Part shown: positions 1-36,373 of the stretch, in pieces | Position numbering within the stretch: position 1 is the first letter of the stretch | Layout of the letters: every line of letters starts with the position of its first letter | Origin: a virus | Strand: one strand, 5' to 3' | Virus genome (UHGV): UHGV-0172241 | DNA length: 36,373 nt | Program-made: the position numbers and the translations under genes | The notes under the pieces: model-generated | Told to the model about the DNA's origin: nothing | What the model saw: the letters and a program-made list of their open reading frames with translations, nothing else | Database searches by the model: none

Positions 1-23
1 CTTATCGACACTATATTCTACTA

Positions 24-52
24 GCCACGTTCTAAATGAGCGTGGTTTTTGT
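24..52 (+). terminator. hairpin (CCACG...CGTGG) plus T5 at left flank. Possible host-side terminator or part of attL
   Basis: Seen in sequence: 5-bp stem at 25-29/41-45 followed by TTTTT at 46-50. The function is inferred. Confidence 0.4.
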
Positions 53-99
53 ATGTTAGTTTTGTCACACGATAGACCTAAATAGTGACACAACTGCTA

Positions 100-1482
100 T
101 TAAAATTTAAAATGAATACTGTTGATATCAAGTGTGTTTGTCTTATGTTTTTTGTCTTTAGGAATAAAATTAAATTCTATCTTATCAACGGTACTTAATA
201 TCAATTCTTCTTTGTCTTTAATGGTTAGTTCTTCCCAACCTTTAAGGATAAAGTTGTTGATTGACTGTATTTGTTCTTTGCTCACTGATTGCTTGTTTTC
301 TGTCGTCTGTTCTTCAATCATCTTTTTTGTTGCATTGATTTCTTCCATCAATTCAAAATACTCATCATCTTCGATGTAACCAAGAGACCAAGATCGTGTA
401 TAGTTTATTTTTTGTTTGTTAATCTTATCTATATCATATTCAATCTTTTTAACCGGTTCTACTTTTCGAATATGAAATTTGTTCAATTCATAACTTTTAA
501 GCAAATTGATGAATTTATTTTCTACTTCGCTTTCATTAAATGATACGTTTTTAACATCTTTGTTTTTAGAACATGTCTCACATTTGTAGCGTCTAACGTC
601 ATATTTATAACCTTTTCTATCTTTAACAGTTCCAGCATATAGATGTAGCCTTCTGTTGCACTGAGGACACACAAGAGCGCCTCTAAAAATAGCGTGATGT
701 TTTACCTTACTTTTATGTGTTTTGCTTGATATAGCATCGTTAATGGCATTGTAGTCATGTTCTGACAACACAGGTTCATGAGTATTCTCTATAAGCATAT
801 CCCCATATTTAGTATGACCTCGCAAAACAGGGGAGCGCATCAATCGAATTAATGAGTTTCTATTCCACGATTTTTTATTTGGCACATGCACTTTAGATGA
901 ATTTAACCTTCTGGCTATCTCGTTAGCACTTATACCTTTTTTGAACATGCTAACTATCAAATCAATTACTTTAGCGTGTTCGTTGGGATGCAATTTCCCT
1001 TCGATATTGTCATAACAAAAAGGCGCTTCTCTAATATAATTACCTTCTCTCACTGCAGCGCGACTACCAAACAAAGATCTCTCTCTAATAGTCTCGCGCT
1101 CCCATTCAGCCATAGCACCTACCATTGTTATAAACAGCTTACCTATCGCAGAAGTTGTGTCAAATACTTCTGTGGCACTCTTGAATGACACGTTATATTG
1201 TTCAAATTCTTCTAACATGTCAAGAAGATCACGTACATTACGTGTGAGCCTATCTAATTTATAAACTAACACTAAATCAAAATAAGACAATTGTTTCATT
1301 AAATTTTGTAATGCCGGTCTTTTCATCGACCCTCCACTAATACCAGCATCAGTGAACACTTTGTACTCGTTCCAGTCATGTATTTCACAATAGGATATGA
1401 GTTTCTTTTTCTGTTCATGAATTGAATATCCTTCGTTCGCTTGTTCAGCGCTCGAAACCCTAGTGTAAATCGCTACTTTCAT
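100..1482 (-). CDS. int: prophage integrase, large serine recombinase (resolvase-type N-terminal catalytic domain)
   Basis: The N-terminus MKVAIYTRVSS..EQ is the classic serine-recombinase catalytic motif with the Ser nucleophile. The 460-aa length and Cys-rich zinc-ribbon-like region (CPQC...CETC) are typical of large serine recombinases. RBS AGGAGAT lies upstream of the ATG at 1482. Position at the prophage end fits an integrase. Confidence 0.9.
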   Translation of the reverse strand: MKVAIYTRVSSAEQANEGYSIHEQKKKLISYCEIHDWNEYKVFTDAGISGGSMKRPALQNLMKQLSYFDLVLVYKLDRLTRNVRDLLDMLEEFEQYNVSFKSATEVFDTTSAIGKLFITMVGAMAEWERETIRERSLFGSRAAVREGNYIREAPFCYDNIEGKLHPNEHAKVIDLIVSMFKKGISANEIARRLNSSKVHVPNKKSWNRNSLIRLMRSPVLRGHTKYGDMLIENTHEPVLSEHDYNAINDAISSKTHKSKVKHHAIFRGALVCPQCNRRLHLYAGTVKDRKGYKYDVRRYKCETCSKNKDVKNVSFNESEVENKFINLLKSYELNKFHIRKVEPVKKIEYDIDKINKQKINYTRSWSLGYIEDDEYFELMEEINATKKMIEEQTTENKQSVSKEQIQSINNFILKGWEELTIKDKEELILSTVDKIEFNFIPKDKKHKTNTLDINSIHFKF

Positions 1483-1502
1483 TGTTTCATCTCCTAAAAA
1501 GT

Positions 1503-1533
1503 CAAAAAAATAATAAGGGTAGGCGAGCTACCC
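1503..1533 (-). terminator. rho-independent terminator for the minus-strand gene 1547..2062
   Basis: Stem GGGTAG(1517-1522)/CTACCC(1528-1533) followed on the minus strand by a T-run (plus-strand A7 at 1504-1510). Confidence 0.5.
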
Positions 1534-1546
1534 GAAAATTTATTTA

Positions 1547-2062
1547 TCAAATAGATTGGTTATTATCTGCAATTTGTTTTAACAATTTGATAATTTCATC
1601 ATTCTGTTTAATGATTTTATCATTCTGTTTAATAAGTTCATCTTTTTGGGCAATAAACACAAAATTTTGTTTTAATTGAGTATCGTAAAAGACGAATTTC
1701 GCTTGTTTATCTAGATTAGTAGTGAACGACCCAATACCATTGTACACTTTCAATAAACTTGGTCTTATGTTTTGTTTTTGATATGCATATGAGGTAACGT
1801 CGGTTGCTTCTTTTATACCTTGACCGTTTAATTTTTTGTTTGCTTTTGATTCGTATTCTTCATTATTGCTTTTAAAGTTTTCAGATTTATAAAGTTGAAT
1901 ATCAAGTTCTTTTCCTTCTTTAAAATCATTTAATATCTTTCTTTTTTCATCTGTTGTCATTTTTTTATACATGTCGATTTTTCTATTACTTAATTTGCTG
2001 AACATTTTTGTTTCTGTCAGAATTTCTTTGAAAGTTAATTTATCTCCTGCCATTTTTTTCAT
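1547..2062 (-). CDS. hypothetical protein (171 aa) in the int-cI moron position, with a C-terminal tandem repeat
   Basis: Complete ORF between the integrase and repressor, with its own terminator. The C-terminal KQNDKIIKQNDEIIK repeat is encoded by a 20-bp tandem DNA repeat (about 1597-1636). No recognisable domain. Confidence 0.55.
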   Translation of the reverse strand: MKKMAGDKLTFKEILTETKMFSKLSNRKIDMYKKMTTDEKRKILNDFKEGKELDIQLYKSENFKSNNEEYESKANKKLNGQGIKEATDVTSYAYQKQNIRPSLLKVYNGIGSFTTNLDKQAKFVFYDTQLKQNFVFIAQKDELIKQNDKIIKQNDEIIKLLKQIADNNQSI

Positions 2063-2105
2063 TTCTCCTTTGTTCGTTTTATATTAAAGCGCCACTAGGG
2101 CGCCG

Positions 2106-2720
2106 TTAATCAAAAGTTTTAACACTTGCCACAACTCTACCTACAATCTTAACTTCATCATTCTTACCATACACTTGAGGATAATGATTAGGATTATTTG
2201 ATTCAGGAATTAATATAATTTGGTCGCCGTTGTATCTGATACGTTTCACGGTACCGTTATAGCCATTTATCATTACTACGCCTAATTGACCATTCTCAAC
2301 GATGGAATCTTTTTCTATAACTACTACATCGCCCTCATCAAAAATTTTATTCATGCTATCCCCAGACACGCGTAAACCGAACTCCTCTTTACTGTCACTC
2401 AATTTCTCTTTAGAGAAGTATATGTAATCAATTAAGTTTTCTTCACTATAGATAGGTAAGCCTGCAGATATTTTTGAAACGACTGGAATCTTTTTGACTG
2501 GTAGGGTTTCTAGTTTAGGTTGTTCTTCTTCTATTCCCATAATATATGACGGAGATACTCTCAATGCTTTTGCTAATTTTACAATTTTATCTCTTTTCAT
2601 ATTTTCTATATCGCCAGTTTCCCATTTTCTCACAGTTGATTTTCCAACACCTACTAAATCTCCAACTTGTTCAAGAGTTAAATTCAATTCTTTACGTCTA
2701 CTTTTAATGTCGGGTTTCAT
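2106..2720 (-). CDS. cI: CI-like repressor (XRE helix-turn-helix plus LexA/S24 peptidase domain)
   Basis: The N-terminal LTLEQVGDLVGVGKSTVRKWETG segment is an XRE HTH. The C-terminal region has the VSGDSM...K pattern of S24 autopeptidase (Ser/Lys dyad). It is divergent from cro. Confidence 0.9.
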   Translation of the reverse strand: MKPDIKSRRKELNLTLEQVGDLVGVGKSTVRKWETGDIENMKRDKIVKLAKALRVSPSYIMGIEEEQPKLETLPVKKIPVVSKISAGLPIYSEENLIDYIYFSKEKLSDSKEEFGLRVSGDSMNKIFDEGDVVVIEKDSIVENGQLGVVMINGYNGTVKRIRYNGDQIILIPESNNPNHYPQVYGKNDEVKIVGRVVASVKTFD

Positions 2721-2891
2721 GTTAAATTTCCTCCTAATCGGTATGTACTAAATATAGCACTTAAGTATCTTAAAAGCAACACTTATATAGGAAATAAAAA
2801 TAAAAATGTATTTTTAGACACTTTTGTGTTGACTCAATGATTTATAGCGTGTATTATTAAAGTATCCTAAAAGACACGGAGGTGTTAAATA
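2721..2891. promoter_or_regulatory. divergent cI/cro promoter-operator region
   Basis: For cro: -35 TTGACT (2829-2834), 17-nt spacer, -10 TATTAT (2852-2857), then RBS GGAGGTG. AAGTATCYTAAAAG(C)ACAC-like direct repeats occur at about 2763-2784 and 2860-2877, with a third TTTAGACAC copy at about 2813-2821. Confidence 0.55.
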
Positions 2892-3119
2892 ATGAACAAA
2901 GCGAAACTTTATTCTGCTTTGGCGATGAAAGAGATGCATGTAAATGATTTTTTAAAAGAATTAAATGAGCATGGATTGAAACTTTCCAAAAGCGCCTACT
3001 ACAGCAGGATTAGAGGAGAACAGGAATTCGACATCAAAGAAATTAAAACTATAGTCAAAGTTCTCAATTTAACTAGAGACCAAATGAATGATATTTTTTT
3101 TGAAGAATTAGTGTCATAA
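2892..3119 (+). CDS. cro: Cro-like small HTH regulator
   Basis: 75-aa protein divergent from cI, with an RBS upstream. Size and position are typical of phage cro. Confidence 0.7.
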   Translation: MNKAKLYSALAMKEMHVNDFLKELNEHGLKLSKSAYYSRIRGEQEFDIKEIKTIVKVLNLTRDQMNDIFFEELVS

Positions 3120-3142
3120 AAGACACTTAATAGGAGGACACT

Positions 3143-3304
3143 ATGGAACAGATATCTAGCTATAAAATTTATGTAGAAGAAAATGAATTTAACGCATATG
3201 TAATATATGCAAAAAGTATGGAAGAAGTTTGTGGATTAATTAAAAAAATAGATAGATTTACAGAAATTAAAATAAGCCCCTCAATAAAGAAGGGCGTGAA
3301 ATAA
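3143..3304 (+). CDS. small hypothetical protein (53 aa)
   Basis: ATG preceded by TAGGAGGA RBS. Hand-translated: MEQISSYKIYVEENEFNAYVIYAKSMEEVCGLIKKIDRFTEIKISPSIKKGVK. Confidence 0.4.
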   Translation: MEQISSYKIYVEENEFNAYVIYAKSMEEVCGLIKKIDRFTEIKISPSIKKGVK

Positions 3305-3309
3305 AAAAA

Positions 3310-3573
3310 CTAAAGGAAATCTTTTAAGTGTTTAGAATCACATATGACATTTTTCCATGCGGCTTCGCCAGTCAACGTAGCTACAAACAGGCTGTCATCA
3401 TTATCAACAAAGAGTTTTAGTTCATCTCTGATTTCTTTTGAGCTGAATACTGAGTTAACAAACCAAACAGATTTATTGATTTTTGCAGCATTAGGATAAT
3501 CCTCTATTCTATTTATCAACTTAGGATAATCCTTATGGTCATTTAAGTCATATGAAATGATATAGCTTTTCAT
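3310..3573 (-). CDS. hypothetical protein (87 aa), antisense to the early lytic operon
   Basis: Has its own RBS AAGGAGGTG and a TATAAT element on the minus strand (3595-3610). It is convergent with cro and the 53-aa ORF, with only a 5-nt gap. Confidence 0.6.
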   Translation of the reverse strand: MKSYIISYDLNDHKDYPKLINRIEDYPNAAKINKSVWFVNSVFSSKEIRDELKLFVDNDDSLFVATLTGEAAWKNVICDSKHLKDFL

Positions 3574-3630
3574 TGTTACTCACCTCCTTAGGTTGATAAC
3601 AACATTATACACGAAAGGAGCATAAACATT

Positions 3631-4380
3631 ATGCAAGCATTACAAACAAAATCAAACATCGGAGAAATGTTCAACATACAAGAAAAAGAAAATGGAGAAA
3701 TCGCAATCAGCGGTCGTGAGCTTCATCAAGCTTTAGAAGTTTCAACTAGGTACGATAAGTGGTTCGAAAGAATGACGGAGTATGGTTTTGAAAACGGGAT
3801 AGATTTTATTTCGCAAGTTGAAAAAGTACACGGTCAAAAAAGGGCGCGTACTTATGAACAAATTAATCATATTCTCACATTAGACACTGCAAAAGAAATC
3901 GCAATGATTCAACGTAGTGAACCAGGTAAACGTGCAAGACAATACTTCATTCAAGTAGAGAAAGCATGGAACAGTCCAGAAATGATTATGAAACGTGCAT
4001 TGAAGATGGCTAATAACACAATCAACCAACTGGAAACACAAATTGAGAAAGACAAACCTAAAGTATTGTTTGCTGACGCAGTAGCAACAACTAAAACTTC
4101 TATTTTGGTAGGGGAATTAGCAAAAATCATTAAACAAAATGGTGTCAATATAGGACAACGAAGACTGTTTAAGTGGTTACGACAAAATGGTTTTTTAATA
4201 AAACGTCAAGGCGTCGACTATAACATGCCAACACAATACTCAATGGAACGAGAATTATTTGAAATCAAAGAAACGTCAATTACTCATTCAGACGGTCATA
4301 CATCAATTAGTAAGACCCCTAAAGTAACAGGTAAAGGGCAACAATACTTTATTAACAAATTTTTAACAAATGAACTATAA
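3631..4380 (+). CDS. ant: phage antirepressor (Bro-N/KilA-C type)
   Basis: The N-terminal ...ISGRELHQALEV..YDKWFERM region resembles AntA/Bro-N antirepressor domains common in staphylococcal phages. RBS GAAAGGAG upstream. Confidence 0.8.
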   Translation: MQALQTKSNIGEMFNIQEKENGEIAISGRELHQALEVSTRYDKWFERMTEYGFENGIDFISQVEKVHGQKRARTYEQINHILTLDTAKEIAMIQRSEPGKRARQYFIQVEKAWNSPEMIMKRALKMANNTINQLETQIEKDKPKVLFADAVATTKTSILVGELAKIIKQNGVNIGQRRLFKWLRQNGFLIKRQGVDYNMPTQYSMERELFEIKETSITHSDGHTSISKTPKVTGKGQQYFINKFLTNEL

Positions 4381-4417
4381 CCCACAATCGAACAAACAAC
4401 TTAAAGGAGTGAATGAA

Positions 4418-4561
4418 ATGAACAAGCTATACAAAACAACCCTCCTCATCACAATGGCAGTTGTGACGTGGAAGGTTATGAAAATCGAGCAGCAAATAAA
4501 AAATAATCTAAATGAATTTACAGCTACTATTCGAACTGATGATTTAAAGCGTAATCAGTAA
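4418..4561 (+). CDS. small hypothetical protein (about 47 aa from the internal ATG)
   Basis: RBS AAAGGAGTG upstream of the ATG at about 4418. The 3' end overlaps the convergent minus-strand gene. Confidence 0.4.
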   Translation: MNKLYKTTLLITMAVVTWKVMKIEQQIKNNLNEFTATIRTDDLKRNQ

Positions 4562-4704
4562 TTACTTTTAAAGCTTGCAAATATTCATTTTTGAAATATT
4601 CAACTCTATCTTCAGAGTTATCAAATTTCTTTTCATCAACCTTCAAAGTTTGAATATATGCTTTAGCAAACTCATTAGGTCGAATGGAAACCTCTGTTCT
4701 ATCC
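4527..4704 (-). CDS. small hypothetical protein (about 59 aa), antisense, GTG start
   Basis: Minus-strand RBS AAAGGGGGTG, then GTG about 5 nt later. It is preceded by the same TATAATGTTGTTATC element as gene 3310..3573. Confidence 0.45.
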
Positions 4705-4843
4705 ACAATACCACCCCCTTTCACAAAGGGATAACAACATTATATCAGAAAGGAACTAATAAATTGCTAGCACTACTGATTATCGTATTCATCACATGCG
4801 TGACCGTACAATACAAACTTAATTAACGAAAGGGAGAGAAGTA

Positions 4844-4948
4844 ATGCCACCACATATTCAACAAATGTTATTCGATTTCGCTCTTGAGCGAGGATATATA
4901 CAAAAAATTATAAAAATGGAGCAAAAACATGAGTCAAGAAATGATTGA
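4844..4948 (+). CDS. small ORF (34 aa)
   Basis: RBS GAAAGGGAGAG, then ATG. Typical early-region micro-ORF. Hand-derived coordinates. Confidence 0.3.
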   Translation: MPPHIQQMLFDFALERGYIQKIIKMEQKHESRND

Positions 4949-5015
4949 TTACTGGGCCACTTTTATGTATGAACGCGTTGGTAAAAAAATACTAGAAAAG
5001 GAAGGATTGAAATGA
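4929..5015 (+). CDS. small ORF (28 aa)
   Basis: Overlaps its neighbours with coupled starts. Hand-derived. Confidence 0.25.
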   Translation: MSQEMIDYWATFMYERVGKKILEKEGLK

Positions 5016-5191
5016 AAAGTCTAACAATCGCATTAATCACATTCGTACTTATTTCAATTATAACAATGGTCATTTTTGAAATTTACTTTACGACAGGATT
5101 AGTCGTAAGCGCAGCAACAGCAATAATAGCTTACTGGTTTTATAGCAGACATTTTTTTAATAAAAAAACTGCTACTTGCGCCAACAAGTAA
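5012..5191 (+). CDS. small membrane protein (59 aa, two predicted TM segments)
   Basis: RBS AAGGAAGGA, then an ATGA overlap. Hydrophobic sequence MKSLTIALITFVLISIITMVIF... Confidence 0.45.
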   Translation: MKSLTIALITFVLISIITMVIFEIYFTTGLVVSAATAIIAYWFYSRHFFNKKTATCANK

Positions 5192-5259
5192 CAGTAAAAG
5201 AAAAACATTTAAGAAATACAACTAACTTAAATATACGAAAAGAAACGGAGGTCGTCAAG

Positions 5260-5745
5260 TTGAGTAATTTATTCGAGTTATCAACAAATTATCAACAAAT
5301 TTATAACCTAATTTCTGAACAAGAAAACGAACTAATTTTAAAAGATACATTAGCGAGCATTAACGACGCTTTAGAAAATAAAGCGGACAGTTATGTTGCC
5401 ATTATCAAATCATTAGAAGCAGACAATAAAGCAATCGATGAAGAAATTAAACGTTTGAGACAGCGTAAATCTTCAAACGAAAACGGTATTAAACGATTAA
5501 AAGAAAGCTTACAACTGGCTATGGAAGAAACAGGCAAAGAGAAATTCAAAACATCGTTGAATAGCTACAGCATAGCTAAGAACTCACCAAGTTTAGATGT
5601 GCAAGATGAAAGTTTAATTCCGAAACAATATTACGTAGAGCAAAAACCTAAACTAAACAAAACAGAATTGCTAAAAGCTGTCAAAGACGGCCTTGAAATA
5701 AAAGGTGTCGAATTAAAACAAAACAGAAGTTTGAGGGTGCGATAA
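5260..5745 (+). CDS. siphovirus Gp157-like protein (TTG start)
   Basis: RBS AACGGAGG 8 nt upstream of TTG at 5260. A coiled-coil protein placed before the recombinase gene, as in Gp157-family loci. The ORF track extends the frame back to 5176 without an RBS. Confidence 0.5.
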   Translation: MSNLFELSTNYQQIYNLISEQENELILKDTLASINDALENKADSYVAIIKSLEADNKAIDEEIKRLRQRKSSNENGIKRLKESLQLAMEETGKEKFKTSLNSYSIAKNSPSLDVQDESLIPKQYYVEQKPKLNKTELLKAVKDGLEIKGVELKQNRSLRVR

Positions 5746-6393
5746 ATGACTGAACAACTTAATTTATACCAAAAAATAGCAGACGTTAAAGCCAATATTG
5801 ACGGATTTACCAAAGATACAAAAGGTTACAACTACTCATATGTTAGTGGCTCTCAAGTGCTACACAGAATTAGGAACAAGATGATTGAACATAATTTGTT
5901 GCTTGTACCTTACACAGAAAATGAAGAGATAACTGAAACCAAGAACGCAAAAGGTAAGACAGAACACATTGTTAAATTAAAACTAACTTATAAATGGATT
6001 AACGCAGACAATCCTCAAGAAGTGTTAGAAGTACCATTTTTCGCAGTAGGCCAACAAGATGATGTATCAAAGGCACATGGAACAGCACTAACATACGCAG
6101 AACGTTATTTCTTAATGAAATTCTTCAACATTCCAACTGATGAAGACGACGCAGACGCAAAACAAAAACAAGAAAAGTACAACAAAGCTAGTAGCAACAC
6201 AATAGGTGTTTTAAAACAAGAAGTATATCAATTTGTCACTTTAATGAAGTCTCTAGGAAAAGAAGTCACACACCAACAAGCTGAAAAAACTTTCGGAATA
6301 CAAGAATATGCGTCTATGACAGAACAACAAGCAGCAAACACAATTAATAAAATTCAAACTATGGCTAAAAAATATAAGGAGAGTGAACAATGA
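5746..6393 (+). CDS. ERF-family single-strand annealing protein (recombinase)
   Basis: The ...GTALTYAERYFLMKFFNIPTDEDDADA... segment is characteristic of the ERF superfamily. It lies immediately upstream of SSB. Confidence 0.8.
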   Translation: MTEQLNLYQKIADVKANIDGFTKDTKGYNYSYVSGSQVLHRIRNKMIEHNLLLVPYTENEEITETKNAKGKTEHIVKLKLTYKWINADNPQEVLEVPFFAVGQQDDVSKAHGTALTYAERYFLMKFFNIPTDEDDADAKQKQEKYNKASSNTIGVLKQEVYQFVTLMKSLGKEVTHQQAEKTFGIQEYASMTEQQAANTINKIQTMAKKYKESEQ

Positions 6394-6830
6394 ACACAGT
6401 AAATTTATTAGGTAATTTGGTAGCAGACCCAGAGTTAAGAGGACAAAACAGTAACGTGGCTAACTTTAGAATTGCAGTACAACGACCATTTAAAAACAAG
6501 CAAACAGACGAGTATGAAACAGACTTCATCACTTGTGTTGCTTTTGGTAAAACAGCAGAAATTATCGCTAACAACTTTAAAAAAGGTAACAAAATTGGAG
6601 TAACTGGATCAATTCAAACAGGTAGCTACGAAAAAGACGGACAACGTGTATACACAACTGATGTAGCAGTCAACCAAGTTACGTTTGTAGAGCGTAAGAA
6701 TAGCAATGCGCAATCAAACAACCAACCACAACAAAGTGGACAAGCGCAAAGTGATAACAACCCATTTTCTAACGGTATGCAAAACGCGAATGGTCCAATT
6801 GATATTAGTGACGAAGATTTACCATTTTAG
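6390..6830 (+). CDS. ssb: single-stranded DNA-binding protein
   Basis: OB-fold N-terminus (NxVxLxGNLxxDPELR), a Gln/Asn-rich linker and the acidic tail DISDEDLPF. Confidence 0.9.
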   Translation: MNTVNLLGNLVADPELRGQNSNVANFRIAVQRPFKNKQTDEYETDFITCVAFGKTAEIIANNFKKGNKIGVTGSIQTGSYEKDGQRVYTTDVAVNQVTFVERKNSNAQSNNQPQQSGQAQSDNNPFSNGMQNANGPIDISDEDLPF

Positions 6831-6907
6831 GACTGATTAGATGCCCAAAATTAAGAATTATATCACTCAAGACGAACGACTAAATAAAATGTTGAAAGGA
6901 GAAACTA

Positions 6908-7699
6908 ATGGCTGAAGTATCATGGATTAAATTGAAAGTCGGAATGTTCGACGATAGCAAAATTAAGTATATAGAAGCTTTGCCCGAAAGAGACACAATT
7001 ATCACATTGTGGGTCAAACTACTAACATTAGCCGGCAAATACAACGAGCAAGGTTACATTATGCTATCTGAAAATTTGCCATATAACGAAGAAATGTTGG
7101 CAAATGAGTTTAATAGACCTATCAACTCAATAAGATTAGCACTGCAAACGTTCAAAACATTAGGAATGATCGAAGATGTGAACGGTGTCTTTAAAGTAAC
7201 TAATTGGGAAAAGCATCAAAATATTGAAGGTTTAGAAAAAATAAGAGAGCAGAACCGTTTACGTAAGAGAAAACAAAGAAATAAACAAAAATTATTAGAT
7301 AGTCACGTGAAGTCACGTGACAGTCACGCAACAGATAAAGAAGAAGATAAAGAACTAGAAGAAGATAAAGAAATAGATAAAGAAGACGTCTTTAAAAATT
7401 CAATTAACTATATTATGAATAATCTTGATAAAAACTTAACACCCAACCAAATGCAACAAATAGGCTATGCAATTGATGATATCGGAAAGTATGCAGATGA
7501 AGTAGTTGAAGTTGCTACTGATTACACAAAAGATAAGGGCTGTCATGCAGGTTATCTAATAAAAGTATTAAACAACTGGGCTAAAGAAAACGTTAAGACT
7601 AAAGAAGATGCTGAAAATAAGATTAAACCTAAAAACAAAAAATCTGCTGCAGATGATTTGATTGCTCAAATGGAAAAAGAGCTGGGAGATGAAAGTTAA
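6908..7699 (+). CDS. phage replisome organizer (origin-binding, DnaD/G38P-like)
   Basis: The N-terminal MAEVSWIKLKVGMFDDSKI...TLWVKLLTLAGK region resembles the phage replisome organizer N-terminal domain. The gene contains iterons. Confidence 0.8.
   Translation: MAEVSWIKLKVGMFDDSKIKYIEALPERDTIITLWVKLLTLAGKYNEQGYIMLSENLPYNEEMLANEFNRPINSIRLALQTFKTLGMIEDVNGVFKVTNWEKHQNIEGLEKIREQNRLRKRKQRNKQKLLDSHVKSRDSHATDKEEDKELEEDKEIDKEDVFKNSINYIMNNLDKNLTPNQMQQIGYAIDDIGKYADEVVEVATDYTKDKGCHAGYLIKVLNNWAKENVKTKEDAENKIKPKNKKSAADDLIAQMEKELGDES
7296..7390. repeat. putative origin of replication iterons inside the organizer gene
   Basis: AGTCACGTGA occurs twice plus CAGTCACGCA (7301-7330), containing the palindrome TCACGTGA. 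Four GATAAAGAA copies follow at 7334-7388. Confidence 0.5.
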
Positions 7700-8058
7700 T
7701 GCCTATGACTAAACAGCAAGCCTTAGATGTTATCAAAACAATTAGGCAAGTCTATAACTTAGATTTTGACAGATCAAAATTAGAAACATGGGTCAATATA
7801 TTGAGTGAGAATGGAGACTATGAACCGACTGTTAAAGCGGTTATGCAATATATCAATGATTTAAAACCATATCCTCCAAGTATACCTAATATCATGCGTA
7901 AAAAAGTAAAGGTTGTTAAAGAAGAACCTATAGACGAGAGAACAGCTAAGCACCGCTGGAGAATGAAGAATGATCCAGAATATCGAGCTAAAAGAAAAAA
8001 AGTGCTGGACGACTTCAAAAAGAAATTACATGAATTTGAGGTGGGAAGCGATGAATGA
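7699..8058 (+). CDS. hypothetical protein, possible helicase loader (G39P-like by size and position)
   Basis: 119 aa, between the organizer and DnaB, matching the SPP1 G38P-G39P-G40P gene order. No motif-level support. Confidence 0.4.
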   Translation: MPMTKQQALDVIKTIRQVYNLDFDRSKLETWVNILSENGDYEPTVKAVMQYINDLKPYPPSIPNIMRKKVKVVKEEPIDERTAKHRWRMKNDPEYRAKRKKVLDDFKKKLHEFEVGSDE

Positions 8059-9286
8059 AAGATATGAGATAGAAAGTACTATCATCGCGAGCTTGCTTAA
8101 GAAACCCGAATTACTCGAAAAATTGCGTGTTAAGTCTGGAATGTTTAAAAACGAAAAGCTGCGCGGCTTTATAGATTACGTTTTAGAAATTGGGAAAGTC
8201 GACCATAACGAAATTTATTTAAAAACAACTAAAGATAAAGAGTTTTTGGACTTTCAAACAATTCAATACTTATATAACTCGGATTTTATAGGTTACGGAC
8301 TTTTTGAAAGATACCAACAAGATTTATTAAATCTTTATCAAATTGATAAAACACAAGAAGTGCTTAGTGAGTTTAATACAAATCCAAACATTAACAACTT
8401 TGAAGAAATGTTAAACAAACTACAAAAAGTGAGCTTAATAAGCGCAACAGATGAAAGTGGTACCAAACAAATCGTAGATAATTTCATCGAAGAATTGTAC
8501 AGCGAAGAACCGAAACAACAAATTCATACAGGTTACAAACTAATGGATTACAAAATAGGCGGTTTAGAGCCCACACAGCTCGTTGTAATAGCTGCTAGGC
8601 CTTCAGTAGGTAAAACAGGATTTGCGCTTAATATGATGCTTAATATTGCTTCTCAAGGCTATAAAACGTCGTTCTTTAGTTTAGAGACGACAGGTGTATC
8701 TGTATTAAAGCGTATGTTGTCAGCTGAAACAGGAATAGAGCTTACTAGAATAAAAGAAATTAAAGATCTAGAACCAGAAGAATTAACAAGATTAACTGAT
8801 GCTGCAGATAAATTTATAAAGCTAGACATAGATATACACGATAAAAGTAACATCACGGTGCACGACGTACGTAAACAGGCTTTAAAGAGCAAAGAGACCC
8901 AACAGTTAATATTTATCGATTATCTACAATTGATGCAAACAGACAGCAAATTAGACCGTAGAAACGGTATTGAAAAGATATCTCGGGATTTAAAGGTTAT
9001 AGCTAACGAAACAGGCGCAATTATCATCTTGCTGTCGCAGTTGAGCAGAGGTGTTGAAAGTCGAAACGACAAAAGGCCGATGTTGTCCGATATGAAAGAA
9101 GCAGGCGGCATTGAAGCAGACGCTAGTTTAGCAATGCTGTTGTATAGAGATGACTATTACAACCATGATGAGGTCGATGTATCAGGCAAATCAATTGTTG
9201 AATGTAATATCGCAAAAAACAAAGACGGCGAAACGGGAATTGTCGAGTTTGAATACTATAAAAAGACACAAAGGTTCTTCACATGA
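8051..9286 (+). CDS. replicative DNA helicase, DnaB family
   Basis: Walker A motif ARPSVGKTGFALN and a RecA-like C-terminal domain. The ATG at 8051 is preceded by GAGGTGGG. The ORF track starts earlier at 7970. Confidence 0.85.
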   Translation: MNERYEIESTIIASLLKKPELLEKLRVKSGMFKNEKLRGFIDYVLEIGKVDHNEIYLKTTKDKEFLDFQTIQYLYNSDFIGYGLFERYQQDLLNLYQIDKTQEVLSEFNTNPNINNFEEMLNKLQKVSLISATDESGTKQIVDNFIEELYSEEPKQQIHTGYKLMDYKIGGLEPTQLVVIAARPSVGKTGFALNMMLNIASQGYKTSFFSLETTGVSVLKRMLSAETGIELTRIKEIKDLEPEELTRLTDAADKFIKLDIDIHDKSNITVHDVRKQALKSKETQQLIFIDYLQLMQTDSKLDRRNGIEKISRDLKVIANETGAIIILLSQLSRGVESRNDKRPMLSDMKEAGGIEADASLAMLLYRDDYYNHDEVDVSGKSIVECNIAKNKDGETGIVEFEYYKKTQRFFT

Positions 9287-9510
9287 CAATTATTGAATTA
9301 CAGAAACGATTAGGCGATTTGTACAGAAACGATTGTAAAAACTTAGAACCAGCAAGGTCAGATATTTTAGAAATGGGTTTTGCTATCAAAAGGTTGTTAG
9401 AAAAAAGAGAGCTGTCGCCTTTCGATAATGATAAAAAATCTATGGATAAGATTTTTAATGAGATGAATTGGAACAAACTGATAAAAGAGGTTGATAAACA
9501 TGGGGATTAG
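9283..9510 (+). CDS. hypothetical protein (75 aa)
   Basis: ATGA start/stop overlap with the helicase gene. Confidence 0.5.
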   Translation: MTIIELQKRLGDLYRNDCKNLEPARSDILEMGFAIKRLLEKRELSPFDNDKKSMDKIFNEMNWNKLIKEVDKHGD

Positions 9511-9742
9511 AGAAAATCAACCGAAAGCTTATAACTTGTATGAGAGCGACGGTTGGAAGATGTTGAGAGTATTGCCGAGAGACGATAAAACATTTTATTT
9601 GGCAAATTTGGGCGGAATGAAGACGAAAGATTTTAAAGAATATGTAACTAATGACGAATTAGCGAAGATAAAACGTAAACATAAATTATTTAGAAAAGAA
9701 GAATTGCAGCAACAGACTACAATTGATGATTACTTATTTTGA
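9500..9742 (+). CDS. hypothetical protein (about 80 aa)
   Basis: RBS AAAGAGG upstream of the ATG at about 9500. Confidence 0.45.
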   Translation: MGIRENQPKAYNLYESDGWKMLRVLPRDDKTFYLANLGGMKTKDFKEYVTNDELAKIKRKHKLFRKEELQQQTTIDDYLF

Positions 9743-9749
9743 GGTGGGA

Positions 9750-10158
9750 CATGCAATTAGAAATTAAATTTAATGACGTGTTTGAGGCACCTATTGGCTC
9801 GCCTCGTCCACGTTTTAGAAATAGTGGTAAATTTGTTCAAACTTACATGCCAGCAGCTTATACAAAGCATAAAGAGTATATAAAAGAGCAAATGCCTAAA
9901 TTGATGATAGAAAGTAAATTAAAAGTATCTCTATTGTTTTGCTTTGAACCTCCTAAAAGTTGGAGCAAAAAGAAGAAAACAACAGCAATCGGACAGTATA
10001 AGCACACTAAGCCAGATATAGACAATTTGATTAAAACAGTATTAGACGCTGCTAACAGCCATTTATGGAAAGATGACAATCAAATTGTGGAAATACACAG
10101 TTTGAAAAAATTTGCAGAACAAGCAAAAGTCATAATGAGTTTGGAGGAAGTTGAATGA
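9750..10158 (+). CDS. rusA: RusA-family Holliday junction resolvase
   Basis: ...KPDIDNLIKTVLDAANSHLWKDDNQIVEI... matches the RusA catalytic Asp region. RBS GAGGTGGG upstream. Confidence 0.8.
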
Positions 10159-10469
10159 GAGCATTAGACTTAATCGAAGAATTGCAAGATGCAATGGAAC
10201 ATTACGGCAATTTCGACATAAAAACAGAACGAAATGAAGACGTCGAGCTAAAACACGTTTATTCGTTTCAGCCGGAAGCAACAGCAGTCATCAATGTCAA
10301 GGGCCGTATGCCAATGGTTAACCTAAACGGCAAACGTTACAGATTATGTGATGTATATAAATATTTTGATGTGGCAGATAGCACGGTTAGAAAGCGATAT
10401 AAACAAGGCCTTAGAGGCGCGGAACTGATTTACGGCAAAGGCCACTACTTTTTTGAGGGAGATAATTAA
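10155..10469 (+). CDS. hypothetical protein (104 aa)
   Basis: Translationally coupled (ATGA overlap). Confidence 0.5.
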   Translation: MRALDLIEELQDAMEHYGNFDIKTERNEDVELKHVYSFQPEATAVINVKGRMPMVNLNGKRYRLCDVYKYFDVADSTVRKRYKQGLRGAELIYGKGHYFFEGDN

Positions 10470-10471
10470 AA

Positions 10472-10723
10472 ATGGTGCAAATATATGAAAGAAATGAGGG
10501 TTCTCTATCCTCAAGACAGTTGTATTTAATACAACAAGCAGAGCGTAGACACGAACGTATGTTGATGTTGAAACGCAAAGAGCAGCGAGCAGAAAAAGAG
10601 AGACGCAGCAAAGAGTTAGTAAAGCAGCATAAAGTGAAAAGCGAGTGGTTCGACCACTTATGTAAGAATAACTTGTTAGCAAAACTGAAAACTGACTGCT
10701 ACGGCAGAGACCAAAGGGGTTAA
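10472..10723 (+). CDS. hypothetical basic coiled-coil protein (83 aa)
   Basis: RBS GAGGGAG upstream. Lys/Arg/Glu-rich. Confidence 0.5.
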   Translation: MVQIYERNEGSLSSRQLYLIQQAERRHERMLMLKRKEQRAEKERRSKELVKQHKVKSEWFDHLCKNNLLAKLKTDCYGRDQRG

Positions 10724-10728
10724 AACGT

Positions 10729-11154
10729 ATGACTAGTATAAAAGAGTTAAATATTGGCGACTATATCATGTTCAGAAGAGATAACGATAATAACAGTTAT
10801 CCTGGAGAGGTTTTACTAAAAGGGCATATGACAGGTCAAGACACGTTTAAGACATTTGCACGTGTCAAAGTAGGTAACTTAACAGAACCGGTAATGATAA
10901 CTGATGACGATGATTTTACAGTTGTAGAGAAGACAGAGGATAACGTAAATAGTCCATCACACTACAATTACGGCGATATAGAGGTTATAGACTATTGCGA
11001 CCAAGTGTGTAAACAGTATTCGCCAGAATTAGCACCATATGTGTTTAACGCAATCAAATATTTGAGCAGAGCAAACCACAAAGGCGGTAAAAATGATATA
11101 GCTAAAGCTAAATATTATATTCAAAGACTATTTGATAAGTGGGAGGGCGACTAA
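10729..11154 (+). CDS. DUF3310-like phage protein
   Basis: The SPSHYNYGDIEVIDY motif is typical of the DUF3310 family. Confidence 0.5.
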   Translation: MTSIKELNIGDYIMFRRDNDNNSYPGEVLLKGHMTGQDTFKTFARVKVGNLTEPVMITDDDDFTVVEKTEDNVNSPSHYNYGDIEVIDYCDQVCKQYSPELAPYVFNAIKYLSRANHKGGKNDIAKAKYYIQRLFDKWEGD

Positions 11155-11426
11155 TGACTAAACGTGAACAAATAAAACAAGCAATTATAAGTGCAAGCGC
11201 GTTTACTGGAAATGATACAGAAGAGTTGTTACGAGAGGTGGATAAAGTATATAAGAAAGCTAATAAATTCGATGAGATAAGCGCATACATTATAAGTAAA
11301 ATAGACGATCTTACAATACGTCAAGAGCAAGCGCCAAGTGCTAACAAATTCGAGTATTTCGGAAACTTATTAACTGCATTTAAAGTAATAAAAAATAAAA
11401 TAAACAAATTGGAGCGTGTGGAGTAA
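11154..11426 (+). CDS. hypothetical protein (about 90 aa)
   Basis: RBS GGGAGGG upstream of the ATG at about 11154. Confidence 0.5.
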   Translation: MTKREQIKQAIISASAFTGNDTEELLREVDKVYKKANKFDEISAYIISKIDDLTIRQEQAPSANKFEYFGNLLTAFKVIKNKINKLERVE

Positions 11427-11782
11427 TGATTGATAACGCTAAAGGTATAACAACTAAACAAATTGAGAAAAATATAAACGACAATAAATATTATAATTAT
11501 GAAGATTTACACCAATTAGCTGCTGAATTAGTTTTAAAAGACACTCATAACACTACACCAATTGTTGAATGTGATGGAGATTATGAAGGGGAAATATATT
11601 GCACATTCAAATCTAAAGTGAATGGTATTCCTGATGTTAAGACAATGGATTTTTATGGCACATGCCCTTTTTGTGACACATTAGAAGGTGTTTATGATGG
11701 AGACAATATTAAAAACGATTTAGCTACTATGGTATTACACGTCATCCAATCAATGAACGAACAAATAGAGGAGAAACAATAA
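11426..11782 (+). CDS. hypothetical protein with CxxxxD...CPFCD Cys cluster (possible zinc ribbon)
   Basis: Coupled start. Cys pattern C...C...CPFC. Confidence 0.5.
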   Translation: MIDNAKGITTKQIEKNINDNKYYNYEDLHQLAAELVLKDTHNTTPIVECDGDYEGEIYCTFKSKVNGIPDVKTMDFYGTCPFCDTLEGVYDGDNIKNDLATMVLHVIQSMNEQIEEKQ

Positions 11783-11967
11783 TGACTAATCAATTAGATA
11801 CATTAATAGCATTAAGCAAAGAATACACTAGACTACTTGAGAAACGTAGAGAAATAGAACCTAACATATTTTCGTATGAGCCGAAAATTCCAACGTCAAG
11901 AATAAAACGTACCGGAATAGTATTAAGACAAACAATGATAGATTACGAGAATGGGAGAGTGAAATAA
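11782..11967 (+). CDS. hypothetical protein (61 aa)
   Basis: Coupled ATGA-style overlaps on both sides. Confidence 0.45.
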   Translation: MTNQLDTLIALSKEYTRLLEKRREIEPNIFSYEPKIPTSRIKRTGIVLRQTMIDYENGRVK

Positions 11968-12479
11968 TGAGTAATCAATTAGAAATTAAACTGCTTTCAG
12001 ATAATGCAACAATGCCGACACGAGAAAGATTGGACGCAGGATATGACATTTATTCTGCTGAAACAATGATACTTGAGCCGCAAGAGAAAGCAGTAATTAA
12101 AACGGATGTAGCTGTTAACATACCAGAGGGGTATGTGGGATTGTTAACTAGTCGGAGTGGTGTAAGTAGTAAAACACATTTAGTAATTGAGACAGGCAAG
12201 ATTGACGCAGGGTTTCAAGGTAATATGAAGATTAATATTAAGAATGATAAACAGTCTTTACCACCTAAATATATTCAAGACTTCATGTTAAATACTAAAG
12301 GCGAAGAAATTTCAACGCCAAAACATGATATCAGATTAGGTACTTATGAAATCAACAAAGGCGACAAGCTCGCACAACTGGTTATTGTACCTATTTGGAC
12401 GCCAGAGTTAAAAGAAGTAAAGGAGTTTAGTTATGTGTCAGAGAGAGGCGAGAAAGGTTTTGGAAGTACTGGTTATTAA
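11967..12479 (+). CDS. dut: dUTPase (trimeric dUTP nucleotidohydrolase)
   Basis: Conserved dUTPase motifs (...RSGVSSK..., ...GKIDAGFQGN..., C-terminal ...RGEKGFGSTGY) with an extra insertion between motifs, as in staphylococcal phage Dut. Confidence 0.9.
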   Translation: MSNQLEIKLLSDNATMPTRERLDAGYDIYSAETMILEPQEKAVIKTDVAVNIPEGYVGLLTSRSGVSSKTHLVIETGKIDAGFQGNMKINIKNDKQSLPPKYIQDFMLNTKGEEISTPKHDIRLGTYEINKGDKLAQLVIVPIWTPELKEVKEFSYVSERGEKGFGSTGY

Positions 12480-12482
12480 GGA

Positions 12483-13145
12483 GTGGTAGTTTTGATTAAA
12501 GAAAATCTGATAGGAAATAGGTACGGAAAGTTAATCGCTAAAGAACGTTTAATCAAAGAAATCGGTAAGGCTAAAACAAAGACTGCATATTACAGATGCA
12601 TTTGCGACTGTGGAGAAGAAAAGGTTGTAAGGAACGACAAGTTAAAGAACGGACAGACACGGTCATGTGGGTGTGAAAGAAATTTAAATCTTGTAAATAA
12701 AACTTTTGGAAAATTAAAGGTATTGAAGAAATTAAAAATCAAAAATAGAACTATGTATCTGTGTTTATGTAAATGCGGTAACAAAATAGCTGTAAGAAAC
12801 GATAGTTTAATGAGTGGTAAGACACAAAGTTGCGGTTGTTTAGTATACGAAAATTCAATTAGACGAACTCACAACAAAAGTAATACTAGGTTATATCGTA
12901 TTTATCGACATATGATAGACAGATGTTATAACTCAAACAATAACAGATGGAAAAGATACGGCGGTAGAGGGATAACAATTTGTGACGAGTGGCGAAATGA
13001 TTTCGAAACTTTCTATGAATGGGCGGTTAACAATGGATACAGTAAAGAATTATCAATAGATAGGATTGACAATAATGGGAACTATGAACCATCGAATTGC
13101 AGATGGGCTACAGCAAAACAGCAAGCCAACAACAGAGGATACTAA
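12483..13145 (+). CDS. HNH/AP2-like DNA-binding protein with duplicated N-terminal Cys4 repeats
   Basis: Two repeats of the G-x-YGKL...C-x-C-x-CG...V-R-N-D...SCGC pattern. The C-terminal ...[24 protein letters not shown]... region resembles the AP2/HNH_3 domain. Confidence 0.55.
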
Positions 13146-13182
13146 AAATATATATGAAAGAGTGAAAGAGGTGCTTAGGAAG

Positions 13183-13329
13183 TGACACAATTTCTAATAA
13201 CAGAGATAAAACACGGGCAAGAAACGTTTGTCGATATAACTAAGCCGCACGATAACGAGACATACACACTTGTAGAGGCAGAGAATGCAGAAGATGCGAG
13301 ACGTAAATATGAGGAGGGCTACAATGATT
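13183..13329 (+). CDS. small ORF (48 aa, GTG start)
   Basis: Hand-derived. Weak RBS AGGAAG. Confidence 0.25.
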
Positions 13330-13506
13330 AAACGTATTTTAAAGGTATGGTTTACTATCGCAATGTATGAACTAGGTAAGTGGATTGGTAGAGAGTTGTA
13401 TTACAAGTTGAGTGCTAATGATGAGGTGGATATTGCGCTAAACGACTATGCGAGAATAACAGATCAGTATGACTTGGATGAAATAAAGAAGGTGTTTATA
13501 GAATGA
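13324..13506 (+). CDS. small membrane protein (about 60 aa)
   Basis: RBS GAGGAGGG upstream of the ATG at about 13324. The track ORF is 13285..13506. Hydrophobic helix. Confidence 0.45.
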   Translation: MIKRILKVWFTIAMYELGKWIGRELYYKLSANDEVDIALNDYARITDQYDLDEIKKVFIE

Positions 13507-13631
13507 TGTGGTTAGTCATAGCTATTATATTGTTAGTAATACTTGTATTCGGCTGCATGTTAGAACAAAACGAGTTAAAGCACAAGATAGAGATGAAAGA
13601 ATATGAAATCGAAGTGTTAAGAGATAAGCTA
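13503..13631 (+). CDS. small membrane peptide (about 42 aa)
   Basis: ATGA overlap with the previous gene. Hand-translated MMWLVIAILLLVILVFGCML... The exact end is uncertain. Confidence 0.3.
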
Positions 13632-13648
13632 AAAAACGGAGGGTCATT

Positions 13649-14065
13649 ATGATAGTTATTCAAAAGCATGACATCAAGAAGCTTGAAGACTACATAAAGA
13701 ATATAGAGGAATACCGCAAAGAATTTCTGATGCGTGGATATGAGTTAATGGAAAACCACGAGCCAGAGAATGTAGGTGCTGGCAAGAGTAATTTACCGGG
13801 AAATCCTATTGAGAGAGAGACGGTTAAGAAGTTGAGTGATAATAGATATGTAATGCTGCGCAACGTGGTCAAAGGTGTAGATAAGCTTATATTTGAAGCT
13901 GACGAAGATACTAAAGACTTAATACGATTAAGATACTGGGAGTGTCCTATTGGATGCTACGAATGGGAAGACATCGCTAACTACTTTGGTATTAGTAAAA
14001 CGAGTGTATTAAGACGTAGAGATGCGATGATTAGTAGGTTAGCCGAGTTTATAGGATACGTATAG
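13649..14065 (+). CDS. rinA: RinA/ArpU-family late-gene transcriptional activator
   Basis: 138 aa, immediately upstream of terS. The C-terminal ...ISKTSVLRRRDAMISRLAEFIG region is a sigma-70 region-4-like HTH typical of the RinA family. Confidence 0.7.
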   Translation: MIVIQKHDIKKLEDYIKNIEEYRKEFLMRGYELMENHEPENVGAGKSNLPGNPIERETVKKLSDNRYVMLRNVVKGVDKLIFEADEDTKDLIRLRYWECPIGCYEWEDIANYFGISKTSVLRRRDAMISRLAEFIGYV

Positions 14066-14090
14066 CGGACTTTTGAGGTATGTAAGTCCG
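14066..14090 (+). terminator. hairpin after rinA (weak terminator or attenuator)
   Basis: Stem CGGACTT/AAGTCCG with an 11-nt loop and a poor U-tract (GTTTG). Confidence 0.35.
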
Positions 14091-14301
14091 GTTTGAAAAG
14101 GCTTATCATGGTATTGTGAACGAACCGCCGTAACAAGACGTTGTCTTATGGCAGAGACTTCACAAGCTAATGGTATTTTTAGTTTATATGTTCGTCTCCT
14201 AATAAATTATGTTTAACTCCTATTAAGCTATTCGTGAGCAAACACGAGTAGCTTTTTAAATTTATAAAAAGATAATATCGTGAGAGTTGGTGGTAAATGA
14301 A

Positions 14302-14730
14302 ATGGGCAGAAGAACATTATATGAAAAATTAGATATAAAAGATAAACTAGATCTTGTTGAGGGATGGAAACGTGATGGTCTCACAGACGAACAAATAGCG
14401 CGAAATTTTGGCGTTAATTTTAAAACGGTTATGAAATGGAAAGAAGACCACTCGGAGTTTATGGAGGCCATAAAAAAGGGCAAAGAAGTTTCTGATTATG
14501 AATTAGAAAACGCATTGCATAAGAGAGCTACAGGCTACTACTACGAAGAAGAAACAGTCACTAATGCAGGTAAGGTTGTCAAAGTTAAAAAGTACGAGCA
14601 TGCTAACCCTACGTCACTTATATTTGCACTTAAAAACAGATTGCCGCACAAATACAGAGATAAAGTAGAACAGGAAATCACAAACCGTAACTTCGAAATT
14701 AAAATAGGTGATTATGATGACGAAAGTTAA
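14302..14730 (+). CDS. terS: terminase small subunit
   Basis: Position immediately before terL. An HTH-like N-terminus (..GLTDEQIARNFGVNFKTVMKW..) is typical of TerS. The track ORF starts at 14287 (TTG). The ATG at 14302 is the more likely start. Confidence 0.8.
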   Translation: MGRRTLYEKLDIKDKLDLVEGWKRDGLTDEQIARNFGVNFKTVMKWKEDHSEFMEAIKKGKEVSDYELENALHKRATGYYYEEETVTNAGKVVKVKKYEHANPTSLIFALKNRLPHKYRDKVEQEITNRNFEIKIGDYDDES

Positions 14731-16174
14731 ACTGCGGTTTGACAATCCCGCTAAAGTATTCAATCGTAATATATTTGATGTACTGTTCGATTACGATAAC
14801 TTTACTGAAGTGCATTATGGTGGTGGTTCAAGTGGTAAATCGCACGGGGTTATACAAAAAGTTGTGCTTAAAGCATTGAAAGATTGGAAGTATCCTAGAC
14901 GTATATTGTGGCTTAGAAAAGTTCAGTCTACAATTAAAGATAGTTTGTTCGAAGATGTGAAAGCATGTTTAATAAACTTTGGGATTTGGGATATGTGTCT
15001 TTGGAATAAGACTGATAACAAAGTAGTGTTGCCAAACGGCGCAGTTTTTTTGTTTAAAGGATTGGATAACCCAGAGAAAATAAAGTCGATTAAAGGTATA
15101 TCAGACATAGTGATGGAAGAAGCGTCTGAATTCACATTGAATGATTACACACAGTTGACATTGCGTTTGAGAGAACGCAAACACATCAACAAACAAATAT
15201 TCTTGATGTTTAACCCGGTTTCTAAATTGAACTGGGTTTATAAGTATTTCTTTGAGCATGATGAACCGATGGAAAATGTCATGATTAGACAATCTAGTTA
15301 TCGAGATAATAAGTTTCTTGATGAGATGACGCGTCAAAACTTAGAGTTGTTAGCAAATCGTAACCCTGCTTATTACAAAATATATGCTTTAGGAGAATTT
15401 GCGACACTTGATAAATTAGTTTTTCCTAAGTATAAAAAAAGACTGATTAACAAACAAGAGTTACTACATTTGCCCTCTTATTTCGGAATAGATTTCGGTT
15501 ATGTCAATGATCCTAGTGCGTTTGTTCATGTAAAAGTTGATACAGAAAATAAAAACCTCTACATTGTGGAAGAATATGTAAAAAAAGGTATGCTAAACAA
15601 CGAGATAGCCGACGTTATAAAAAATCTGGGATACTCAAAAGAAGTTATAACGGGGGATAGTGCAGAACAAAAAAGTATAGCAGAGATTAGTAATCACGGC
15701 ATATCACGTATTAGACCGGCTTTAAAAGGTAAAGATAGTATAATGGCTGGCATACAATTCCTTAGTCAATTCGATATCGTTATAGATGAACGTTGCTATA
15801 AAACTCTAGAGGAATTCGACAATTACACTTGGAAAAAAGATAAAAAAACAGAAGAATATTATAACGAACCCGTTGACACATACAATCACTGTGTAACAGG
15901 AGATACATTGATTAACACTACATCTGGAGCTAAGCCAATAAAAGAATTGGTAGGCACAGAAGGTAGTGTTTTTTGTTATGACGAAATAAATAAAGAAAAA
16001 GTAACGTCTAAATATTTTGATGTGCGTAAGACGAGAGAACAAGCTCTAGTATTCGAAATAGAAACGGAGAGTGGCAAGAAATTTAAAGCTACTAGTGATC
16101 ACTTAGTGTTAACCAAAGACGGTTGGAAGATGCTGAAAGAGCTGAATGTAAATGACGAAATAATAAAAGTTTAA
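14708..16174 (+). CDS. terL: terminase large subunit N-terminal part (N-extein 14708..15889) fused to an intein N-terminal splicing domain (15890..16171), closed by an in-frame TAA
   Basis: ATPase Walker A motif GGGSSGKS is present. The nuclease-region motif ...EPVDTYNH is followed by the intein block A CVTGDTLINTTSG and block B ATSDHLVLT. Confidence 0.85.
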   Translation: MIMMTKVKLRFDNPAKVFNRNIFDVLFDYDNFTEVHYGGGSSGKSHGVIQKVVLKALKDWKYPRRILWLRKVQSTIKDSLFEDVKACLINFGIWDMCLWNKTDNKVVLPNGAVFLFKGLDNPEKIKSIKGISDIVMEEASEFTLNDYTQLTLRLRERKHINKQIFLMFNPVSKLNWVYKYFFEHDEPMENVMIRQSSYRDNKFLDEMTRQNLELLANRNPAYYKIYALGEFATLDKLVFPKYKKRLINKQELLHLPSYFGIDFGYVNDPSAFVHVKVDTENKNLYIVEEYVKKGMLNNEIADVIKNLGYSKEVITGDSAEQKSIAEISNHGISRIRPALKGKDSIMAGIQFLSQFDIVIDERCYKTLEEFDNYTWKKDKKTEEYYNEPVDTYNHCVTGDTLINTTSGAKPIKELVGTEGSVFCYDEINKEKVTSKYFDVRKTREQALVFEIETESGKKFKATSDHLVLTKDGWKMLKELNVNDEIIKV

Positions 16175-16892
16175 GAGGTGTCGTTAATGCAAAAGTACGT
16201 TTATTTCAATGGTATGAAATTCACTAGAGATGAAAATACAGGGTATTATCTCAATTCTACTAATAGAATTAGATTACATCGGTATGTATGGGAGCAAACA
16301 CACGGGAAAATTCCTAAAGGCTATCATATCCATCATATTGACGGGGATAAAAGAAATAACGATATTTCTAACCTAATGATGTTAACGCCTACCGAACATC
16401 TCTCATATCATGGGAATAAGCGCGCTAGTGAAAATTACGAGACAATAGTGAAAAATCTCGATTTAAATGCGCGTCCTAAAGCGAACGAATGGCATGCCTC
16501 AGAAAAAGGTAGAGAATGGCACAAAAAACACTACAACGATATGAAAACTAAATTACATAAAGAAACGGAGTTTAAATGCGAACAATGTAACAAACGCTTT
16601 ATTGCAATTAACAATGGTAAGAATAGATTTTGTTCAAATAATTGTAAATCTAAATGGCGTAGAGTTAATGGTTTGGATGATGTTATTAAGGAGTGTGTGT
16701 ATTGTGAAGGAAAATTTACTTCAAACAAATACAGCAAAAGAAAAACATGCAGTAGAAGATGCGCTAACAAACAAAGAACCGAAGACAGAAAAAATAAAGA
16801 GTATCAAGTTTCATAGTATTCAAGATGTTTACAATATGGAAGTTGAAAAATATCATAACTACGCTGTTGAAGGCGGGTTAATTATTCATAAT
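15890..16892 (+). other. intein (Hint N- and C-terminal splicing blocks with an embedded HNH endonuclease) inserted in the terL nuclease motif. 1003 nt, not a multiple of 3
   Basis: N-terminal Cys1 (tgt at 15890-15892). C-terminal ...VYNMEVEKYHNYAVEGGLIIHN (ending at 16892) followed by the +1 Cys of the extein motif CIDALRY. Removing 15890..16892 restores the canonical TerL motif DTYNH-C-IDALRY. Confidence 0.75.
16187..16816 (+). CDS. HNH homing endonuclease encoded inside the intein, with its own RBS
   Basis: Strong SD AAGAGGTG (16173-16180) 6 nt before the ATG at 16187. HNH motif ...HIHHIDGDKRNNDISNLMMLTPTEH... and C-terminal Cys clusters (CEQC...C..NC, CVYC...C..RC). Confidence 0.8.
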   Translation: MQKYVYFNGMKFTRDENTGYYLNSTNRIRLHRYVWEQTHGKIPKGYHIHHIDGDKRNNDISNLMMLTPTEHLSYHGNKRASENYETIVKNLDLNARPKANEWHASEKGREWHKKHYNDMKTKLHKETEFKCEQCNKRFIAINNGKNRFCSNNCKSKWRRVNGLDDVIKECVYCEGKFTSNKYSKRKTCSRRCANKQRTEDRKNKEYQVS

Positions 16893-16994
16893 TGCATAGA
16901 TGCACTTCGATATAGCGTTGAAATGTTAATGATAAACAATAAAAAACAAAAGAAAAAAGCTAGTGATTTACGAAGAATAAAAAATATGTTTTAA
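16602..16994 (+). CDS. terL: intein C-terminal splicing block (about 16795..16892) plus TerL C-extein (16893..16991), in a +1 frame relative to the HNH ORF. No canonical start codon near the block
   Basis: The frame-0 ORF contains ...IKSIKFHSIQDVYNMEVEKYHNYAVEGGLIIHN|CIDALRYSVEMLMINNKK... Upstream of about 16790 this frame merely overlaps the HNH ORF. Confidence 0.5.
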   Translation: MQLTMVRIDFVQIIVNLNGVELMVWMMLLRSVCIVKENLLQTNTAKEKHAVEDALTNKEPKTEKIKSIKFHSIQDVYNMEVEKYHNYAVEGGLIIHNCIDALRYSVEMLMINNKKQKKKASDLRRIKNMF

Positions 16995-17005
16995 GGAGTG
17001 AGTAA

Positions 17006-18457
17006 ATGACTTTATACACAGTTGGTAACGTACAAGAAAAGTTTTCTCCAACAGCAAACGACGATTTTGTCGTCAATGATTTAGATGAGTTGTTTAAAGA
17101 CGATTATATAAGAAACTTGATTAGCAGACATAAGACAGAGCAGCTACCTAGATTGGAAATGTTAGAGGCGTATTACTTAAATAGAAACACTGACATTTTA
17201 ACTGGAGAGCGCCGTTTGAATAACAACGGAGACAAAGCAGACCACAGAGCAGTACATAACTACGCTAGATACGTTTCTAGATTTATAGTTGGTTATCTGA
17301 CCGGGAACCCTATCACAATCACGCACACGAACAACAAAACAAACAACAAGATTATTGAACTCAATGACAAGAACGACGCTGATGAAATAAACAGCGACTT
17401 AGCATTGAATTTGTCTATATACGGACGTGCATACGAGATTGTATACAGAGACATGAAAGATAATGACACATTTAGAGTGTTAGACCCTAAAAGTACGTTC
17501 GTTGTCTACGATAGCTCGTTAGACAAACGTGTTATAGCGGGTGTTAGATATTATGAAAAGTCAGATGCAAACAATATACCTACGAGCTATATAGAAGTTT
17601 ACACAGAACAAGACATTTATTATTTGCAAGTCAAAGACGGTTCTATTGTAGTAAATGATGTAGTTAAGCACTTCTACAATGAAGTACCTGTTATAGAATA
17701 CTTGAACGACCAATTCAAACAAGGAGATTTCGAGAACGTTATTTCTTTAATTGATTTATATGACGCCAGCCAATCTGATACAGCTAACTATATGTCAGAT
17801 ACTAACGATGCAATGTTAGCATTGATTGGTAATGCTGATTTAGACGGAGAAGATGCGAAAGCGTTTAGAGATGCAAACATGATCCACATCAAACCTTCGA
17901 TAAACGCTAATGGTGGAGAAGGCAAAGCTGACGCTAAGTATATTTATAAACAATATGATGTTTCTGGTTCCGAAGCATATAAAAAGAGATTGCAAAATGA
18001 CATTCACAAATACACAAATACACCGGATTTAAACGATGAAAATTTCAGCGGTATTCAATCCGGCGAGTCAATGAAATACAAATTGTTTGGACTTGAACAA
18101 GTTAGAGCAATAAAAGAGAGATTGTTTAAAAAAGGGTTGATGAAACGATACAAGCTACTTCTAAACAAAGTGAATATAGAAAGCTTGGAAAATCACGATT
18201 ATTCAGAGTTAAACATTGTATTCACTCCTAATCTACCGAAATCACTAAAAGAATCAGTTGAGATTTTCAACGATTTAAATGGTGGCGTTTCAGAAGAAAC
18301 AAGATTAGGTGTACTTGATATAATCAAAAACCCTAAAGAAGAAATGAAGAAAATGGAAAAAGAAAAAGAAAAGCAAATACAATCCCGTGACAACAGCGAA
18401 TACAGCAATCTAACAAACGATAACAAAGAAGATGTGAATATAGATGTCGAAGAGTGA
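17006..18457 (+). CDS. portal protein (SPP1 gp6-like)
   Basis: 483 aa directly after terL. RBS AAGGAGTGAG. Acidic C-terminus typical of portals. Confidence 0.85.
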   Translation: MTLYTVGNVQEKFSPTANDDFVVNDLDELFKDDYIRNLISRHKTEQLPRLEMLEAYYLNRNTDILTGERRLNNNGDKADHRAVHNYARYVSRFIVGYLTGNPITITHTNNKTNNKIIELNDKNDADEINSDLALNLSIYGRAYEIVYRDMKDNDTFRVLDPKSTFVVYDSSLDKRVIAGVRYYEKSDANNIPTSYIEVYTEQDIYYLQVKDGSIVVNDVVKHFYNEVPVIEYLNDQFKQGDFENVISLIDLYDASQSDTANYMSDTNDAMLALIGNADLDGEDAKAFRDANMIHIKPSINANGGEGKADAKYIYKQYDVSGSEAYKKRLQNDIHKYTNTPDLNDENFSGIQSGESMKYKLFGLEQVRAIKERLFKKGLMKRYKLLLNKVNIESLENHDYSELNIVFTPNLPKSLKESVEIFNDLNGGVSEETRLGVLDIIKNPKEEMKKMEKEKEKQIQSRDNSEYSNLTNDNKEDVNIDVEE

Positions 18458-19409
18458 TGCTCAATGGTGGGAATTAGCTCAAAAAGGGATTGTACAAGAA
18501 GTAAAACGTGATAAAGCGGCAATTAAAGACATAGAAATATTATTAATGACCATGATTAAAGAGATAGAGAAAGAAATAATGTCATTCTATGCTAAGTATG
18601 CGAATCATGAAGGCTTGAACATCAAAGAAGCTAAAAAGAAAGTTGATAGCTTTGACGTAGAAGCATTCAAAAACAAGGCTAAGCAGTATGTAGAAACCAA
18701 AGACTTTAGCGATAAGGCTAACAAAGAACTGAAGAAGTACAACACAAAGATGTATGTATCTAGAGAAGAATTGTTAAAAGGCCAATTAAACGGGATGATA
18801 GATTATTTTACAGCCGAAACAGAGAACAAACTATCTGATTACATGCACGATGCTGTAGAGAGGGAAATAAAGCGCCAAGCAGGGATATTAGGCGACAATG
18901 TAGAAATAACACCACAGAAAGTAACGTCTATTGTTAACGCTGACTTTGGCAATACAACATGGTCTAAGCGTTTATGGTCAAACATGGATGAATTACGCGA
19001 CGATGTACAACGTATTGCATCACACGTTGTATTGAGAGGTAGACACCCGAACGAATTTGTTTCTGAACTTAGGAAGAAACACGATGTCGCTACATCAGAT
19101 GCTAAGCGTTTGTTAATAACAGAAGCAGCAAGGGTTCAAACATTAGCGCAAAAAGAGTATTACACTGCTACTTTAGGCGAAGATGCAAGATATCAATTTG
19201 TTGCTAAAGTGGATGAAAAGACATCTAAAACTTGTCTTAGCCATAATGGCAATATCTATAAAGTTAAAGATATGACACCAGGATTAAACGCACCTCCACT
19301 ACATCCACACTGTAGATCTTCAACGATACCTTTCGCACCTACTAGAAGAAAAGACTTTATAAACTCTAGAAAAGGACGCTACACAGGCGCTAAGGTAACA
19401 ATAAAATGA
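18444..19409 (+). CDS. minor head / head morphogenesis protein (SPP1 gp7 / Mu F-like)
   Basis: C-terminal ...NAPPLHPHCRSS... motif characteristic of the gp7/Mu F family. Confidence 0.8.
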   Translation: MSKSDAQWWELAQKGIVQEVKRDKAAIKDIEILLMTMIKEIEKEIMSFYAKYANHEGLNIKEAKKKVDSFDVEAFKNKAKQYVETKDFSDKANKELKKYNTKMYVSREELLKGQLNGMIDYFTAETENKLSDYMHDAVEREIKRQAGILGDNVEITPQKVTSIVNADFGNTTWSKRLWSNMDELRDDVQRIASHVVLRGRHPNEFVSELRKKHDVATSDAKRLLITEAARVQTLAQKEYYTATLGEDARYQFVAKVDEKTSKTCLSHNGNIYKVKDMTPGLNAPPLHPHCRSSTIPFAPTRRKDFINSRKGRYTGAKVTIK

Positions 19410-19727
19410 AACTAGAATTAAAAGTTAAAGTGAAAGGCAATAACATTGCTTATTATGATGAATCAAATAAGATGTGGAGGATTGTTAATATTGAGAAGCA
19501 ACGAATCATATCTAAAAGAAATAGCTAGAGAATTAAAGTTAATAAGAGTTGAATTGCAAAAGCAAAACGAACCAACGGTAAAAGAAGATAAAACGAAAGA
19601 AAACAAAACAAGTAAGTATATATAAAACTACCAAATTGGTGGTTATTTTTTATGTCCAAAACGTGCTGACGACGTTAAAAGCTCGTATGGAAAAACAGTC
19701 GACAGACTATAAACGGGGGTATATCTC

Positions 19728-20318
19728 ATGACAGAAGAAACAAAAAGTAACGTTACTGAAGAAACAGAAGTAAAAGAGCAAACACAAGAAAATCAAGACG
19801 AAACTTCAAACGATAAAACAAAGCAGTCAAAAGATACTGATAAAACATTTACACAAGAAGAAGTTAACCAAATGATTAAAGACCGTGTTGCTCGTGAACA
19901 AAAGAAAGCGGAAGAAAAAGCAGAAGAAGCCGCAAAACTAGCTAAGATGAACAAAGACCAAAAAGCAGAGTATGAACGCGAAAAAATGGAAAAAGAGCTG
20001 CAACAATTACGTGCAGAAAAAGCGACAAATGAAATGCGTTCAGAAGCTCGCGCTATGTTGAAAGAAAAGAATATCGATGCTAGTGATGAACTGTTAAATT
20101 TTGTTGTGAAAGAAGATGCAAACGGAACTAAAGAAAGTGTTGATGCATTCGTTGATTTGTTAAATGGAATGGTAAAAACACAAGTCAAAGAAGCGTTGCG
20201 TCAAGAATCGCCGAAAGCTTTCACAACAAGCGGATTGACTAAAGAAGATATTTTAAACATAAAAGATGATAGCAAACGTCAAATAGCTATCGCTCAAAAT
20301 AGACAATTATTTAATTAA
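19728..20318 (+). CDS. scaffolding protein
   Basis: Highly charged, Glu/Lys-rich coiled-coil 196-aa protein immediately upstream of the major capsid gene. RBS AACGGGGG. Confidence 0.7.
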   Translation: MTEETKSNVTEETEVKEQTQENQDETSNDKTKQSKDTDKTFTQEEVNQMIKDRVAREQKKAEEKAEEAAKLAKMNKDQKAEYEREKMEKELQQLRAEKATNEMRSEARAMLKEKNIDASDELLNFVVKEDANGTKESVDAFVDLLNGMVKTQVKEALRQESPKAFTTSGLTKEDILNIKDDSKRQIAIAQNRQLFN

Positions 20319-20337
20319 TAATCGGAGGTAATTACTT

Positions 20338-21243
20338 ATGGCAGCAGAACCAAATTTAATTGATGTAAAAGCATTAGGCGAAGCGAAGTCGATTGATTTT
20401 GCAAACAGAATGGGTATTGGATTAAATAAATTATTCGAAGCATTATCTATTACAAACAAAATTCCTATGAATGTAGGTTCAGCAATTAAGCAATATCGTT
20501 TTAAAATTGTTGACTCAACAGCTCCAGACGGAAACGTTGCAGAAGGCGACATCATTCCATTAACAAAAGTTGAACGTGAACAAGTTAAAATCACTGAATT
20601 AAAATTCAAAAAATATCGTAAATCTACAAGTGCAGAAGCTATTCAATCACATGGTTATGATTTAGCAATCAATCGTACTGACAATGAGTTGTTACGTTAT
20701 GTACAAAAGAACTTCCGTAAGGATTTCTTCAACTCTTTAAAAGGTGCTTTGGATAGTGCTGACCGTACAAACAAAGCAGCTTTAACTGGCAAGAATTTAC
20801 AAGGAGCTTTAGCTAAAGGGCGTGCTAACTTATCTACTTTATTAGATGATGAGATCACTCCTATCGCTTTAGTAAACCCTAACGATGTAGCAGAGCATAT
20901 CGCTAATGGTTTCATTAACTCAAATGGCGCTCAATTTGGATTAAATTTATTAACTCCATACGTTGGTGTTAGAGTTATCGAATTTGCAGACGTACCTGCT
21001 GGCGAAGTTTGGATGACAACAGCTGAAAACTTAAATGTAGCGTTTGCTAATCCACGCGGCGAATTATCACGCGCATTTGCATTTGCAACTGACGAAACTG
21101 GCTTTGTAGGTGTGTTACACGATATTCAACCAGAACGCTTAACAGCTGACACTGTATTTGCTTCTGCAATCTCAATGTTCCCTGAAAACATCGACGCAGT
21201 GGTTAAAGTGACAATCAAAGCAGAAACTGCACCAGTAGTATAA
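20338..21243 (+). CDS. major capsid protein
   Basis: 301 aa, RBS GGAGG. Position after the scaffold. Ala/Gly/Val-rich composition typical of SPP1 gp13-like capsid proteins. Confidence 0.8.
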   Translation: MAAEPNLIDVKALGEAKSIDFANRMGIGLNKLFEALSITNKIPMNVGSAIKQYRFKIVDSTAPDGNVAEGDIIPLTKVEREQVKITELKFKKYRKSTSAEAIQSHGYDLAINRTDNELLRYVQKNFRKDFFNSLKGALDSADRTNKAALTGKNLQGALAKGRANLSTLLDDEITPIALVNPNDVAEHIANGFINSNGAQFGLNLLTPYVGVRVIEFADVPAGEVWMTTAENLNVAFANPRGELSRAFAFATDETGFVGVLHDIQPERLTADTVFASAISMFPENIDAVVKVTIKAETAPVV

Positions 21244-21257
21244 AAAGAGGTGGTAAA

Positions 21258-21497
21258 ATGGTTTGTTTAGTAGCTAGTAACTTTAAAGACAAAACGGATA
21301 ACGAGCGCCTTTATTTAAAAGGCGACGTTTATTCTTGTGATGACGACCAACGTATCAAAGATTTAAAAGGAAAAGGTTATTTAGTTGTTGTTAATGAACA
21401 AATGACTAAAAAAGATATAGTGGATACTTTATCAAGTATCAATATTGTTGTCGAAGATGACAAGACGAAAGCTGATATCTTATCAGACTTAGAGTAG
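21258..21497 (+). CDS. hypothetical head protein (79 aa)
   Basis: RBS AAGAGGTGG upstream. Confidence 0.5.
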   Translation: MVCLVASNFKDKTDNERLYLKGDVYSCDDDQRIKDLKGKGYLVVVNEQMTKKDIVDTLSSINIVVEDDKTKADILSDLE

Positions 21498-21506
21498 GTG
21501 TTGTTA

Positions 21507-21836
21507 ATGGCAACTAAAGAAAATGTGAAAGTGTTACTTGGTTTAAAAGACGACAAACAAGACAATGTCTTAGATATCATCATTAAGAACACTGAAAGTC
21601 GTTTATTATCCAAATTGCCTATAAATATTGAACGTGTACCGGATAACTTATCTTTCATTGTCGAAGAAGTGGCTGTCAAACGTTATAACAGAATAGGCGC
21701 TGAAGGTATGACGACAGAAAGTGTTGAAGGCCGTACAAATACGTTTCAAGCGAATGATTTCGATGAGTATCAAACAATTATTGATGAACTTTACCCGAAA
21801 GAAAACGGGTCGAAAGGAAGTATCAAATTTTATTGA
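21507..21836 (+). CDS. head-tail connector (gp15/gp6-like DNA-packaging/connector protein)
   Basis: Size and position. ATG at about 21507 (the track starts at 21498). Confidence 0.6.
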   Translation: MATKENVKVLLGLKDDKQDNVLDIIIKNTESRLLSKLPINIERVPDNLSFIVEEVAVKRYNRIGAEGMTTESVEGRTNTFQANDFDEYQTIIDELYPKENGSKGSIKFY

Positions 21837-22135
21837 GATACAACGACAGAATAACATTCATGCTTGAAAGTAAAGGGGCTTACAACACTAAGACGAGCAA
21901 ATACGAGCCTAAAACAACCACTTACGACGAAGAAGTATGTAATATCAATCCGCTTTCTATGGAGCGCTTAGCTGTTGAATTTGGCGATATTACTAAAGAT
22001 ATTATGGTTGCGCGTCTTCAAGGCAACTATGATAATACTGTAAGCCACGCATTAGTTAACAACATCAAATATAAAGTAGTTACACAAAAACACTACATTC
22101 ACGATACTGTGTTTTATTTGGAGAGTGTTAACTAA
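21833..22135 (+). CDS. head closure / head-tail adaptor protein (gp16-like)
   Basis: 100 aa, conserved position. The start is uncertain (TTG at 21833 or ATG at 21860). Confidence 0.6.
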   Translation: MRYNDRITFMLESKGAYNTKTSKYEPKTTTYDEEVCNINPLSMERLAVEFGDITKDIMVARLQGNYDNTVSHALVNNIKYKVVTQKHYIHDTVFYLESVN

Positions 22136-22476
22136 TGAATTTAGATGCGCTTATAGAACACTTTGAGTTTATGGAAGACAACATTGAGGACGATGTAAAC
22201 GAAGTTGTTAGAAACGTCGCTATAGACGGTGTGAGTATTGCCAAAAACAATGCTAAACGTGTGATGAATAAAGGATACTGGACCGGAAACTTATGGCGTG
22301 AAATAGAGTCAGCAAAAAGCGGTAAATTATCATATAAAATCACATCAAACGCCGGCTATTCGGGGTTCTTAGAATTTGGAACGCGTTATATGGAGGCTGA
22401 ACCTTTTATGTGGCCAACATATTTAGAGGTACAAAAGAATTTGGTTGAAGATTTAAAAGAATTGCTGGAAGGATAG
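22135..22476 (+). CDS. HK97 gp10-like tail component
   Basis: ...GYSGFLEFGTRYMEAEPFMWP... is typical of the HK97 gp10 family. Confidence 0.65.
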   Translation: MNLDALIEHFEFMEDNIEDDVNEVVRNVAIDGVSIAKNNAKRVMNKGYWTGNLWREIESAKSGKLSYKITSNAGYSGFLEFGTRYMEAEPFMWPTYLEVQKNLVEDLKELLEG

Positions 22477-22486
22477 AGGTGTTGCA

Positions 22487-22873
22487 ATGCAATCACCACA
22501 ATTACAACTTTACAACAAAACATTTGACTTAGCTAAAGGATATGATATCCCTATTATTTCTCAAAAAGAGATGACAGAAGATATTTCATATCCTTTTGTT
22601 GTTTTAAGTAGAAGTGACGGGCGCATGAATATAGGTTCGTTTGACACTATAGACGGACAAACAAGCGTCACTATAGATATTTGGTCACAAGAAAGTGATT
22701 TAGGCTTACATGATAGCATTGTGCACGGTTTACAAGTTGATTTAAGTCAACTAGAGACGTTACCTAATTATCAAGTAAGGCTAAATGATATAACCGTTAA
22801 CCAAATATCTGATAATACAACAAATCAATCTTTAGCACACAGTCAAATAGTCGCAGAGTTTAATACTTATTAA
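22487..22873 (+). CDS. tail completion / tail terminator protein
   Basis: Position immediately before the major tail protein. 128 aa. Confidence 0.55.
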   Translation: MQSPQLQLYNKTFDLAKGYDIPIISQKEMTEDISYPFVVLSRSDGRMNIGSFDTIDGQTSVTIDIWSQESDLGLHDSIVHGLQVDLSQLETLPNYQVRLNDITVNQISDNTTNQSLAHSQIVAEFNTY

Positions 22874-22889
22874 AAACGGAGGTTTTTTT

Positions 22890-23453
22890 ATGGCACAAAA
22901 ATCAGGTAAAGACGAATTAGTATTATTACGAATTTTAGGAGAAAAAGTAGACGCTGAAAAAGTAATGCTAGTTACTGAGCACTCACGCTCTACTGAAAAA
23001 GATAAAGACAGCGTTGAAACAATGGACGGTTCAATTAGCGCTGGCGGTTCTTTAGAGTCAGAAGTTAAATTCACAGCACACATGGACGTACAAGACAAGC
23101 TTTCAGATGAAATTGAAGATGCTGTTGAAGATGACATCGCTTATGAACTTTGGTTCATCAATCGACAAGTTAAAAATACAGAAGGAAAATATAAAGCAGA
23201 ATACAGACAGGGTTACTTCACATCGTTTGAACGTAAGAATGAGGCTGATGGTATCGCTGAATATGAAGCTGAATATGCTGTTTTCGGTAAGAAGAAACGT
23301 GGTTATGCAACGTTACCTAAATTAATTGAAGATAACAAACTTGCATATGGCTTCCACGACACTGTGAAAGCTGACCCTGCAAACGACGGTTTAGCTTCAA
23401 TACCTCAACCAACAGAAAGCGGAGCGGCCGAAACTGGAACACCTGTACTTTAA
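22890..23453 (+). CDS. major tail protein
   Basis: 187 aa, RBS AACGGAGG, followed by a strong terminator, and located before the G/GT chaperone pair. Confidence 0.8.
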   Translation: MAQKSGKDELVLLRILGEKVDAEKVMLVTEHSRSTEKDKDSVETMDGSISAGGSLESEVKFTAHMDVQDKLSDEIEDAVEDDIAYELWFINRQVKNTEGKYKAEYRQGYFTSFERKNEADGIAEYEAEYAVFGKKKRGYATLPKLIEDNKLAYGFHDTVKADPANDGLASIPQPTESGAAETGTPVL

Positions 23454-23461
23454 TTTTAAAT

Positions 23462-23491
23462 GGGCAAGCCTTGAGCTTGCTCCTTTTTTTA
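23462..23491 (+). terminator. rho-independent terminator after the major tail gene
   Basis: Stem GCAAGC(23464-23469)/GCTTGC(23475-23480) then T7. Confidence 0.6.
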
Positions 23492-23528
23492 TACCAAAAA
23501 TCAAAAACAATGAAAGAGGTACATAAAT

Positions 23529-23894
23529 ATGTATATCAACTTTAAAGGCAAAGAATTAGAATTATCATTCGGTTTAAAATTTTTAAGAATTATCGACAAA
23601 GTAATGGCTATGGAGTCTGAAAATATTTCTTTTGGTCAAGGCACACAAATGTTAGTGCCTAGATTAGAAATGGCTGATGCAGTTTCTTTATCATACATTA
23701 TCGAAGCTGCTACAGCACATCACAACAAAGCACCTAAAACAGAAAGTGAATTAGAAACTGTAATAGAAGATATCGCAGAAGAGCACGGCATTGAAGAGTT
23801 TTGTCAAGACATCATCAAGGAATTGGGAAAGCGTGTCATGACCCAAAACCTAGTACCGGACGAGTACAAAGAAGCGAAAAAAGCGAAGAAATAA
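23529..23894 (+). CDS. tail assembly chaperone (gpG-like)
   Basis: 121 aa between the major tail and tape measure genes. Its 3' end is overlapped by the -1 frame ORF. Confidence 0.75.
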   Translation: MYINFKGKELELSFGLKFLRIIDKVMAMESENISFGQGTQMLVPRLEMADAVSLSYIIEAATAHHNKAPKTESELETVIEDIAEEHGIEEFCQDIIKELGKRVMTQNLVPDEYKEAKKAKK

Positions 23895-24304
23895 TACAAA
23901 ATAGGTCATTAACTTATGACAAGTTAGTTGTATCGTGTATGTCTCAATTAAAAATATACGATATGCAAGAGATTGAAAAACTAACGCTAACCGAATATTA
24001 CTATCGAATGTGGGCGCGAGAATACGAAAGGCTAGACCAAATACAACAGATGTTTGATTTAGCCTTTTCAATTCGTAATGCTCAACTAACCGAAAACATC
24101 GGAACAGAGAATAAGCCAGAAGAACGTTATATGTTTAATGACTCATCTGATTTATTGAATTATGAAGAGAACATCAAACGTTTAGATAAAGGCTTATCTA
24201 TCAAATTTGAAGAAAAAAGCAAAGAAGTAGAGCAAGGCATGAGTTTGAAAGACAAATTAAAGCTCGTTGCTCAAGTTAACAAAGATGCAAAAGGGAAGGA
24301 GTGA
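23801..24304 (+). CDS. gpT-like extension produced by -1 programmed frameshift from gpG (G-T fusion)
   Basis: The -1 frame ORF overlaps the end of G. An A6 run (23877-23882, context GCGAAAAAAGCG) lies just before the G stop. There is no independent RBS or start for this frame. Confidence 0.6.
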   Translation: MSRHHQGIGKACHDPKPSTGRVQRSEKSEEIIQNRSLTYDKLVVSCMSQLKIYDMQEIEKLTLTEYYYRMWAREYERLDQIQQMFDLAFSIRNAQLTENIGTENKPEERYMFNDSSDLLNYEENIKRLDKGLSIKFEEKSKEVEQGMSLKDKLKLVAQVNKDAKGKE

Positions 24305-24310
24305 GGATAA

Positions 24311-27300
24311 TTGGCTAATTACAAGGTATCTACAGAGGTTACAGCTGATGTCAGTAGGTTTAAAAAGCAAATACAAGCAGCTAAAAGAGTTTCTGAAAAA
24401 TTCAAAGCAGTTGTAGAGAAACTAAAAGACAACGATGTTGACGCTGACACATCAAACTTCGATAAAAAGATCGATAAATCAAAAGCTAAAGCACAAGAAT
24501 TAGACAAAATGAAGATAGATCCTGACGTCACAGCTGATATAAGCGAGTTTTCAAGAAAAACTGACGAAGTTAAGTCTATCATCAACAGATTAGATAAAAC
24601 TAACGCAGATACTGAAATCACAGCAGATATTGACAAAGCTGTTAGAAATATAAAAAGTCTACAAGGACTTGTAAACGGTATTAAAAACGGCGAAATTGAT
24701 ATAGATGCAAACACAAAGCGTGCTGAAACAAGAATTAAGAACATTGAAGCTAGTTTGAAAGCTTTAAGCTCATCTAAAGCAACAGCAGAAATTAGAGTTA
24801 ATTCGGAAGAAGCTAGAAGAAAAATTGTGGAAACTAAAAAAGCGTTGCTTGAATTTGCTAAAAAGAGAGCTACAGCCAAATTAGAAGTAGACAGCAAACT
24901 AGCAAATTCAGAAGTTAGCCGGTTTAAATTGATGCTAAAAAGTATACCTAACAAAATAAAAACTAGGGTAACTTTAGACTCAAATGGATTCAGAAATGCG
25001 TTAACAGGGTTAAATAGACAAGTTGATGTTTTTCAAGGTCGAATGGATCGCATCGCTAAATCAATCAGAACATTTGGTACTATTGGAGCAAATACAATTA
25101 AAGGTTCGTTATTATCTTCATTTAGTGCGTTAATACCCATATTAGGAAGCTTAGTACCAGCAGTCGCCGCTGTAGGTAATGCTACTGTTGCACTAGGAGG
25201 CGGTGCTGTTGGTGCTGCTGGAGCGTTCGGAGTGTTGCGCTTAGGTGTTACCGGTTTCGCTGGAATGGCTGTAACAGCTATAAAAATGCTTGAAAAAGGT
25301 ACGATTAGTGCAAGTAGTGCTACAAACAACTATAAAAACGCTTTGAATGGTGTTAAATCAACTTGGCAAAGCATTGTGAAAGAAAATGCGTCTCAAATAT
25401 TTGGTGCAATGGCTTCTGGTATAAGAAGTGCTACAAGCGCGTTAAATCAAATGAGACCATTTTTATCAGGTATAGCAACGCTAATCAGCGATAATGCAGC
25501 CAAATTAAGAACATGGGTAACTAGCTCTAGCACAGCACAGAATGCGTTTAGAGCGTTAAATACAGTAGGTGTTCAAATTTTCGGAGATTTACTCAATGCA
25601 GGTGGACGTTTTGGCGACGGTTTAGTATCAATATTCACTCAACTAATGCCGTTATTCAAATGGTCCTCTCAAGGTTTTCAAAACATGTCTATGGCCTTTC
25701 AAAAATGGGCTAACAGTGTTGAAGGTAGTCGAGCTATACAAAACTTCATTAACTATACTAAAACCAATTTACCAATTATATCTAATATCTTCAAAAATAC
25801 GTTTATAGGCATATTTAATATCTTTAAAGCTTTCGCTCCTAATTCAACAACGATATTCCAATCATTAGAGAAAATGACGCAAAAATTTGCTGAATGGTCG
25901 GCTGGAATATCTAAGTCAGACGGATTTAAGAAATTTGTTCAATATATGAACCAAAACGGCCCGGTTATCATGCAGTTAATAGGTAACATTGCAATGGCTT
26001 TGGTTAATTTTGGTATCGCAATGGCACCTATTGCAGCACAAGTATTGAAAGTTGTAACAGCTTTTGCCGGTTGGGTGGCTAAATTGTTCGAAACACACCC
26101 GGCGGTTGCTAAAGTACTTGGCGTTTCAATATCTTTAGGTGGCGCTTTAATGGCTTTGATACCTAACATCGTAGGTGTAACAACATTCTTAGGGCCTTTA
26201 ATAACTAAAATTATAGGGTTAGTTAGTAAATTAGGTCTTGGCAAAACCGCTATACAAGCCTTAACTAAAGTGTTTACATTGCTTTTTGGTAAAGCATCTC
26301 TAGTTAGAACCGTTTTCGGTCTGCTTGTTGGTGTTTTCACTTCTTTAAGTGCGCCAGTTTTGGCAGTTATAGCTGTCATAGGTTCACTAGTAGCTATATT
26401 CGTTTATTTATGGAAAACTAACGACGGATTTAGAGAAGCGTGTGTCAATGCTTGGAATGTTATCAAAACAACTGTATCAACGGTTGTCACTGCTATCGTT
26501 ACATTCGTTCAAAGCATTTGGGGCGGATTAGTAGCATGGTGGCAAGAAAATCATGTACTTATACAAGCTGCAGCAACAACCGTATGGAATGCTATCAAAA
26601 CAGTCATTATGACAGTAATGAATGCGCTCGGTCCTTCTATGAAAACAGCGTGGGAAGTAATCAAACAAGCTGTTATCATCGTTTGGGAAGTTATTAAGAC
26701 GACTATTCAAGTAGCTATAAATGTTGTTTGGGGTGTTATAAAAACTATTATGCAATTGATCACTGGAGATTGGTCAGGAGCTTGGAACACAATCAAACAA
26801 ACAGCGATGACCGTATGGAATTTAATCAAAAGTGGAGCAACAGCAATTTTCAATGCCTTAAAAGCGGCTTTATCAGCAATTTGGAATGCTATCAAGTCTG
26901 CTGCATCTGGCGCTTGGAATGGTATGAAAGCAGTTATAATGGCTGCTGTTAACTATATTAAAAATAGAGTACAAGCACAGTGGAATATGCTCAAAGCTAT
27001 AACGACAGGTGTTTGGAATGGCATAAAAGCTGTGATTTCAGCTGTATGGAACGCAATCAAGTCATTTGTCACTTCGTCAGTTTCAAAAATCAAAAGCAGT
27101 GTGTCGTCAGGTTTTAATGGTGTTAGAAATGTTGTACGTTCAGTTATGAGTGCTGTTAAATCATTCATATCATCAGTTTGGAATGGCATTAAATCTATCA
27201 TTTCTAGAGCTGTAGGCACTGTTAAATCGTTTGTATCATCTGGTTTTAACGCAGTTAGAAATACAGTAAGTAGTATTATGGGTAGAGTAAAAGGTATCAT

Positions 27301-27967
27301 AAGTAGCATTTGGAATGCCATCAAATCTACAGTGTCGAACGCTGTTCATAACATGGCTAGCGCAATGTCTAGCGGTATGAGCCGAATGGGTAGTGCTGTA
27401 CACAGCGGGATGAGTCGTGTTAGTAGTGCTGTTAGAAACGGTATTTCTGGAGCTTATAACGCTGTTAGAGGCGGCGTTTATAGAATGGTTTCGGCGGGTG
27501 CTGACTTAGCTCGTGGTATCGCTAGAGGTATCATGAATATGGCCGGTTATGTAATGTCGAGAGCTCGAGAGCTAGCAAGTAGAGCTGTAAGTGCAATTAA
27601 ACGTGCGTTGCGTATACATTCTCCTTCACGCGTCATGCGTGATGAAGTCGGTGTATTCATCGCTAAAGGTTTAACTGTAGGTATGATGCAAGAAGGAAAT
27701 AACACAATCAAGAGCGCAGCAAAACTTGGCGACAGAGTAGCCAACGCATTCACTCCACAACTACAAACACCGGAAATATCTGGAATTTCTCAAGGTATTA
27801 AAGGATTAAAAGACAGCATACAAGATGATTTAAACGCATCATACAACGTAAAAGCAGAGCCGACAACAAATACTATCAAAATACAATTAGACCTCGACGA
27901 CGAAGCTATTACAGCTAAGGTTGACGGTGTTCACGCTACTAAAGATATGATGCTTGTTAGAAATTAA
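24311..27967 (+). CDS. tail tape measure protein
   Basis: 1218 aa. TTG start after RBS GGGAAGGAGTGAGG. N-terminal coiled coil, a Gly/Ala-rich TM region, and about 20 tandem 11-residue W-N-x-I-K-S/T repeats. Confidence 0.9.
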   Translation: MANYKVSTEVTADVSRFKKQIQAAKRVSEKFKAVVEKLKDNDVDADTSNFDKKIDKSKAKAQELDKMKIDPDVTADISEFSRKTDEVKSIINRLDKTNADTEITADIDKAVRNIKSLQGLVNGIKNGEIDIDANTKRAETRIKNIEASLKALSSSKATAEIRVNSEEARRKIVETKKALLEFAKKRATAKLEVDSKLANSEVSRFKLMLKSIPNKIKTRVTLDSNGFRNALTGLNRQVDVFQGRMDRIAKSIRTFGTIGANTIKGSLLSSFSALIPILGSLVPAVAAVGNATVALGGGAVGAAGAFGVLRLGVTGFAGMAVTAIKMLEKGTISASSATNNYKNALNGVKSTWQSIVKENASQIFGAMASGIRSATSALNQMRPFLSGIATLISDNAAKLRTWVTSSSTAQNAFRALNTVGVQIFGDLLNAGGRFGDGLVSIFTQLMPLFKWSSQGFQNMSMAFQKWANSVEGSRAIQNFINYTKTNLPIISNIFKNTFIGIFNIFKAFAPNSTTIFQSLEKMTQKFAEWSAGISKSDGFKKFVQYMNQNGPVIMQLIGNIAMALVNFGIAMAPIAAQVLKVVTAFAGWVAKLFETHPAVAKVLGVSISLGGALMALIPNIVGVTTFLGPLITKIIGLVSKLGLGKTAIQALTKVFTLLFGKASLVRTVFGLLVGVFTSLSAPVLAVIAVIGSLVAIFVYLWKTNDGFREACVNAWNVIKTTVSTVVTAIVTFVQSIWGGLVAWWQENHVLIQAAATTVWNAIKTVIMTVMNALGPSMKTAWEVIKQAVIIVWEVIKTTIQVAINVVWGVIKTIMQLITGDWSGAWNTIKQTAMTVWNLIKSGATAIFNALKAALSAIWNAIKSAASGAWNGMKAVIMAAVNYIKNRVQAQWNMLKAITTGVWNGIKAVISAVWNAIKSFVTSSVSKIKSSVSSGFNGVRNVVRSVMSAVKSFISSVWNGIKSIISRAVGTVKSFVSSGFNAVRNTVSSIMGRVKGIISSIWNAIKSTVSNAVHNMASAMSSGMSRMGSAVHSGMSRVSSAVRNGISGAYNAVRGGVYRMVSAGADLARGIARGIMNMAGYVMSRARELASRAVSAIKRALRIHSPSRVMRDEVGVFIAKGLTVGMMQEGNNTIKSAAKLGDRVANAFTPQLQTPEISGISQGIKGLKDSIQDDLNASYNVKAEPTTNTIKIQLDLDDEAITAKVDGVHATKDMMLVRN

Positions 27968-27987
27968 AAAGAAAGTAGGTGCACTAG

Positions 27988-28941
27988 TTGGATGTACTCA
28001 TACAGAAATTTGACGGGGAGTCATTCACTCTAGGTAGCGCTGGCATAATTGTTCATGATTTCAACGTAAGTGGCTTAGAGCTAGAAACAGAATACGAACA
28101 AATAGACGGCTTACACGGCCGTTTTGACATGGGTGGCGTTTATCGTAAAAGAACGGTAAGCGTGCCCATTTCTTTCATTGCTGGCGAGCTTAGCGACTTC
28201 CCTTTGCACAGAGATAAGTTATTCAACATAGTTACTGATTTAGACGGTTTTTACATTAGAGAAATGAGAAGGCCAAAAAGATTGCAATATGAATTTAGAG
28301 ACACAACTTCCGACTCGGGTGGTTTAATTCTAGATGAAAACAACAAAGAAACATCGTTCGACACACCACAAACAGCTAATGAAATGTCGTCAGGTAAGCG
28401 TTATAAAGTAAGGTTGGCTAATGTTATAAGCTTAAGTCAATCTAATCATAAAGGCGAAGCTGAACTTGAATTTGAAACAATCGAATTGCCATTTGCAGAA
28501 AGTGTTAATACGACTTTATCGCTACACAATAACAAAAACTATCAAAATAGCAAAGATTGGTCGCACGGTATGGGTCTTATTAGCAATTCAGAAGCTTATA
28601 ACTACGTTTTTGATGCTGTAAATACATTAAGCTTTTATTACCCGGGCAACATACCCAACGATCAATCTAATATGGATAAGATAATTAAATTTGAGTTTAA
28701 AAAAGATAGCAAAGGTTTTTCTTTTACTATAAATGACATACTAGTGATTATTGAAGATGTAGACTTTAAAGCTGGAGAAACACTCATTTTTGACGGACAA
28801 AACATTTTGAATAACAACCTATCTATTTTGCAATCTTCAAATTACACACAACCGGAGATTAAAACCGGTTGGAACAAAATCGAAATTAAAAATAACGCAG
28901 TTGTCAAAACCACTGTAGACGCAAGATGTTATTACAAATAG
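27988..28941 (+). CDS. distal tail protein (Dit, siphovirus tail component family)
   Basis: 317 aa immediately after the tape measure gene. TTG start with RBS AAAGTAGGTG. Confidence 0.8.
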   Translation: MDVLIQKFDGESFTLGSAGIIVHDFNVSGLELETEYEQIDGLHGRFDMGGVYRKRTVSVPISFIAGELSDFPLHRDKLFNIVTDLDGFYIREMRRPKRLQYEFRDTTSDSGGLILDENNKETSFDTPQTANEMSSGKRYKVRLANVISLSQSNHKGEAELEFETIELPFAESVNTTLSLHNNKNYQNSKDWSHGMGLISNSEAYNYVFDAVNTLSFYYPGNIPNDQSNMDKIIKFEFKKDSKGFSFTINDILVIIEDVDFKAGETLIFDGQNILNNNLSILQSSNYTQPEIKTGWNKIEIKNNAVVKTTVDARCYYK

Positions 28942-28957
28942 AAAGTGAGATGACATA

Positions 28958-30988
28958 ATGAGAAAAATAATTACGCCACCTTTAAACGATGAAAATTTAG
29001 GCAGAATAAATGAAAATTTTTCCGAATTGTTTAGACGAGTTGAAAACGCTATAGAACAAATTTCGCAACAAATATGGAATAAAATTGTTGACCAAAACAC
29101 TATTAATCTTGGAACGCCGGTTAACAATTTAGATGATTTGCCTAGTAAAGACGCGCAAAATACAATTCGGTATGTAATACAAGAACAAAAAATATACGCT
29201 TTTAATGGCGAAAAATGGATACCGTTTGAAGAGGTTAATTATGACCCTTACCAACAGTTCAAAAAAGAATTAGACACTGCTGTAACGAAATATAAAACCG
29301 ATTTAACAAATCAATTAGATTTATCTAAACAAGATTTAGATAATTTGAACAAAACTATCGCAGATAGTTTAGGCTCAATAAACACAAAAGCAATTAACGA
29401 TGTTTCTAAATTAAAGAATGAAGTTGTTTCTTTAAAAACTTCTTTTGAAAGTGATTATGTTGATAAAACAAAAAGTTTTAATGAAAATTACACCGCAGCT
29501 TCAGAAGATTTGAAAGCTATTCAAAATGAAGTGGAAAACGCCAAAAATGAAATTGAAGCGAATCGTGATGAATACCCGCAGTTAAACGAAAAAGTCAACA
29601 CTATCAATGAAACACTTGACAGAGATAAACTAAATCAAACTGATTTTGTAGATAAATTAAGCAGACTGATGCAATTTGATGAGGTTCAAGTCAAAAAGTC
29701 TAATGAAACAACATTTACAGTGTCTTGCTACAATCAAACTACTAATAGACATATTACAAATTCGTTTACTAAAAACGCGAATGACGACTATTTCATCATG
29801 TCCGAATCTTATATCGGTGGCACTTCTATCGCCGAATTACCAAAAGAATATGTCAATTATACTAAGGTTAGTGGAACAATTGACACTAACTACGCAACTC
29901 ATTTTGCTACCGAGATTGGTACTAAAATAAAAGTCAACATTACAGGTACAGAGATATACATGAAACGATACGGAGACAATAGAGGTGGTGTTTGGGAGTT
30001 TATAATCGACGGCGACACTTCGAACAAAGTAAAAGTCACTACTTTTAAAAATACAGCAGGAACAGATGATTTTAAGATCGCTACTGGCTTGAATGATACA
30101 AATCATCTTATTGAAGGTACATTTTTAGGAGATGACTCTAATAATCCACCCTCTAGTGGTACTAGTCGTGGTTGGTTACCATATTCAGCAACAACGGAGA
30201 CAACTAAAACATTCTTTTCACGTTTTAATAATGTGAATATATCTAGAGATAAAGTGTTAAATGCAGCGTTGAGCAATAAAGATTTTGCTTTGAGAATACG
30301 TCCGAAAGGTAGTACTGGAGAATATCATTTTGTGCCTGAACATAATTCTATAGGCACAGCATTTAAAATCAATGCGCCAAAATTTTTATTAGACGGTAAA
30401 GAATTAGATATCTTCAGTTTACCTGTAGGCGTTTCTATGGTAGGTAAAAAATTCACTTTAATTCAATCTGTTTATGGAAGATATCCTACTGGTGCAATAA
30501 ATCTTTTGCGCATAGATAATATTCATGAGGTCTCATTAAACTCGAGCGTCAGAATGTTTGGTAAGGTTTCTGTTTTGCAAGATATAGATATTCAAGACGG
30601 ATATTTCTTAATGTTACCGGTAACAACCGATGTAGCGACAAGATTGAAAACGTCTCGATTTAATGACTATAACACAAAAGTTTATGACGGTAGCCAAACT
30701 ATATTAACAACAGAAAAAGATGATACAACATCTTTTGTTTTCACTAGCGAAGTTAATACTGATTTGTTTTCAGCTCTAAAAGTAAATGATCCTTACCATT
30801 CATTGCGTACAAACCAAGAGGGGAAATTTCCAGTTGGACGGACTGCATGGATTGAACACAGAAACAACAGCATGCAAAAGTTGTACCAATCAATTTACCG
30901 TTTATCATCTGTGGCTGCTGGAACTAATTTGTATTATGACGGAGTATATTTATCTGGAGAAATGACCAATATCCATAATTTGATGTAA
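28958..30988 (+). CDS. tail fiber / putative receptor-binding protein with an N-terminal coiled coil of about 200 aa
   Basis: Long heptad-like region (..DLTNQLDLSKQDLDNLNKTIADSLGSINTKAINDVSKLKNEVVSLK..) followed by a beta-rich C-terminal domain. Confidence 0.55.
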   Translation: MRKIITPPLNDENLGRINENFSELFRRVENAIEQISQQIWNKIVDQNTINLGTPVNNLDDLPSKDAQNTIRYVIQEQKIYAFNGEKWIPFEEVNYDPYQQFKKELDTAVTKYKTDLTNQLDLSKQDLDNLNKTIADSLGSINTKAINDVSKLKNEVVSLKTSFESDYVDKTKSFNENYTAASEDLKAIQNEVENAKNEIEANRDEYPQLNEKVNTINETLDRDKLNQTDFVDKLSRLMQFDEVQVKKSNETTFTVSCYNQTTNRHITNSFTKNANDDYFIMSESYIGGTSIAELPKEYVNYTKVSGTIDTNYATHFATEIGTKIKVNITGTEIYMKRYGDNRGGVWEFIIDGDTSNKVKVTTFKNTAGTDDFKIATGLNDTNHLIEGTFLGDDSNNPPSSGTSRGWLPYSATTETTKTFFSRFNNVNISRDKVLNAALSNKDFALRIRPKGSTGEYHFVPEHNSIGTAFKINAPKFLLDGKELDIFSLPVGVSMVGKKFTLIQSVYGRYPTGAINLLRIDNIHEVSLNSSVRMFGKVSVLQDIDIQDGYFLMLPVTTDVATRLKTSRFNDYNTKVYDGSQTILTTEKDDTTSFVFTSEVNTDLFSALKVNDPYHSLRTNQEGKFPVGRTAWIEHRNNSMQKLYQSIYRLSSVAAGTNLYYDGVYLSGEMTNIHNLM

Positions 30989-31028
30989 TTATAATAGTCT
31001 TAAAAGTCGAAGAGGGGAGTGTGAGTTT

Positions 31029-33212
31029 TTGGCACTTGTTTTTATAAATCCGGTTAACAAAAAAGATTATAGCGTTGAAGCAACAACAACTTTAAATAAA
31101 AAGATAAATGGAGATGGTCTTTTAGAAGTCAGGTTATTTGAAACGAAAGAAAACGCTGATTTTATTAACAAAGTTGGTAAACTTTGGTGGATTTCAAATG
31201 TGGATGGCAACGGAGATAAGAGAAAATACGTCATTATATCTATAAACAAAAAAACAGTAAACAAAAAACCAACGATATCCATTGTAGCAAGAGAAAAAGT
31301 TTACGACGACTTAGCTAACGACAGGTTTTATGAAAAGATTGACGGTAGCTATACAGGTAAGGCTTATTTCGATGCTGTATTTAAAGATACAATATATAAC
31401 TATACGTTAGTTGCAACTGTTTATGCTCAAGAATGGCAAAACGCAGGAGAGGGAGACTCAAGGTTAAACTTATTTTTAGGCGGTATTGATAGATATGGTT
31501 TAGAATTCGAGTATTTACCACAATCAAACACATTCATGCTAAAAGACAAAGTTTCGAGAGAGCCAGCGTATTACCTTTCAAGAAAAATTAACGCTAAAGA
31601 AATATCAGTCGATGAAGACGCATCTAATTGGGCCACTTATGCTAGAGGGTATGGTAACTTTTCAGATGAAGAAGGTTTCGAAAAAGCTTTATTGATAAGA
31701 GAATACGTGCATCCTTTAGAAAAAGTATTCAAACAGCGTAGACACGCAGAGCCTATTAAAGACGGAAGAATAAAAATTGAAGAAACAATGGACAAAGCAC
31801 TAAAATCATTGGTTGACGACTCCCTTAAAATTTCTATTTCTGTTGATTTTTTAACAACAAAGTTAAGAGACAAAACAGGAAAAATTAACTACGTTTCGCC
31901 TAAAGAAGGCGATATCATCATGGTTGAAGATGACACTATTGACTTTAGAGAGCGTTTCAGAATACTAGAAATAAAAGAAACAAGAGATGCAAGGCATGTC
32001 GTCACTAAGCAGGTTGTGACTTTAGGCGACAAGTCGCGTGAAGAGAGATATTACCAAAGCATTAGCGAAGCACAAAAGTATTTAGATGACTTGAAAAGAG
32101 GTCGTGTTAAATTAGGTTATAGTGTATTACCTCAAGCGGTAAAAACCAATACAGACGCACTGAAAAGAGCGAGAACTAACTTAGAATTTGGTTTGAGTGG
32201 TATAACTGCAAGAGACCCATTAGACCCCAATGTAATGACTGTTTTTAACAGTAGAGGTATTGGTATTAGTGATAATGGTGGTTATAATTTCAAAAGTGCG
32301 ATAACCGGTTATGGTATTAACGCGGATGCAATCACAACAGGTACGTTGATTGCTGACCATATCCGAGGTGGTACGCTGGCCAGTAACAATGACGATGTTT
32401 TATTTGAACTTGACGCTGGAAAATTGTCATTTCAAAAGAATAGTAGTATTGACTTTTATTCGAGTAAAAACAGTATTAAATACAACTACAATTTAGAAAA
32501 ATACAACGAATATACTAATAAAACTGAAACTATACACACTTCAATAGGTATGCGTATTTTAGATAACAAAAGCGACCAAAGGCCAGATAGCAGAGAAGTT
32601 GGTTTAAGTTTTGGTGTATTAGACTATGATGCAGACGAGCAAAACACAGCTGCGATGGCCGGTGGAATAGAATATATAAAAGGGTACCTAATAAAAGAAA
32701 ATAATGCGATGACTTTTTACGATGTCATAAATTTATATTCGGATACAATAAAATTAGGTGGTTCAAATATAAAGCTGGGTGTAAATGGTATGGAATACTA
32801 TTATTCGGTTGATAACGACGATATCGTCGACCCTACGCTTTATAAAAAAGGAACATCAGGCCATGTTTTAGCGCCTACAAGTCCACCGACAATGACAATG
32901 AACTTAGGTACTACTGAAAGACGGTTCGACACTTGTTATACAAATTCTTTTAACGGTATATACACATATCAAAATACCGACAGATACTTTTCTGCAATAC
33001 AAACTTTCGGATCAGGAAAAGTAAAAAATTTTGCTACAGAACACCCTGAATATAGTTTTTATAACGGTGTAGGTATCGCATTTTCAGAACAAACAAATGA
33101 CGCTTATATTAAAGTTGAAGATAGTTACTACTCATTTAGAGAAATAGTTAAAAAAATGCAATTAAAAGAATATAGATTCTATCCTGCTGGAAAAGGAATG
33201 GTAGAAGTATGA
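31029..33212 (+). CDS. Tal-like minor structural protein (prophage tail endopeptidase family-like)
   Basis: 727 aa, TTG start with RBS GAGGGGAG. Contains INADAITTGTLIADHIRGGTL-type motifs seen in siphovirus tail-tip proteins. Confidence 0.55.
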   Translation: MALVFINPVNKKDYSVEATTTLNKKINGDGLLEVRLFETKENADFINKVGKLWWISNVDGNGDKRKYVIISINKKTVNKKPTISIVAREKVYDDLANDRFYEKIDGSYTGKAYFDAVFKDTIYNYTLVATVYAQEWQNAGEGDSRLNLFLGGIDRYGLEFEYLPQSNTFMLKDKVSREPAYYLSRKINAKEISVDEDASNWATYARGYGNFSDEEGFEKALLIREYVHPLEKVFKQRRHAEPIKDGRIKIEETMDKALKSLVDDSLKISISVDFLTTKLRDKTGKINYVSPKEGDIIMVEDDTIDFRERFRILEIKETRDARHVVTKQVVTLGDKSREERYYQSISEAQKYLDDLKRGRVKLGYSVLPQAVKTNTDALKRARTNLEFGLSGITARDPLDPNVMTVFNSRGIGISDNGGYNFKSAITGYGINADAITTGTLIADHIRGGTLASNNDDVLFELDAGKLSFQKNSSIDFYSSKNSIKYNYNLEKYNEYTNKTETIHTSIGMRILDNKSDQRPDSREVGLSFGVLDYDADEQNTAAMAGGIEYIKGYLIKENNAMTFYDVINLYSDTIKLGGSNIKLGVNGMEYYYSVDNDDIVDPTLYKKGTSGHVLAPTSPPTMTMNLGTTERRFDTCYTNSFNGIYTYQNTDRYFSAIQTFGSGKVKNFATEHPEYSFYNGVGIAFSEQTNDAYIKVEDSYYSFREIVKKMQLKEYRFYPAGKGMVEV

Positions 33213-33355
33213 ATGAAAAATCAGTAACAGAAGCAGTTTTAGAAAAAAGATTAATAGAAGAAATGAACAAGTCTATTAGTTTAGAAATACAACTTATAGA
33301 ACAAAGCAAAAAAATAGAAGAATTAAAATCACAATTGAAAGAAGATAAAGAATAA
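33209..33355 (+). CDS. small coiled-coil protein (48 aa)
   Basis: ATGA overlap with the upstream gene. MNEKSVTEAVLEKRLIEEMNKSISLEIQLIEQSKKIEELKSQLKEDKE. Confidence 0.4.
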   Translation: MNEKSVTEAVLEKRLIEEMNKSISLEIQLIEQSKKIEELKSQLKEDKE

Positions 33356-33387
33356 ATCTTTTTATCAATTTTTAAGTAGGTGGGTAT

Positions 33388-33684
33388 ATGGATAACAACC
33401 AAAGAGGCGACCTTGAGCGTCGAGTAAGTAGATTAGAAGATAATGATGAGAAAATTTTTACCTCTTTGGAACAGATAAAAGACGGTCAACATAATCAGAA
33501 TTTAGTTAATCAAAAAATGAATTTTACTTTGGATAGCATCAATAGAGAACGTGAAATCGAAAAAGAAAGTAAAAAAGAAAATAAAAAAAATATCAAAGAA
33601 ATTAAAATGTGGGTACTCGGGCTGGTCGGAACAATAATTGGTTCATTGATTATAGCAGTACTACGTTTAGTTTTCGGCATTTGA
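33388..33684 (+). CDS. XhlA-like lysis-associated membrane protein (N-terminal coiled coil, C-terminal TM)
   Basis: 98 aa. RVSRLEDNDEKIF...coiled coil, then the hydrophobic C-terminus WVLGLVGTIIGSLIIAVLRLVFGI. RBS GGTGGG upstream. Confidence 0.5.
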   Translation: MDNNQRGDLERRVSRLEDNDEKIFTSLEQIKDGQHNQNLVNQKMNFTLDSINREREIEKESKKENKKNIKEIKMWVLGLVGTIIGSLIIAVLRLVFGI

Positions 33685-33699
33685 AAGGAGGTGAAAACT

Positions 33700-33762
33700 A
33701 TGTTCAAATTTTTACTCGGTGCAAACCTTTGGTCTTGTTTCTGGTTCGGTAAATGCAAGTAG
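33700..33762 (+). CDS. 20-aa aromatic/Cys-rich peptide MFKFLLGANLWSCFWFGKCK
   Basis: Very strong SD AAAGGAGGTGA (33684-33694) 5 nt before the ATG. A hairpin terminator lies immediately downstream. Confidence 0.4.
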   Translation: MFKFLLGANLWSCFWFGKCK

Positions 33763-33775
33763 CATTTAATAAAAG

Positions 33776-33800
33776 GTCGACGCATTGCGTCGGCTTTTTT
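33776..33800 (+). terminator. rho-independent terminator after the 20-aa peptide ORF
   Basis: Stem CGACGCA/TGCGTCG then T6 (GGCTTTTTTATTTT). Confidence 0.55.
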
Positions 33801-33825
33801 ATTTTATTCAAAAGGAGATAATCAA

Positions 33826-34278
33826 ATGAAAATTAATTGGATAAACAGACTAAAAAATAAGGCAACCCTATCAGCTTTGATTGGGACGCTTTTTTTATTG
33901 GCAAAACAAATTGCTGAAATTTTCGGCGTAGATATCTCACAACAATTAGAAGCTGTTAGCGGCATTGTAGGCACTATTTTAACGCTTCTAGCTGGTTTGG
34001 GTATTATCACTAACCCGAATACAAAAGGCGTCTATGACGCCGGCTTAGACATGCAATTGAATAAACCTAGAAACGAGGATACACATCCGGTTCAATTTAA
34101 ATCTGAAAACACTGTACCTAACGCATTAACACCAAAAACATACGACACAACAGAACCATTTTCAGATGATAACGATGAAGTCGCAGTCGATGACGCAAAA
34201 AGTGGCGGTCACTACACAGATGTACCAGAAGAAGAACGCGACAATTCAGACGAAAAAGCGTTATCGGAGGAAGAATAA
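33826..34278 (+). CDS. holin (phi11/r1t-type phage holin)
   Basis: MKINWINRLKNKATLSALIGTLFLLAKQIAEIFG... A TM helix, a second TM helix, then an acidic C-terminal tail. Immediately upstream of the endolysin, with an ATGA overlap. Confidence 0.8.
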   Translation: MKINWINRLKNKATLSALIGTLFLLAKQIAEIFGVDISQQLEAVSGIVGTILTLLAGLGIITNPNTKGVYDAGLDMQLNKPRNEDTHPVQFKSENTVPNALTPKTYDTTEPFSDDNDEVAVDDAKSGGHYTDVPEEERDNSDEKALSEEE

Positions 34279-35744
34279 TGAAAACACAATCACAAATTAA
34301 TGCACGTTTAGATGCTTATAAAAATGGCACAGTAGACAGCCCTTACAGAGTGAAAACATGGACGAGTTATGACCCCGCTTTCAGTACAATGGAACCCGGT
34401 TGCGTTGATGTAGACCGCTTTTATCATGCACAATGTGCTGACTTACCTACCGATTATATTCTTTGGTTAACTGATAACCAATACAAAGCTTGGGGCAACG
34501 CTAAAGACTTCCCTAACAACAAATTTCCAACGGGCTGGAAAGTCGTTGAAAACATGCCAGAAACAGTACCACAAAAAGGCTGGATAGCTGTATTCACTAG
34601 CGGAACATACGCACAATACGGTCATATTGGCATTGTTTATAACGGCGGGAATACTAACTCGTTCCAAATTTTAGAACAAAACTGGAATGGCTATGCTAAT
34701 AAAAAGCCTACATTGCGCTGGGATAACTATTATGGTTTAACGCACTTTATCGTACCTCCAGTAGCAAAAGAATTTAAAGTGCTAAAAAAAGAAACGAAAA
34801 AAGCTCCTATTCAAATCAATAAAATAAAAACTAAAAAGATAGAAGTAAATACAAAACGCATTACTGGTTGGACAATGGACAAACGCGGCTATAATCCTCA
34901 CGGTATTGTCATACACAATGACGCCGGTTCAGCAAATTCTCAAAATTATTACAATAGTTTAGTGAATGCTAACTACGACAGATTAGCGCGTGGTATTGCT
35001 CACGCATATGCAGACAGAAACGGTATTTGGGAAGCTATAGACGAGAGTCGCATTGCTTGGCATTGTGCGGACGGTATCAATCCTGGAAGCGGTAACCACG
35101 ACTTCTATGGTATAGAAGTGAACCAATCATTAAGTGCTAGTGATAAAGAATTCTTAGCCAACGAGCAAGCAGTATTTCAATTTGCAGCGCAGAAACTCAA
35201 GAAATGGGGTTTACCTGCTAACAGAAACACTGTGCGCTTACACAATGAATTTAGCCAAACGTCATGCCCGCACAGATCAATGAAGTTACACGCTGGATTA
35301 GACCCAATACACAATTCTATCACTGAACAAGCTAGATTGAAGTTAAAAGATTACTTCATCAAACAAATTCGTGCTTATATGGCCGGTAAACAACCTAAAT
35401 CTACAACAATTGTAAATAAACCCGGCAGCGCTTCTACACCTGCCACACGGACAAACTCGAACGGCTGGAAAGTAAATCAATACGGCACTTATTACAAAGC
35501 AGAACACGCAACATTTACACCTAATACTGCAATTATAACGAGATATATAGGGCCATTTACTTCATGTCCACAAGCCGGAGTTTTACAAGCTGGTCAAAGC
35601 ATTATCTATGACACTGTATGCAAGCAAGACGGTTACATTTGGGTATCGTATACAGCAAACAATGGTAAAAATGTATGGTTACCCGTCAGAACTTGGGATA
35701 AATCTACAGATAGCAAGGGTGTTTTGTGGGGAAATATAAGTTAA
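34278..35744 (+). CDS. endolysin: CHAP peptidase plus amidase_2 (N-acetylmuramoyl-L-alanine amidase) plus SH3b cell-wall-binding domain
   Basis: N-terminal CHAP region (..C..H.. with QYGHIGIV). Central region with the GIVIHNDAGS...WHCADG...H motifs of amidase_2. C-terminal SH3_5-like domain (GWKVNQYGTYYKAE...). Confidence 0.9.
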   Translation: MKTQSQINARLDAYKNGTVDSPYRVKTWTSYDPAFSTMEPGCVDVDRFYHAQCADLPTDYILWLTDNQYKAWGNAKDFPNNKFPTGWKVVENMPETVPQKGWIAVFTSGTYAQYGHIGIVYNGGNTNSFQILEQNWNGYANKKPTLRWDNYYGLTHFIVPPVAKEFKVLKKETKKAPIQINKIKTKKIEVNTKRITGWTMDKRGYNPHGIVIHNDAGSANSQNYYNSLVNANYDRLARGIAHAYADRNGIWEAIDESRIAWHCADGINPGSGNHDFYGIEVNQSLSASDKEFLANEQAVFQFAAQKLKKWGLPANRNTVRLHNEFSQTSCPHRSMKLHAGLDPIHNSITEQARLKLKDYFIKQIRAYMAGKQPKSTTIVNKPGSASTPATRTNSNGWKVNQYGTYYKAEHATFTPNTAIITRYIGPFTSCPQAGVLQAGQSIIYDTVCKQDGYIWVSYTANNGKNVWLPVRTWDKSTDSKGVLWGNIS

Positions 35745-35778
35745 TATGTTATAATATGTTTACAACGTCATTATGAAA

Positions 35779-35809
35779 GGGTAGTCTTATCGACTGCCCT
35801 ATTTTTTTA
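35779..35809 (+). terminator. terminator after the endolysin gene
   Basis: Stem GGGTAGTC/GACTGCCC (one mismatch) then T7. The loop contains the 9-mer CTTATCGAC that is also found at window positions 1-9. Confidence 0.5.
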
Positions 35810-35858
35810 TGTTAAAATAAACTTACATGTTAAACATTCGAAATCCATGAAGTCTTGA

Positions 35859-35890
35859 CCACCCACACATGTCACTGGGTGGTTTTTTTA
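35859..35890 (+). terminator. strong rho-independent terminator in the right flank
   Basis: Stem CCACCCA/TGGGTGG with a 10-nt loop, then T7. Confidence 0.6.
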
Positions 35891-36174
35891 TAAAATGTGT
35901 TTATAATTTTTATAAAAGTTATCCAAATAGGAAAAGAATTTCAGCTTAATTATTTACAAATAACATAACAAGGTATATAGTTAATTACGAAGAAAGTTAA
36001 TTCTCAAACTCATTCTTTCTTCCTAACTTCTTAGCGCTTTTAGTTAGTTCGTCTTGTAACTATAGAATTATAGTTATATACAAATAGGAGTGATTTGTAT
36101 AGCCCGGCAGAGGCCATATATCTGACTGTTGGTCCCGCAGGAGACTTCTTCCTTGCCATCACTCTCATACATAA

Positions 36175-36209
36175 TCCCTACTTACATTAATGTTTGTAGG
36201 GATATTTTT
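36175..36209 (+). terminator. hairpin plus U-tract closing a GC-rich segment (possible sRNA terminator)
   Basis: CCCTAC(36175-36180)/GTAGGG(36195-36200) then ATATTTTTA. Confidence 0.4.
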
Positions 36210-36223
36210 AAGGGGTGTACTAG

Positions 36224-36355
36224 GTGGGAAAATCAACATATTTAAAAACAAGCAATCAAAATGATGTTGATTTACAAAACATCCTTAATGATTTCATTTT
36301 AGTTGATGAGATTAAACCGTATCTTAATAGGTACGGTTATTTTTTTATGCTATAA
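36224..36355 (+). CDS. possible small ORF (43 aa, GTG start) in the right flank
   Basis: RBS AAGGGG, then GTG. VGKSTYLKTSNQNDVDLQNILNDFILVDEIKPYLNRYGYFFML. No domain recognised. Confidence 0.2.
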   Translation: MGKSTYLKTSNQNDVDLQNILNDFILVDEIKPYLNRYGYFFML

Positions 36356-36373
36356 TATGCCTAACGATAACGT

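Follow-up and report, generated by a model that had tools for sequence, protein, structure and literature searches.

The window, i.e., the whole stretch of 36,373 nucleotides of the viral genome UHGV-0172241 that we analyzed, carries a plus-strand block of early lytic genes running from a cro-like gene at 2892, and within this block the reading frames at 3310–3573 and 4527–4706 (leftward genes 1 and 2; Table 1) are the only credible minus-strand genes, a noncontiguous-operon geometry from which overlapping transcripts are predicted. Each of the two lies behind one copy of a repeat, GATAACAACATTATA-N3-GAAAGGA, found at 3595–3619 and 4730–4754, whose opposite face borders a rightward reading frame, i.e., the antirepressor gene at copy 1 and a hydrophobic micro-ORF at copy 2. 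The tail of gene 2 overlaps that of a plus-strand gene (4370–4561) by 35 nt (4527–4561).

Table 1. Features around the two cassette copies (SD, Shine–Dalgarno sequence)
Feature	Position	Strand	Description
Terminator-like hairpin with T-rich tail	3276..3295	minus only	Scan and sequence; predicted end of the gene 1 transcript
Leftward cargo gene 1	3310..3573	-	ORF, 87 aa, ATG 3573; lone Cas2-fold protein (by model)
SD AAGGAGGTG of gene 1	3581..3589	-	Sequence read
Copy 1, downstream of core		-	AACCT, then SD AAGGAGGTG 3589..3581, ATG 3573
Cassette copy 1, core	3595..3609	-	TATAAT 3609..3604, GTT, GTTATC 3600..3595
SD GAAAGGAG	3613..3620	+	Directly adjoins leftward -10; 10 nt before antirepressor ATG 3631
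Antirepressor gene	3631-4380	+	Pfam ANT/AntA
Leftward cargo gene 2	4527..4706	-	59 aa, GTG start
Gene 2 leader	4711..4732	-	Predicted 5'-terminal hairpin; AUCCCUUU pairs AAGGGGGU, covers SD AAAGGGGGTGG (4721..4711)
Copy 2, downstream of core		-	CCTTTGTG, then AAAGGGGGTGG 4721..4711, GTG 4706
Cassette copy 2, core	4730..4747	-	TGaTATAAT 4747..4739, GTT, GTTATC 4735..4730
SD-like GAAAGGAA, copy 2	4748..4755	+	Sequence read
TTG-initiated hydrophobic micro-ORF MLALLIIVFITCVTVQYKLN	4764..4826	+	20 aa

The 15-bp part of the repeat, GATAACAACATTATA, is exact at 3595–3609 and 4730–4744, with no third exact copy in a scan of the whole window, and is followed after three variable bases by GAAAGGA (3613–3619 in copy 1 and 4748–4754 in copy 2); a repeat finder lengthened the match to 36 nt, with 78% identity. 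An exact 15-mer pair is by itself not unusual here, since the window contains 21 of them against a mean of 3.6 in first-order Markov simulations, and this abundance would favor reading the repeat as a chance similarity in AT-rich DNA. That reading is, however, already refuted: the composite pair (15 + N3 + 7) appeared in 0 of 300 simulated windows, both copies hold the same placement relative to the two start codons, with an intergenic distance of 57 nt at each, and the junction recurs across 323 phage records. The repeat is thus real, and represents a compact cassette of staphylococcal temperate phages, present twice, in which a probable promoter is combined with a ribosome-binding site.

On the minus strand, both copies read TATAAT-GTT-GTTATC, followed after 5–8 nt by a strong SD and the gene start, which places 14–17 nt between TATAAT and the strong SD and start codon. 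The hexamers at 3609..3604 and 4744..4739 match the sigma-A -10 consensus perfectly, and their position is kept in relatives. Read by eye, neither copy has a -35 near TTGACA (at most two of six matches at 16–18 nt spacing), and for want of a recognizable -35 neither was listed by a consensus promoter scan; in both copies the -35 region is taken up by the start codon and SD spacer of the divergent gene. Copy 2 has an extended -10 (TGaTATAAT), while in copy 1 (CGTGTATAAT) the TG lies one base out of register, and both forms are seen in relatives. Since copy 1 combines the lack of a -35 with the lack of a correctly placed TG, consensus rules would make it a weak promoter. The predicted transcript begins with the A of GTTATC, 7 nt downstream of the -10, i.e., at 3597 in copy 1 and 4732 in copy 2, positions placed by spacing alone. 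An Rfam scan of 2600–5400 for known RNA families was blank except for a sub-threshold match at a terminator hairpin (5142–5215).

These results agree with the preliminary description in its central point, that a shared regulatory cassette precedes both genes opposing the early lytic operon; the cassette has a perfect -10 and is followed by a strong SD. The repeat it had located also stands, with the module bounds corrected to those given above, the start of gene 2 moved to GTG 4706 and the micro-ORF to 4764–4826. Conversely, the cassette had been called duplicated, and its copies have leaders of different types and different bases ahead of the -10; because the subtype of each occurs in other phages, we regard them as two members of a family rather than as the product of an in situ duplication.

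The product of gene 1 has a Cas2 fold, as judged from an AlphaFold2 model (pLDDT 82) with the beta-alpha-beta-beta-alpha-beta, ferredoxin-like topology, whose top Foldseek matches in the PDB are Cas2 structures (1zpw, 3exc, 5g4d, 2ivy, 4es3, and 4qr0; TM 0.55–0.70). Modeling required an alignment, since prediction from the single sequence was unusable (pLDDT 45). At the level of profiles, gene 1 scored 23.5 bits against Pfam Cas2, below the gathering cut-off of 23.8, and matched PADLOC Cas2b with E = 3.5e-6; sequence and profile searches of the PDB gave no match, and NCBIfam gave none for any of six small proteins. With regard to cas1 or a CRISPR array near gene 1, a repeat search of 2000–6000 returned no CRISPR-like array, and the neighbors of the gene are phage early genes, here as well as in Macrococcoides and Enterococcus prophages. 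The plus strand carries an A-run after the hairpin that is predicted to end the gene 1 transcript, so rightward read-through is expected there.

For gene 2, the start is most likely GTG 4706 and not 4704, the mechanically called ORF beginning at 4724, inside the SD. The protein matches phrog_35257 weakly, and a homologue (locus L139), 80% identical, also lies behind a cassette. No terminator was detected for gene 2, and a terminator scan found none on the minus strand between 4527 and 3631; since its transcript meets no terminator, it may run antisense over the antirepressor gene in the lysogen, and such read-through may help to silence that gene. The predicted leader hairpin of gene 2 folds at -9.2 kcal/mol (z = -2.3; 2 of 200 shuffles fold as well), and leaders of related classes form similar folds. 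Copy 1 belongs to the commonest class, whose fold is weak (-3.5 kcal/mol, z = -0.4); the gene 1 leader, AACCTAAGGAGGTG, is common to many different cargo genes. RNAalifold returned no single consensus leader structure because the classes pair in different registers, and the leader hairpin has no covariation support; the register 1–7/14–20, likewise without covariation, is 93.5% paired versus 57–72% when slid.

The plus-strand face of the module carries translation signals. As had been proposed, GAAAGGAG serves as the ribosome-binding site ahead of the antirepressor ATG, and the 20-aa hydrophobic peptide suggested for copy 2 has gained support: an unannotated homologue of 24–25 aa occupies the same place after the cassette in phage EW and six other contigs (L145 and L147–L151), with core variation across the homologues that is mostly synonymous. 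Judged by sequence, the peptide is a member of a conserved, unannotated micro-ORF family. In a DNA search with 4700–4860, the cassette part alone matched; homologues of the micro-ORF emerged solely from comparisons of protein sequence or codon pattern. As for a type I toxin–antitoxin system, the family (20–25 aa; 4764–4826 here) provides a small hydrophobic peptide ORF; no minus-strand promoter-like site for an antisense RNA was predicted within or just downstream of the micro-ORF, and the promoter of the cassette points away from it.

The same sequence anatomy is conserved across the genus and linked to many different cargo genes. A DNA search with the 81-bp junction gave 426 matches spread over 323 phage records, of which 322 are from Staphylococcus. 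In IMG/VR, scanning for exact copies of the 15-mer returned at least 120 loci, and the full CAT-N9-CTCCTTTCGTG-TATAATGTTGTTATC-leader-AAGGAGGTG-ATG is present at about 85 of these; the arrangement CAT-N8-10-CTCCTTTC-NNN-TATAAT likewise recurs at about 85 loci. Across staphylococcal phages, the conserved core is TATAAT-N3-NTTATC. Among additional cassette copies outside the selection of the search, TATAAT and NTTATC are fixed while N3 varies (GTT, TTA, TTT, TTG, GAA, CCT, and ATA); across cassettes as a whole, the TTATC element is frequent, not universal. This core is likewise present at promoters of repressor genes, there with a canonical -35. At loci found through the Cas2-like protein, independently of the motif, a -10, often TGn-extended, sits at the same position even where the rest of the cassette has diverged (L131–L137), and a Macrococcoides prophage likewise keeps it there.

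Downstream of the cassettes we counted 62 distinct proteins in 26–27 clusters, two of which are repressor genes; the remaining ~24 unrelated cargo families are small accessory proteins, including Abi_alpha/PDC-S47, 80alpha gp11, DUF2513, and DUF1508. The slot before the antirepressor gene by itself holds at least 10 cargo clusters, and cargo and neighbors recombine freely, cargo being present in some phages and replaced in others. We also considered whether the cargo is paired, in the manner of tha/ith, with a small inhibitor gene that converges on it, and rejected this because cargo clusters combine with several different neighbors; this test is weak, since the partner was taken as the longest nearby ORF, often the antirepressor, with small ORFs skipped, and the idea may hold for individual pairs. 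Much of the identity among cassettes could stem from recent recombination instead of selection.

We consider it likely that the cassette is a leftward sigma-A-type promoter plus SD that drives lysogen-expressed accessory genes nested antisense within the lytic operon. The promoter would consist of the perfect TATAAT without a -35, to which copy 2 would add the TGn extension; the GTTATC would form the start-site region, followed by a leader of ~20–25 nt with a very strong SD. Each cassette would drive a small, "moron"-like accessory gene, antisense within the rightward early operon, and the opposite face of the ~57-bp intergenic segment would hold the ribosome-binding site of the divergent rightward gene and nothing more, that gene being transcribed through read-through from the early promoter on the cro side. 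By analogy with 80alpha and phiNM1, the early promoter would be repressed in the lysogen and the leftward genes expressed, and head-on rightward transcription after induction would turn them down, a noncontiguous-operon logic of transcriptional interference and overlapping RNAs. We infer that both copies are active promoters, with their exact start site as predicted, and that interference is the mechanism; transcription and protein expression in lysogens are taken from the literature on homologous cassettes. These homologous 80alpha and phiNM1 cassettes precede genes transcribed or translated in lysogens, in keeping with the earlier suggestion that the cassette drives the antisense genes. A further reading, possible but rather unlikely in our judgment, is that the cassette is a portable expression slot, in which a fixed start at the GTTATC A would put an anti-SD-like sequence at the mRNA 5' end, a 5'-terminal SD hairpin would act on stability or translation, and the ~50-bp block would serve as the crossover point by which lysogen-expressed cargo, some of it defense related, is exchanged among at least four genomic slots.

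The pattern of cargo exchange also raises the question of whether the conserved block serves mainly as a linker for recombination through which cargo is swapped, with the TATAAT incidental. Up to ~49 nt are identical before at least 10 unrelated cargo genes and the identity stops exactly at the start codon; moreover, the same cargo is found with different leaders and neighbors, and one slot accommodates many cargo families. Yet leftward genes within a rightward operon require their own promoter, the -10 is still found at its usual position in diverged homologues that lack the homology patch, N3 drifts while TATAAT and TTATC stay fixed, which is unexpected for a pure homology patch, and homologous units are expressed in lysogens. 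We therefore regard a mainly recombinational role as improbable, and one that would in any case be compatible with promoter function.

The 15-mer had further been suggested as a target of CI and Cro, and an operator for these or another phage or host regulator would account for the conservation of GTTATC beyond the requirements of a -10 and for the position of the element across the predicted start site, at which a repressor could act effectively. Against this, real dyad symmetry is missing (only 4-bp arms, ATAA-N5-TTAT), the element is unlike the 17-nt repeat AGTATCCTAAAAGACAC that occurs three times around cI–cro and probably represents the CI/Cro operators, the same core is found in phages with unrelated repressors, and homologous cassettes are active in lysogens, where CI is abundant; a switch of the leftward genes by such an operator is thus decidedly improbable. 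Less credible still is a truly bidirectional promoter, as originally described, which would also start rightward transcription of the antirepressor gene and the micro-ORF. The module does lie directly upstream of these plus-strand genes, and the annotators of phage B236 predicted rightward promoters near such junctions. However, a consensus scan found no plus-strand -35/-10 pair in or next to either copy, so that only the translation signals are bidirectional; a start from any plus-strand hexamer resembling a -10 within the 15-mer would lie inside or beyond the plus-strand SD; and the plus-strand genes form part of a rightward block that runs without a break from the cro promoter, the terminator at 3276–3295 being specific to the minus strand.

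Antisense genes within the lytic operon are the place where staphylococcal prophages keep lysogeny functions, e.g., Abi_alpha-type abortive infection and candidate defense or exclusion genes. The signature CTCCTTTC-NNN-TATAAT-N3-GTTATC-leader-AAGGAGGTG would give a simple means of recognizing lysogen-expressed cargo genes, among them unannotated ones such as the micro-ORF, in any prophage of Staphylococcus, and the present locus supplies two new candidates, the lone Cas2-fold protein and the 59-aa protein. For regulation, little is gained over 80alpha and phiNM1 unless the 5' hairpin predicted here, or antisense transcription reading into the antirepressor gene, is borne out.

Phage morons, a concept from lambdoid phages, are promoter–gene–terminator units between conserved phage genes. 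Gene 1 resembles them in uniting a promoter-like element (the cassette), a single ORF and a terminator-like hairpin (3295..3276), and in being present in some relatives and replaced in others; classic morons, in contrast, usually share the orientation of their neighbors and have no common promoter sequence, and gene 2 has no detectable terminator. Strong 5'-proximal SDs and 5'-terminal stem-loops, as in the Bacillus aprE and ermC leaders and STAB-SD, stabilize mRNAs in Firmicutes. If transcription starts at the GTTATC A, the first 7–8 nt (AUCUCCU or AUCCCUUU) would pair with the SD region in a similar way and the resulting hairpin would be flush with the 5' end, a likeness that is purely predicted. 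Phage B236 has two cassette copies, one with an exact and one with a two-mismatch 15-mer, ahead of its leftward genes ORF08 and ORF12, and its GenBank record (KP893290) places the BPROM promoters P2L and P1L directly over them; these are software predictions in the annotation of a single phage.

The 80alpha promoter Pith-1, which serves ith-1, a small antisense gene within the cI operon, is similarly compact, with ~12 nt to the SD, no obvious -35 and a -10 of TGaTATAAT, and likewise drives a nested antisense gene; it is constitutive and controlled by opposing transcription, with equal reporter activity with and without the prophage (PMC11087260). Unlike the cassettes, Pith-1 has neither GTTATC nor an anti-SD leader, and since it lies within the lysogeny operon its logic is reversed, with suppression during lysogeny. 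The PdpSau gene was rejected as a parallel, as it is located in the lysis/accessory region and not in the cassette slots.

The closest counterparts are the antisense units of the staphylococcal phages 80alpha and phiNM1. Direct RNA-seq showed a clear transcription switch on induction for 80alpha orf11 and orf19 (Rostol et al. 2024, PMC11087260, Extended Data Fig. 8), both of which carry the cassette, and no antisense transcript for orf72 (PMC11087260), which lacks it; for the concept of the noncontiguous operon, the authors credit their reference 15. In phiNM1, gp07, gp09, and gp17 all carry the cassette, and proteomics of uninfected lysogens found their products, among which A0EWI8 alone accounted for 42% of phage protein (bioRxiv 10.1101/2025.10.23.684294). 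The products are listed there as A0EWH8, A0EWI0, and A0EWI8, which we assigned to the genes by serial numbering, with a check against four anchor proteins. In their searchable text, the 80alpha and phiNM1 papers describe the architecture and the transcripts and not a shared sequence cassette, the phiNM1 paper of Goldberg 2018 has nothing on leftward promoters, and a literature search with the 15-mer in either orientation gave no match. As in these units, each leftward gene here is a single gene opposing the early lytic operon, with the TATAAT-N3-NTTATC core, a strong SD and, abutting the cassette, the ribosome-binding site of the divergent gene, and the slots are the same, i.e., after the antirepressor gene and before DUF1270 or replication genes. 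The cargo differs, being a Cas2-fold protein and a 59-aa protein here and gp11 and an Abi_alpha/DUF4393 protein in 80alpha/phiNM1. Together, these comparisons make the locus a further example, with two new cargo candidates, of an arrangement already known from 80alpha and phiNM1.

The window holds a temperate siphovirus or prophage of staphylococci, in which minus-strand lysogeny genes are followed by a long plus-strand block that runs from a cro-like gene through the antirepressor gene to recombination, replication and structural genes. Inside this block, the only credible opposite-facing genes are two small ones, here called gene 1 and gene 2. The best sequenced phage record covers 14% of positions 1-25000 at ~80% identity, a distant relationship, and the hosts of the nearest relatives are S. 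epidermidis, S. capitis, other coagulase-negative staphylococci and S. pseudintermedius.

Features of the early region and the two cassette copies
Feature	Position	Strand	Description
Integrase	100-1482	-	Lysogeny gene
ORF	1547-2062	-	Among lysogeny genes
HTH + S24-peptidase CI-like repressor	2106-2720	-	Lysogeny gene
cro-like gene	2892-3119	+	Start of long plus-strand block
Gene 1	3310-3573	-	87 aa; predicted lone Cas2-fold protein
Cassette copy 1	3595-3619		15-mer + N3 + GAAAGGA
AntA/KilAC antirepressor	3631-4380	+	Within plus-strand block
Gene 2	4527-4706	-	59 aa; weak PHROG match
Cassette copy 2	4730-4754		15-mer + N3 + GAAAGGA
Micro-ORF	4764-4826	+	20 aa, TTG start, hydrophobic

Both genes stand behind a copy of the same cassette. 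By exact matching, the 15-mer GATAACAACATTATA occurs exactly twice in the window (3595-3609 and 4730-4744), followed each time by three variable bases and GAAAGGA, and a repeat finder lengthened the match to 36 nt (78% identity). The repeated module of the preliminary description is thus confirmed by sequence match, with small changes of coordinates. Read on the minus strand, copy 1 is cgtg-TATAAT-GTT-GTTATC-AACCT-AAGGAGGTG-agtaaca-ATG and copy 2 is cTGa-TATAAT-GTT-GTTATC-CCTTTGTG-AAAGGGGGTGG-tatt-GTG; the divergent start codons are 57 nt apart at both copies, counting the plus-strand TTG at 4764 as a start. A lone exact 15-mer pair is unremarkable in this 35% GC window, where 21 such pairs were observed against a mean of 3.6 in Markov simulations. 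The composite pair (15 + N3 + 7) arose in 0 of 300 simulations and the junction is found in 323 phage records, so a chance repeat was rejected.

The 81-bp copy 1 junction matched 426 places in these 323 records, 322 of which are from Staphylococcus, and an exact 15-mer scan of IMG/VR returned at least 120 loci. By this distribution the cassette is a genus-wide element and not the local duplication that had been proposed. Among the IMG/VR matches listed, ~85 loci share a common layout, which consists of the CAT of the divergent gene, 8-10 nt, CTCCTTTC (on the other strand, the SD for that gene), three bases, TATAATGTTGTTATC, a leader from one of a few types (AACCT..., TCCTAGTGA..., CCTTTNTGA... 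or GCTACTGCG...), a strong SD and ATG. Between loci, identity stops at the start codon, and the downstream products among the matches listed comprise 62 distinct proteins in 26-27 clusters. Two of these clusters are repressor genes and the remainder are small accessory proteins, many without annotation, including an Abi_alpha/PADLOC PDC-S47 protein, the 80alpha gp11 family, DUF2513 and DUF1508. Cargo, leader type and the genes on both sides are freely reassorted by recombination, and at least 10 cargo clusters precede antirepressor genes.

Conservation was assessed in two ways independent of the search 15-mer, namely in second copies present at these loci and in loci retrieved via the Cas2-like protein. 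In the second copies, TATAAT and (G/A/T)TTATC are fixed while the three intervening bases vary; the core is also present at repressor-gene promoters with a proper -35. Close relatives found via the Cas2-like protein retain the exact 15-mer, and at 57-76% protein identity a -10, usually with the TGn extension, keeps its position even at loci with an altered TTATC and leader. Loss of the motif where the genes are retained, which the preliminary description had named as a refuting observation, was therefore seen in part for the exact 15-mer and not for the promoter element, whose -10 is kept. A Macrococcoides canis prophage has a similarly compact layout. In that species (CP046363; comparison locus L141, 2940-3010), a cassette-like sequence outside Staphylococcus, CAT-N8-CTCCTTTC-TGaTATAAT-TTT-CTTAATC...AAAGGGGGTG, precedes the Cas2-like gene.

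Evidence of expression comes from relatives (80alpha and phiNM1) and, for B236, from predictions, rather than from the present phage. The early lytic antisense genes orf11 and orf19 of 80alpha have cassette variants (TATAATTTAGTTATC and TGcTATAATTTTGTTATC, respectively). Rostol et al. 2024 (PMC11087260) named these units further "noncontiguous operons" and reported a clear switch in their direct-RNA-seq profile upon induction, with no negative-sense transcripts seen for a third antisense gene, orf72. The latter is without a cassette. In the rightward region of phiNM1, all three antisense genes (gp07, gp09 and gp17) have one. Proteomics of the uninfected lysogen detected A0EWH8, A0EWI0 and A0EWI8, with A0EWI8 (DUF4393/Abi-alpha) the most abundant phage protein (preprint 10.1101/2025.10.23.684294); we paired them with gp07, gp09 and gp17 through the serial order of the accessions, which was consistent at the integrase, Tha-2, CI and DUF4393. 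The B236 GenBank record carries BPROM promoter predictions directly over both cassette copies.

Each copy most likely acts as a one-directional sigma-A-type promoter resting on a perfect -10, to which copy 2 adds a TGn extension. A -35 is absent at both copies, because the SD and start codon of the divergent gene occupy that space, and neither copy appeared in the output of the consensus promoter scan. Transcription would be expected to start at the A of the conserved GTTATC, seven bases past the -10, giving a leader of only ~20-25 nt with a terminal SD that could pair with up to 9-13 bases at the 16S rRNA 3' end. On the plus strand, the module would supply a ribosome-binding site only. If the phage behaves like 80alpha, its leftward genes would be on while CI holds the early promoter off, and head-on transcription would suppress them after induction. 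A hairpin (3295..3276) closes gene 1; its T-rich tail is confined to the minus strand, which lets rightward transcription through. Gene 2 overlaps the 3' end of a plus-strand gene (4370-4561) and has no terminator; since no minus-strand terminator is predicted between 4527 and the gene 1 hairpin, the cassette 2 transcript may extend antisense over the full length of the antirepressor gene and enter gene 1.

An mRNA beginning with the A of GTTATC would, in several leader classes, carry 7-8 initial nt that are complementary to its SD region, which would give a hairpin flush with the 5' end. The AUCUCCU:AGGAGGU pairing is predicted at -8.1 kcal/mol, and in the copy 2 leader AUCCCUUU is predicted to pair with AAGGGGGU (-9.2 kcal/mol, z=-2.3); within classes, leader variation falls mainly in the loop. 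The hairpin is no more than suggestive, because the fold is weak for the commonest leader class, to which copy 1 belongs (-3.5 kcal/mol, z=-0.4), the classes have no common register and no covariation signal was found for it. For rightward read-through RNA (3574-3633, +), folding predicts a stem between the antirepressor SD (AGGAGG) and CCUCCU, which is the leftward SD in reverse complement; the 15-mer would form the loop (-8.7 kcal/mol, z=-1.6). With two divergent SDs spaced 25 nt from each other, such a pairing is inevitable, and translation of the antirepressor might be damped by it.

Long identity and mosaicism would also be accounted for if the cassette were purely a recombination linker. 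However, this would leave unexplained why the -10 and start-site bases are selectively conserved, why the -10 persists in diverged homologues and why such genes of relatives are expressed in lysogens. Linking is more plausibly an additional role that this block plays. The preliminary description had further allowed for an operator or a bidirectional promoter. The 15-mer is unlikely to be an operator, as it has no real dyad, is unlike the three 17-nt repeats around cI-cro and has the same core in phages with unrelated repressors; the bidirectional promoter was rejected by the promoter scan. The preliminary description is thus borne out at its core, one promoter/RBS cassette common to the genes that face against the lytic operon, and wrong or unsupported as to the bidirectional promoter, the operator and the local duplication. 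The 17-nt motif (AGTATCCTAAAAGACAC) lies at 2764-2780 and 2861-2877, in the cI-cro intergenic region, and at 3110-3126, where a palindromic copy (AGTGTCATAAAAGACACT) falls at the 3' end of the cro-like gene; these repeats are probably CI/Cro operators with no relation to the 15-mer.

As for the cargo, the gene 1 product falls just under the threshold for Pfam Cas2 and matches PADLOC Cas2 models. An AF2 model from a 15-sequence alignment gave a confident beta-alpha-beta-beta-alpha-beta arrangement (pLDDT 82), for which the best Foldseek PDB matches were Cas2 proteins, then Cas2-like nucleases, e.g., GhoS and BPSL1038; the modeling thus indicates a Cas2 fold. No cas1 or CRISPR array was found near gene 1, and its homologues, named Cas2 by NCBI, likewise occur singly and antisense within the early regions of prophages from Staphylococcus, Mammaliicoccus, Macrococcoides and Enterococcus. 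Gene 2 has one 80%-identical relative, likewise behind a cassette.

The hydrophobic peptide proposed on the other side of copy 2 gained support from homologous ORFs. A DNA search in phages gave no match past the cassette itself; a peptide search and codon-pattern scan recovered a 24-25-aa ORF, MT(T/A)LLI(A/V)LNII(A/V)FITCVTLQYK(R/N)RY, in phage EW, where it is unannotated, and in six IMG/VR contigs, and no PHROG family matched it. The family, hydrophobic and 20-25 aa long with the core NII(A/V)FITCVTLQYK, is represented at comparison loci L144 (681-758) and L145-L151. In five of the six distinct contexts outside the window (phage EW, L145, L147-L151), the ORF starts 9 nt past the cassette plus-strand SD; in the sixth (L146), it lies behind a plus-strand gene with no preceding cassette. 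Downstream genes differ between contexts. Of the codons in the conserved core, five differ by synonymous changes alone and two by conservative ones. The micro-ORF is probably a genuine small gene. Its arrangement is not that expected of a type I toxin-antitoxin pair, because the cassette promoter points away from it.

A leftward promoter-like sequence, TTGACG-17-TATATT, lies at 5258..5230 (-), with a 12-bp hairpin and T7 (5195..5168) ~35 nt on. This site (5160-5260) would yield a small RNA of ~60-75 nt antisense to the end of a DUF1270-like gene. The region matches 311 staphylococcal phage records, with counterparts in 80alpha (L123, 6085-6200) and phiNM1 (L124, 6083-6198). 80alpha, phiNM1 and B236 retain the -10 and the stems of the hairpin, with a variable loop; the -35 is present in 80alpha and phiNM1, and the aligned B236 stretch ends short of it.

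What appears to be new is modest: the shared sequence signature and its link to about two dozen cargo families, together with the anti-SD hairpin predicted at the 5' end, the family of micro-ORFs and the lone Cas2-fold cargo. The architecture itself is already described for 80alpha and phiNM1, in whose "noncontiguous operons", as here, antisense genes lie in the rightward early region with the cassette in front.

Follow-up and report, generated by a model that had tools for sequence, protein, structure and literature searches.

Organization of the terL locus

Reading-frame analysis of the window, the whole 36,373-nucleotide stretch of viral DNA studied here (UHGV-0172241), revealed that the large-terminase gene (terL) of this S. 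lugdunensis-type Staphylococcus prophage consists of two ORFs with a separate HNH gene between them. ORF 1 (14714..16174) encodes the N-terminal part of TerL followed by the N-terminal half of an intein (IntN), and ORF 3 (16704..16994) encodes the C-terminal half (IntC) followed by the end of TerL. Both lie on the same strand, N before C, and the gap from the IntN stop to the predicted IntC start measures 530 nt. The locus contains the following features:

14714..15889, + strand: TerL N-extein, with the ATPase domain and the greater part of the RNase-H-like nuclease domain; its last residues are ...EPVDTYNH
15890..16171, + strand: IntN, 94 codons in the N-extein frame, with Cys1 at 15890-15892, block B TSDH and an Intein_splicing match
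16172..16174, + strand: TAA stop of the TerL-N/IntN polypeptide, sharing bases with the HNH Shine-Dalgarno (SD) sequence AAGAGGTG (16173-16180)
16187..16816, + strand: free-standing HNH endonuclease gene, 209 aa, with an HNH_3 catalytic motif and, towards the C-terminus, a Cys-rich (CxxC) part; a putative homing endonuclease
16688..16693, + strand: candidate SD sequence AAGGAG for the C piece, within the HNH ORF and 10 nt 5' of GTG 16704
16704..16892, + strand: IntC, in the +1 frame relative to HNH, with a predicted N-terminal extension of 27-28 codons and then the Hint-C core
16704..16816, + strand: predicted dual-coding overlap of 113 nt, read in frame 2 as the end of HNH and in frame 0 as the beginning of the C piece
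16791..16892, + strand: Hint-C core, KIKSIKFHSIQDVYNMEVEKYHNYAVEGGLIIHN
16893..16994, + strand: TerL C-extein, Cys+1 followed by IDALRY..., 33 codons plus stop, with the last nuclease metal-binding motif

Joining 14714..15889 to 16893..16991 yields a TerL of 425 aa (427 aa from GTG 14708), colinear with intein-free alleles and in agreement with the original prediction that removal of 15890..16892 would give about 427 aa. Gene callers place the TerL start at 14714 or 14717, the alternatives being GTG 14708 and ATG 14717. The N-extein matches Pfam Terminase_3 (1.2e-61) and Terminase_3C (6.1e-39), and the C-extein matches ...NHTIDATRY of the SPP1 G2P nuclease domain (2wbn). The alignment of the joined exteins, proposed as a check, is gapless: identity is 82% over 423 aa to the TerL of 80alpha and 88-92% to intein-free staphylococcal alleles, which have the same 425-aa length and an identical junction sequence. 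Nucleotide homology to the terL genes of phi11, 80alpha and 187 stops exactly at 15892, and the element is absent from all three. The break falls between His and Cys, within the HxxD active-site motif of the TerL nuclease.

The interval 15890..16892 spans 1003 nt (1003 mod 3 = 1), the TAA at 16172-16174 closes the TerL/Hint-N frame 94 codons past Cys1, and Hint-C and the C-extein lie in the +1 frame, so that no single ORF is in frame with both exteins. The intein first proposed for this site is therefore borne out as a HINT element with an HNH gene at the His-Cys junction, but not as a contiguous, cis-splicing ORF. An ordinary intein with an internal HNH domain, made as one TerL precursor, would explain the presence of all Hint blocks and the HNH domain between the extein junctions; moreover, the HNH ORF of the window shares the Hint-N frame, with one stop and four sense codons between. 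Against it stand the length, the stop and the frame of Hint-C. These cannot be blamed on sequencing or assembly error, which is ruled out by an identical HNH protein on 14 independent contigs and the same neighbor genes at the six places inspected. Other long ORFs in the window, recombinase through endolysin, are unbroken.

The HNH gene has translation signals of its own, an SD sequence (GAGGTG, 6 nt upstream) and ATG 16187, and its stop lies 76 nt 5' of the splice junction, inside the Hint-C core. A promoter and terminator scan of 14000-17300 gave no signal above shuffled expectation.

The intein halves and the HNH endonuclease

The splicing motifs of the original prediction lie where it placed them: ...EPVDTYNH is followed by CVTGDTLINTTSG and ATSDHLVLT, and downstream ...VYNMEVEKYHNYAVEGGLIIHN is followed by CIDALRY. 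Block A begins with Cys1 (TGT 15890-15892) directly after ...DTYNH, block B reads T68-S-D-H71 (TxxH), and blocks F/G end in ...GGLIIHN, immediately before Cys+1 (TGC 16893-16895). The upstream piece matches positions 7-93 of Pfam Intein_splicing (E 4.9e-10) and the downstream piece positions 104-155 (E 1.7e-5). This profile break, between 93 and 104, is the endonuclease-insertion point separating blocks A, N2, B and N4 from F/G.

An AF2 model of IntN and IntC fused in silico, built with a 15-row MSA, reached a pLDDT of 90.8 and a pTM of 0.81 (single-sequence AlphaFold gave a pLDDT of 37). In a Foldseek search, the model superimposed on the Ssp DnaB mini-intein (1mi8) with a TM score of 0.91 and an rmsd of 2.0 Å, and further matches were to the split inteins Npu DnaE, NrdJ-1 and gp41-1. 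The fused halves also align end to end with the solved mini-inteins 4o1r, 4kl5 and 7cfv (phmmer). In the predicted structure, the two halves complement each other into a complete HINT domain.

The middle ORF matches Pfam HNH_3 (E 6.5e-19) and phrog_15471 (1.8e-48), so that the profile searches suggested earlier for both Hint halves and for HNH all return significant hits. Staphylococcus sp. HMSC068D08 has the same protein, labeled 'HNH endonuclease', and S. lugdunensis has near-identical copies. As for a homing endonuclease gene, its presence is sporadic and close empty alleles exist, both among TerLs of 88-92% amino acid identity and in phi11, 80alpha and 187. A packaging-accessory HNH, as in cos phages, was considered and rejected: the gene is missing where alleles of the same TerL have no intein, its product is of the homing-type HNH_3 family, and its position is inside the intein, not beside the terminase genes.

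Group I introns of phages, among them the staphylococcal Kayvirus phages, often carry HNH ORFs, and the catalytic region of the gene has 78-82% nucleotide similarity over ~95 nt to homing endonuclease genes of such introns. Removal of 15890..16892 at the RNA level, as a group I or group II intron with an HNH ORF, would also be indifferent to a length that is not a multiple of 3. However, Rfam gave no family in the window at gathering score, nor in 15700-17100 at E<=1, hence no ribozyme match, and an intron would have no need for conserved Hint halves that are in frame with the exteins and under purifying selection (see below). An intron is thus hardly credible, and the gene is most likely repaired at the protein level, as first proposed.

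Recurrence and selection in related phages

The same arrangement of three ORFs is seen at 56 non-redundant phage loci, a count that overstates independence, as the loci are phylogenetically related. Carriers deposited as phage genomes include two cultured phages, Brochothrix phage BL3 and Lactobacillus phage CL2. A word-indexed protein search returned 14 matches, and the element is present in 0 of 50,697 Staphylococcus phage records. In all 56 HNH-bearing relatives, the N-terminal ORF ends in a stop 94-121 codons past Cys1 (94-113 where HNH is intact; 121 in BL3, which retains an HNH remnant). One sequence family holds contiguous mini-inteins, split inteins with an intact HNH gene, split inteins with an HNH remnant (BL3) and split inteins without HNH. 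None of the 56 HNH-containing loci is contiguous, which argues that the split state is ancestral and stable and not a recent lesion.

These relatives also bear on the contiguous intein. The frame offset of HNH relative to the N piece is 0, 1 or 2 about equally often (19, 19 and 18 loci), and the spacers between IntN and HNH range from -44 to +748 nt, often with a -10 box and an SD sequence inside. With such variable offsets and long spacers, read-through plus frameshifting cannot be a conserved mechanism, and we assign cis-splicing of a single precursor a negligible probability.

The start of the C piece is most likely GTG 16704, a prediction from sequence; a 96-aa ORF from this codon is called identically by NCBI and one gene caller, and ATG 16668, 16677 and 16680 are alternatives. 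Relative to HNH, the C frame is +1 in 52 of 56 loci, and it stays open across the overlap in 41 of 51, against 26% expected by chance, a comparison whose binomial P value likewise overstates the independence of the loci. At the homologous GTG of two close relatives, L008 and L013, an SD scan found a weaker SD sequence. At 63 aa, the predicted C-intein exceeds the published range for fractured-gene inteins, 33-54 aa.

Cys1, TxxH and the terminal HN are the same in all 50 relatives compared (50/50), whose overall identity is 40-50%, and the +1 residue is Cys in 46 and Ser in 4. Median dN/dS is 0.31 for IntN and 0.19 for IntC, and the value for the window against L008 is 0.058; these ratios indicate that both intein halves are under purifying selection. 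For the 30 N-extein codons upstream of the intein, the median of ~1.15, with a huge spread, is uninformative because the exteins come from different TerL families and the codons are not homologous.

Selection on both halves and invariant catalytic residues weigh heavily against a decaying intein in a defective prophage, in which the stop and frameshift would be acquired lesions, TerL dead and DNA packaging impossible. The databases do convey that impression: NCBI pipelines give fragments only, as if terL were broken. The deposited phages BL3 and CL2 share the layout, though, the overlap stays open in the C frame, the other long prophage ORFs are intact and a contiguous form is found in 0 of 56 HNH-containing relatives. 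Taken together, decay is very unlikely. The labels of the pieces ('hypothetical protein', 'Hint domain-containing protein', PHROG 'unknown function'), and the C piece left unannotated in the CL2 record, illustrate how pipelines treat a split terL as broken; such prophages risk being scored as defective although they are probably not.

Split-intein halves bind each other tightly, and the TerL fragments might accordingly function unjoined, with the intein halves serving only as a high-affinity dimerization module. There is a precedent in phage Aeh1, where the parts of NrdA, fractured by an HNH gene, reportedly assemble unspliced (Gibb and Edgell, cited in PMC2677866; PMC3045599). Two points make this improbable for TerL. 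None of the 50 relatives deviates at the residues that serve only the chemistry (Cys1, the His of block B, the terminal Asn and the Cys/Ser at +1). In addition, the HxxD nuclease motif would leave little room for anything as bulky as a 16-kDa HINT domain.

Trans-splicing model and known split inteins

We conclude, with good confidence, that terL is a fractured gene, in which a naturally split intein is accompanied by a free-standing HNH gene and TerL would be rebuilt by protein trans-splicing. With the gene in two ORFs and HNH between them, any repair must be trans-splicing of two polypeptides; that splicing takes place is suggested by the conserved catalytic residues and the signature of purifying selection. 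A late packaging transcript would allow translation of all three ORFs. ORF 1 would supply TerL residues 1-392 with the 94-aa N-intein, ended by the stop, and ORF 3, probably beginning inside ORF 2 in the +1 frame, would supply the C-intein with the last 33 TerL residues. IntN and IntC would then assemble into a complete HINT domain and undergo class-1 protein trans-splicing, with Cys1 forming the thioester, Cys+1 carrying out the transesterification and the terminal Asn cyclizing. Ligation of ...DTYNH to CIDALRY... would yield a TerL of 425 aa in which the active-site motif of the nuclease is whole again, with TEEYYNEPVDTYNHCIDALR as the predicted tryptic junction peptide. Mobility would come from the HNH protein: by cutting terL alleles that lack the intein, close to their His-Cys codons, during co-infection or prophage-phage encounters, it would allow the whole cassette to be copied in.

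A more speculative idea, which we regard as conceivable but doubtful, is that an actively homing cassette jumps between unrelated Terminase_3 and Terminase_6N TerLs at the His-Cys/Ser motif across Firmicutes phages, and that the phages have co-opted the need for trans-splicing as a post-translational checkpoint, with the packaging nuclease becoming active only after both fragments have built up late in infection. If so, the 113-nt dual-coding overlap would couple HNH to expression of the TerL C piece, and the elements would amount to a set of split inteins of the canonical Cys1/Cys+1 type, found in phages that are mesophilic and cultivable.

The original prediction also held that no such arrangement was known in staphylococcal siphovirus terL genes. 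For these phages the claim agrees with the Staphylococcus phage records and with a literature search, covering sources other than the original BL3 paper, that found no description of a split terminase in BL3, CL2 or staphylococci; as a kind, though, the arrangement has been published (PMC2677866, PMC6892783). The fractured layout is thus already known, and it occurs here in a large phage family left unnamed by databases. All the steps of gene breaking that Dassa et al. modeled are represented within one sequence family, and its occurrence in cultivable phages (BL3 and CL2) and in S. lugdunensis-type prophages opens the model to experiment. The family is, moreover, a source of dozens of natural split inteins of the canonical Cys1/Cys+1 type from mesophiles, which could be compared for orthogonality and for how fast they trans-splice.

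Dassa, London, Stoddard, Schueler-Furman and Pietrokovski (2009, NAR; PMC2677866) described fractured genes, in which a free-standing gene for a homing endonuclease separates the two halves of a split intein. As in terL here, the host gene in that set, a phage gene of DNA metabolism, consists of two same-strand ORFs with IntN after the N-extein, the split falls at the canonical endonuclease-insertion point, and the endonuclease ORF has its own translation signals and a 3' end that overlaps the start of the IntC ORF. IntN measures 88-105 aa in that set (PMC2677866) and 94 aa here, and two of our structural matches, NrdJ-1 and gp41-1, come from it. The differences are several. The endonucleases of the set are GIY-YIG and Vsr-like only, in contrast to the HNH found here, although the authors predicted that HNH could do likewise (PMC2677866). 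Its loci are marine metagenome fragments, whereas ours are terL genes of temperate siphoviruses of Firmicutes, in cultured phages and staphylococcal prophages; its single terminase case is gp17-like and atypically split (122-aa IntC). The endonuclease/IntC overlap is 6-69 bp there and 113 bp here. Dassa et al. also describe RBS-sequestering hairpins (PMC2677866); RNA folding at the HNH RBS (z = -0.03) and at the C-piece start (z = +1.2) showed no unusual structure and so gives no evidence for them here.

The PolB gene of phage MIJ3 (PMC6892783) likewise has three ORFs, IntN and IntC being separated by an endonuclease of the HNH family. It differs from our locus in its host gene, phage type and host phylum and in being a single case of a Ser1/Ser+1 intein. 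The contiguous terminase inteins of actinobacteriophages and other phages interrupt conserved TerL motifs, some with HNH or out-of-frame endonucleases (Kelley et al. 2016; Gosselin et al. 2025 preprint, 10.1101/2025.01.02.630785). In these inteins the splicing domain lies in a single ORF, whereas here it is divided by a stop codon.

The DnaE inteins of Npu and Ssp share with the terL element the fold, the split position and the Cys1/Cys+1 class-1 chemistry predicted here, with an IntN of ~100 aa and an IntC of ~36 aa. However, the cyanobacterial DnaE halves are far apart in the genome and have no endonuclease, while those of terL are 530 nt apart with an HNH gene between them. AceL-TerL and GOS-TerL are reportedly atypically split TerL inteins from metagenomes, said to be divided near the N-terminus into an IntN of ~25 aa and an IntC of ~100 aa. 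These, too, are naturally split in phage large-terminase genes, whereas the element described here is split at the canonical site, into 94 aa and at least 34 aa.

Architecture of the interrupted terL locus

Intein splicing motifs interrupt terL within its nuclease motif. The two halves of the splicing domain lie in different reading frames, separated by an endonuclease ORF.

Features of the interrupted terL locus
14714 (ATG) or 14708 (GTG) to 15889, + strand: TerL N-extein frame, ending ...EPVDTYNH
15890-15892 (Cys1) onward, + strand: N-terminal intein half (IntN) in the TerL frame, beginning CVTGDTLINTTSG and including ATSDHLVLT
16172-16174, + strand: TAA stop of the TerL/Hint-N frame, 94 codons past Cys1
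16187 (ATG) to 16816, + strand: HNH endonuclease ORF with its own Shine-Dalgarno sequence (SD; GAGGTG, 16175-16180)
16545-16994, + strand: open frame of Hint-C and the C-extein, in the +1 frame, overlapping the HNH 3' end; first start codon TTG 16602
16893-16895, + strand: Cys+1, read from the sequence as the start of CIDALRY after the Hint-C end ...VYNMEVEKYHNYAVEGGLIIHN

The upstream piece matches the N-terminal part of the Pfam intein splicing domain (profile positions 7-93 of 155, E 4.9e-10), the downstream piece matches its C-terminal part (positions 104-155, E 1.7e-5), and the middle ORF is an HNH_3 endonuclease (E 6.5e-19). These are the profile matches that the original prediction called for, and the TerL and Hint strings it quoted are present where it placed them, in agreement with the profile calls. 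An intein-type element thus does sit at the TerL nuclease motif, but it is split inside a fractured gene. The proposal of one contiguous textbook intein overlooked the frames: 15890..16892 spans 1003 nt, which is not divisible by three, and the TAA, the separate HNH ORF and the +1 frame of Hint-C mean that a single intein ORF is absent. Despite the well-placed motifs, a contiguous intein is therefore refuted by the reading frames and scarcely credible.

Upstream, the terS ORF (14287..14730) runs 17 nt past the terL start ATG 14714; the overlap annotated in 80alpha is 80 nt, and overlap of this kind is ordinary for phages of this group.

No Rfam family matched the window at the gathering score or 15700-17100 at E<=1, RNA structure around both internal start sites was not unusual, and promoter and terminator signals did not rise above chance. 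Removal of the element from the RNA as an intron is highly improbable, and one late transcript is probably common to all three ORFs. In many relatives (L009, L013, L027, L032, L034 and L054 among them), the spacer directly 5' of the HNH gene carries an SD along with the extended -10 box TGnTATAAT, which suggests that the gene may have its own promoter there. In the window (at 16172..16186), the spacer is just 12 nt, with an SD, and the HNH gene probably depends on the terL transcript.

Recurrence of the split and the start of the C-terminal piece

Fourteen contigs, drawn from independent NCBI and raw-read assemblies, carry the identical HNH protein, and the organisms named for them are Staphylococcus sp. 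HMSC068D08 and S. lugdunensis; neighbouring genes are alike at the six inspected sites. The split layout recurs more widely.

Occurrence of the split-terL layout
Brochothrix phage BL3: gp2 is TerL-N plus IntN and gp3 is IntC plus TerL-C, with only a zinc-finger remnant of HNH between
Lactobacillus phage CL2: order terL, HNH, unannotated C-terminal piece
Anaerococcus MAG: layout present
IMG/VR viral contigs (n=80): layout found

Scripted analysis of the architecture over all collected loci yielded 64 non-redundant loci; HNH is present in 56 of them, as an ORF or as a remnant. In all 56, a stop codon ends the Hint-N frame 94-121 codons past Cys1 (94-113 where HNH is intact, 121 in BL3). HNH is offset from the Hint-N frame by 0, 1 or 2 in 19, 19 and 18 loci, respectively, and the spacer before HNH ranges from -44 to +748 nt, often enclosing the extended -10 box and SD; Hint-C occupies the HNH +1 frame in 52 of 56. 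Because frames and spacers vary between loci, both sequencing error and a conserved read-through or frameshift mechanism are excluded. The terL-N/IntN, HNH and IntC/terL-C ORFs are three distinct genes. Six family members (L048, L049, L053, L060, L084 and L085) carry HNH-less contiguous mini-inteins, and two (L050 and L083) are split yet HNH-less.

In BL3, a C-terminal Cys-rich HNH remnant (2298..2420) alone remains between gp2 and gp3, and the Hint-N ORF extends 27 codons beyond the usual stop; the locus resembles a stage of the same element at which the endonuclease is being lost. In one family branch (L036, L039, L040, L047, L059, L061, L062 and L066), an additional 550-750 nt separates the Hint-N stop from the start of HNH (about 4289..4860, locus coordinates); in L036 this segment holds only small ORFs of 58-65 aa.

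At 76 nt 5' of the splice junction, the stop codon of the HNH ORF falls within the Hint-C core, so the C-terminal piece must start within the HNH ORF. GTG 16704 is the best candidate start in the window: AAGGAG (16688-16693) precedes it by 10 nt, and exactly the 96-aa ORF predicted from it is called by NCBI and by another gene caller. The C frame is stop-free over 27 codons 5' of the core in 41 of 51 loci. Elsewhere in HNH ORFs the +1 frame has one stop per 19 codons, leaving 26% of 27-codon windows open (binomial P about 5e-16, overstated since the loci are related). At a minority of loci, a separate ATG with its own SD is present instead, 33-43 codons 5' of the junction.

Exteins, insertion site and signs of function

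Excision of 15890..16892, as originally proposed, rebuilds TerL: 14714..15889 joined to 16893..16991 encodes 425 aa. The product aligns with 80alpha TerL at 82% identity over 423 aa with zero gaps, continuous through ...EPVDTYNH|CID..., and with intein-free staphylococcal alleles (424-427 aa) at 88-92%; their sequence YNEPVDTYNHCIDALRYSVEMLMINNKKQK is the same as that of the predicted junction. At the nucleotide level, homology to the terL genes of phi11, 80alpha and 187 breaks off exactly at 15892.

Within the RNase-H-like nuclease domain, the junction falls in the ...NH-x-IDAxRY motif, whose His and Asp are active-site residues in SPP1 G2P. The junction aligns with DKDNHTIDATRY in the solved G2P nuclease domain (2wbn, E 3.7e-19). 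Two Pfam TerL families hold the intein family at the homologous His|Cys site, Terminase_6N (L036, L048 and L003, the CL2 locus) and Terminase_3 (the window and L002, the BL3 locus). The shared site implies probable transfer of the intein between unrelated terminases at a common motif.

Cys1, the block-B TxxH and the terminal His-Asn are unchanged in 50 of 50 comparable sequences (40-90% identity), and the +1 residue is Cys in 46 and Ser in four. Median pairwise dN/dS is 0.31 for IntN and 0.19 for IntC; between the window and its closest relative, L008, it is 0.058 (dS 0.81). When the halves are fused in silico, sequence searches align them over their full length with mini-inteins and split inteins of solved structure. 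An AlphaFold model of the fusion (pLDDT 90.8, pTM 0.81; 15-row alignment) superposes on the Ssp DnaB mini-intein (TM 0.91, rmsd 2.0 Å) and also on Npu DnaE, NrdJ-1 and gp41-1. Beyond terL, the window looks like a complete prophage with uninterrupted ORFs for a serine recombinase, DnaB, a rinA-like gene, terS, portal, tape measure, holin and a CHAP-amidase-SH3 lysin. A decayed intein in a defective prophage would leave terL dead; the conserved residues, selection, fold, intact prophage ORFs and carriage by the deposited phages BL3 and CL2 argue against this, and we regard it as quite unlikely.

As a whole, the window resembles a complete prophage of the serine-recombinase type. Its structural module shares little nucleotide sequence with any deposited phage, with nothing beyond short matches of 75-88% identity.

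A fractured terL with a trans-splicing split intein and a free-standing HNH gene is, as a whole, the likely reading. TerL-N-IntN and IntC-TerL-C would be translated as separate polypeptides, whose intein halves would associate and trans-splice by class-1 chemistry (Cys1, Cys+1, terminal Asn cyclisation), restoring the HxxD nuclease motif and the 425-aa TerL. The HNH protein would serve as the homing endonuclease, with terL alleles that lack the intein as its targets. Non-covalent assembly of the TerL fragments without splicing is unlikely.

Comparison with known fractured genes

NCBI labels the pieces 'hypothetical protein' or 'Hint domain-containing protein'. The C-terminal piece (16704..16991) matches phrog_28563 (PHROGs 'unknown function', E 6.7e-20) and WP_242247883.1 ('hypothetical protein'), both of which could be renamed terminase large subunit C-terminal fragment with C-intein. 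In CL2 (NC_028835), the IntC and C-extein ORF (2490..2774) is wholly unannotated, and the TerL entry is therefore a truncated protein with half an intein. The family is useful for annotation and as a natural split-intein source, and its cultivable phages allow tests of the gene-breaking model; a split TerL intein will not surprise intein specialists.

The original prediction held that no such arrangement was known in staphylococcal terL genes. The element is indeed absent from Staphylococcus phages among 50,697 records, and we found no published description of this TerL split-intein family, but the arrangement is of a described kind, the fractured gene of Dassa et al. 2009 (PMC2677866). There, an IntN of 88-105 aa is followed by a free-standing endonuclease gene, which shares the 6-69 bp at its 3' end with the IntC ORF. 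The endonucleases were GIY-YIG and Vsr-like only, in marine metagenome fragments, HNH genes were explicitly predicted to be able to fracture genes too, and the sole terminase, which was gp17-like, was split atypically (PMC2677866). A later report describes the arrangement with an HNH gene, in PolB of the Pseudomonas jumbo phage MIJ3 (PMC6892783). Where TerL inteins of actinobacteriophages have non-canonical endonucleases, they stay single ORFs (preprint 10.1101/2025.01.02.630785), whereas here the splicing domain is split over two ORFs. This is the first fractured terL that we could find in staphylococcal prophages, within a sizeable unannotated Firmicutes phage family.

Follow-up and report, generated by a model that had tools for sequence, protein, structure and literature searches.

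A terminase large subunit gene of a staphylococcal prophage that is probably fractured into three cistrons by a split intein and an HNH endonuclease gene

Organization of the terL region

The large terminase subunit (TerL) of a staphylococcal prophage is encoded in two pieces, each carrying one half of a self-splicing intein, with the gene for an HNH protein located between them. In the window, by which we mean the whole stretch of DNA analysed (virus genome UHGV-0172241, 36,373 nucleotides), the terL region consists of three adjacent cistrons on one strand (+, as for all features described here). The first encodes the amino-terminal part of TerL and of the intein (TerL-N and IntN), the second the HNH protein, and the third the carboxy-terminal parts of the intein and of TerL (IntC and TerL-C). 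Judged from the sequence and its comparison with relatives, terL is likely (with a probability of about 0.75) to be a "fractured gene" of three cistrons, the halves of which would trans-splice into one TerL. The original prediction had likened the locus to the fractured genes of Dassa et al. (2009), and the layout does match these, including the overlap of the 3′ end of the endonuclease gene with the IntC reading frame. It had also treated the endonuclease as a separate translation unit; this part stands, but there are three cistrons and not two, as IntC and TerL-C need a start inside the HNH reading frame.

The inserted element is 1003 nucleotides long, which is not a multiple of three, making a single reading frame through TerL, intein and HNH protein impossible. 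In the window, the TAA at 16172 and a +1 shift in frame leave no uninterrupted reading frame through N-extein, intein, endonuclease and C-extein. The same layout is common to dozens of related phages, which argues for a conserved design rather than a broken gene. Promoter and terminator signals within 14000–17300 are not more numerous than in shuffled sequences and give no evidence of an internal promoter, so that co-transcription of the three-cistron unit is likely. All three parts are under purifying selection, with dN/dS values between the window and a related locus (L013) of 0.08 for IntN, 0.12 for the HNH gene and 0.02 for IntC.

The amino-terminal cistron and the insertion site

The TerL N-extein (14717..15889), delimited by Pfam and by alignment to phi11 TerL up to the residues …DTYNH, comprises the ATPase domain and most of the nuclease domain. 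The reading frame extends back to GTG 14708, with ATG 14714 or 14717, after the sequence AGGTGA, as the likely start. Pfam matches of this first frame are Terminase_3 (1.2e-61), Terminase_3C (6.1e-39) and positions 7–93 of the 155 of the Intein_splicing profile. The TerL-N and IntN gene call has 485 amino acids in a 98%-identical relative, and the product is 56.9 kDa when taken as the 488-residue frame from 14708. IntN (15890..16171) was identified by Pfam and mini-intein alignment as the 94-residue N-terminal half of a class-1 HINT intein, with Cys1 in the block A motif CVTGDTLI and with TSDHLVLT as block B. It aligns to the Npu and Ssp DnaB and DnaE mini-inteins and stops where the N-terminal HINT lobe naturally ends. 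The TAA stop codon (16172..16174) is placed at the canonical endonuclease-insertion or split site of inteins; that it terminates the TerL/IntN frame (14708..16174), as had been predicted, can be read directly.

Megablast identity to 56 phages of the phi11/80alpha type ends at query position 1193, equivalent to window position 15892, and the Cys1 codon starts at 15890. The terL gene of phi11 and 80alpha spans the insertion site with …GATACATATAATCAT on its left and TGTATTGAT… on its right. When TerL-N (residues 1–394) is conceptually joined to the C-extein, the resulting protein aligns without gaps to phi11 TerL across the junction of DTYNH and CIDALRYSVE, where phi11 has DTYNHCIDSLRYSVE. IntN and IntC together align end to end with the 142-residue Npu DnaB mini-intein, covering the whole fold. 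The split is of the canonical DnaE/gp41-1 type, with 94 residues in the first half and 35–63 in the second.

It is conceivable that the TerL fragments do not splice, and that they work as a complex in which the intein halves keep them together without a covalent bond. Aeh1 NrdA, as cited in PMC2677866, is a comparable case: its gene is fractured by an HNH gene, and the pieces function after reassembling non-covalently. Among the relatives, however, the residues that serve splicing alone are retained: Cys1 in 46 of 46, the block B Thr and His (TxxH) in 45 of 46, and the terminal His-Asn with Cys or Ser at the +1 position in all. The dN/dS of IntC is very low, and an unspliced HINT domain of 130 residues would sit directly before the D-x-x-R-Y nuclease motif. 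We consider such a complex unlikely, and trans-splicing the better description of the conserved intein halves.

The HNH endonuclease cistron

The Shine-Dalgarno sequence of the HNH cistron, AAGAGGTG (16173..16180), shares its first two A's with the last two bases of the TAA stop codon. It is followed by the six-nucleotide spacer TCGTTA (16181–16186) and the ATG (16187–16189), 12 nucleotides separating the IntN stop from the HNH start; this succession, which the original prediction had pointed out, is confirmed in all its letters. The pattern GAGGTG-N4-9-ATG occurs eight times in the window against 0.61 expected, a number reached in none of 100 shuffles, so the Shine-Dalgarno sequence and ATG of the HNH gene are not a chance feature. 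Three independent relatives (L009, L013 and L014) have the identical or near-identical junction GTT TAA GAGGTG TC(G/A)TTA ATG.

The gene (16187..16816, with TAG at 16814–16816) encodes a free-standing, putative homing endonuclease of 209 residues and 25.1 kDa. It matches Pfam HNH_3 with an E-value of 6.3e-19 (67.8 bits, cut-off 24.8) and phrog_15471 (HNH endonuclease) with 1.8e-48; the best 120 homologues are all stand-alone proteins of 194–240 residues. The HNH (ββα-Me) catalytic motif region is formed by residues 29–71 (16271..16399), and the residues invariant in the family alignment are H49, H50, N57, N58, N62, H71 and H75. Two CxxC…CxxxC zinc-ribbon modules of the FCS/YacG-like type follow (16577..16762), with the invariant cysteines C131, C134, C149, C153, C170, C173, C188 and C192; these modules presumably bind DNA. 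A profile search of the PDB with the HNH family gave marginal matches only, to I-HmuI (1u3e, E 0.38) and an FCS zinc finger (2l8e, E 0.08).

The same HNH family is found in other settings. At the terL codon of the intein insertion, Exiguobacterium phage vB_EauM-23 and two further loci (L030 and L036) carry it in intron-like insertions with non-coding flanks; in Rfam, no match at E ≤ 1 was obtained in the Exiguobacterium locus. Free-standing copies lie between intact terL and portal genes. Continuous intein reading frames were found by tblastn in the phage collection only in distant relatives, with 35–48% HNH identity (Acinetobacter phage Highwayman and Clostridium phage phiCDHM19), and three gut MAG contigs also carry them. 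The original prediction would have been contradicted by a sense codon at 16172–16174 on resequencing, or if all close relatives carried a continuous intein frame; neither is the case. Because members of the family are found in inteins, in intron-like inserts and between genes, either at this terL site or beside it, they probably promote homing by site-specific cleavage or nicking of the element-free allele.

The position of the gene within the packaging module, together with the free-standing copies between terL and portal, might suggest that the HNH protein is instead an accessory packaging nuclease that acts together with the terminase, as HNH proteins do in HK97-type and cos-type staphylococcal phages. 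Those accessory proteins are short, belong to a different Pfam family (HNH, PF01844) and occur in cos phages. The protein described here is an HNH_3 protein with I-HmuI-like motifs and zinc ribbons, its family is found in the classic niches of mobile elements, and phi11 and 80alpha, the closest intein-less phages, have no such gene between terL and portal. An accessory role in packaging is therefore very improbable, and a homing endonuclease is preferred.

The carboxy-terminal cistron and its candidate start

The third cistron (16704..16994) encodes 96 residues from the candidate start GTG 16704 and is in the +1 frame with respect to the HNH gene. Its reading frame matches positions 106–155 of the 155 of the Intein_splicing profile and phrog_28563 (6.7e-20). 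The IntC core, EKIKSIKFHSIQDVYNMEVEKYHNYAVEGGLIIHN (16788..16892), contains blocks F and G, ends in His-Asn and aligns to the last 35 residues of mini-inteins; its dN/dS is 0.02–0.10. The TerL C-extein (16893..16991, stop 16992–16994) begins with the +1 Cys, reads CIDALRYSVE… and contains the conserved D-x-x-R-Y nuclease motif. The HNH stop codon (16814–16816) falls within the IntC core, and the two cistrons overlap by 113 nucleotides if GTG 16704 is used.

The candidate initiation region (16688..16706), inside the HNH reading frame, consists of AAGGAG (16688–16693), a 10-nucleotide spacer and GTG 16704, which is the best candidate for the start of the IntC cistron, to judge from these signals. 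The alternative starts ATG 16677 and ATG 16680 both lack a Shine-Dalgarno sequence, and there is no ATG, GTG or TTG between 16704 and the IntC core. The GTG lies 41 codons ahead of the VY motif in all staphylococcal relatives; a Staphylococcus saprophyticus gene call (4015..4311) starts at the homologous GTG, and gp3 of Brochothrix phage BL3 starts at a homologous ATG-ATG. In some staphylococcal relatives, for example L013 and L015, the Shine-Dalgarno sequence ahead of the homologous GTG is weaker or absent. Relatives with a clear IntC start include L074, where the ATG overlaps the HNH TGA (ATGA), L085, where it lies two codons past an in-frame stop, and L028, L032 and L039, each with a single IntC ATG.

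Synonymous codons were resampled to see if selection maintains the opening of the +1 frame ahead of IntC. The frame was open in 100% of resamplings from 16704, in 26% from 16677 and in 1.6% from 16545. The GTG itself arises because, in the HNH frame, a Cys codon is followed by a G. Since the +1 frame from 16704 is free of stops whichever synonymous codons are used, its openness is uninformative. The long opening from 16545 is not shared by the relatives (L013, L015, L018 and L010 have stops in the +1 frame 46–50 codons before the VY motif), and hence no conclusion on selection is drawn from it.

The close packing of the three cistrons bears on another explanation, in which the HNH frame belongs to a group I intron nested in the intein, and RNA splicing rejoins IntN and IntC into a mini-intein. 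The HNH family does occur in intron-like inserts at the same terL codon, and group I introns are known in terminase genes of Firmicutes prophages (PMC2504315). The 12 nucleotides between the IntN stop and the HNH ATG and the overlap of the HNH 3′ end with IntC leave no room for a ribozyme core, though, and IntN already ends at the natural boundary of its HINT lobe. For the window the nested intron was rejected, with nothing found in Rfam at E ≤ 1 within 15700–17100; we regard it as exceedingly improbable.

Conservation among relatives

Relatives were collected by tblastn classification of 80 IMG/VR loci together with phage and prophage loci. About 46 distinct loci have the order IntN, stop, HNH and IntC, with HNH identities from 98% down to around 45%. 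The IMG/VR scan with an alignment yielded far more loci than a contig scan with a single HNH protein, which returned three distant MAG loci only, all with contiguous inteins. The layout is present in the deposited complete genomes of Lactobacillus phage CL2 and Brochothrix phage BL3 (gp2 and gp3), and in prophages of S. saprophyticus, Aerococcus viridans and one further NCBI genome. In CL2, IntN and HNH share a frame and are separated by a 12-nucleotide spacer, as in the window, and no obvious Shine-Dalgarno sequence precedes the HNH ATG. In BL3, the catalytic half of the HNH gene is lost and its 3′ end is kept.

The IntN reading frame ends 92–106 residues after Cys1 in 44 of the 46 loci, with TGA (24), TAA (17) or TAG (6) as the stop codon. 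The original prediction proposed a comparison of the TAA and the Shine-Dalgarno sequence with relatives. The stop is conserved by position, as any stop codon, and a Shine-Dalgarno core of at least 5 nucleotides is present in 29 of 47. As about 46 distinct loci have a stop immediately behind IntN, the proposal of a selected uncoupling of translation, and not a random nonsense mutation, is supported. The HNH start is ATG in 40 of 47 relatives. The remark that the HNH gene continues in the IntN frame is true of the window (16178/16187..16816) but has no significance: relatives use the three frames about equally (0, 1 and 2 in 17, 12 and 18 loci), so the shared frame is incidental. IntC is in the +1 frame relative to HNH except in three loci, where it is in the +2 frame, and it is never in frame. 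The IntN-HNH spacers range from −4 to around 570 nucleotides and carry extra stops, some containing two extra reading frames.

These comparisons can be set against decay of the intein in a defective prophage, in which the TAA would be a random nonsense mutation, the +1 shift a random indel, terL a pseudogene and the Shine-Dalgarno sequence fortuitous. Contiguous in-frame versions of intein and HNH protein do exist in distant relatives, and the frame change is near a run of six A's (16789–16794), where indels are common. Against this, the same stop position and an out-of-frame IntC recur in about 46 loci among which synonymous divergence is saturated, and the dN/dS is 0.02–0.12 in all three parts. 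The distribution of HNH frames indicates that the loci are not simple point-mutation derivatives of one reading frame, complete deposited genomes (CL2 and BL3) carry the layout, and the Shine-Dalgarno motif is strongly non-random in the window genome. Decay is thus very unlikely and has already been largely refuted by the comparative data.

The same loci speak to recoding, by which read-through of the TAA and a subsequent +1 frameshift near the HNH stop would give a contiguous precursor that splices in cis. The shared IntN/HNH frame with its 12-nucleotide spacer in the window and CL2, and the +1 position of IntC in nearly all loci, are what recoding would lead one to expect. However, the placement of HNH in all three frames, behind spacers of such different lengths with their extra stops, is at odds with it, as are the three loci with IntC in the +2 frame and the in-frame stops two to three codons before the IntC ATG in L085, L032 and L028. 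No conserved slippery site was seen. Recoding is highly improbable, and separate translation of three cistrons is the preferred reading.

Proposed mechanism and significance

In the proposed mechanism, the HNH protein (25 kDa) would be translated from its own Shine-Dalgarno sequence and ATG (16173–16189). IntC and the 33-residue TerL carboxy-terminus would be translated from the start embedded in the HNH 3′ end, giving a product of around 11 kDa. IntN and IntC would then associate and trans-splice to form a TerL of 427 residues and 50.3 kDa with the junction …DTYNH-CIDALRY…, for which the predicted tryptic peptide is TEEYYNEPVDTYNHCIDALR. Splicing would restore the nuclease motif on which DNA packaging depends. 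The HNH protein may cut intein-less terL alleles of co-infecting or resident phages at the conserved site, and the whole IntN-HNH-IntC cassette would be copied into the cut allele (homing). Since the 3′ end of the endonuclease gene would carry the ribosome-binding site and start codon of IntC, deletion of the endonuclease gene would kill terL; start signals at this place would also explain why BL3 has kept the HNH 3′ end after losing the catalytic half.

Split inteins are rare in nature and important as tools for protein ligation. To our knowledge, almost all of those known derive from cyanobacterial dnaE or from metagenomic fragments of uncultured phages. We put forward, tentatively, the possibility that the locus belongs to a large family, so far undescribed, of functional TerL inteins with a canonical split in cultivable phages of Firmicutes, with an HNH gene that is hard to delete because it carries the essential ribosome-binding site and start of IntC and TerL-C. 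The family counts no fewer than 45 distinct natural split inteins, divided at the canonical site, in phages and prophages of Staphylococcus, Lactobacillus, Brochothrix, Aerococcus and relatives. These are tractable hosts, in which trans-splicing, the biology of an essential virion-assembly enzyme made from two polypeptides and HNH homing are directly testable. If the proposal is correct, an active packaging nuclease depends on trans-splicing, which could serve as a post-translational timing checkpoint for packaging. Living phages would then display in full the evolutionary series that Dassa et al. proposed, from the free-standing intergenic gene through the intron-borne form, the split intein and the nested out-of-frame gene to the in-frame intein domain. 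The family also fills a gap predicted in 2009 (PMC2677866), namely that HNH genes can fracture intein-containing genes. In the literature searched, with the original CL2 and BL3 genome papers outside it, HNH-containing split TerL inteins are not described for Firmicutes phages. The layout accounts for annotation errors that recur: TerL labelled as "truncated", an "HNH endonuclease", and a 98-residue protein (phrog_28563) that is either left without annotation or called "hypothetical".

Comparison with known systems

AceL-TerL and other metagenomic, atypically split inteins have a very short IntN of around 25 residues and a long IntC. What AceL-TerL and the locus described here have in common is that a phage gene for the large terminase contains an intein that is split by nature; the split is atypical there and canonical here. 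Contiguous TerL inteins with an HNH endonuclease, such as those of phiCDHM19 gp2 and Highwayman TerL, have the same HNH_3/zinc-ribbon family within a HINT intein that is located where TerL has its nuclease motif. These are single reading frames of 760–800 residues with the endonuclease in frame as an intein domain, whereas in the window the endonuclease is set apart by a stop, a frame change and a Shine-Dalgarno sequence and ATG of its own. Group I introns with HNH reading frames in phage terminase genes were described by Tourasse & Kolstø in 2008 (PMC2504315); in contrast to these, the window has no space for a ribozyme, and the interruption would be repaired at the protein and not the RNA level.

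In Aeromonas phage Aeh1, the HNH endonuclease gene mobE interrupts nrdA (Edgell and co-workers, cited in PMC2677866). As far as that citation describes it, the likeness is that an HNH gene splits an essential phage gene into co-transcribed cistrons, with its 3′ end overlapping the downstream one. By the same account, the Aeh1 fragments are without intein halves and reassemble non-covalently, whereas both fragments here carry complete, conserved intein halves.

The layout matches that of the fractured genes reported by Dassa, London, Stoddard, Schueler-Furman & Pietrokovski in 2009 (PMC2677866), which combine split inteins with a free-standing endonuclease gene; in the model of these authors the invading element supplies the upstream stop and the downstream start. 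There, as here, the host gene is in two adjacent reading frames on the same strand with the free-standing endonuclease gene between them, and the stop follows IntN at the canonical endonuclease-insertion point, after 88–105 residues in their loci and 94 in ours. The 3′ end of the endonuclease gene overlaps the start of the IntC frame, a described hallmark of fractured genes (PMC2677866), by 6–69 base pairs in their loci and by 113 nucleotides here if GTG 16704 is the start. With this GTG start, IntC has around 63 residues and is longer than their 33–54 (PMC2677866). Their hosts are uncultured marine or freshwater (phage-like) sequences, including a single terminase locus with an atypical split and a 122-residue IntC; ours include deposited complete Firmicutes phage genomes and prophages, and TerL is canonically split here. 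Their endonucleases are GIY-YIG or Vsr-like, HNH having not been observed but considered possible. As the endonuclease described here is an HNH_3 protein with zinc ribbons, and not GIY-YIG or Vsr-like, the locus is a variant, and not a plain member, of the fractured genes of Dassa et al.

Organisation of the interrupted terminase gene

The amino-terminal part of the large terminase and the amino-terminal intein half (TerL-N+IntN) are encoded on the plus strand by an open reading frame spanning 14708–16174. It matches the Pfam profiles Terminase_3 (1.2e-61) and Terminase_3C (6.1e-39), and its 3′ end covers positions 7–93 of the 155 of the Intein_splicing profile. The frame is closed by a TAA at 16172–16174, followed by AAGAGGTG (16173–16180, the first two A's being shared with the stop), the spacer TCGTTA and an ATG at 16187. 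These bases are exactly those of the original prediction, according to which the in-frame stop and a strong Shine-Dalgarno sequence make the intein endonuclease a separate translation unit. From this ATG, a 209-residue HNH_3 homing endonuclease (plus strand; Pfam 6.3e-19) is encoded in the frame of TerL-N+IntN, down to a TAG at 16814–16816. Where 0.61 occurrences of the combination GAGGTG-N4-9-ATG would be expected, the window contains eight, a number reached in 0 of 100 shuffles; this ribosome-binding-site-plus-start signature is non-random.

The carboxy-terminal intein half and the remaining terminase (IntC+TerL-C) are located in the +1 frame with respect to the HNH gene, overlapping its 3′ end, and terminate at 16992–16994. 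The junction between IntC and the C-extein reads EKIKSIKFHSIQDVYNMEVEKYHNYAVEGGLIIHN, directly followed by CIDALRYSVEMLM. Conceptual excision of 15890–16892 gives a 427-residue protein, which can be aligned to the TerL of Staphylococcus phage phi11 (DTYNHCIDSLRYSVE) without gaps where DTYNH joins CIDALRYSVE. At the DNA level, identity of ~81% to 56 phi11/80alpha/187-type phages ends at 15892, two bases beyond the first intein base (15890). The insert is 1003 nt long, which is not divisible by three, and the locus therefore cannot be one open reading frame with a single nonsense mutation. Three reading units make it up: the stop, Shine-Dalgarno sequence and endonuclease frame of the original prediction are confirmed, and a third, overlapping IntC+TerL-C cistron, which that prediction had overlooked, is added to them. 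In the overlap of the HNH and IntC frames, six consecutive A's (16789–16794, GAAAAAATAAAG) form a potential slippage site, which relatives do not retain as a slippery motif.

When the 94-residue IntN and the 35-residue IntC core are concatenated, they align end to end with the solved mini-inteins Npu DnaB (4o1r, residues 6–142 of 142), Ssp DnaB and Npu DnaE, with the break at exactly the canonical endonuclease-insertion or split site. A group I intron nested in the window intein is excluded, there being no space for one and zero Rfam matches.

Relatives in phages and prophages

A tblastn search of deposited phages with the window HNH protein located the family in or adjoining terL in many of them. 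Lactobacillus phage CL2 has the layout of the window: a TAA closes TerL-N+IntN, the HNH ATG follows 12 nt later in the same frame, and IntC+TerL-C, at +1, overlaps the 3′ end of HNH. In Brochothrix phage BL3, gp2 is TerL-N+IntN and the "hypothetical" gp3, annotated without function, is IntC+TerL-C. Between them (2218–2607 of its locus, L093), the HNH gene has had its catalytic amino-terminal part deleted, leaving a startless carboxy-terminal zinc-ribbon remnant. The IntC+TerL-C cistron corresponds to PHROG family phrog_28563 ("unknown function"). The best 120 HNH homologues from a large protein database (49–98% identity) are all stand-alone proteins of 194–240 residues. In four genomic contexts (a 98%-identical relative, Staphylococcus saprophyticus prophages, another NCBI genome and Aerococcus viridans), the gene order is TerL (484–498 residues, with Intein_splicing), HNH and portal; in the S. 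saprophyticus assembly, IntC+TerL-C is called as a separate gene of 98 residues. The whole junction, GTT TAA GAGGTG TC(G/A)TTA ATG, is retained in the three closest independent relatives (loci L009, L013 and L014), and contiguous intein reading frames, which would have spoken against the original prediction had all close relatives carried them, were found in distant relatives only (Acinetobacter phage Highwayman, Clostridium phage phiCDHM19 and three gut metagenome-assembled genomes).

Layout and selection across the family

Scanning IMG/VR with an HNH alignment yielded 80 loci, which were classified by tblastn of IntN, HNH and IntC before stops and frames were traced; the counts refer to some 46 distinct combinations of IntN and IntC. 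In 44 of these, the IntN frame ends 92–106 residues past Cys1; the exceptions are BL3 (121 residues, after a deletion) and locus L069. The stop is TGA (24), TAA (17) or TAG (6). The HNH gene starts with ATG in 40 of 47, and in 29 of 47 a Shine-Dalgarno core of 5 nt or more precedes it. Cys1 is present in 46 of 46, the block-B TxxH in 45 of 46, and the terminal His-Asn with Cys or Ser at +1 in all distinct relatives. Between the window and L013, dN/dS is 0.08 for IntN, 0.12 for HNH and 0.02 for IntC (Nei-Gojobori; dS 0.7–2.0), values indicative of purifying selection on all three parts while split. Conservation of the layout, its presence in deposited phage genomes and the low dN/dS all contradict random decay in a defective prophage.

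That the HNH gene lies in the IntN frame is true of the window but not meaningful, as frames 0, 1 and 2 are taken by 17, 12 and 18 loci of the relatives. Counted from HNH, IntC is at +1, or at +2 in L065, L074 and L083, and in none is it in frame. Recoding, in which read-through of the stop and a +1 frameshift would join the parts, is contradicted by this random frame of HNH relative to IntN, by spacers in which additional stops or reading frames occur, by the loci with IntC in +2 and by in-frame stops just upstream of IntC starts. In L069 (2699–3680), the intein frame is open through the entire HNH gene in another frame (about 197 codons), which happens in only 1.2% of synonymous HNH resamplings and points to a contiguous intein in which an endonuclease gene is nested out of frame.

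Most relatives have a spacer of 30–56 nt before HNH, containing a promoter-like (T)AGATAC, about 15 nt, TGnTATAAT and then the Shine-Dalgarno sequence (L010, L015, L018, L038, L043, L055, L057, L090 and others). The element is absent at window 16175–16186; it has been lost independently in the window clade (the window, L009, L013 and L014) and in CL2, where exactly 12 nt are left and HNH is in frame. A promoter and terminator scan inside the window TerL unit gave no signal above chance. In L045 (2422–2994), as in L032, L075, L078 and L092, about 550–570 nt of extra cargo separates the IntN stop from HNH, with two small reading frames of 62 residues (ribbon-helix-helix-like sequence) and 73 residues.

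Start of the third cistron and proposed expression

Of the proposed scheme, the start of the third cistron is the least secure element. Relatives often show it without ambiguity: the HNH TGA and the IntC ATG share bases in L074 (ATGA), in L085 an ATG is located two codons after an in-frame stop, and L028, L032 and L039 have one ATG each, 22–28 codons upstream of the VY motif. In the window, the stretch between the GTG at 16704 and the IntC core has no further ATG, GTG or TTG. This GTG, preceded by AAGGAG (16688–16693) with a 10-nt spacer, is the best candidate; a homologous GTG is found in all staphylococcal relatives and is where the S. saprophyticus gene call starts. The +1 frame from 16704 stays open in every synonymous-codon resampling of the HNH gene, and its openness therefore carries no weight for this start. 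An alternative, ATG-ATG at 16677/16680, has no Shine-Dalgarno sequence and matches the annotated start of BL3 gp3 and the amino-terminus of phrog_28563.

We infer four steps. The three cistrons would be co-transcribed with the late packaging operon and translated separately into TerL-N+IntN (56.9 kDa for the 488 residues from 14708; 485 residues if the ATG at 14717 is the start), HNH (25.1 kDa) and IntC+TerL-C (about 11 kDa, all computed). IntN and IntC would then associate and trans-splice to a 50.3-kDa TerL, re-forming the region of the conserved D-x-x-R-Y nuclease motif, and the HNH enzyme would cut intein-less terL alleles, leading to homing of the cassette. Non-covalent complementation of the TerL pieces, without splicing, is disfavoured because the residues that serve splicing chemistry alone are essentially invariant. 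The phage may be unable to dispense with the HNH 3′ end, which would house the initiation region of an essential cistron; deletion of the endonuclease gene would therefore be expected to be lethal. BL3, which kept this 3′ end and lost the catalytic half, fits this idea.

Other locations of the HNH family

It is unlikely that the HNH protein is a packaging accessory; its family is HNH_3, I-HmuI-like, with zinc ribbons, and is found in typical mobile-element niches. In Exiguobacterium phage vB_EauM-23 (L005, 2270–3180), L030 and L036, an HNH-family insertion of about 900 nt occupies the same terL codon (between NNH and CDATRY) without an intein. There are about 220 nt rich in stops upstream and about 50 nt downstream. 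The insertion resembles a group I intron, but Rfam has no match for it and its splice sites could not be placed convincingly. In ten further loci (L021, L026, L049, L072, L076, L079, L082, L084, L086 and L096), an intact terL is followed 34–115 nt downstream by a free-standing HNH copy and then the portal gene, plausibly a precursor state for intein or intron invasion. Directly upstream of the window packaging module, a 220-residue reading frame (12483–13145, plus strand) contains repeated Cys-rich motifs (CxCxCGxE, SCGC) and a carboxy-terminal stretch that recalls HNH-type motifs; no Pfam match to it is significant, and it may be a second nuclease-like gene.

Comparison with known systems

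The "fractured genes" of Dassa et al. 2009 (PMC2677866) contain an IntN of 88–105 residues with a stop, then a free-standing endonuclease gene, the 3′ end of which overlaps the IntC frame by 6–69 bp; in their model, the stop and start are supplied by the invading element. The arrangement in the window is of this kind, with a candidate start for IntC, and, kept across relatives under purifying selection, supports the fractured-gene interpretation. However, their endonucleases are GIY-YIG or Vsr-like, the HNH type being stated as possible and not seen, their sole terminase case is atypically split, whereas the window TerL split is canonical, and their loci are all metagenomic fragments, while the window family is widespread in Firmicutes phages and prophages. 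In-frame HNH inteins and out-of-frame nested endonucleases are described for actinobacteriophages in a 2025 preprint, which does not report the window's family. Our literature search found no description of an HNH-fractured TerL split-intein family, although an earlier mention is possible in the many subscription papers it did not cover. The features that set the window family apart are the HNH-type endonuclease, the canonical TerL split and the wide Firmicutes distribution, the arrangement itself being already known. No new principle is involved; the locus is of value as part of a split-intein family that occurs naturally and is tractable, and of a living series in which endonucleases and inteins are associated.

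Follow-up and report, generated by a model that had tools for sequence, protein, structure and literature searches.

A Staphylococcus prophage terminase gene probably fractured by a naturally split intein with a homing-endonuclease gene between its halves

In the terminase large subunit (TerL) gene of a Staphylococcus (lugdunensis-type) prophage, the C-terminal splicing block of an intein lies out of frame with an upstream HNH endonuclease gene, and the change of frame falls on a run of six adenines. Is this a recoding event, a sequencing error, the decay of a gene, or an ordinary junction between separate genes? We analyzed the locus in a window of 36,373 nucleotides (the whole stretch of DNA under study, virus genome UHGV-0172241) and compared it with related phage and prophage loci. 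The sequence comparisons indicate that the TerL gene is probably a 'fractured gene', that is, one carrying a naturally split intein whose two halves flank a separate homing-endonuclease gene. In a gene of this kind the frame change at the A6 run is a normal overlapping-gene junction, and not a frameshift, a sequencing error or a sign of decay. The features of the locus are listed in Table 1.

Table 1. Features of the split TerL intein locus in the window.
Feature	Position	Strand	Description
TerL N-extein	14714..15889	+	392 aa from ATG 14714, ending ...EPVDTYNH; Pfam Terminase_3 and Terminase_3C
IntN (CVTGDTLI...TSDH...NDEIIKV)	15890..16171	+	94 aa; block A = Cys1, block B = T68-x-x-H71
Stop and spacer, 5' end of the endonuclease cassette	16172..16186	+	TAA 16172-16174, then 12 nt with the HNH Shine-Dalgarno GAGGTG (16175-16180)
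Free-standing HNH_3 homing-endonuclease gene	16187..16816	+	ATG 16187, 209 aa + TAG; CxxC zinc-finger motifs in the C-terminal part
Shine-Dalgarno AAGGAG for the IntC ORF	16688..16693	+	From HNH Lys-Glu codons just before CxxC; 10 nt before GTG 16704
Proposed start and 30-codon N-terminal extension of the IntC ORF	16704..16793	+	GTG 16704; +1 frame, overlapping the HNH 3' end
A6 run	16789..16794	+	HNH cassette/IntC coding junction
IntC splicing block IKSIKFHSIQDVYNMEVEKYHNYAVEGGLIIHN	16794..16892	+	33 aa; blocks F and G, penultimate His, terminal Asn
TerL C-extein CIDALRYSVEMLMINNKKQKKKASDLRRIKNMF	16893..16994	+	33 aa + TAA stop; +1 Cys = TGC 16893-16895

Most of the sequence observations that raised the question were confirmed. 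The intein, which runs on the plus strand from the TGT of Cys1 at 15890 to the AAT of the last Asn at 16892, is 1003 nt long (3n+1), the HNH frame opened by ATG 16187 stops at 16816 (TAG 16814-16816), and the block IKSIKFHSIQDVYNMEVEKYHNYAVEGGLIIHN|C lies in the frame that is +1 to that of HNH. Skipping one A of the run at 16789-16794 indeed links ...EDRK to IKSIK....

The host gene belongs to the PBSX family of TerL proteins (NCBIfam TIGR01547, 349 bits for the N-extein), and positions 14708-15892 are 81% identical in nucleotide sequence to the phi11-type TerL. GTG 14708 is an alternative TerL start. Removal of the intein restores a colinear TerL homologue, as expected for precise insertion of a class 1 intein: the joined N- and C-exteins make a protein of 425 aa that aligns without gaps, at 92.2% identity, to TerL P0064, which has no intein, and DTYNH|CIDALRYSVE forms a seamless junction against both P0064 and phi11 TerL. 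The junction of the predicted spliced TerL is represented by the peptides ...EPVDTYNHCIDALR and TEEYYNEPVDTYNHCIDALR.

Both halves of the intein carry the expected splicing signatures. IntN matches TIGR01445 intein_Nterm with 41.3 bits (cutoff 24.5), covers positions 7-93 of the Pfam Intein_splicing profile and can be aligned with the Ssp DnaB mini-intein 1mi8 over residues 4-95 of the latter; Cys1 at 15890 and T68-S-D-H71 are the N-terminal residues of a class 1 intein. IntC matches TIGR01443 intein_Cterm with 26.6 bits (cutoff 15.6) and Intein_splicing positions 124-155, and its end ...DVYNMEVEKYHNYAVEGGLIIHN|C provides the His-Asn pair followed by Cys +1 that C-terminal splicing requires. 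The IntC block is also colinear with the natural 36-aa Npu DnaE IntC (4lx3_B residues 7-36), with a weak E-value of 0.013.

The TerL(N)-IntN part is a separate ORF closed by its own TAA, and an IntN stop was likewise found in the 39 family loci scored, namely the split (HNH-bearing) loci with a locatable IntN. In relatives, IntN and HNH are separated by spacers of 45-52 nt with TATAAT boxes and Shine-Dalgarno (SD) sequences; the spacer in the window has no TATAAT box. The frame of HNH relative to IntN varies across the family (offsets 0, 1 and 2 in 11, 19 and 9 loci), so the element was never a single ORF. In the window the two share a common frame, with the TAA alone between them.

The gene between the intein halves is free-standing, lies on the same strand and has its own translation signals, with GAGGTG ahead of ATG 16187 giving an anti-SD duplex energy of -9.6 kcal/mol. 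Its product contains the HNH catalytic motif at residues 32-74 (Pfam PF13392 HNH_3, 67.7 bits, cutoff 24.8, E = 6.5e-19), and genomes of S. lugdunensis and Staphylococcus sp. HMSC carry the exact protein under the annotation 'HNH endonuclease'. A sequence search of PDB with the HNH protein gave no match, and NCBIfam holds no family matching it. Kala et al. reportedly described HNH proteins in 2014 as accessories of cos packaging. We rejected this role for the present gene, given its place within an intein and its variable presence among alleles that are otherwise near-identical.

The cassette that carries HNH is mobile, or at least polymorphic between alleles. Three cassette-plus/cassette-minus pairs (L031/L045, L076/L072 and L103/L102), all from lineages other than that of the window, have flanks that are 95-97% identical and differ by an insert of 610-650 nt. 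In each of the three pairs the IntN stop and the +1 ORF fall inside the inserted DNA. Contiguous members of the family have the same insertion site (L021, L031, L076, L101, L103 and others), and in some members (L109, L051 and L114) the HNH gene is decaying.

The layout TerL(N)-IntN, HNH, IntC-TerL(C) was recovered from about 80 diverged Firmicutes phage and prophage loci in viral, MAG and genome scans. It also occurs in Brochothrix phage BL3 and Lactobacillus phage CL2, both deposited as phage genomes with named hosts, and in a C. perfringens plasmid-prophage and a Fructilactobacillus plasmid. Megablast and blastn searches of the intein region against phages and plasmids found no close phage carrier; the matches were short, covered IntC only, and led to BL3, CL2, pCQ92 and the F. 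ixorae plasmid. The window sequence, including the A6 run, is identical in nine assemblies from separate projects (two from NCBI, seven from Logan). One of the nine (L009) has a divergent portal downstream, and the occurrence of the same TerL module beside a different portal argues for circulation among phages. Identical in nine assemblies and conserved in about 80 diverged loci, the arrangement in the window is not a product of chance.

Of 39 loci, 37 have IntC at +1 relative to HNH, and this relation is common to loci with deeply diverged HNH proteins (tblastn 166-277 bits vs 435 bits for the self match). Upstream of IntC, a stretch of 26 or more codons free of +1-frame stops is present in 42 of 43 non-redundant loci, where synonymous recoding predicts 24.3; the joint p of ~1e-13 assumes independent loci, and since the 43 loci are phylogenetically related such p-values are optimistic. 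In the upstream HNH region, which served as a control, 306 +1-frame stops were observed vs 280 expected. The residues encoded by the HNH overlap in the window cannot make +1 stops at all (P open = 1.0), so it is the family, and not the window, that carries the argument from openness. At in-frame starts the best SD energy averages -9.7 kcal/mol vs -5.7 for the null (Fisher 9e-15, optimistic for the same reason), compared with -6.3 vs -4.8 in the third frame; the fixed scan region and this third-frame control separate SD strength from frame openness. An open +1 frame with an SD and a start is thus under selection in the family. The three coding parts IntN, HNH and IntC evolve under purifying selection, with dN/dS of 0.01-0.28 against relatives at dS from 0.4 to saturation; as the copies of the window lineage are all identical, selection is measurable only against relatives.

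Where, then, does translation of the IntC ORF begin? The absence of a nearby start, on which the original prediction relied, is correct for the 29 codons upstream of the block, which contain no ATG, GTG or TTG. The claim does not extend further, as the +1 frame is open back to 16602 in the window and holds GTG 16704, ATG 16677 and ATG 16680. With the AAGGAG ahead of it, GTG 16704 has an anti-SD duplex energy of -11.1 kcal/mol (vs -9.6 for the HNH start and -8.3 for the portal start) and is the strongest of the candidates. An ORF from this codon would overlap the HNH 3' end by ~113 nt. A GTG at this position, 42 codons upstream of the Tyr of YNMEV, is kept in all Staphylococcus-type relatives, and the ATGATG further upstream is closed off by a stop in L015, L016, L017, L019, L020 and L094. 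We consider GTG 16704 the most likely start in the window, judging from the signals around it. The GTG and the purine-rich SD partly follow from a conserved HNH motif, (K/R)-E-C-x-Y-C-(G/E). Annotations of this ORF in Staphylococcus genomes vary between 52, 96 and 104 aa or are missing, and in phage CL2 it is unannotated. The 96-aa ORF from GTG 16704 is RefSeq WP_242247883.1, listed as a hypothetical protein, and nr contains a 104-aa version from ATG 16680 (WP_277951033.1) and a 52-aa version from ATG 16836.

Taken together, these features fit the following scheme. A mini-intein occupies the TerL nuclease domain at a conserved site, DTYNH|CIDALRY, and carries a ~620-nt HNH_3 cassette inside its endonuclease-insertion loop. 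The 5' end of the cassette supplies the stop of TerL(N)-IntN and the HNH ribosome-binding site, and its 3' end would provide the SD and start of a third ORF, in the +1 frame, that overlaps the last ~110 nt of HNH and reads into IntC-TerL(C). Three proteins are predicted, TerL(N)-IntN of 486 aa, HNH of 209 aa and an extended IntC-TerL(C) of 96 aa, of which IntN and IntC would associate and trans-splice to yield the 425-aa TerL. We infer both the trans-splicing of the halves and the choice of start codon for the IntC ORF from the sequence; purifying selection and the presence of the same architecture in phages BL3 and CL2 lend indirect support to trans-splicing.

Among the competing explanations, a programmed +1 ribosomal frameshift or transcriptional slippage on the A6 run (AGA AAA AAT) would produce an HNH-IntC-TerL(C) fusion that trans-splices with TerL(N)-IntN. 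With one A skipped, the two frames meet precisely where the IntC block begins, the +1 offset recurs in nearly all family members, and the nearest canonical start is more than 29 codons from IntC. The constant offset is, however, accounted for by the long overlap and the inheritance of the cassette as a unit, and no conserved slippery sequence was found. A homopolymer of at least six bases is present at the junction in only 8 of 43 non-redundant loci, ten loci lack a run of even four bases, and close Staphylococcus relatives lack the A-run (L017, L019, L020 and L094 read AGAAAAGATAAAATCG / AGAAAAGAT at this site). The codon in the A site, AAT, is not rare and does not stop translation, and a stimulator is not apparent, with the HNH stop 20 nt downstream and no SD-like sequence just upstream of 16789. 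A slip at the junction needs neither the open frame of at least 26 upstream codons (42 of 43 loci vs 24) nor the selected SD and start. Moreover, a separate start adjoins IntC, with the frame upstream closed, in L051 and L074 (offset +1) and in the pCQ92 type (offset +2); an ATG with an SD at IntC is present in L003, L039, L051 and L074, and the scan found none for L073. We regard the slip as very improbable; of the original proposal of a split intein fed by a frameshifted fusion, the split intein is supported and the fusion is not. Another of the original options took the intein as contiguous, with HNH inside it, and the break as a sequencing error in the homopolymer or a recent frameshift; a length of 3n+1 together with the common frame of IntN and HNH would suit this option. 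It is refuted by the identity of the nine assemblies from separate projects, the stop after IntN, the separate SD and ATG of HNH, the variable IntN-to-HNH frame, and the persistence of the +1 relation in loci with deeply diverged HNH proteins, and we give it practically no chance.

Decay of the intein, leaving a pseudogenized TerL and a defective prophage with no functional terminase, could explain the lack of an ATG close to the splicing block, the disagreement among annotation pipelines, the loss of the promoter-like box from the IntN-HNH spacer and the decaying HNH genes of some relatives. Against it stand the low dN/dS values with synonymous sites near saturation, the intact Cys1, TxxH, His-Asn and Cys+1, the full-length integrase, helicase, TerS, portal, head, tape-measure, holin and endolysin genes elsewhere in the prophage, the pairing of the TerL module with another portal in L009, and the same architecture in isolated phages BL3 and CL2. 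These data contradict the third of the original options, which we consider improbable. It is also unlikely, if somewhat less remote, that the intein is split but IntC starts at another codon, or that the halves associate without splicing. The nr entries from ATG 16680 and ATG 16836 would agree with other starts, and the open frame of BL3, L035 and L099 has the corresponding ATGATG as its earliest start. In the window, however, ATG 16677 and ATG 16680 have weak SDs (-3.8 kcal/mol) and are followed by a stop in the six close relatives. Near-cognate ATA 16794 was rejected, as it has no SD (-2.0) and the codon is ATC in L015. Ribosomes re-initiating at ATG 16836 past the HNH stop would omit the first two IntC beta-strands IKSIKFHSIQDVYN, which are kept in every natural IntC including that of Npu DnaE, and this option was rejected as well. 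We also dismissed a prfB-like +1 shift at the HNH stop: this stop lies inside the IntC block, so a shift there would leave the first IntC strand in the wrong frame. The strong purifying selection on the splicing residues argues for splicing over mere association.

A more far-reaching idea, which we put forward tentatively and think rather doubtful, is that the HNH cassette is an autonomous intein-targeting mobile element with a 'gene-splitting kit', turning TerL mini-inteins split and back across Firmicutes phages, with the long overlap and leader perhaps functional. The proposed kit may comprise a stop, a promoter and a ribosome-binding site at the 5' end and, at the 3' end, a conserved +1-frame SD, a start and a ~30-codon leader inside the zinc-finger coding region. 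If this idea is true, the overlap and leader would not be a passive by-product, and may couple the supply of IntC, and hence terminase maturation, to translation of the endonuclease, or tune trans-splicing.

The split-intein reading would remove a false lead, with neither a recoding event nor a pseudogene at this site, and it calls attention to an IntC-TerL(C) ORF that several annotation pipelines mis-annotate or miss. Split inteins are valued as protein-ligation tools, and to our knowledge few natural split-intein families are known. The present family would add a large one of class 1, with about 80 split loci, an IntN of ~94 aa, an IntC core of 33 aa, and Cys1 and Cys+1. Like the cyanobacterial Npu and Ssp DnaE split inteins, it belongs to class 1 with Cys1 and Cys+1 and is split at the endonuclease-insertion loop. 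In DnaE, however, the halves are at distant loci with no endonuclease gene between them, and IntC has its own ATG start and no long extension. The window IntN has 94 aa, and the Npu IntN about 102 aa.

The same host protein family and phylum are represented among the XtmB/PBSX TerL inteins listed by Novikova et al. 2016 (PMC4760082), which are contiguous mini-inteins of Firmicutes prophage terminase large subunits. Those are single ORFs without an endonuclease, whereas in the window copy a stop, an HNH gene and a change of frame intervene. Gosselin, Arsenault and Gogarten (bioRxiv 10.1101/2025.01.02.630785) described inteins of actinobacteriophages whose endonucleases are out of frame or antisense, with phage TerL among the hosts. 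There too a free-standing endonuclease gene has invaded the endonuclease region of an intein and its frame differs from that of the splicing domain. In those inteins, however, the ORF stays contiguous with the endonuclease nested in another frame or strand, whereas in the window the intein ORF is broken into two. A literature search, with subscription journals outside its scope, found no description of an HNH-bearing split TerL intein.

The closest known system is the set of 'fractured genes' of Dassa, London, Stoddard, Schueler-Furman and Pietrokovski 2009 (NAR 37:2560; PMC2677866), i.e. split inteins with a free-standing homing-endonuclease gene between the halves, one locus of which is a phage terminase. 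In both cases host(N)-IntN, a short spacer, the endonuclease and IntC-host(C) follow each other on one strand, and the 3' end of the endonuclease gene overlaps the IntC ORF, as predicted for the window from GTG 16704. The endonuclease in the window is of the HNH_3 type (PF13392), whereas those of Dassa et al. are Vsr-like or GIY-YIG, a type that describes the published examples and not the definition. The host genes differ as well: in the window it is a PBSX/phi11-type TerL of temperate Firmicutes phages, in their set a gp17-type terminase or a replication gene from marine metagenomes. Published overlaps span 6-69 bp and published IntC parts 33-54 aa (PMC2677866); the overlap of ~113 nt and the ~30-aa extension predicted for the window are longer. 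In the model of Dassa et al., the invading element donates an upstream stop and a downstream start, the latter from the 3' end of the endonuclease element. Unlike in their set, the step of invasion or loss is documented directly in the present family, where near-identical alleles differ by the HNH cassette. This comparison directly supports their model, in which an invading endonuclease breaks up a gene that contains an intein and brings along the stop and start signals (PMC2677866).

In a Pfam search, the first ORF of the TerL locus matched Terminase_3, Terminase_3C and the N part of Intein_splicing, the second matched HNH_3, and the IntC block matched the C part of Intein_splicing. Scores for both intein_Nterm and intein_Cterm exceeded the curated cutoffs in an NCBIfam search. 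The IntN-HNH spacer of the window (16175-16186) has 12 nt only (GAGGTGTCGTTA), and those of three Staphylococcus relatives (L014, L015, L017) have 45-52 nt with TATAAT-like boxes. The window's HNH gene may rely for its expression on transcriptional read-through and translational coupling.

Features of the TerL-intein-HNH locus in the window
Feature	Position	Strand	Remarks
TerL(N)-IntN ORF	start GTG 14708 or ATG 14714, stop TAA 16172-16174	+	sequence reading
IntN start	TGT 15890 (CVTGDTLI...)	+	sequence reading
HNH ORF	ATG 16187 to TAG 16814-16816	+	preceded by GAGGTG; 12 nt after TAA of TerL(N)-IntN
IntC block IKSIKFHSIQDVYNMEVEKYHNYAVEGGLIIHN	16794-16892	+	read in +1 frame relative to HNH
TerL C-extein CIDALRY...MF	directly after IntC block, ends TAA 16992-16994	+	same frame as IntC
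Intein span	15890-16892 (1003 nt)	+	
A6 run	16789-16794	+	

Four loci in which TerL(N)-IntN is followed by HNH and then by IntC-TerL(C) were reached through short IntC matches: Brochothrix phage BL3 (where HNH is reduced to a remnant), Lactobacillus phage CL2, a C. perfringens plasmid-prophage and a Fructilactobacillus plasmid. An IntC alignment, used to scan viral and genome collections, added 106 further loci. An HNH homologue is present in about 80 loci, and in all but the three pCQ92-type loci (L003, L039, L073) IntC is read +1 to the 3' end of HNH, a relation kept despite deep divergence of the HNH proteins; about a dozen loci carry contiguous mini-inteins without HNH. Since the IntN-to-HNH frame offset varies (0, 1 and 2 in 11, 19 and 9 loci, respectively) and the spacers frequently hold a TATAAT box and a Shine-Dalgarno (SD) site, we conclude that HNH is free-standing and that the element is not one interrupted ORF. 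The BL3 remnant (2298-2420, within the region 2298-2607 of locus L001) is a 40-codon zinc finger; the IntC-TerL(C) ORF corresponds to the annotated gp3 (2311-2607), and its ATGATG start is made in the +1 frame by HNH Asp-Asp codons. The corresponding ORF of CL2 (L002, 2490-2774) is unannotated in the GenBank record, and the deposited CL2 TerL thus lacks the C-terminal nuclease motif.

The original prediction described the locus accurately, except for its claim that IntC has no nearby start codon. In the window, the open IntC frame reaches back to 16602 and includes GTG 16704, which AAGGAG precedes by 10 nt. No other SD-start pair in that frame scores as well (-11.1 kcal/mol; HNH start, -9.6; portal start, -8.3). 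Upstream of the IntC block, the +1 frame has no stop over at least 26 codons in 42 of the 43 non-redundant loci (24.3 expected under synonymous recoding of HNH); this evidence is at the family level, as the HNH overlap residues of the window are incapable of giving +1-frame stops. The upstream part of HNH showed no depletion of +1-frame stops in the same 43 loci (306 observed, 280 expected). SD-preceded +1-frame starts are enriched upstream of IntC (mean -9.7 vs -5.7 kcal/mol for the null; Fisher 9e-15, treating loci deduplicated at under 80% nucleotide identity as independent), and the third-frame control gave a much weaker shift (-6.3 vs -4.8).

All Staphylococcus-type relatives have a GTG at the position equivalent to 16704, and most have an SD-like GGAG 10 nt before it (exceptions are L015 and L016), a combination that is in part a consequence of the HNH motif (K/R)-E-C-x-Y-C-(G/E). 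In some, the SD-like site is spelled with the G-ending codons AGG GAG. In six, the upstream ATGATG is cut off by a stop, so that the remaining starts are the GTG at the 16704 position and, in some, a second GTG three codons upstream or one at -23. Where the upstream frame is closed (L051, L074, L003, L039), a plain ATG with its SD site adjoins IntC. The open +1 frame, the enrichment of starts with SD sites and the ATG of the closed-frame members together argue that independent initiation would be the family's route to IntC, with GTG 16704 as the probable start in the window. A programmed frameshift at the A6 run, as originally proposed for a split intein, is unsupported: the +1 frame is open with its own SD and start, homopolymers of 6 or more occur at the junction in only 8 of the 43 loci, and close Staphylococcus relatives carry AGAAAAGATAAAATCG at this position.

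The two other explanations offered for the frame change, a sequencing error and a decaying intein, were graded refuted or unlikely. The exact HNH protein is present on 14 contigs, and the nine loci fetched (two NCBI assemblies and seven independent sequencing runs) are identical to the window across the entire TerL-HNH-IntC region, A6 run included, which refutes an error. By their names in nr, carriers belong to Staphylococcus lugdunensis and unclassified Staphylococcus isolates. Locus L009 (ERR3219615), aligned to window positions 13187-19816, is identical up to 17028, followed by 193 mismatches from 17029 (portal gene); it thus represents a different phage with the same TerL/HNH module, and the break marks a mosaic recombination joint directly downstream of that module. 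As for decay, comparison of the window with Staphylococcus relatives gives a dN/dS of 0.01-0.19 for IntN, HNH and IntC (up to 0.28 among the relatives), synonymous sites being saturated or close to it, and Cys1, TxxH, His-Asn and Cys+1 are all intact.

The IntC block aligns colinearly with its natural counterpart in Npu DnaE, as does IntN with DnaB mini-inteins. The predicted spliced TerL (425 aa) aligns without gaps to a staphylococcal TerL that has no intein, at 92.2% identity, and its extein junction is seamless in comparison with phi11 TerL as well. We infer trans-splicing of IntN and IntC. The conserved CxDAxRY motif of the nuclease domain is located in the C-extein, so packaging would require ligation, or at least association, of the TerL parts. 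Elsewhere in the prophage, the genes for integrase, replication, packaging, head, tail and lysis are full-length, and BL3 and CL2, deposited as phage genomes with named hosts, share the split architecture. The integrase is a large serine recombinase (100-1482, minus strand), the phi11-like late operon is complete (RinA-like gene, TerS, portal, MuF, major head protein, 1218-aa tape measure, holin and endolysin), and the window has no tRNA genes.

Gene annotation of the TerL-HNH-IntC locus differs between assemblies. The 96-aa ORF from GTG 16704 is already in RefSeq as a hypothetical protein, and other calls for the IntC ORF give 104 aa, 52 aa or none. In L005 (GCA_023712745.1) it is called from ATG 16836 (52 aa), and an 88-aa 'Intein_splicing' ORF is the sole call in place of the 486-aa TerL(N)-IntN.

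Three pairs of loci with 95-97% identical flanks (L031/L045, L076/L072, L103/L102) differ only by a 610-650 nt insert, the HNH cassette, at a fixed site about -700 to -45 nt from the Tyr codon of YNMEV. The insert starts directly after the last IntN strand, supplies one to three codons and a stop followed by the HNH start (with a promoter-like box between them in L072), and ends 15-18 codons before that Tyr. The +1-frame leader falls within the insert, and the final HNH codons extend into IntC DNA. These pairs document endonuclease invasion or loss at a fixed site. By homology, the cassette of the window extends from about 16172 to about 16790, with the A6 run simply forming its right-hand junction. 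The invading element would create both the upstream stop and the downstream initiator, as in the model of Dassa et al. 2009 (PMC2677866), where overlaps are 6-69 bp and one terminase locus is included.

Between the window and L017 (IMGVR_UViG_2917485323_000006), dN is 0.80 for the N-extein vs 0.31 for the intein; the unit of intein and HNH has moved between TerL lineages that differ considerably. Part of the +1-frame leader (e.g. ...NPVQIDLTQGSLNFAK) persists as a linker in some contiguous mini-inteins (L046/L053 vs L063/L106; L088 vs L107), suggesting that a one-piece intein was regenerated through in-frame deletion of HNH. The HNH of L109 (Limosilactobacillus gastricus) has an early stop, and the HNH matches of L051 and L114 are split over two frames, which suggests endonuclease decay inside otherwise intact split inteins; L051 has gained an ATG with an SD site directly beside IntC.

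A literature search of incomplete coverage found no published description of the HNH-bearing split TerL family. Contiguous TerL inteins were already known in Firmicutes prophages (PMC4760082), and contiguous actinophage inteins with out-of-frame endonucleases inside were described recently (bioRxiv 10.1101/2025.01.02.630785). Among known systems, split inteins of the 'fractured gene' class (PMC2677866) come closest. In contrast to their Vsr-like or GIY-YIG endonucleases, the family described here carries HNH_3, its host gene is the PBSX/phi11-type TerL of Firmicutes temperate phages, and the overlap in the window (about 113 nt, giving a 30-aa leader) exceeds those of the published class.
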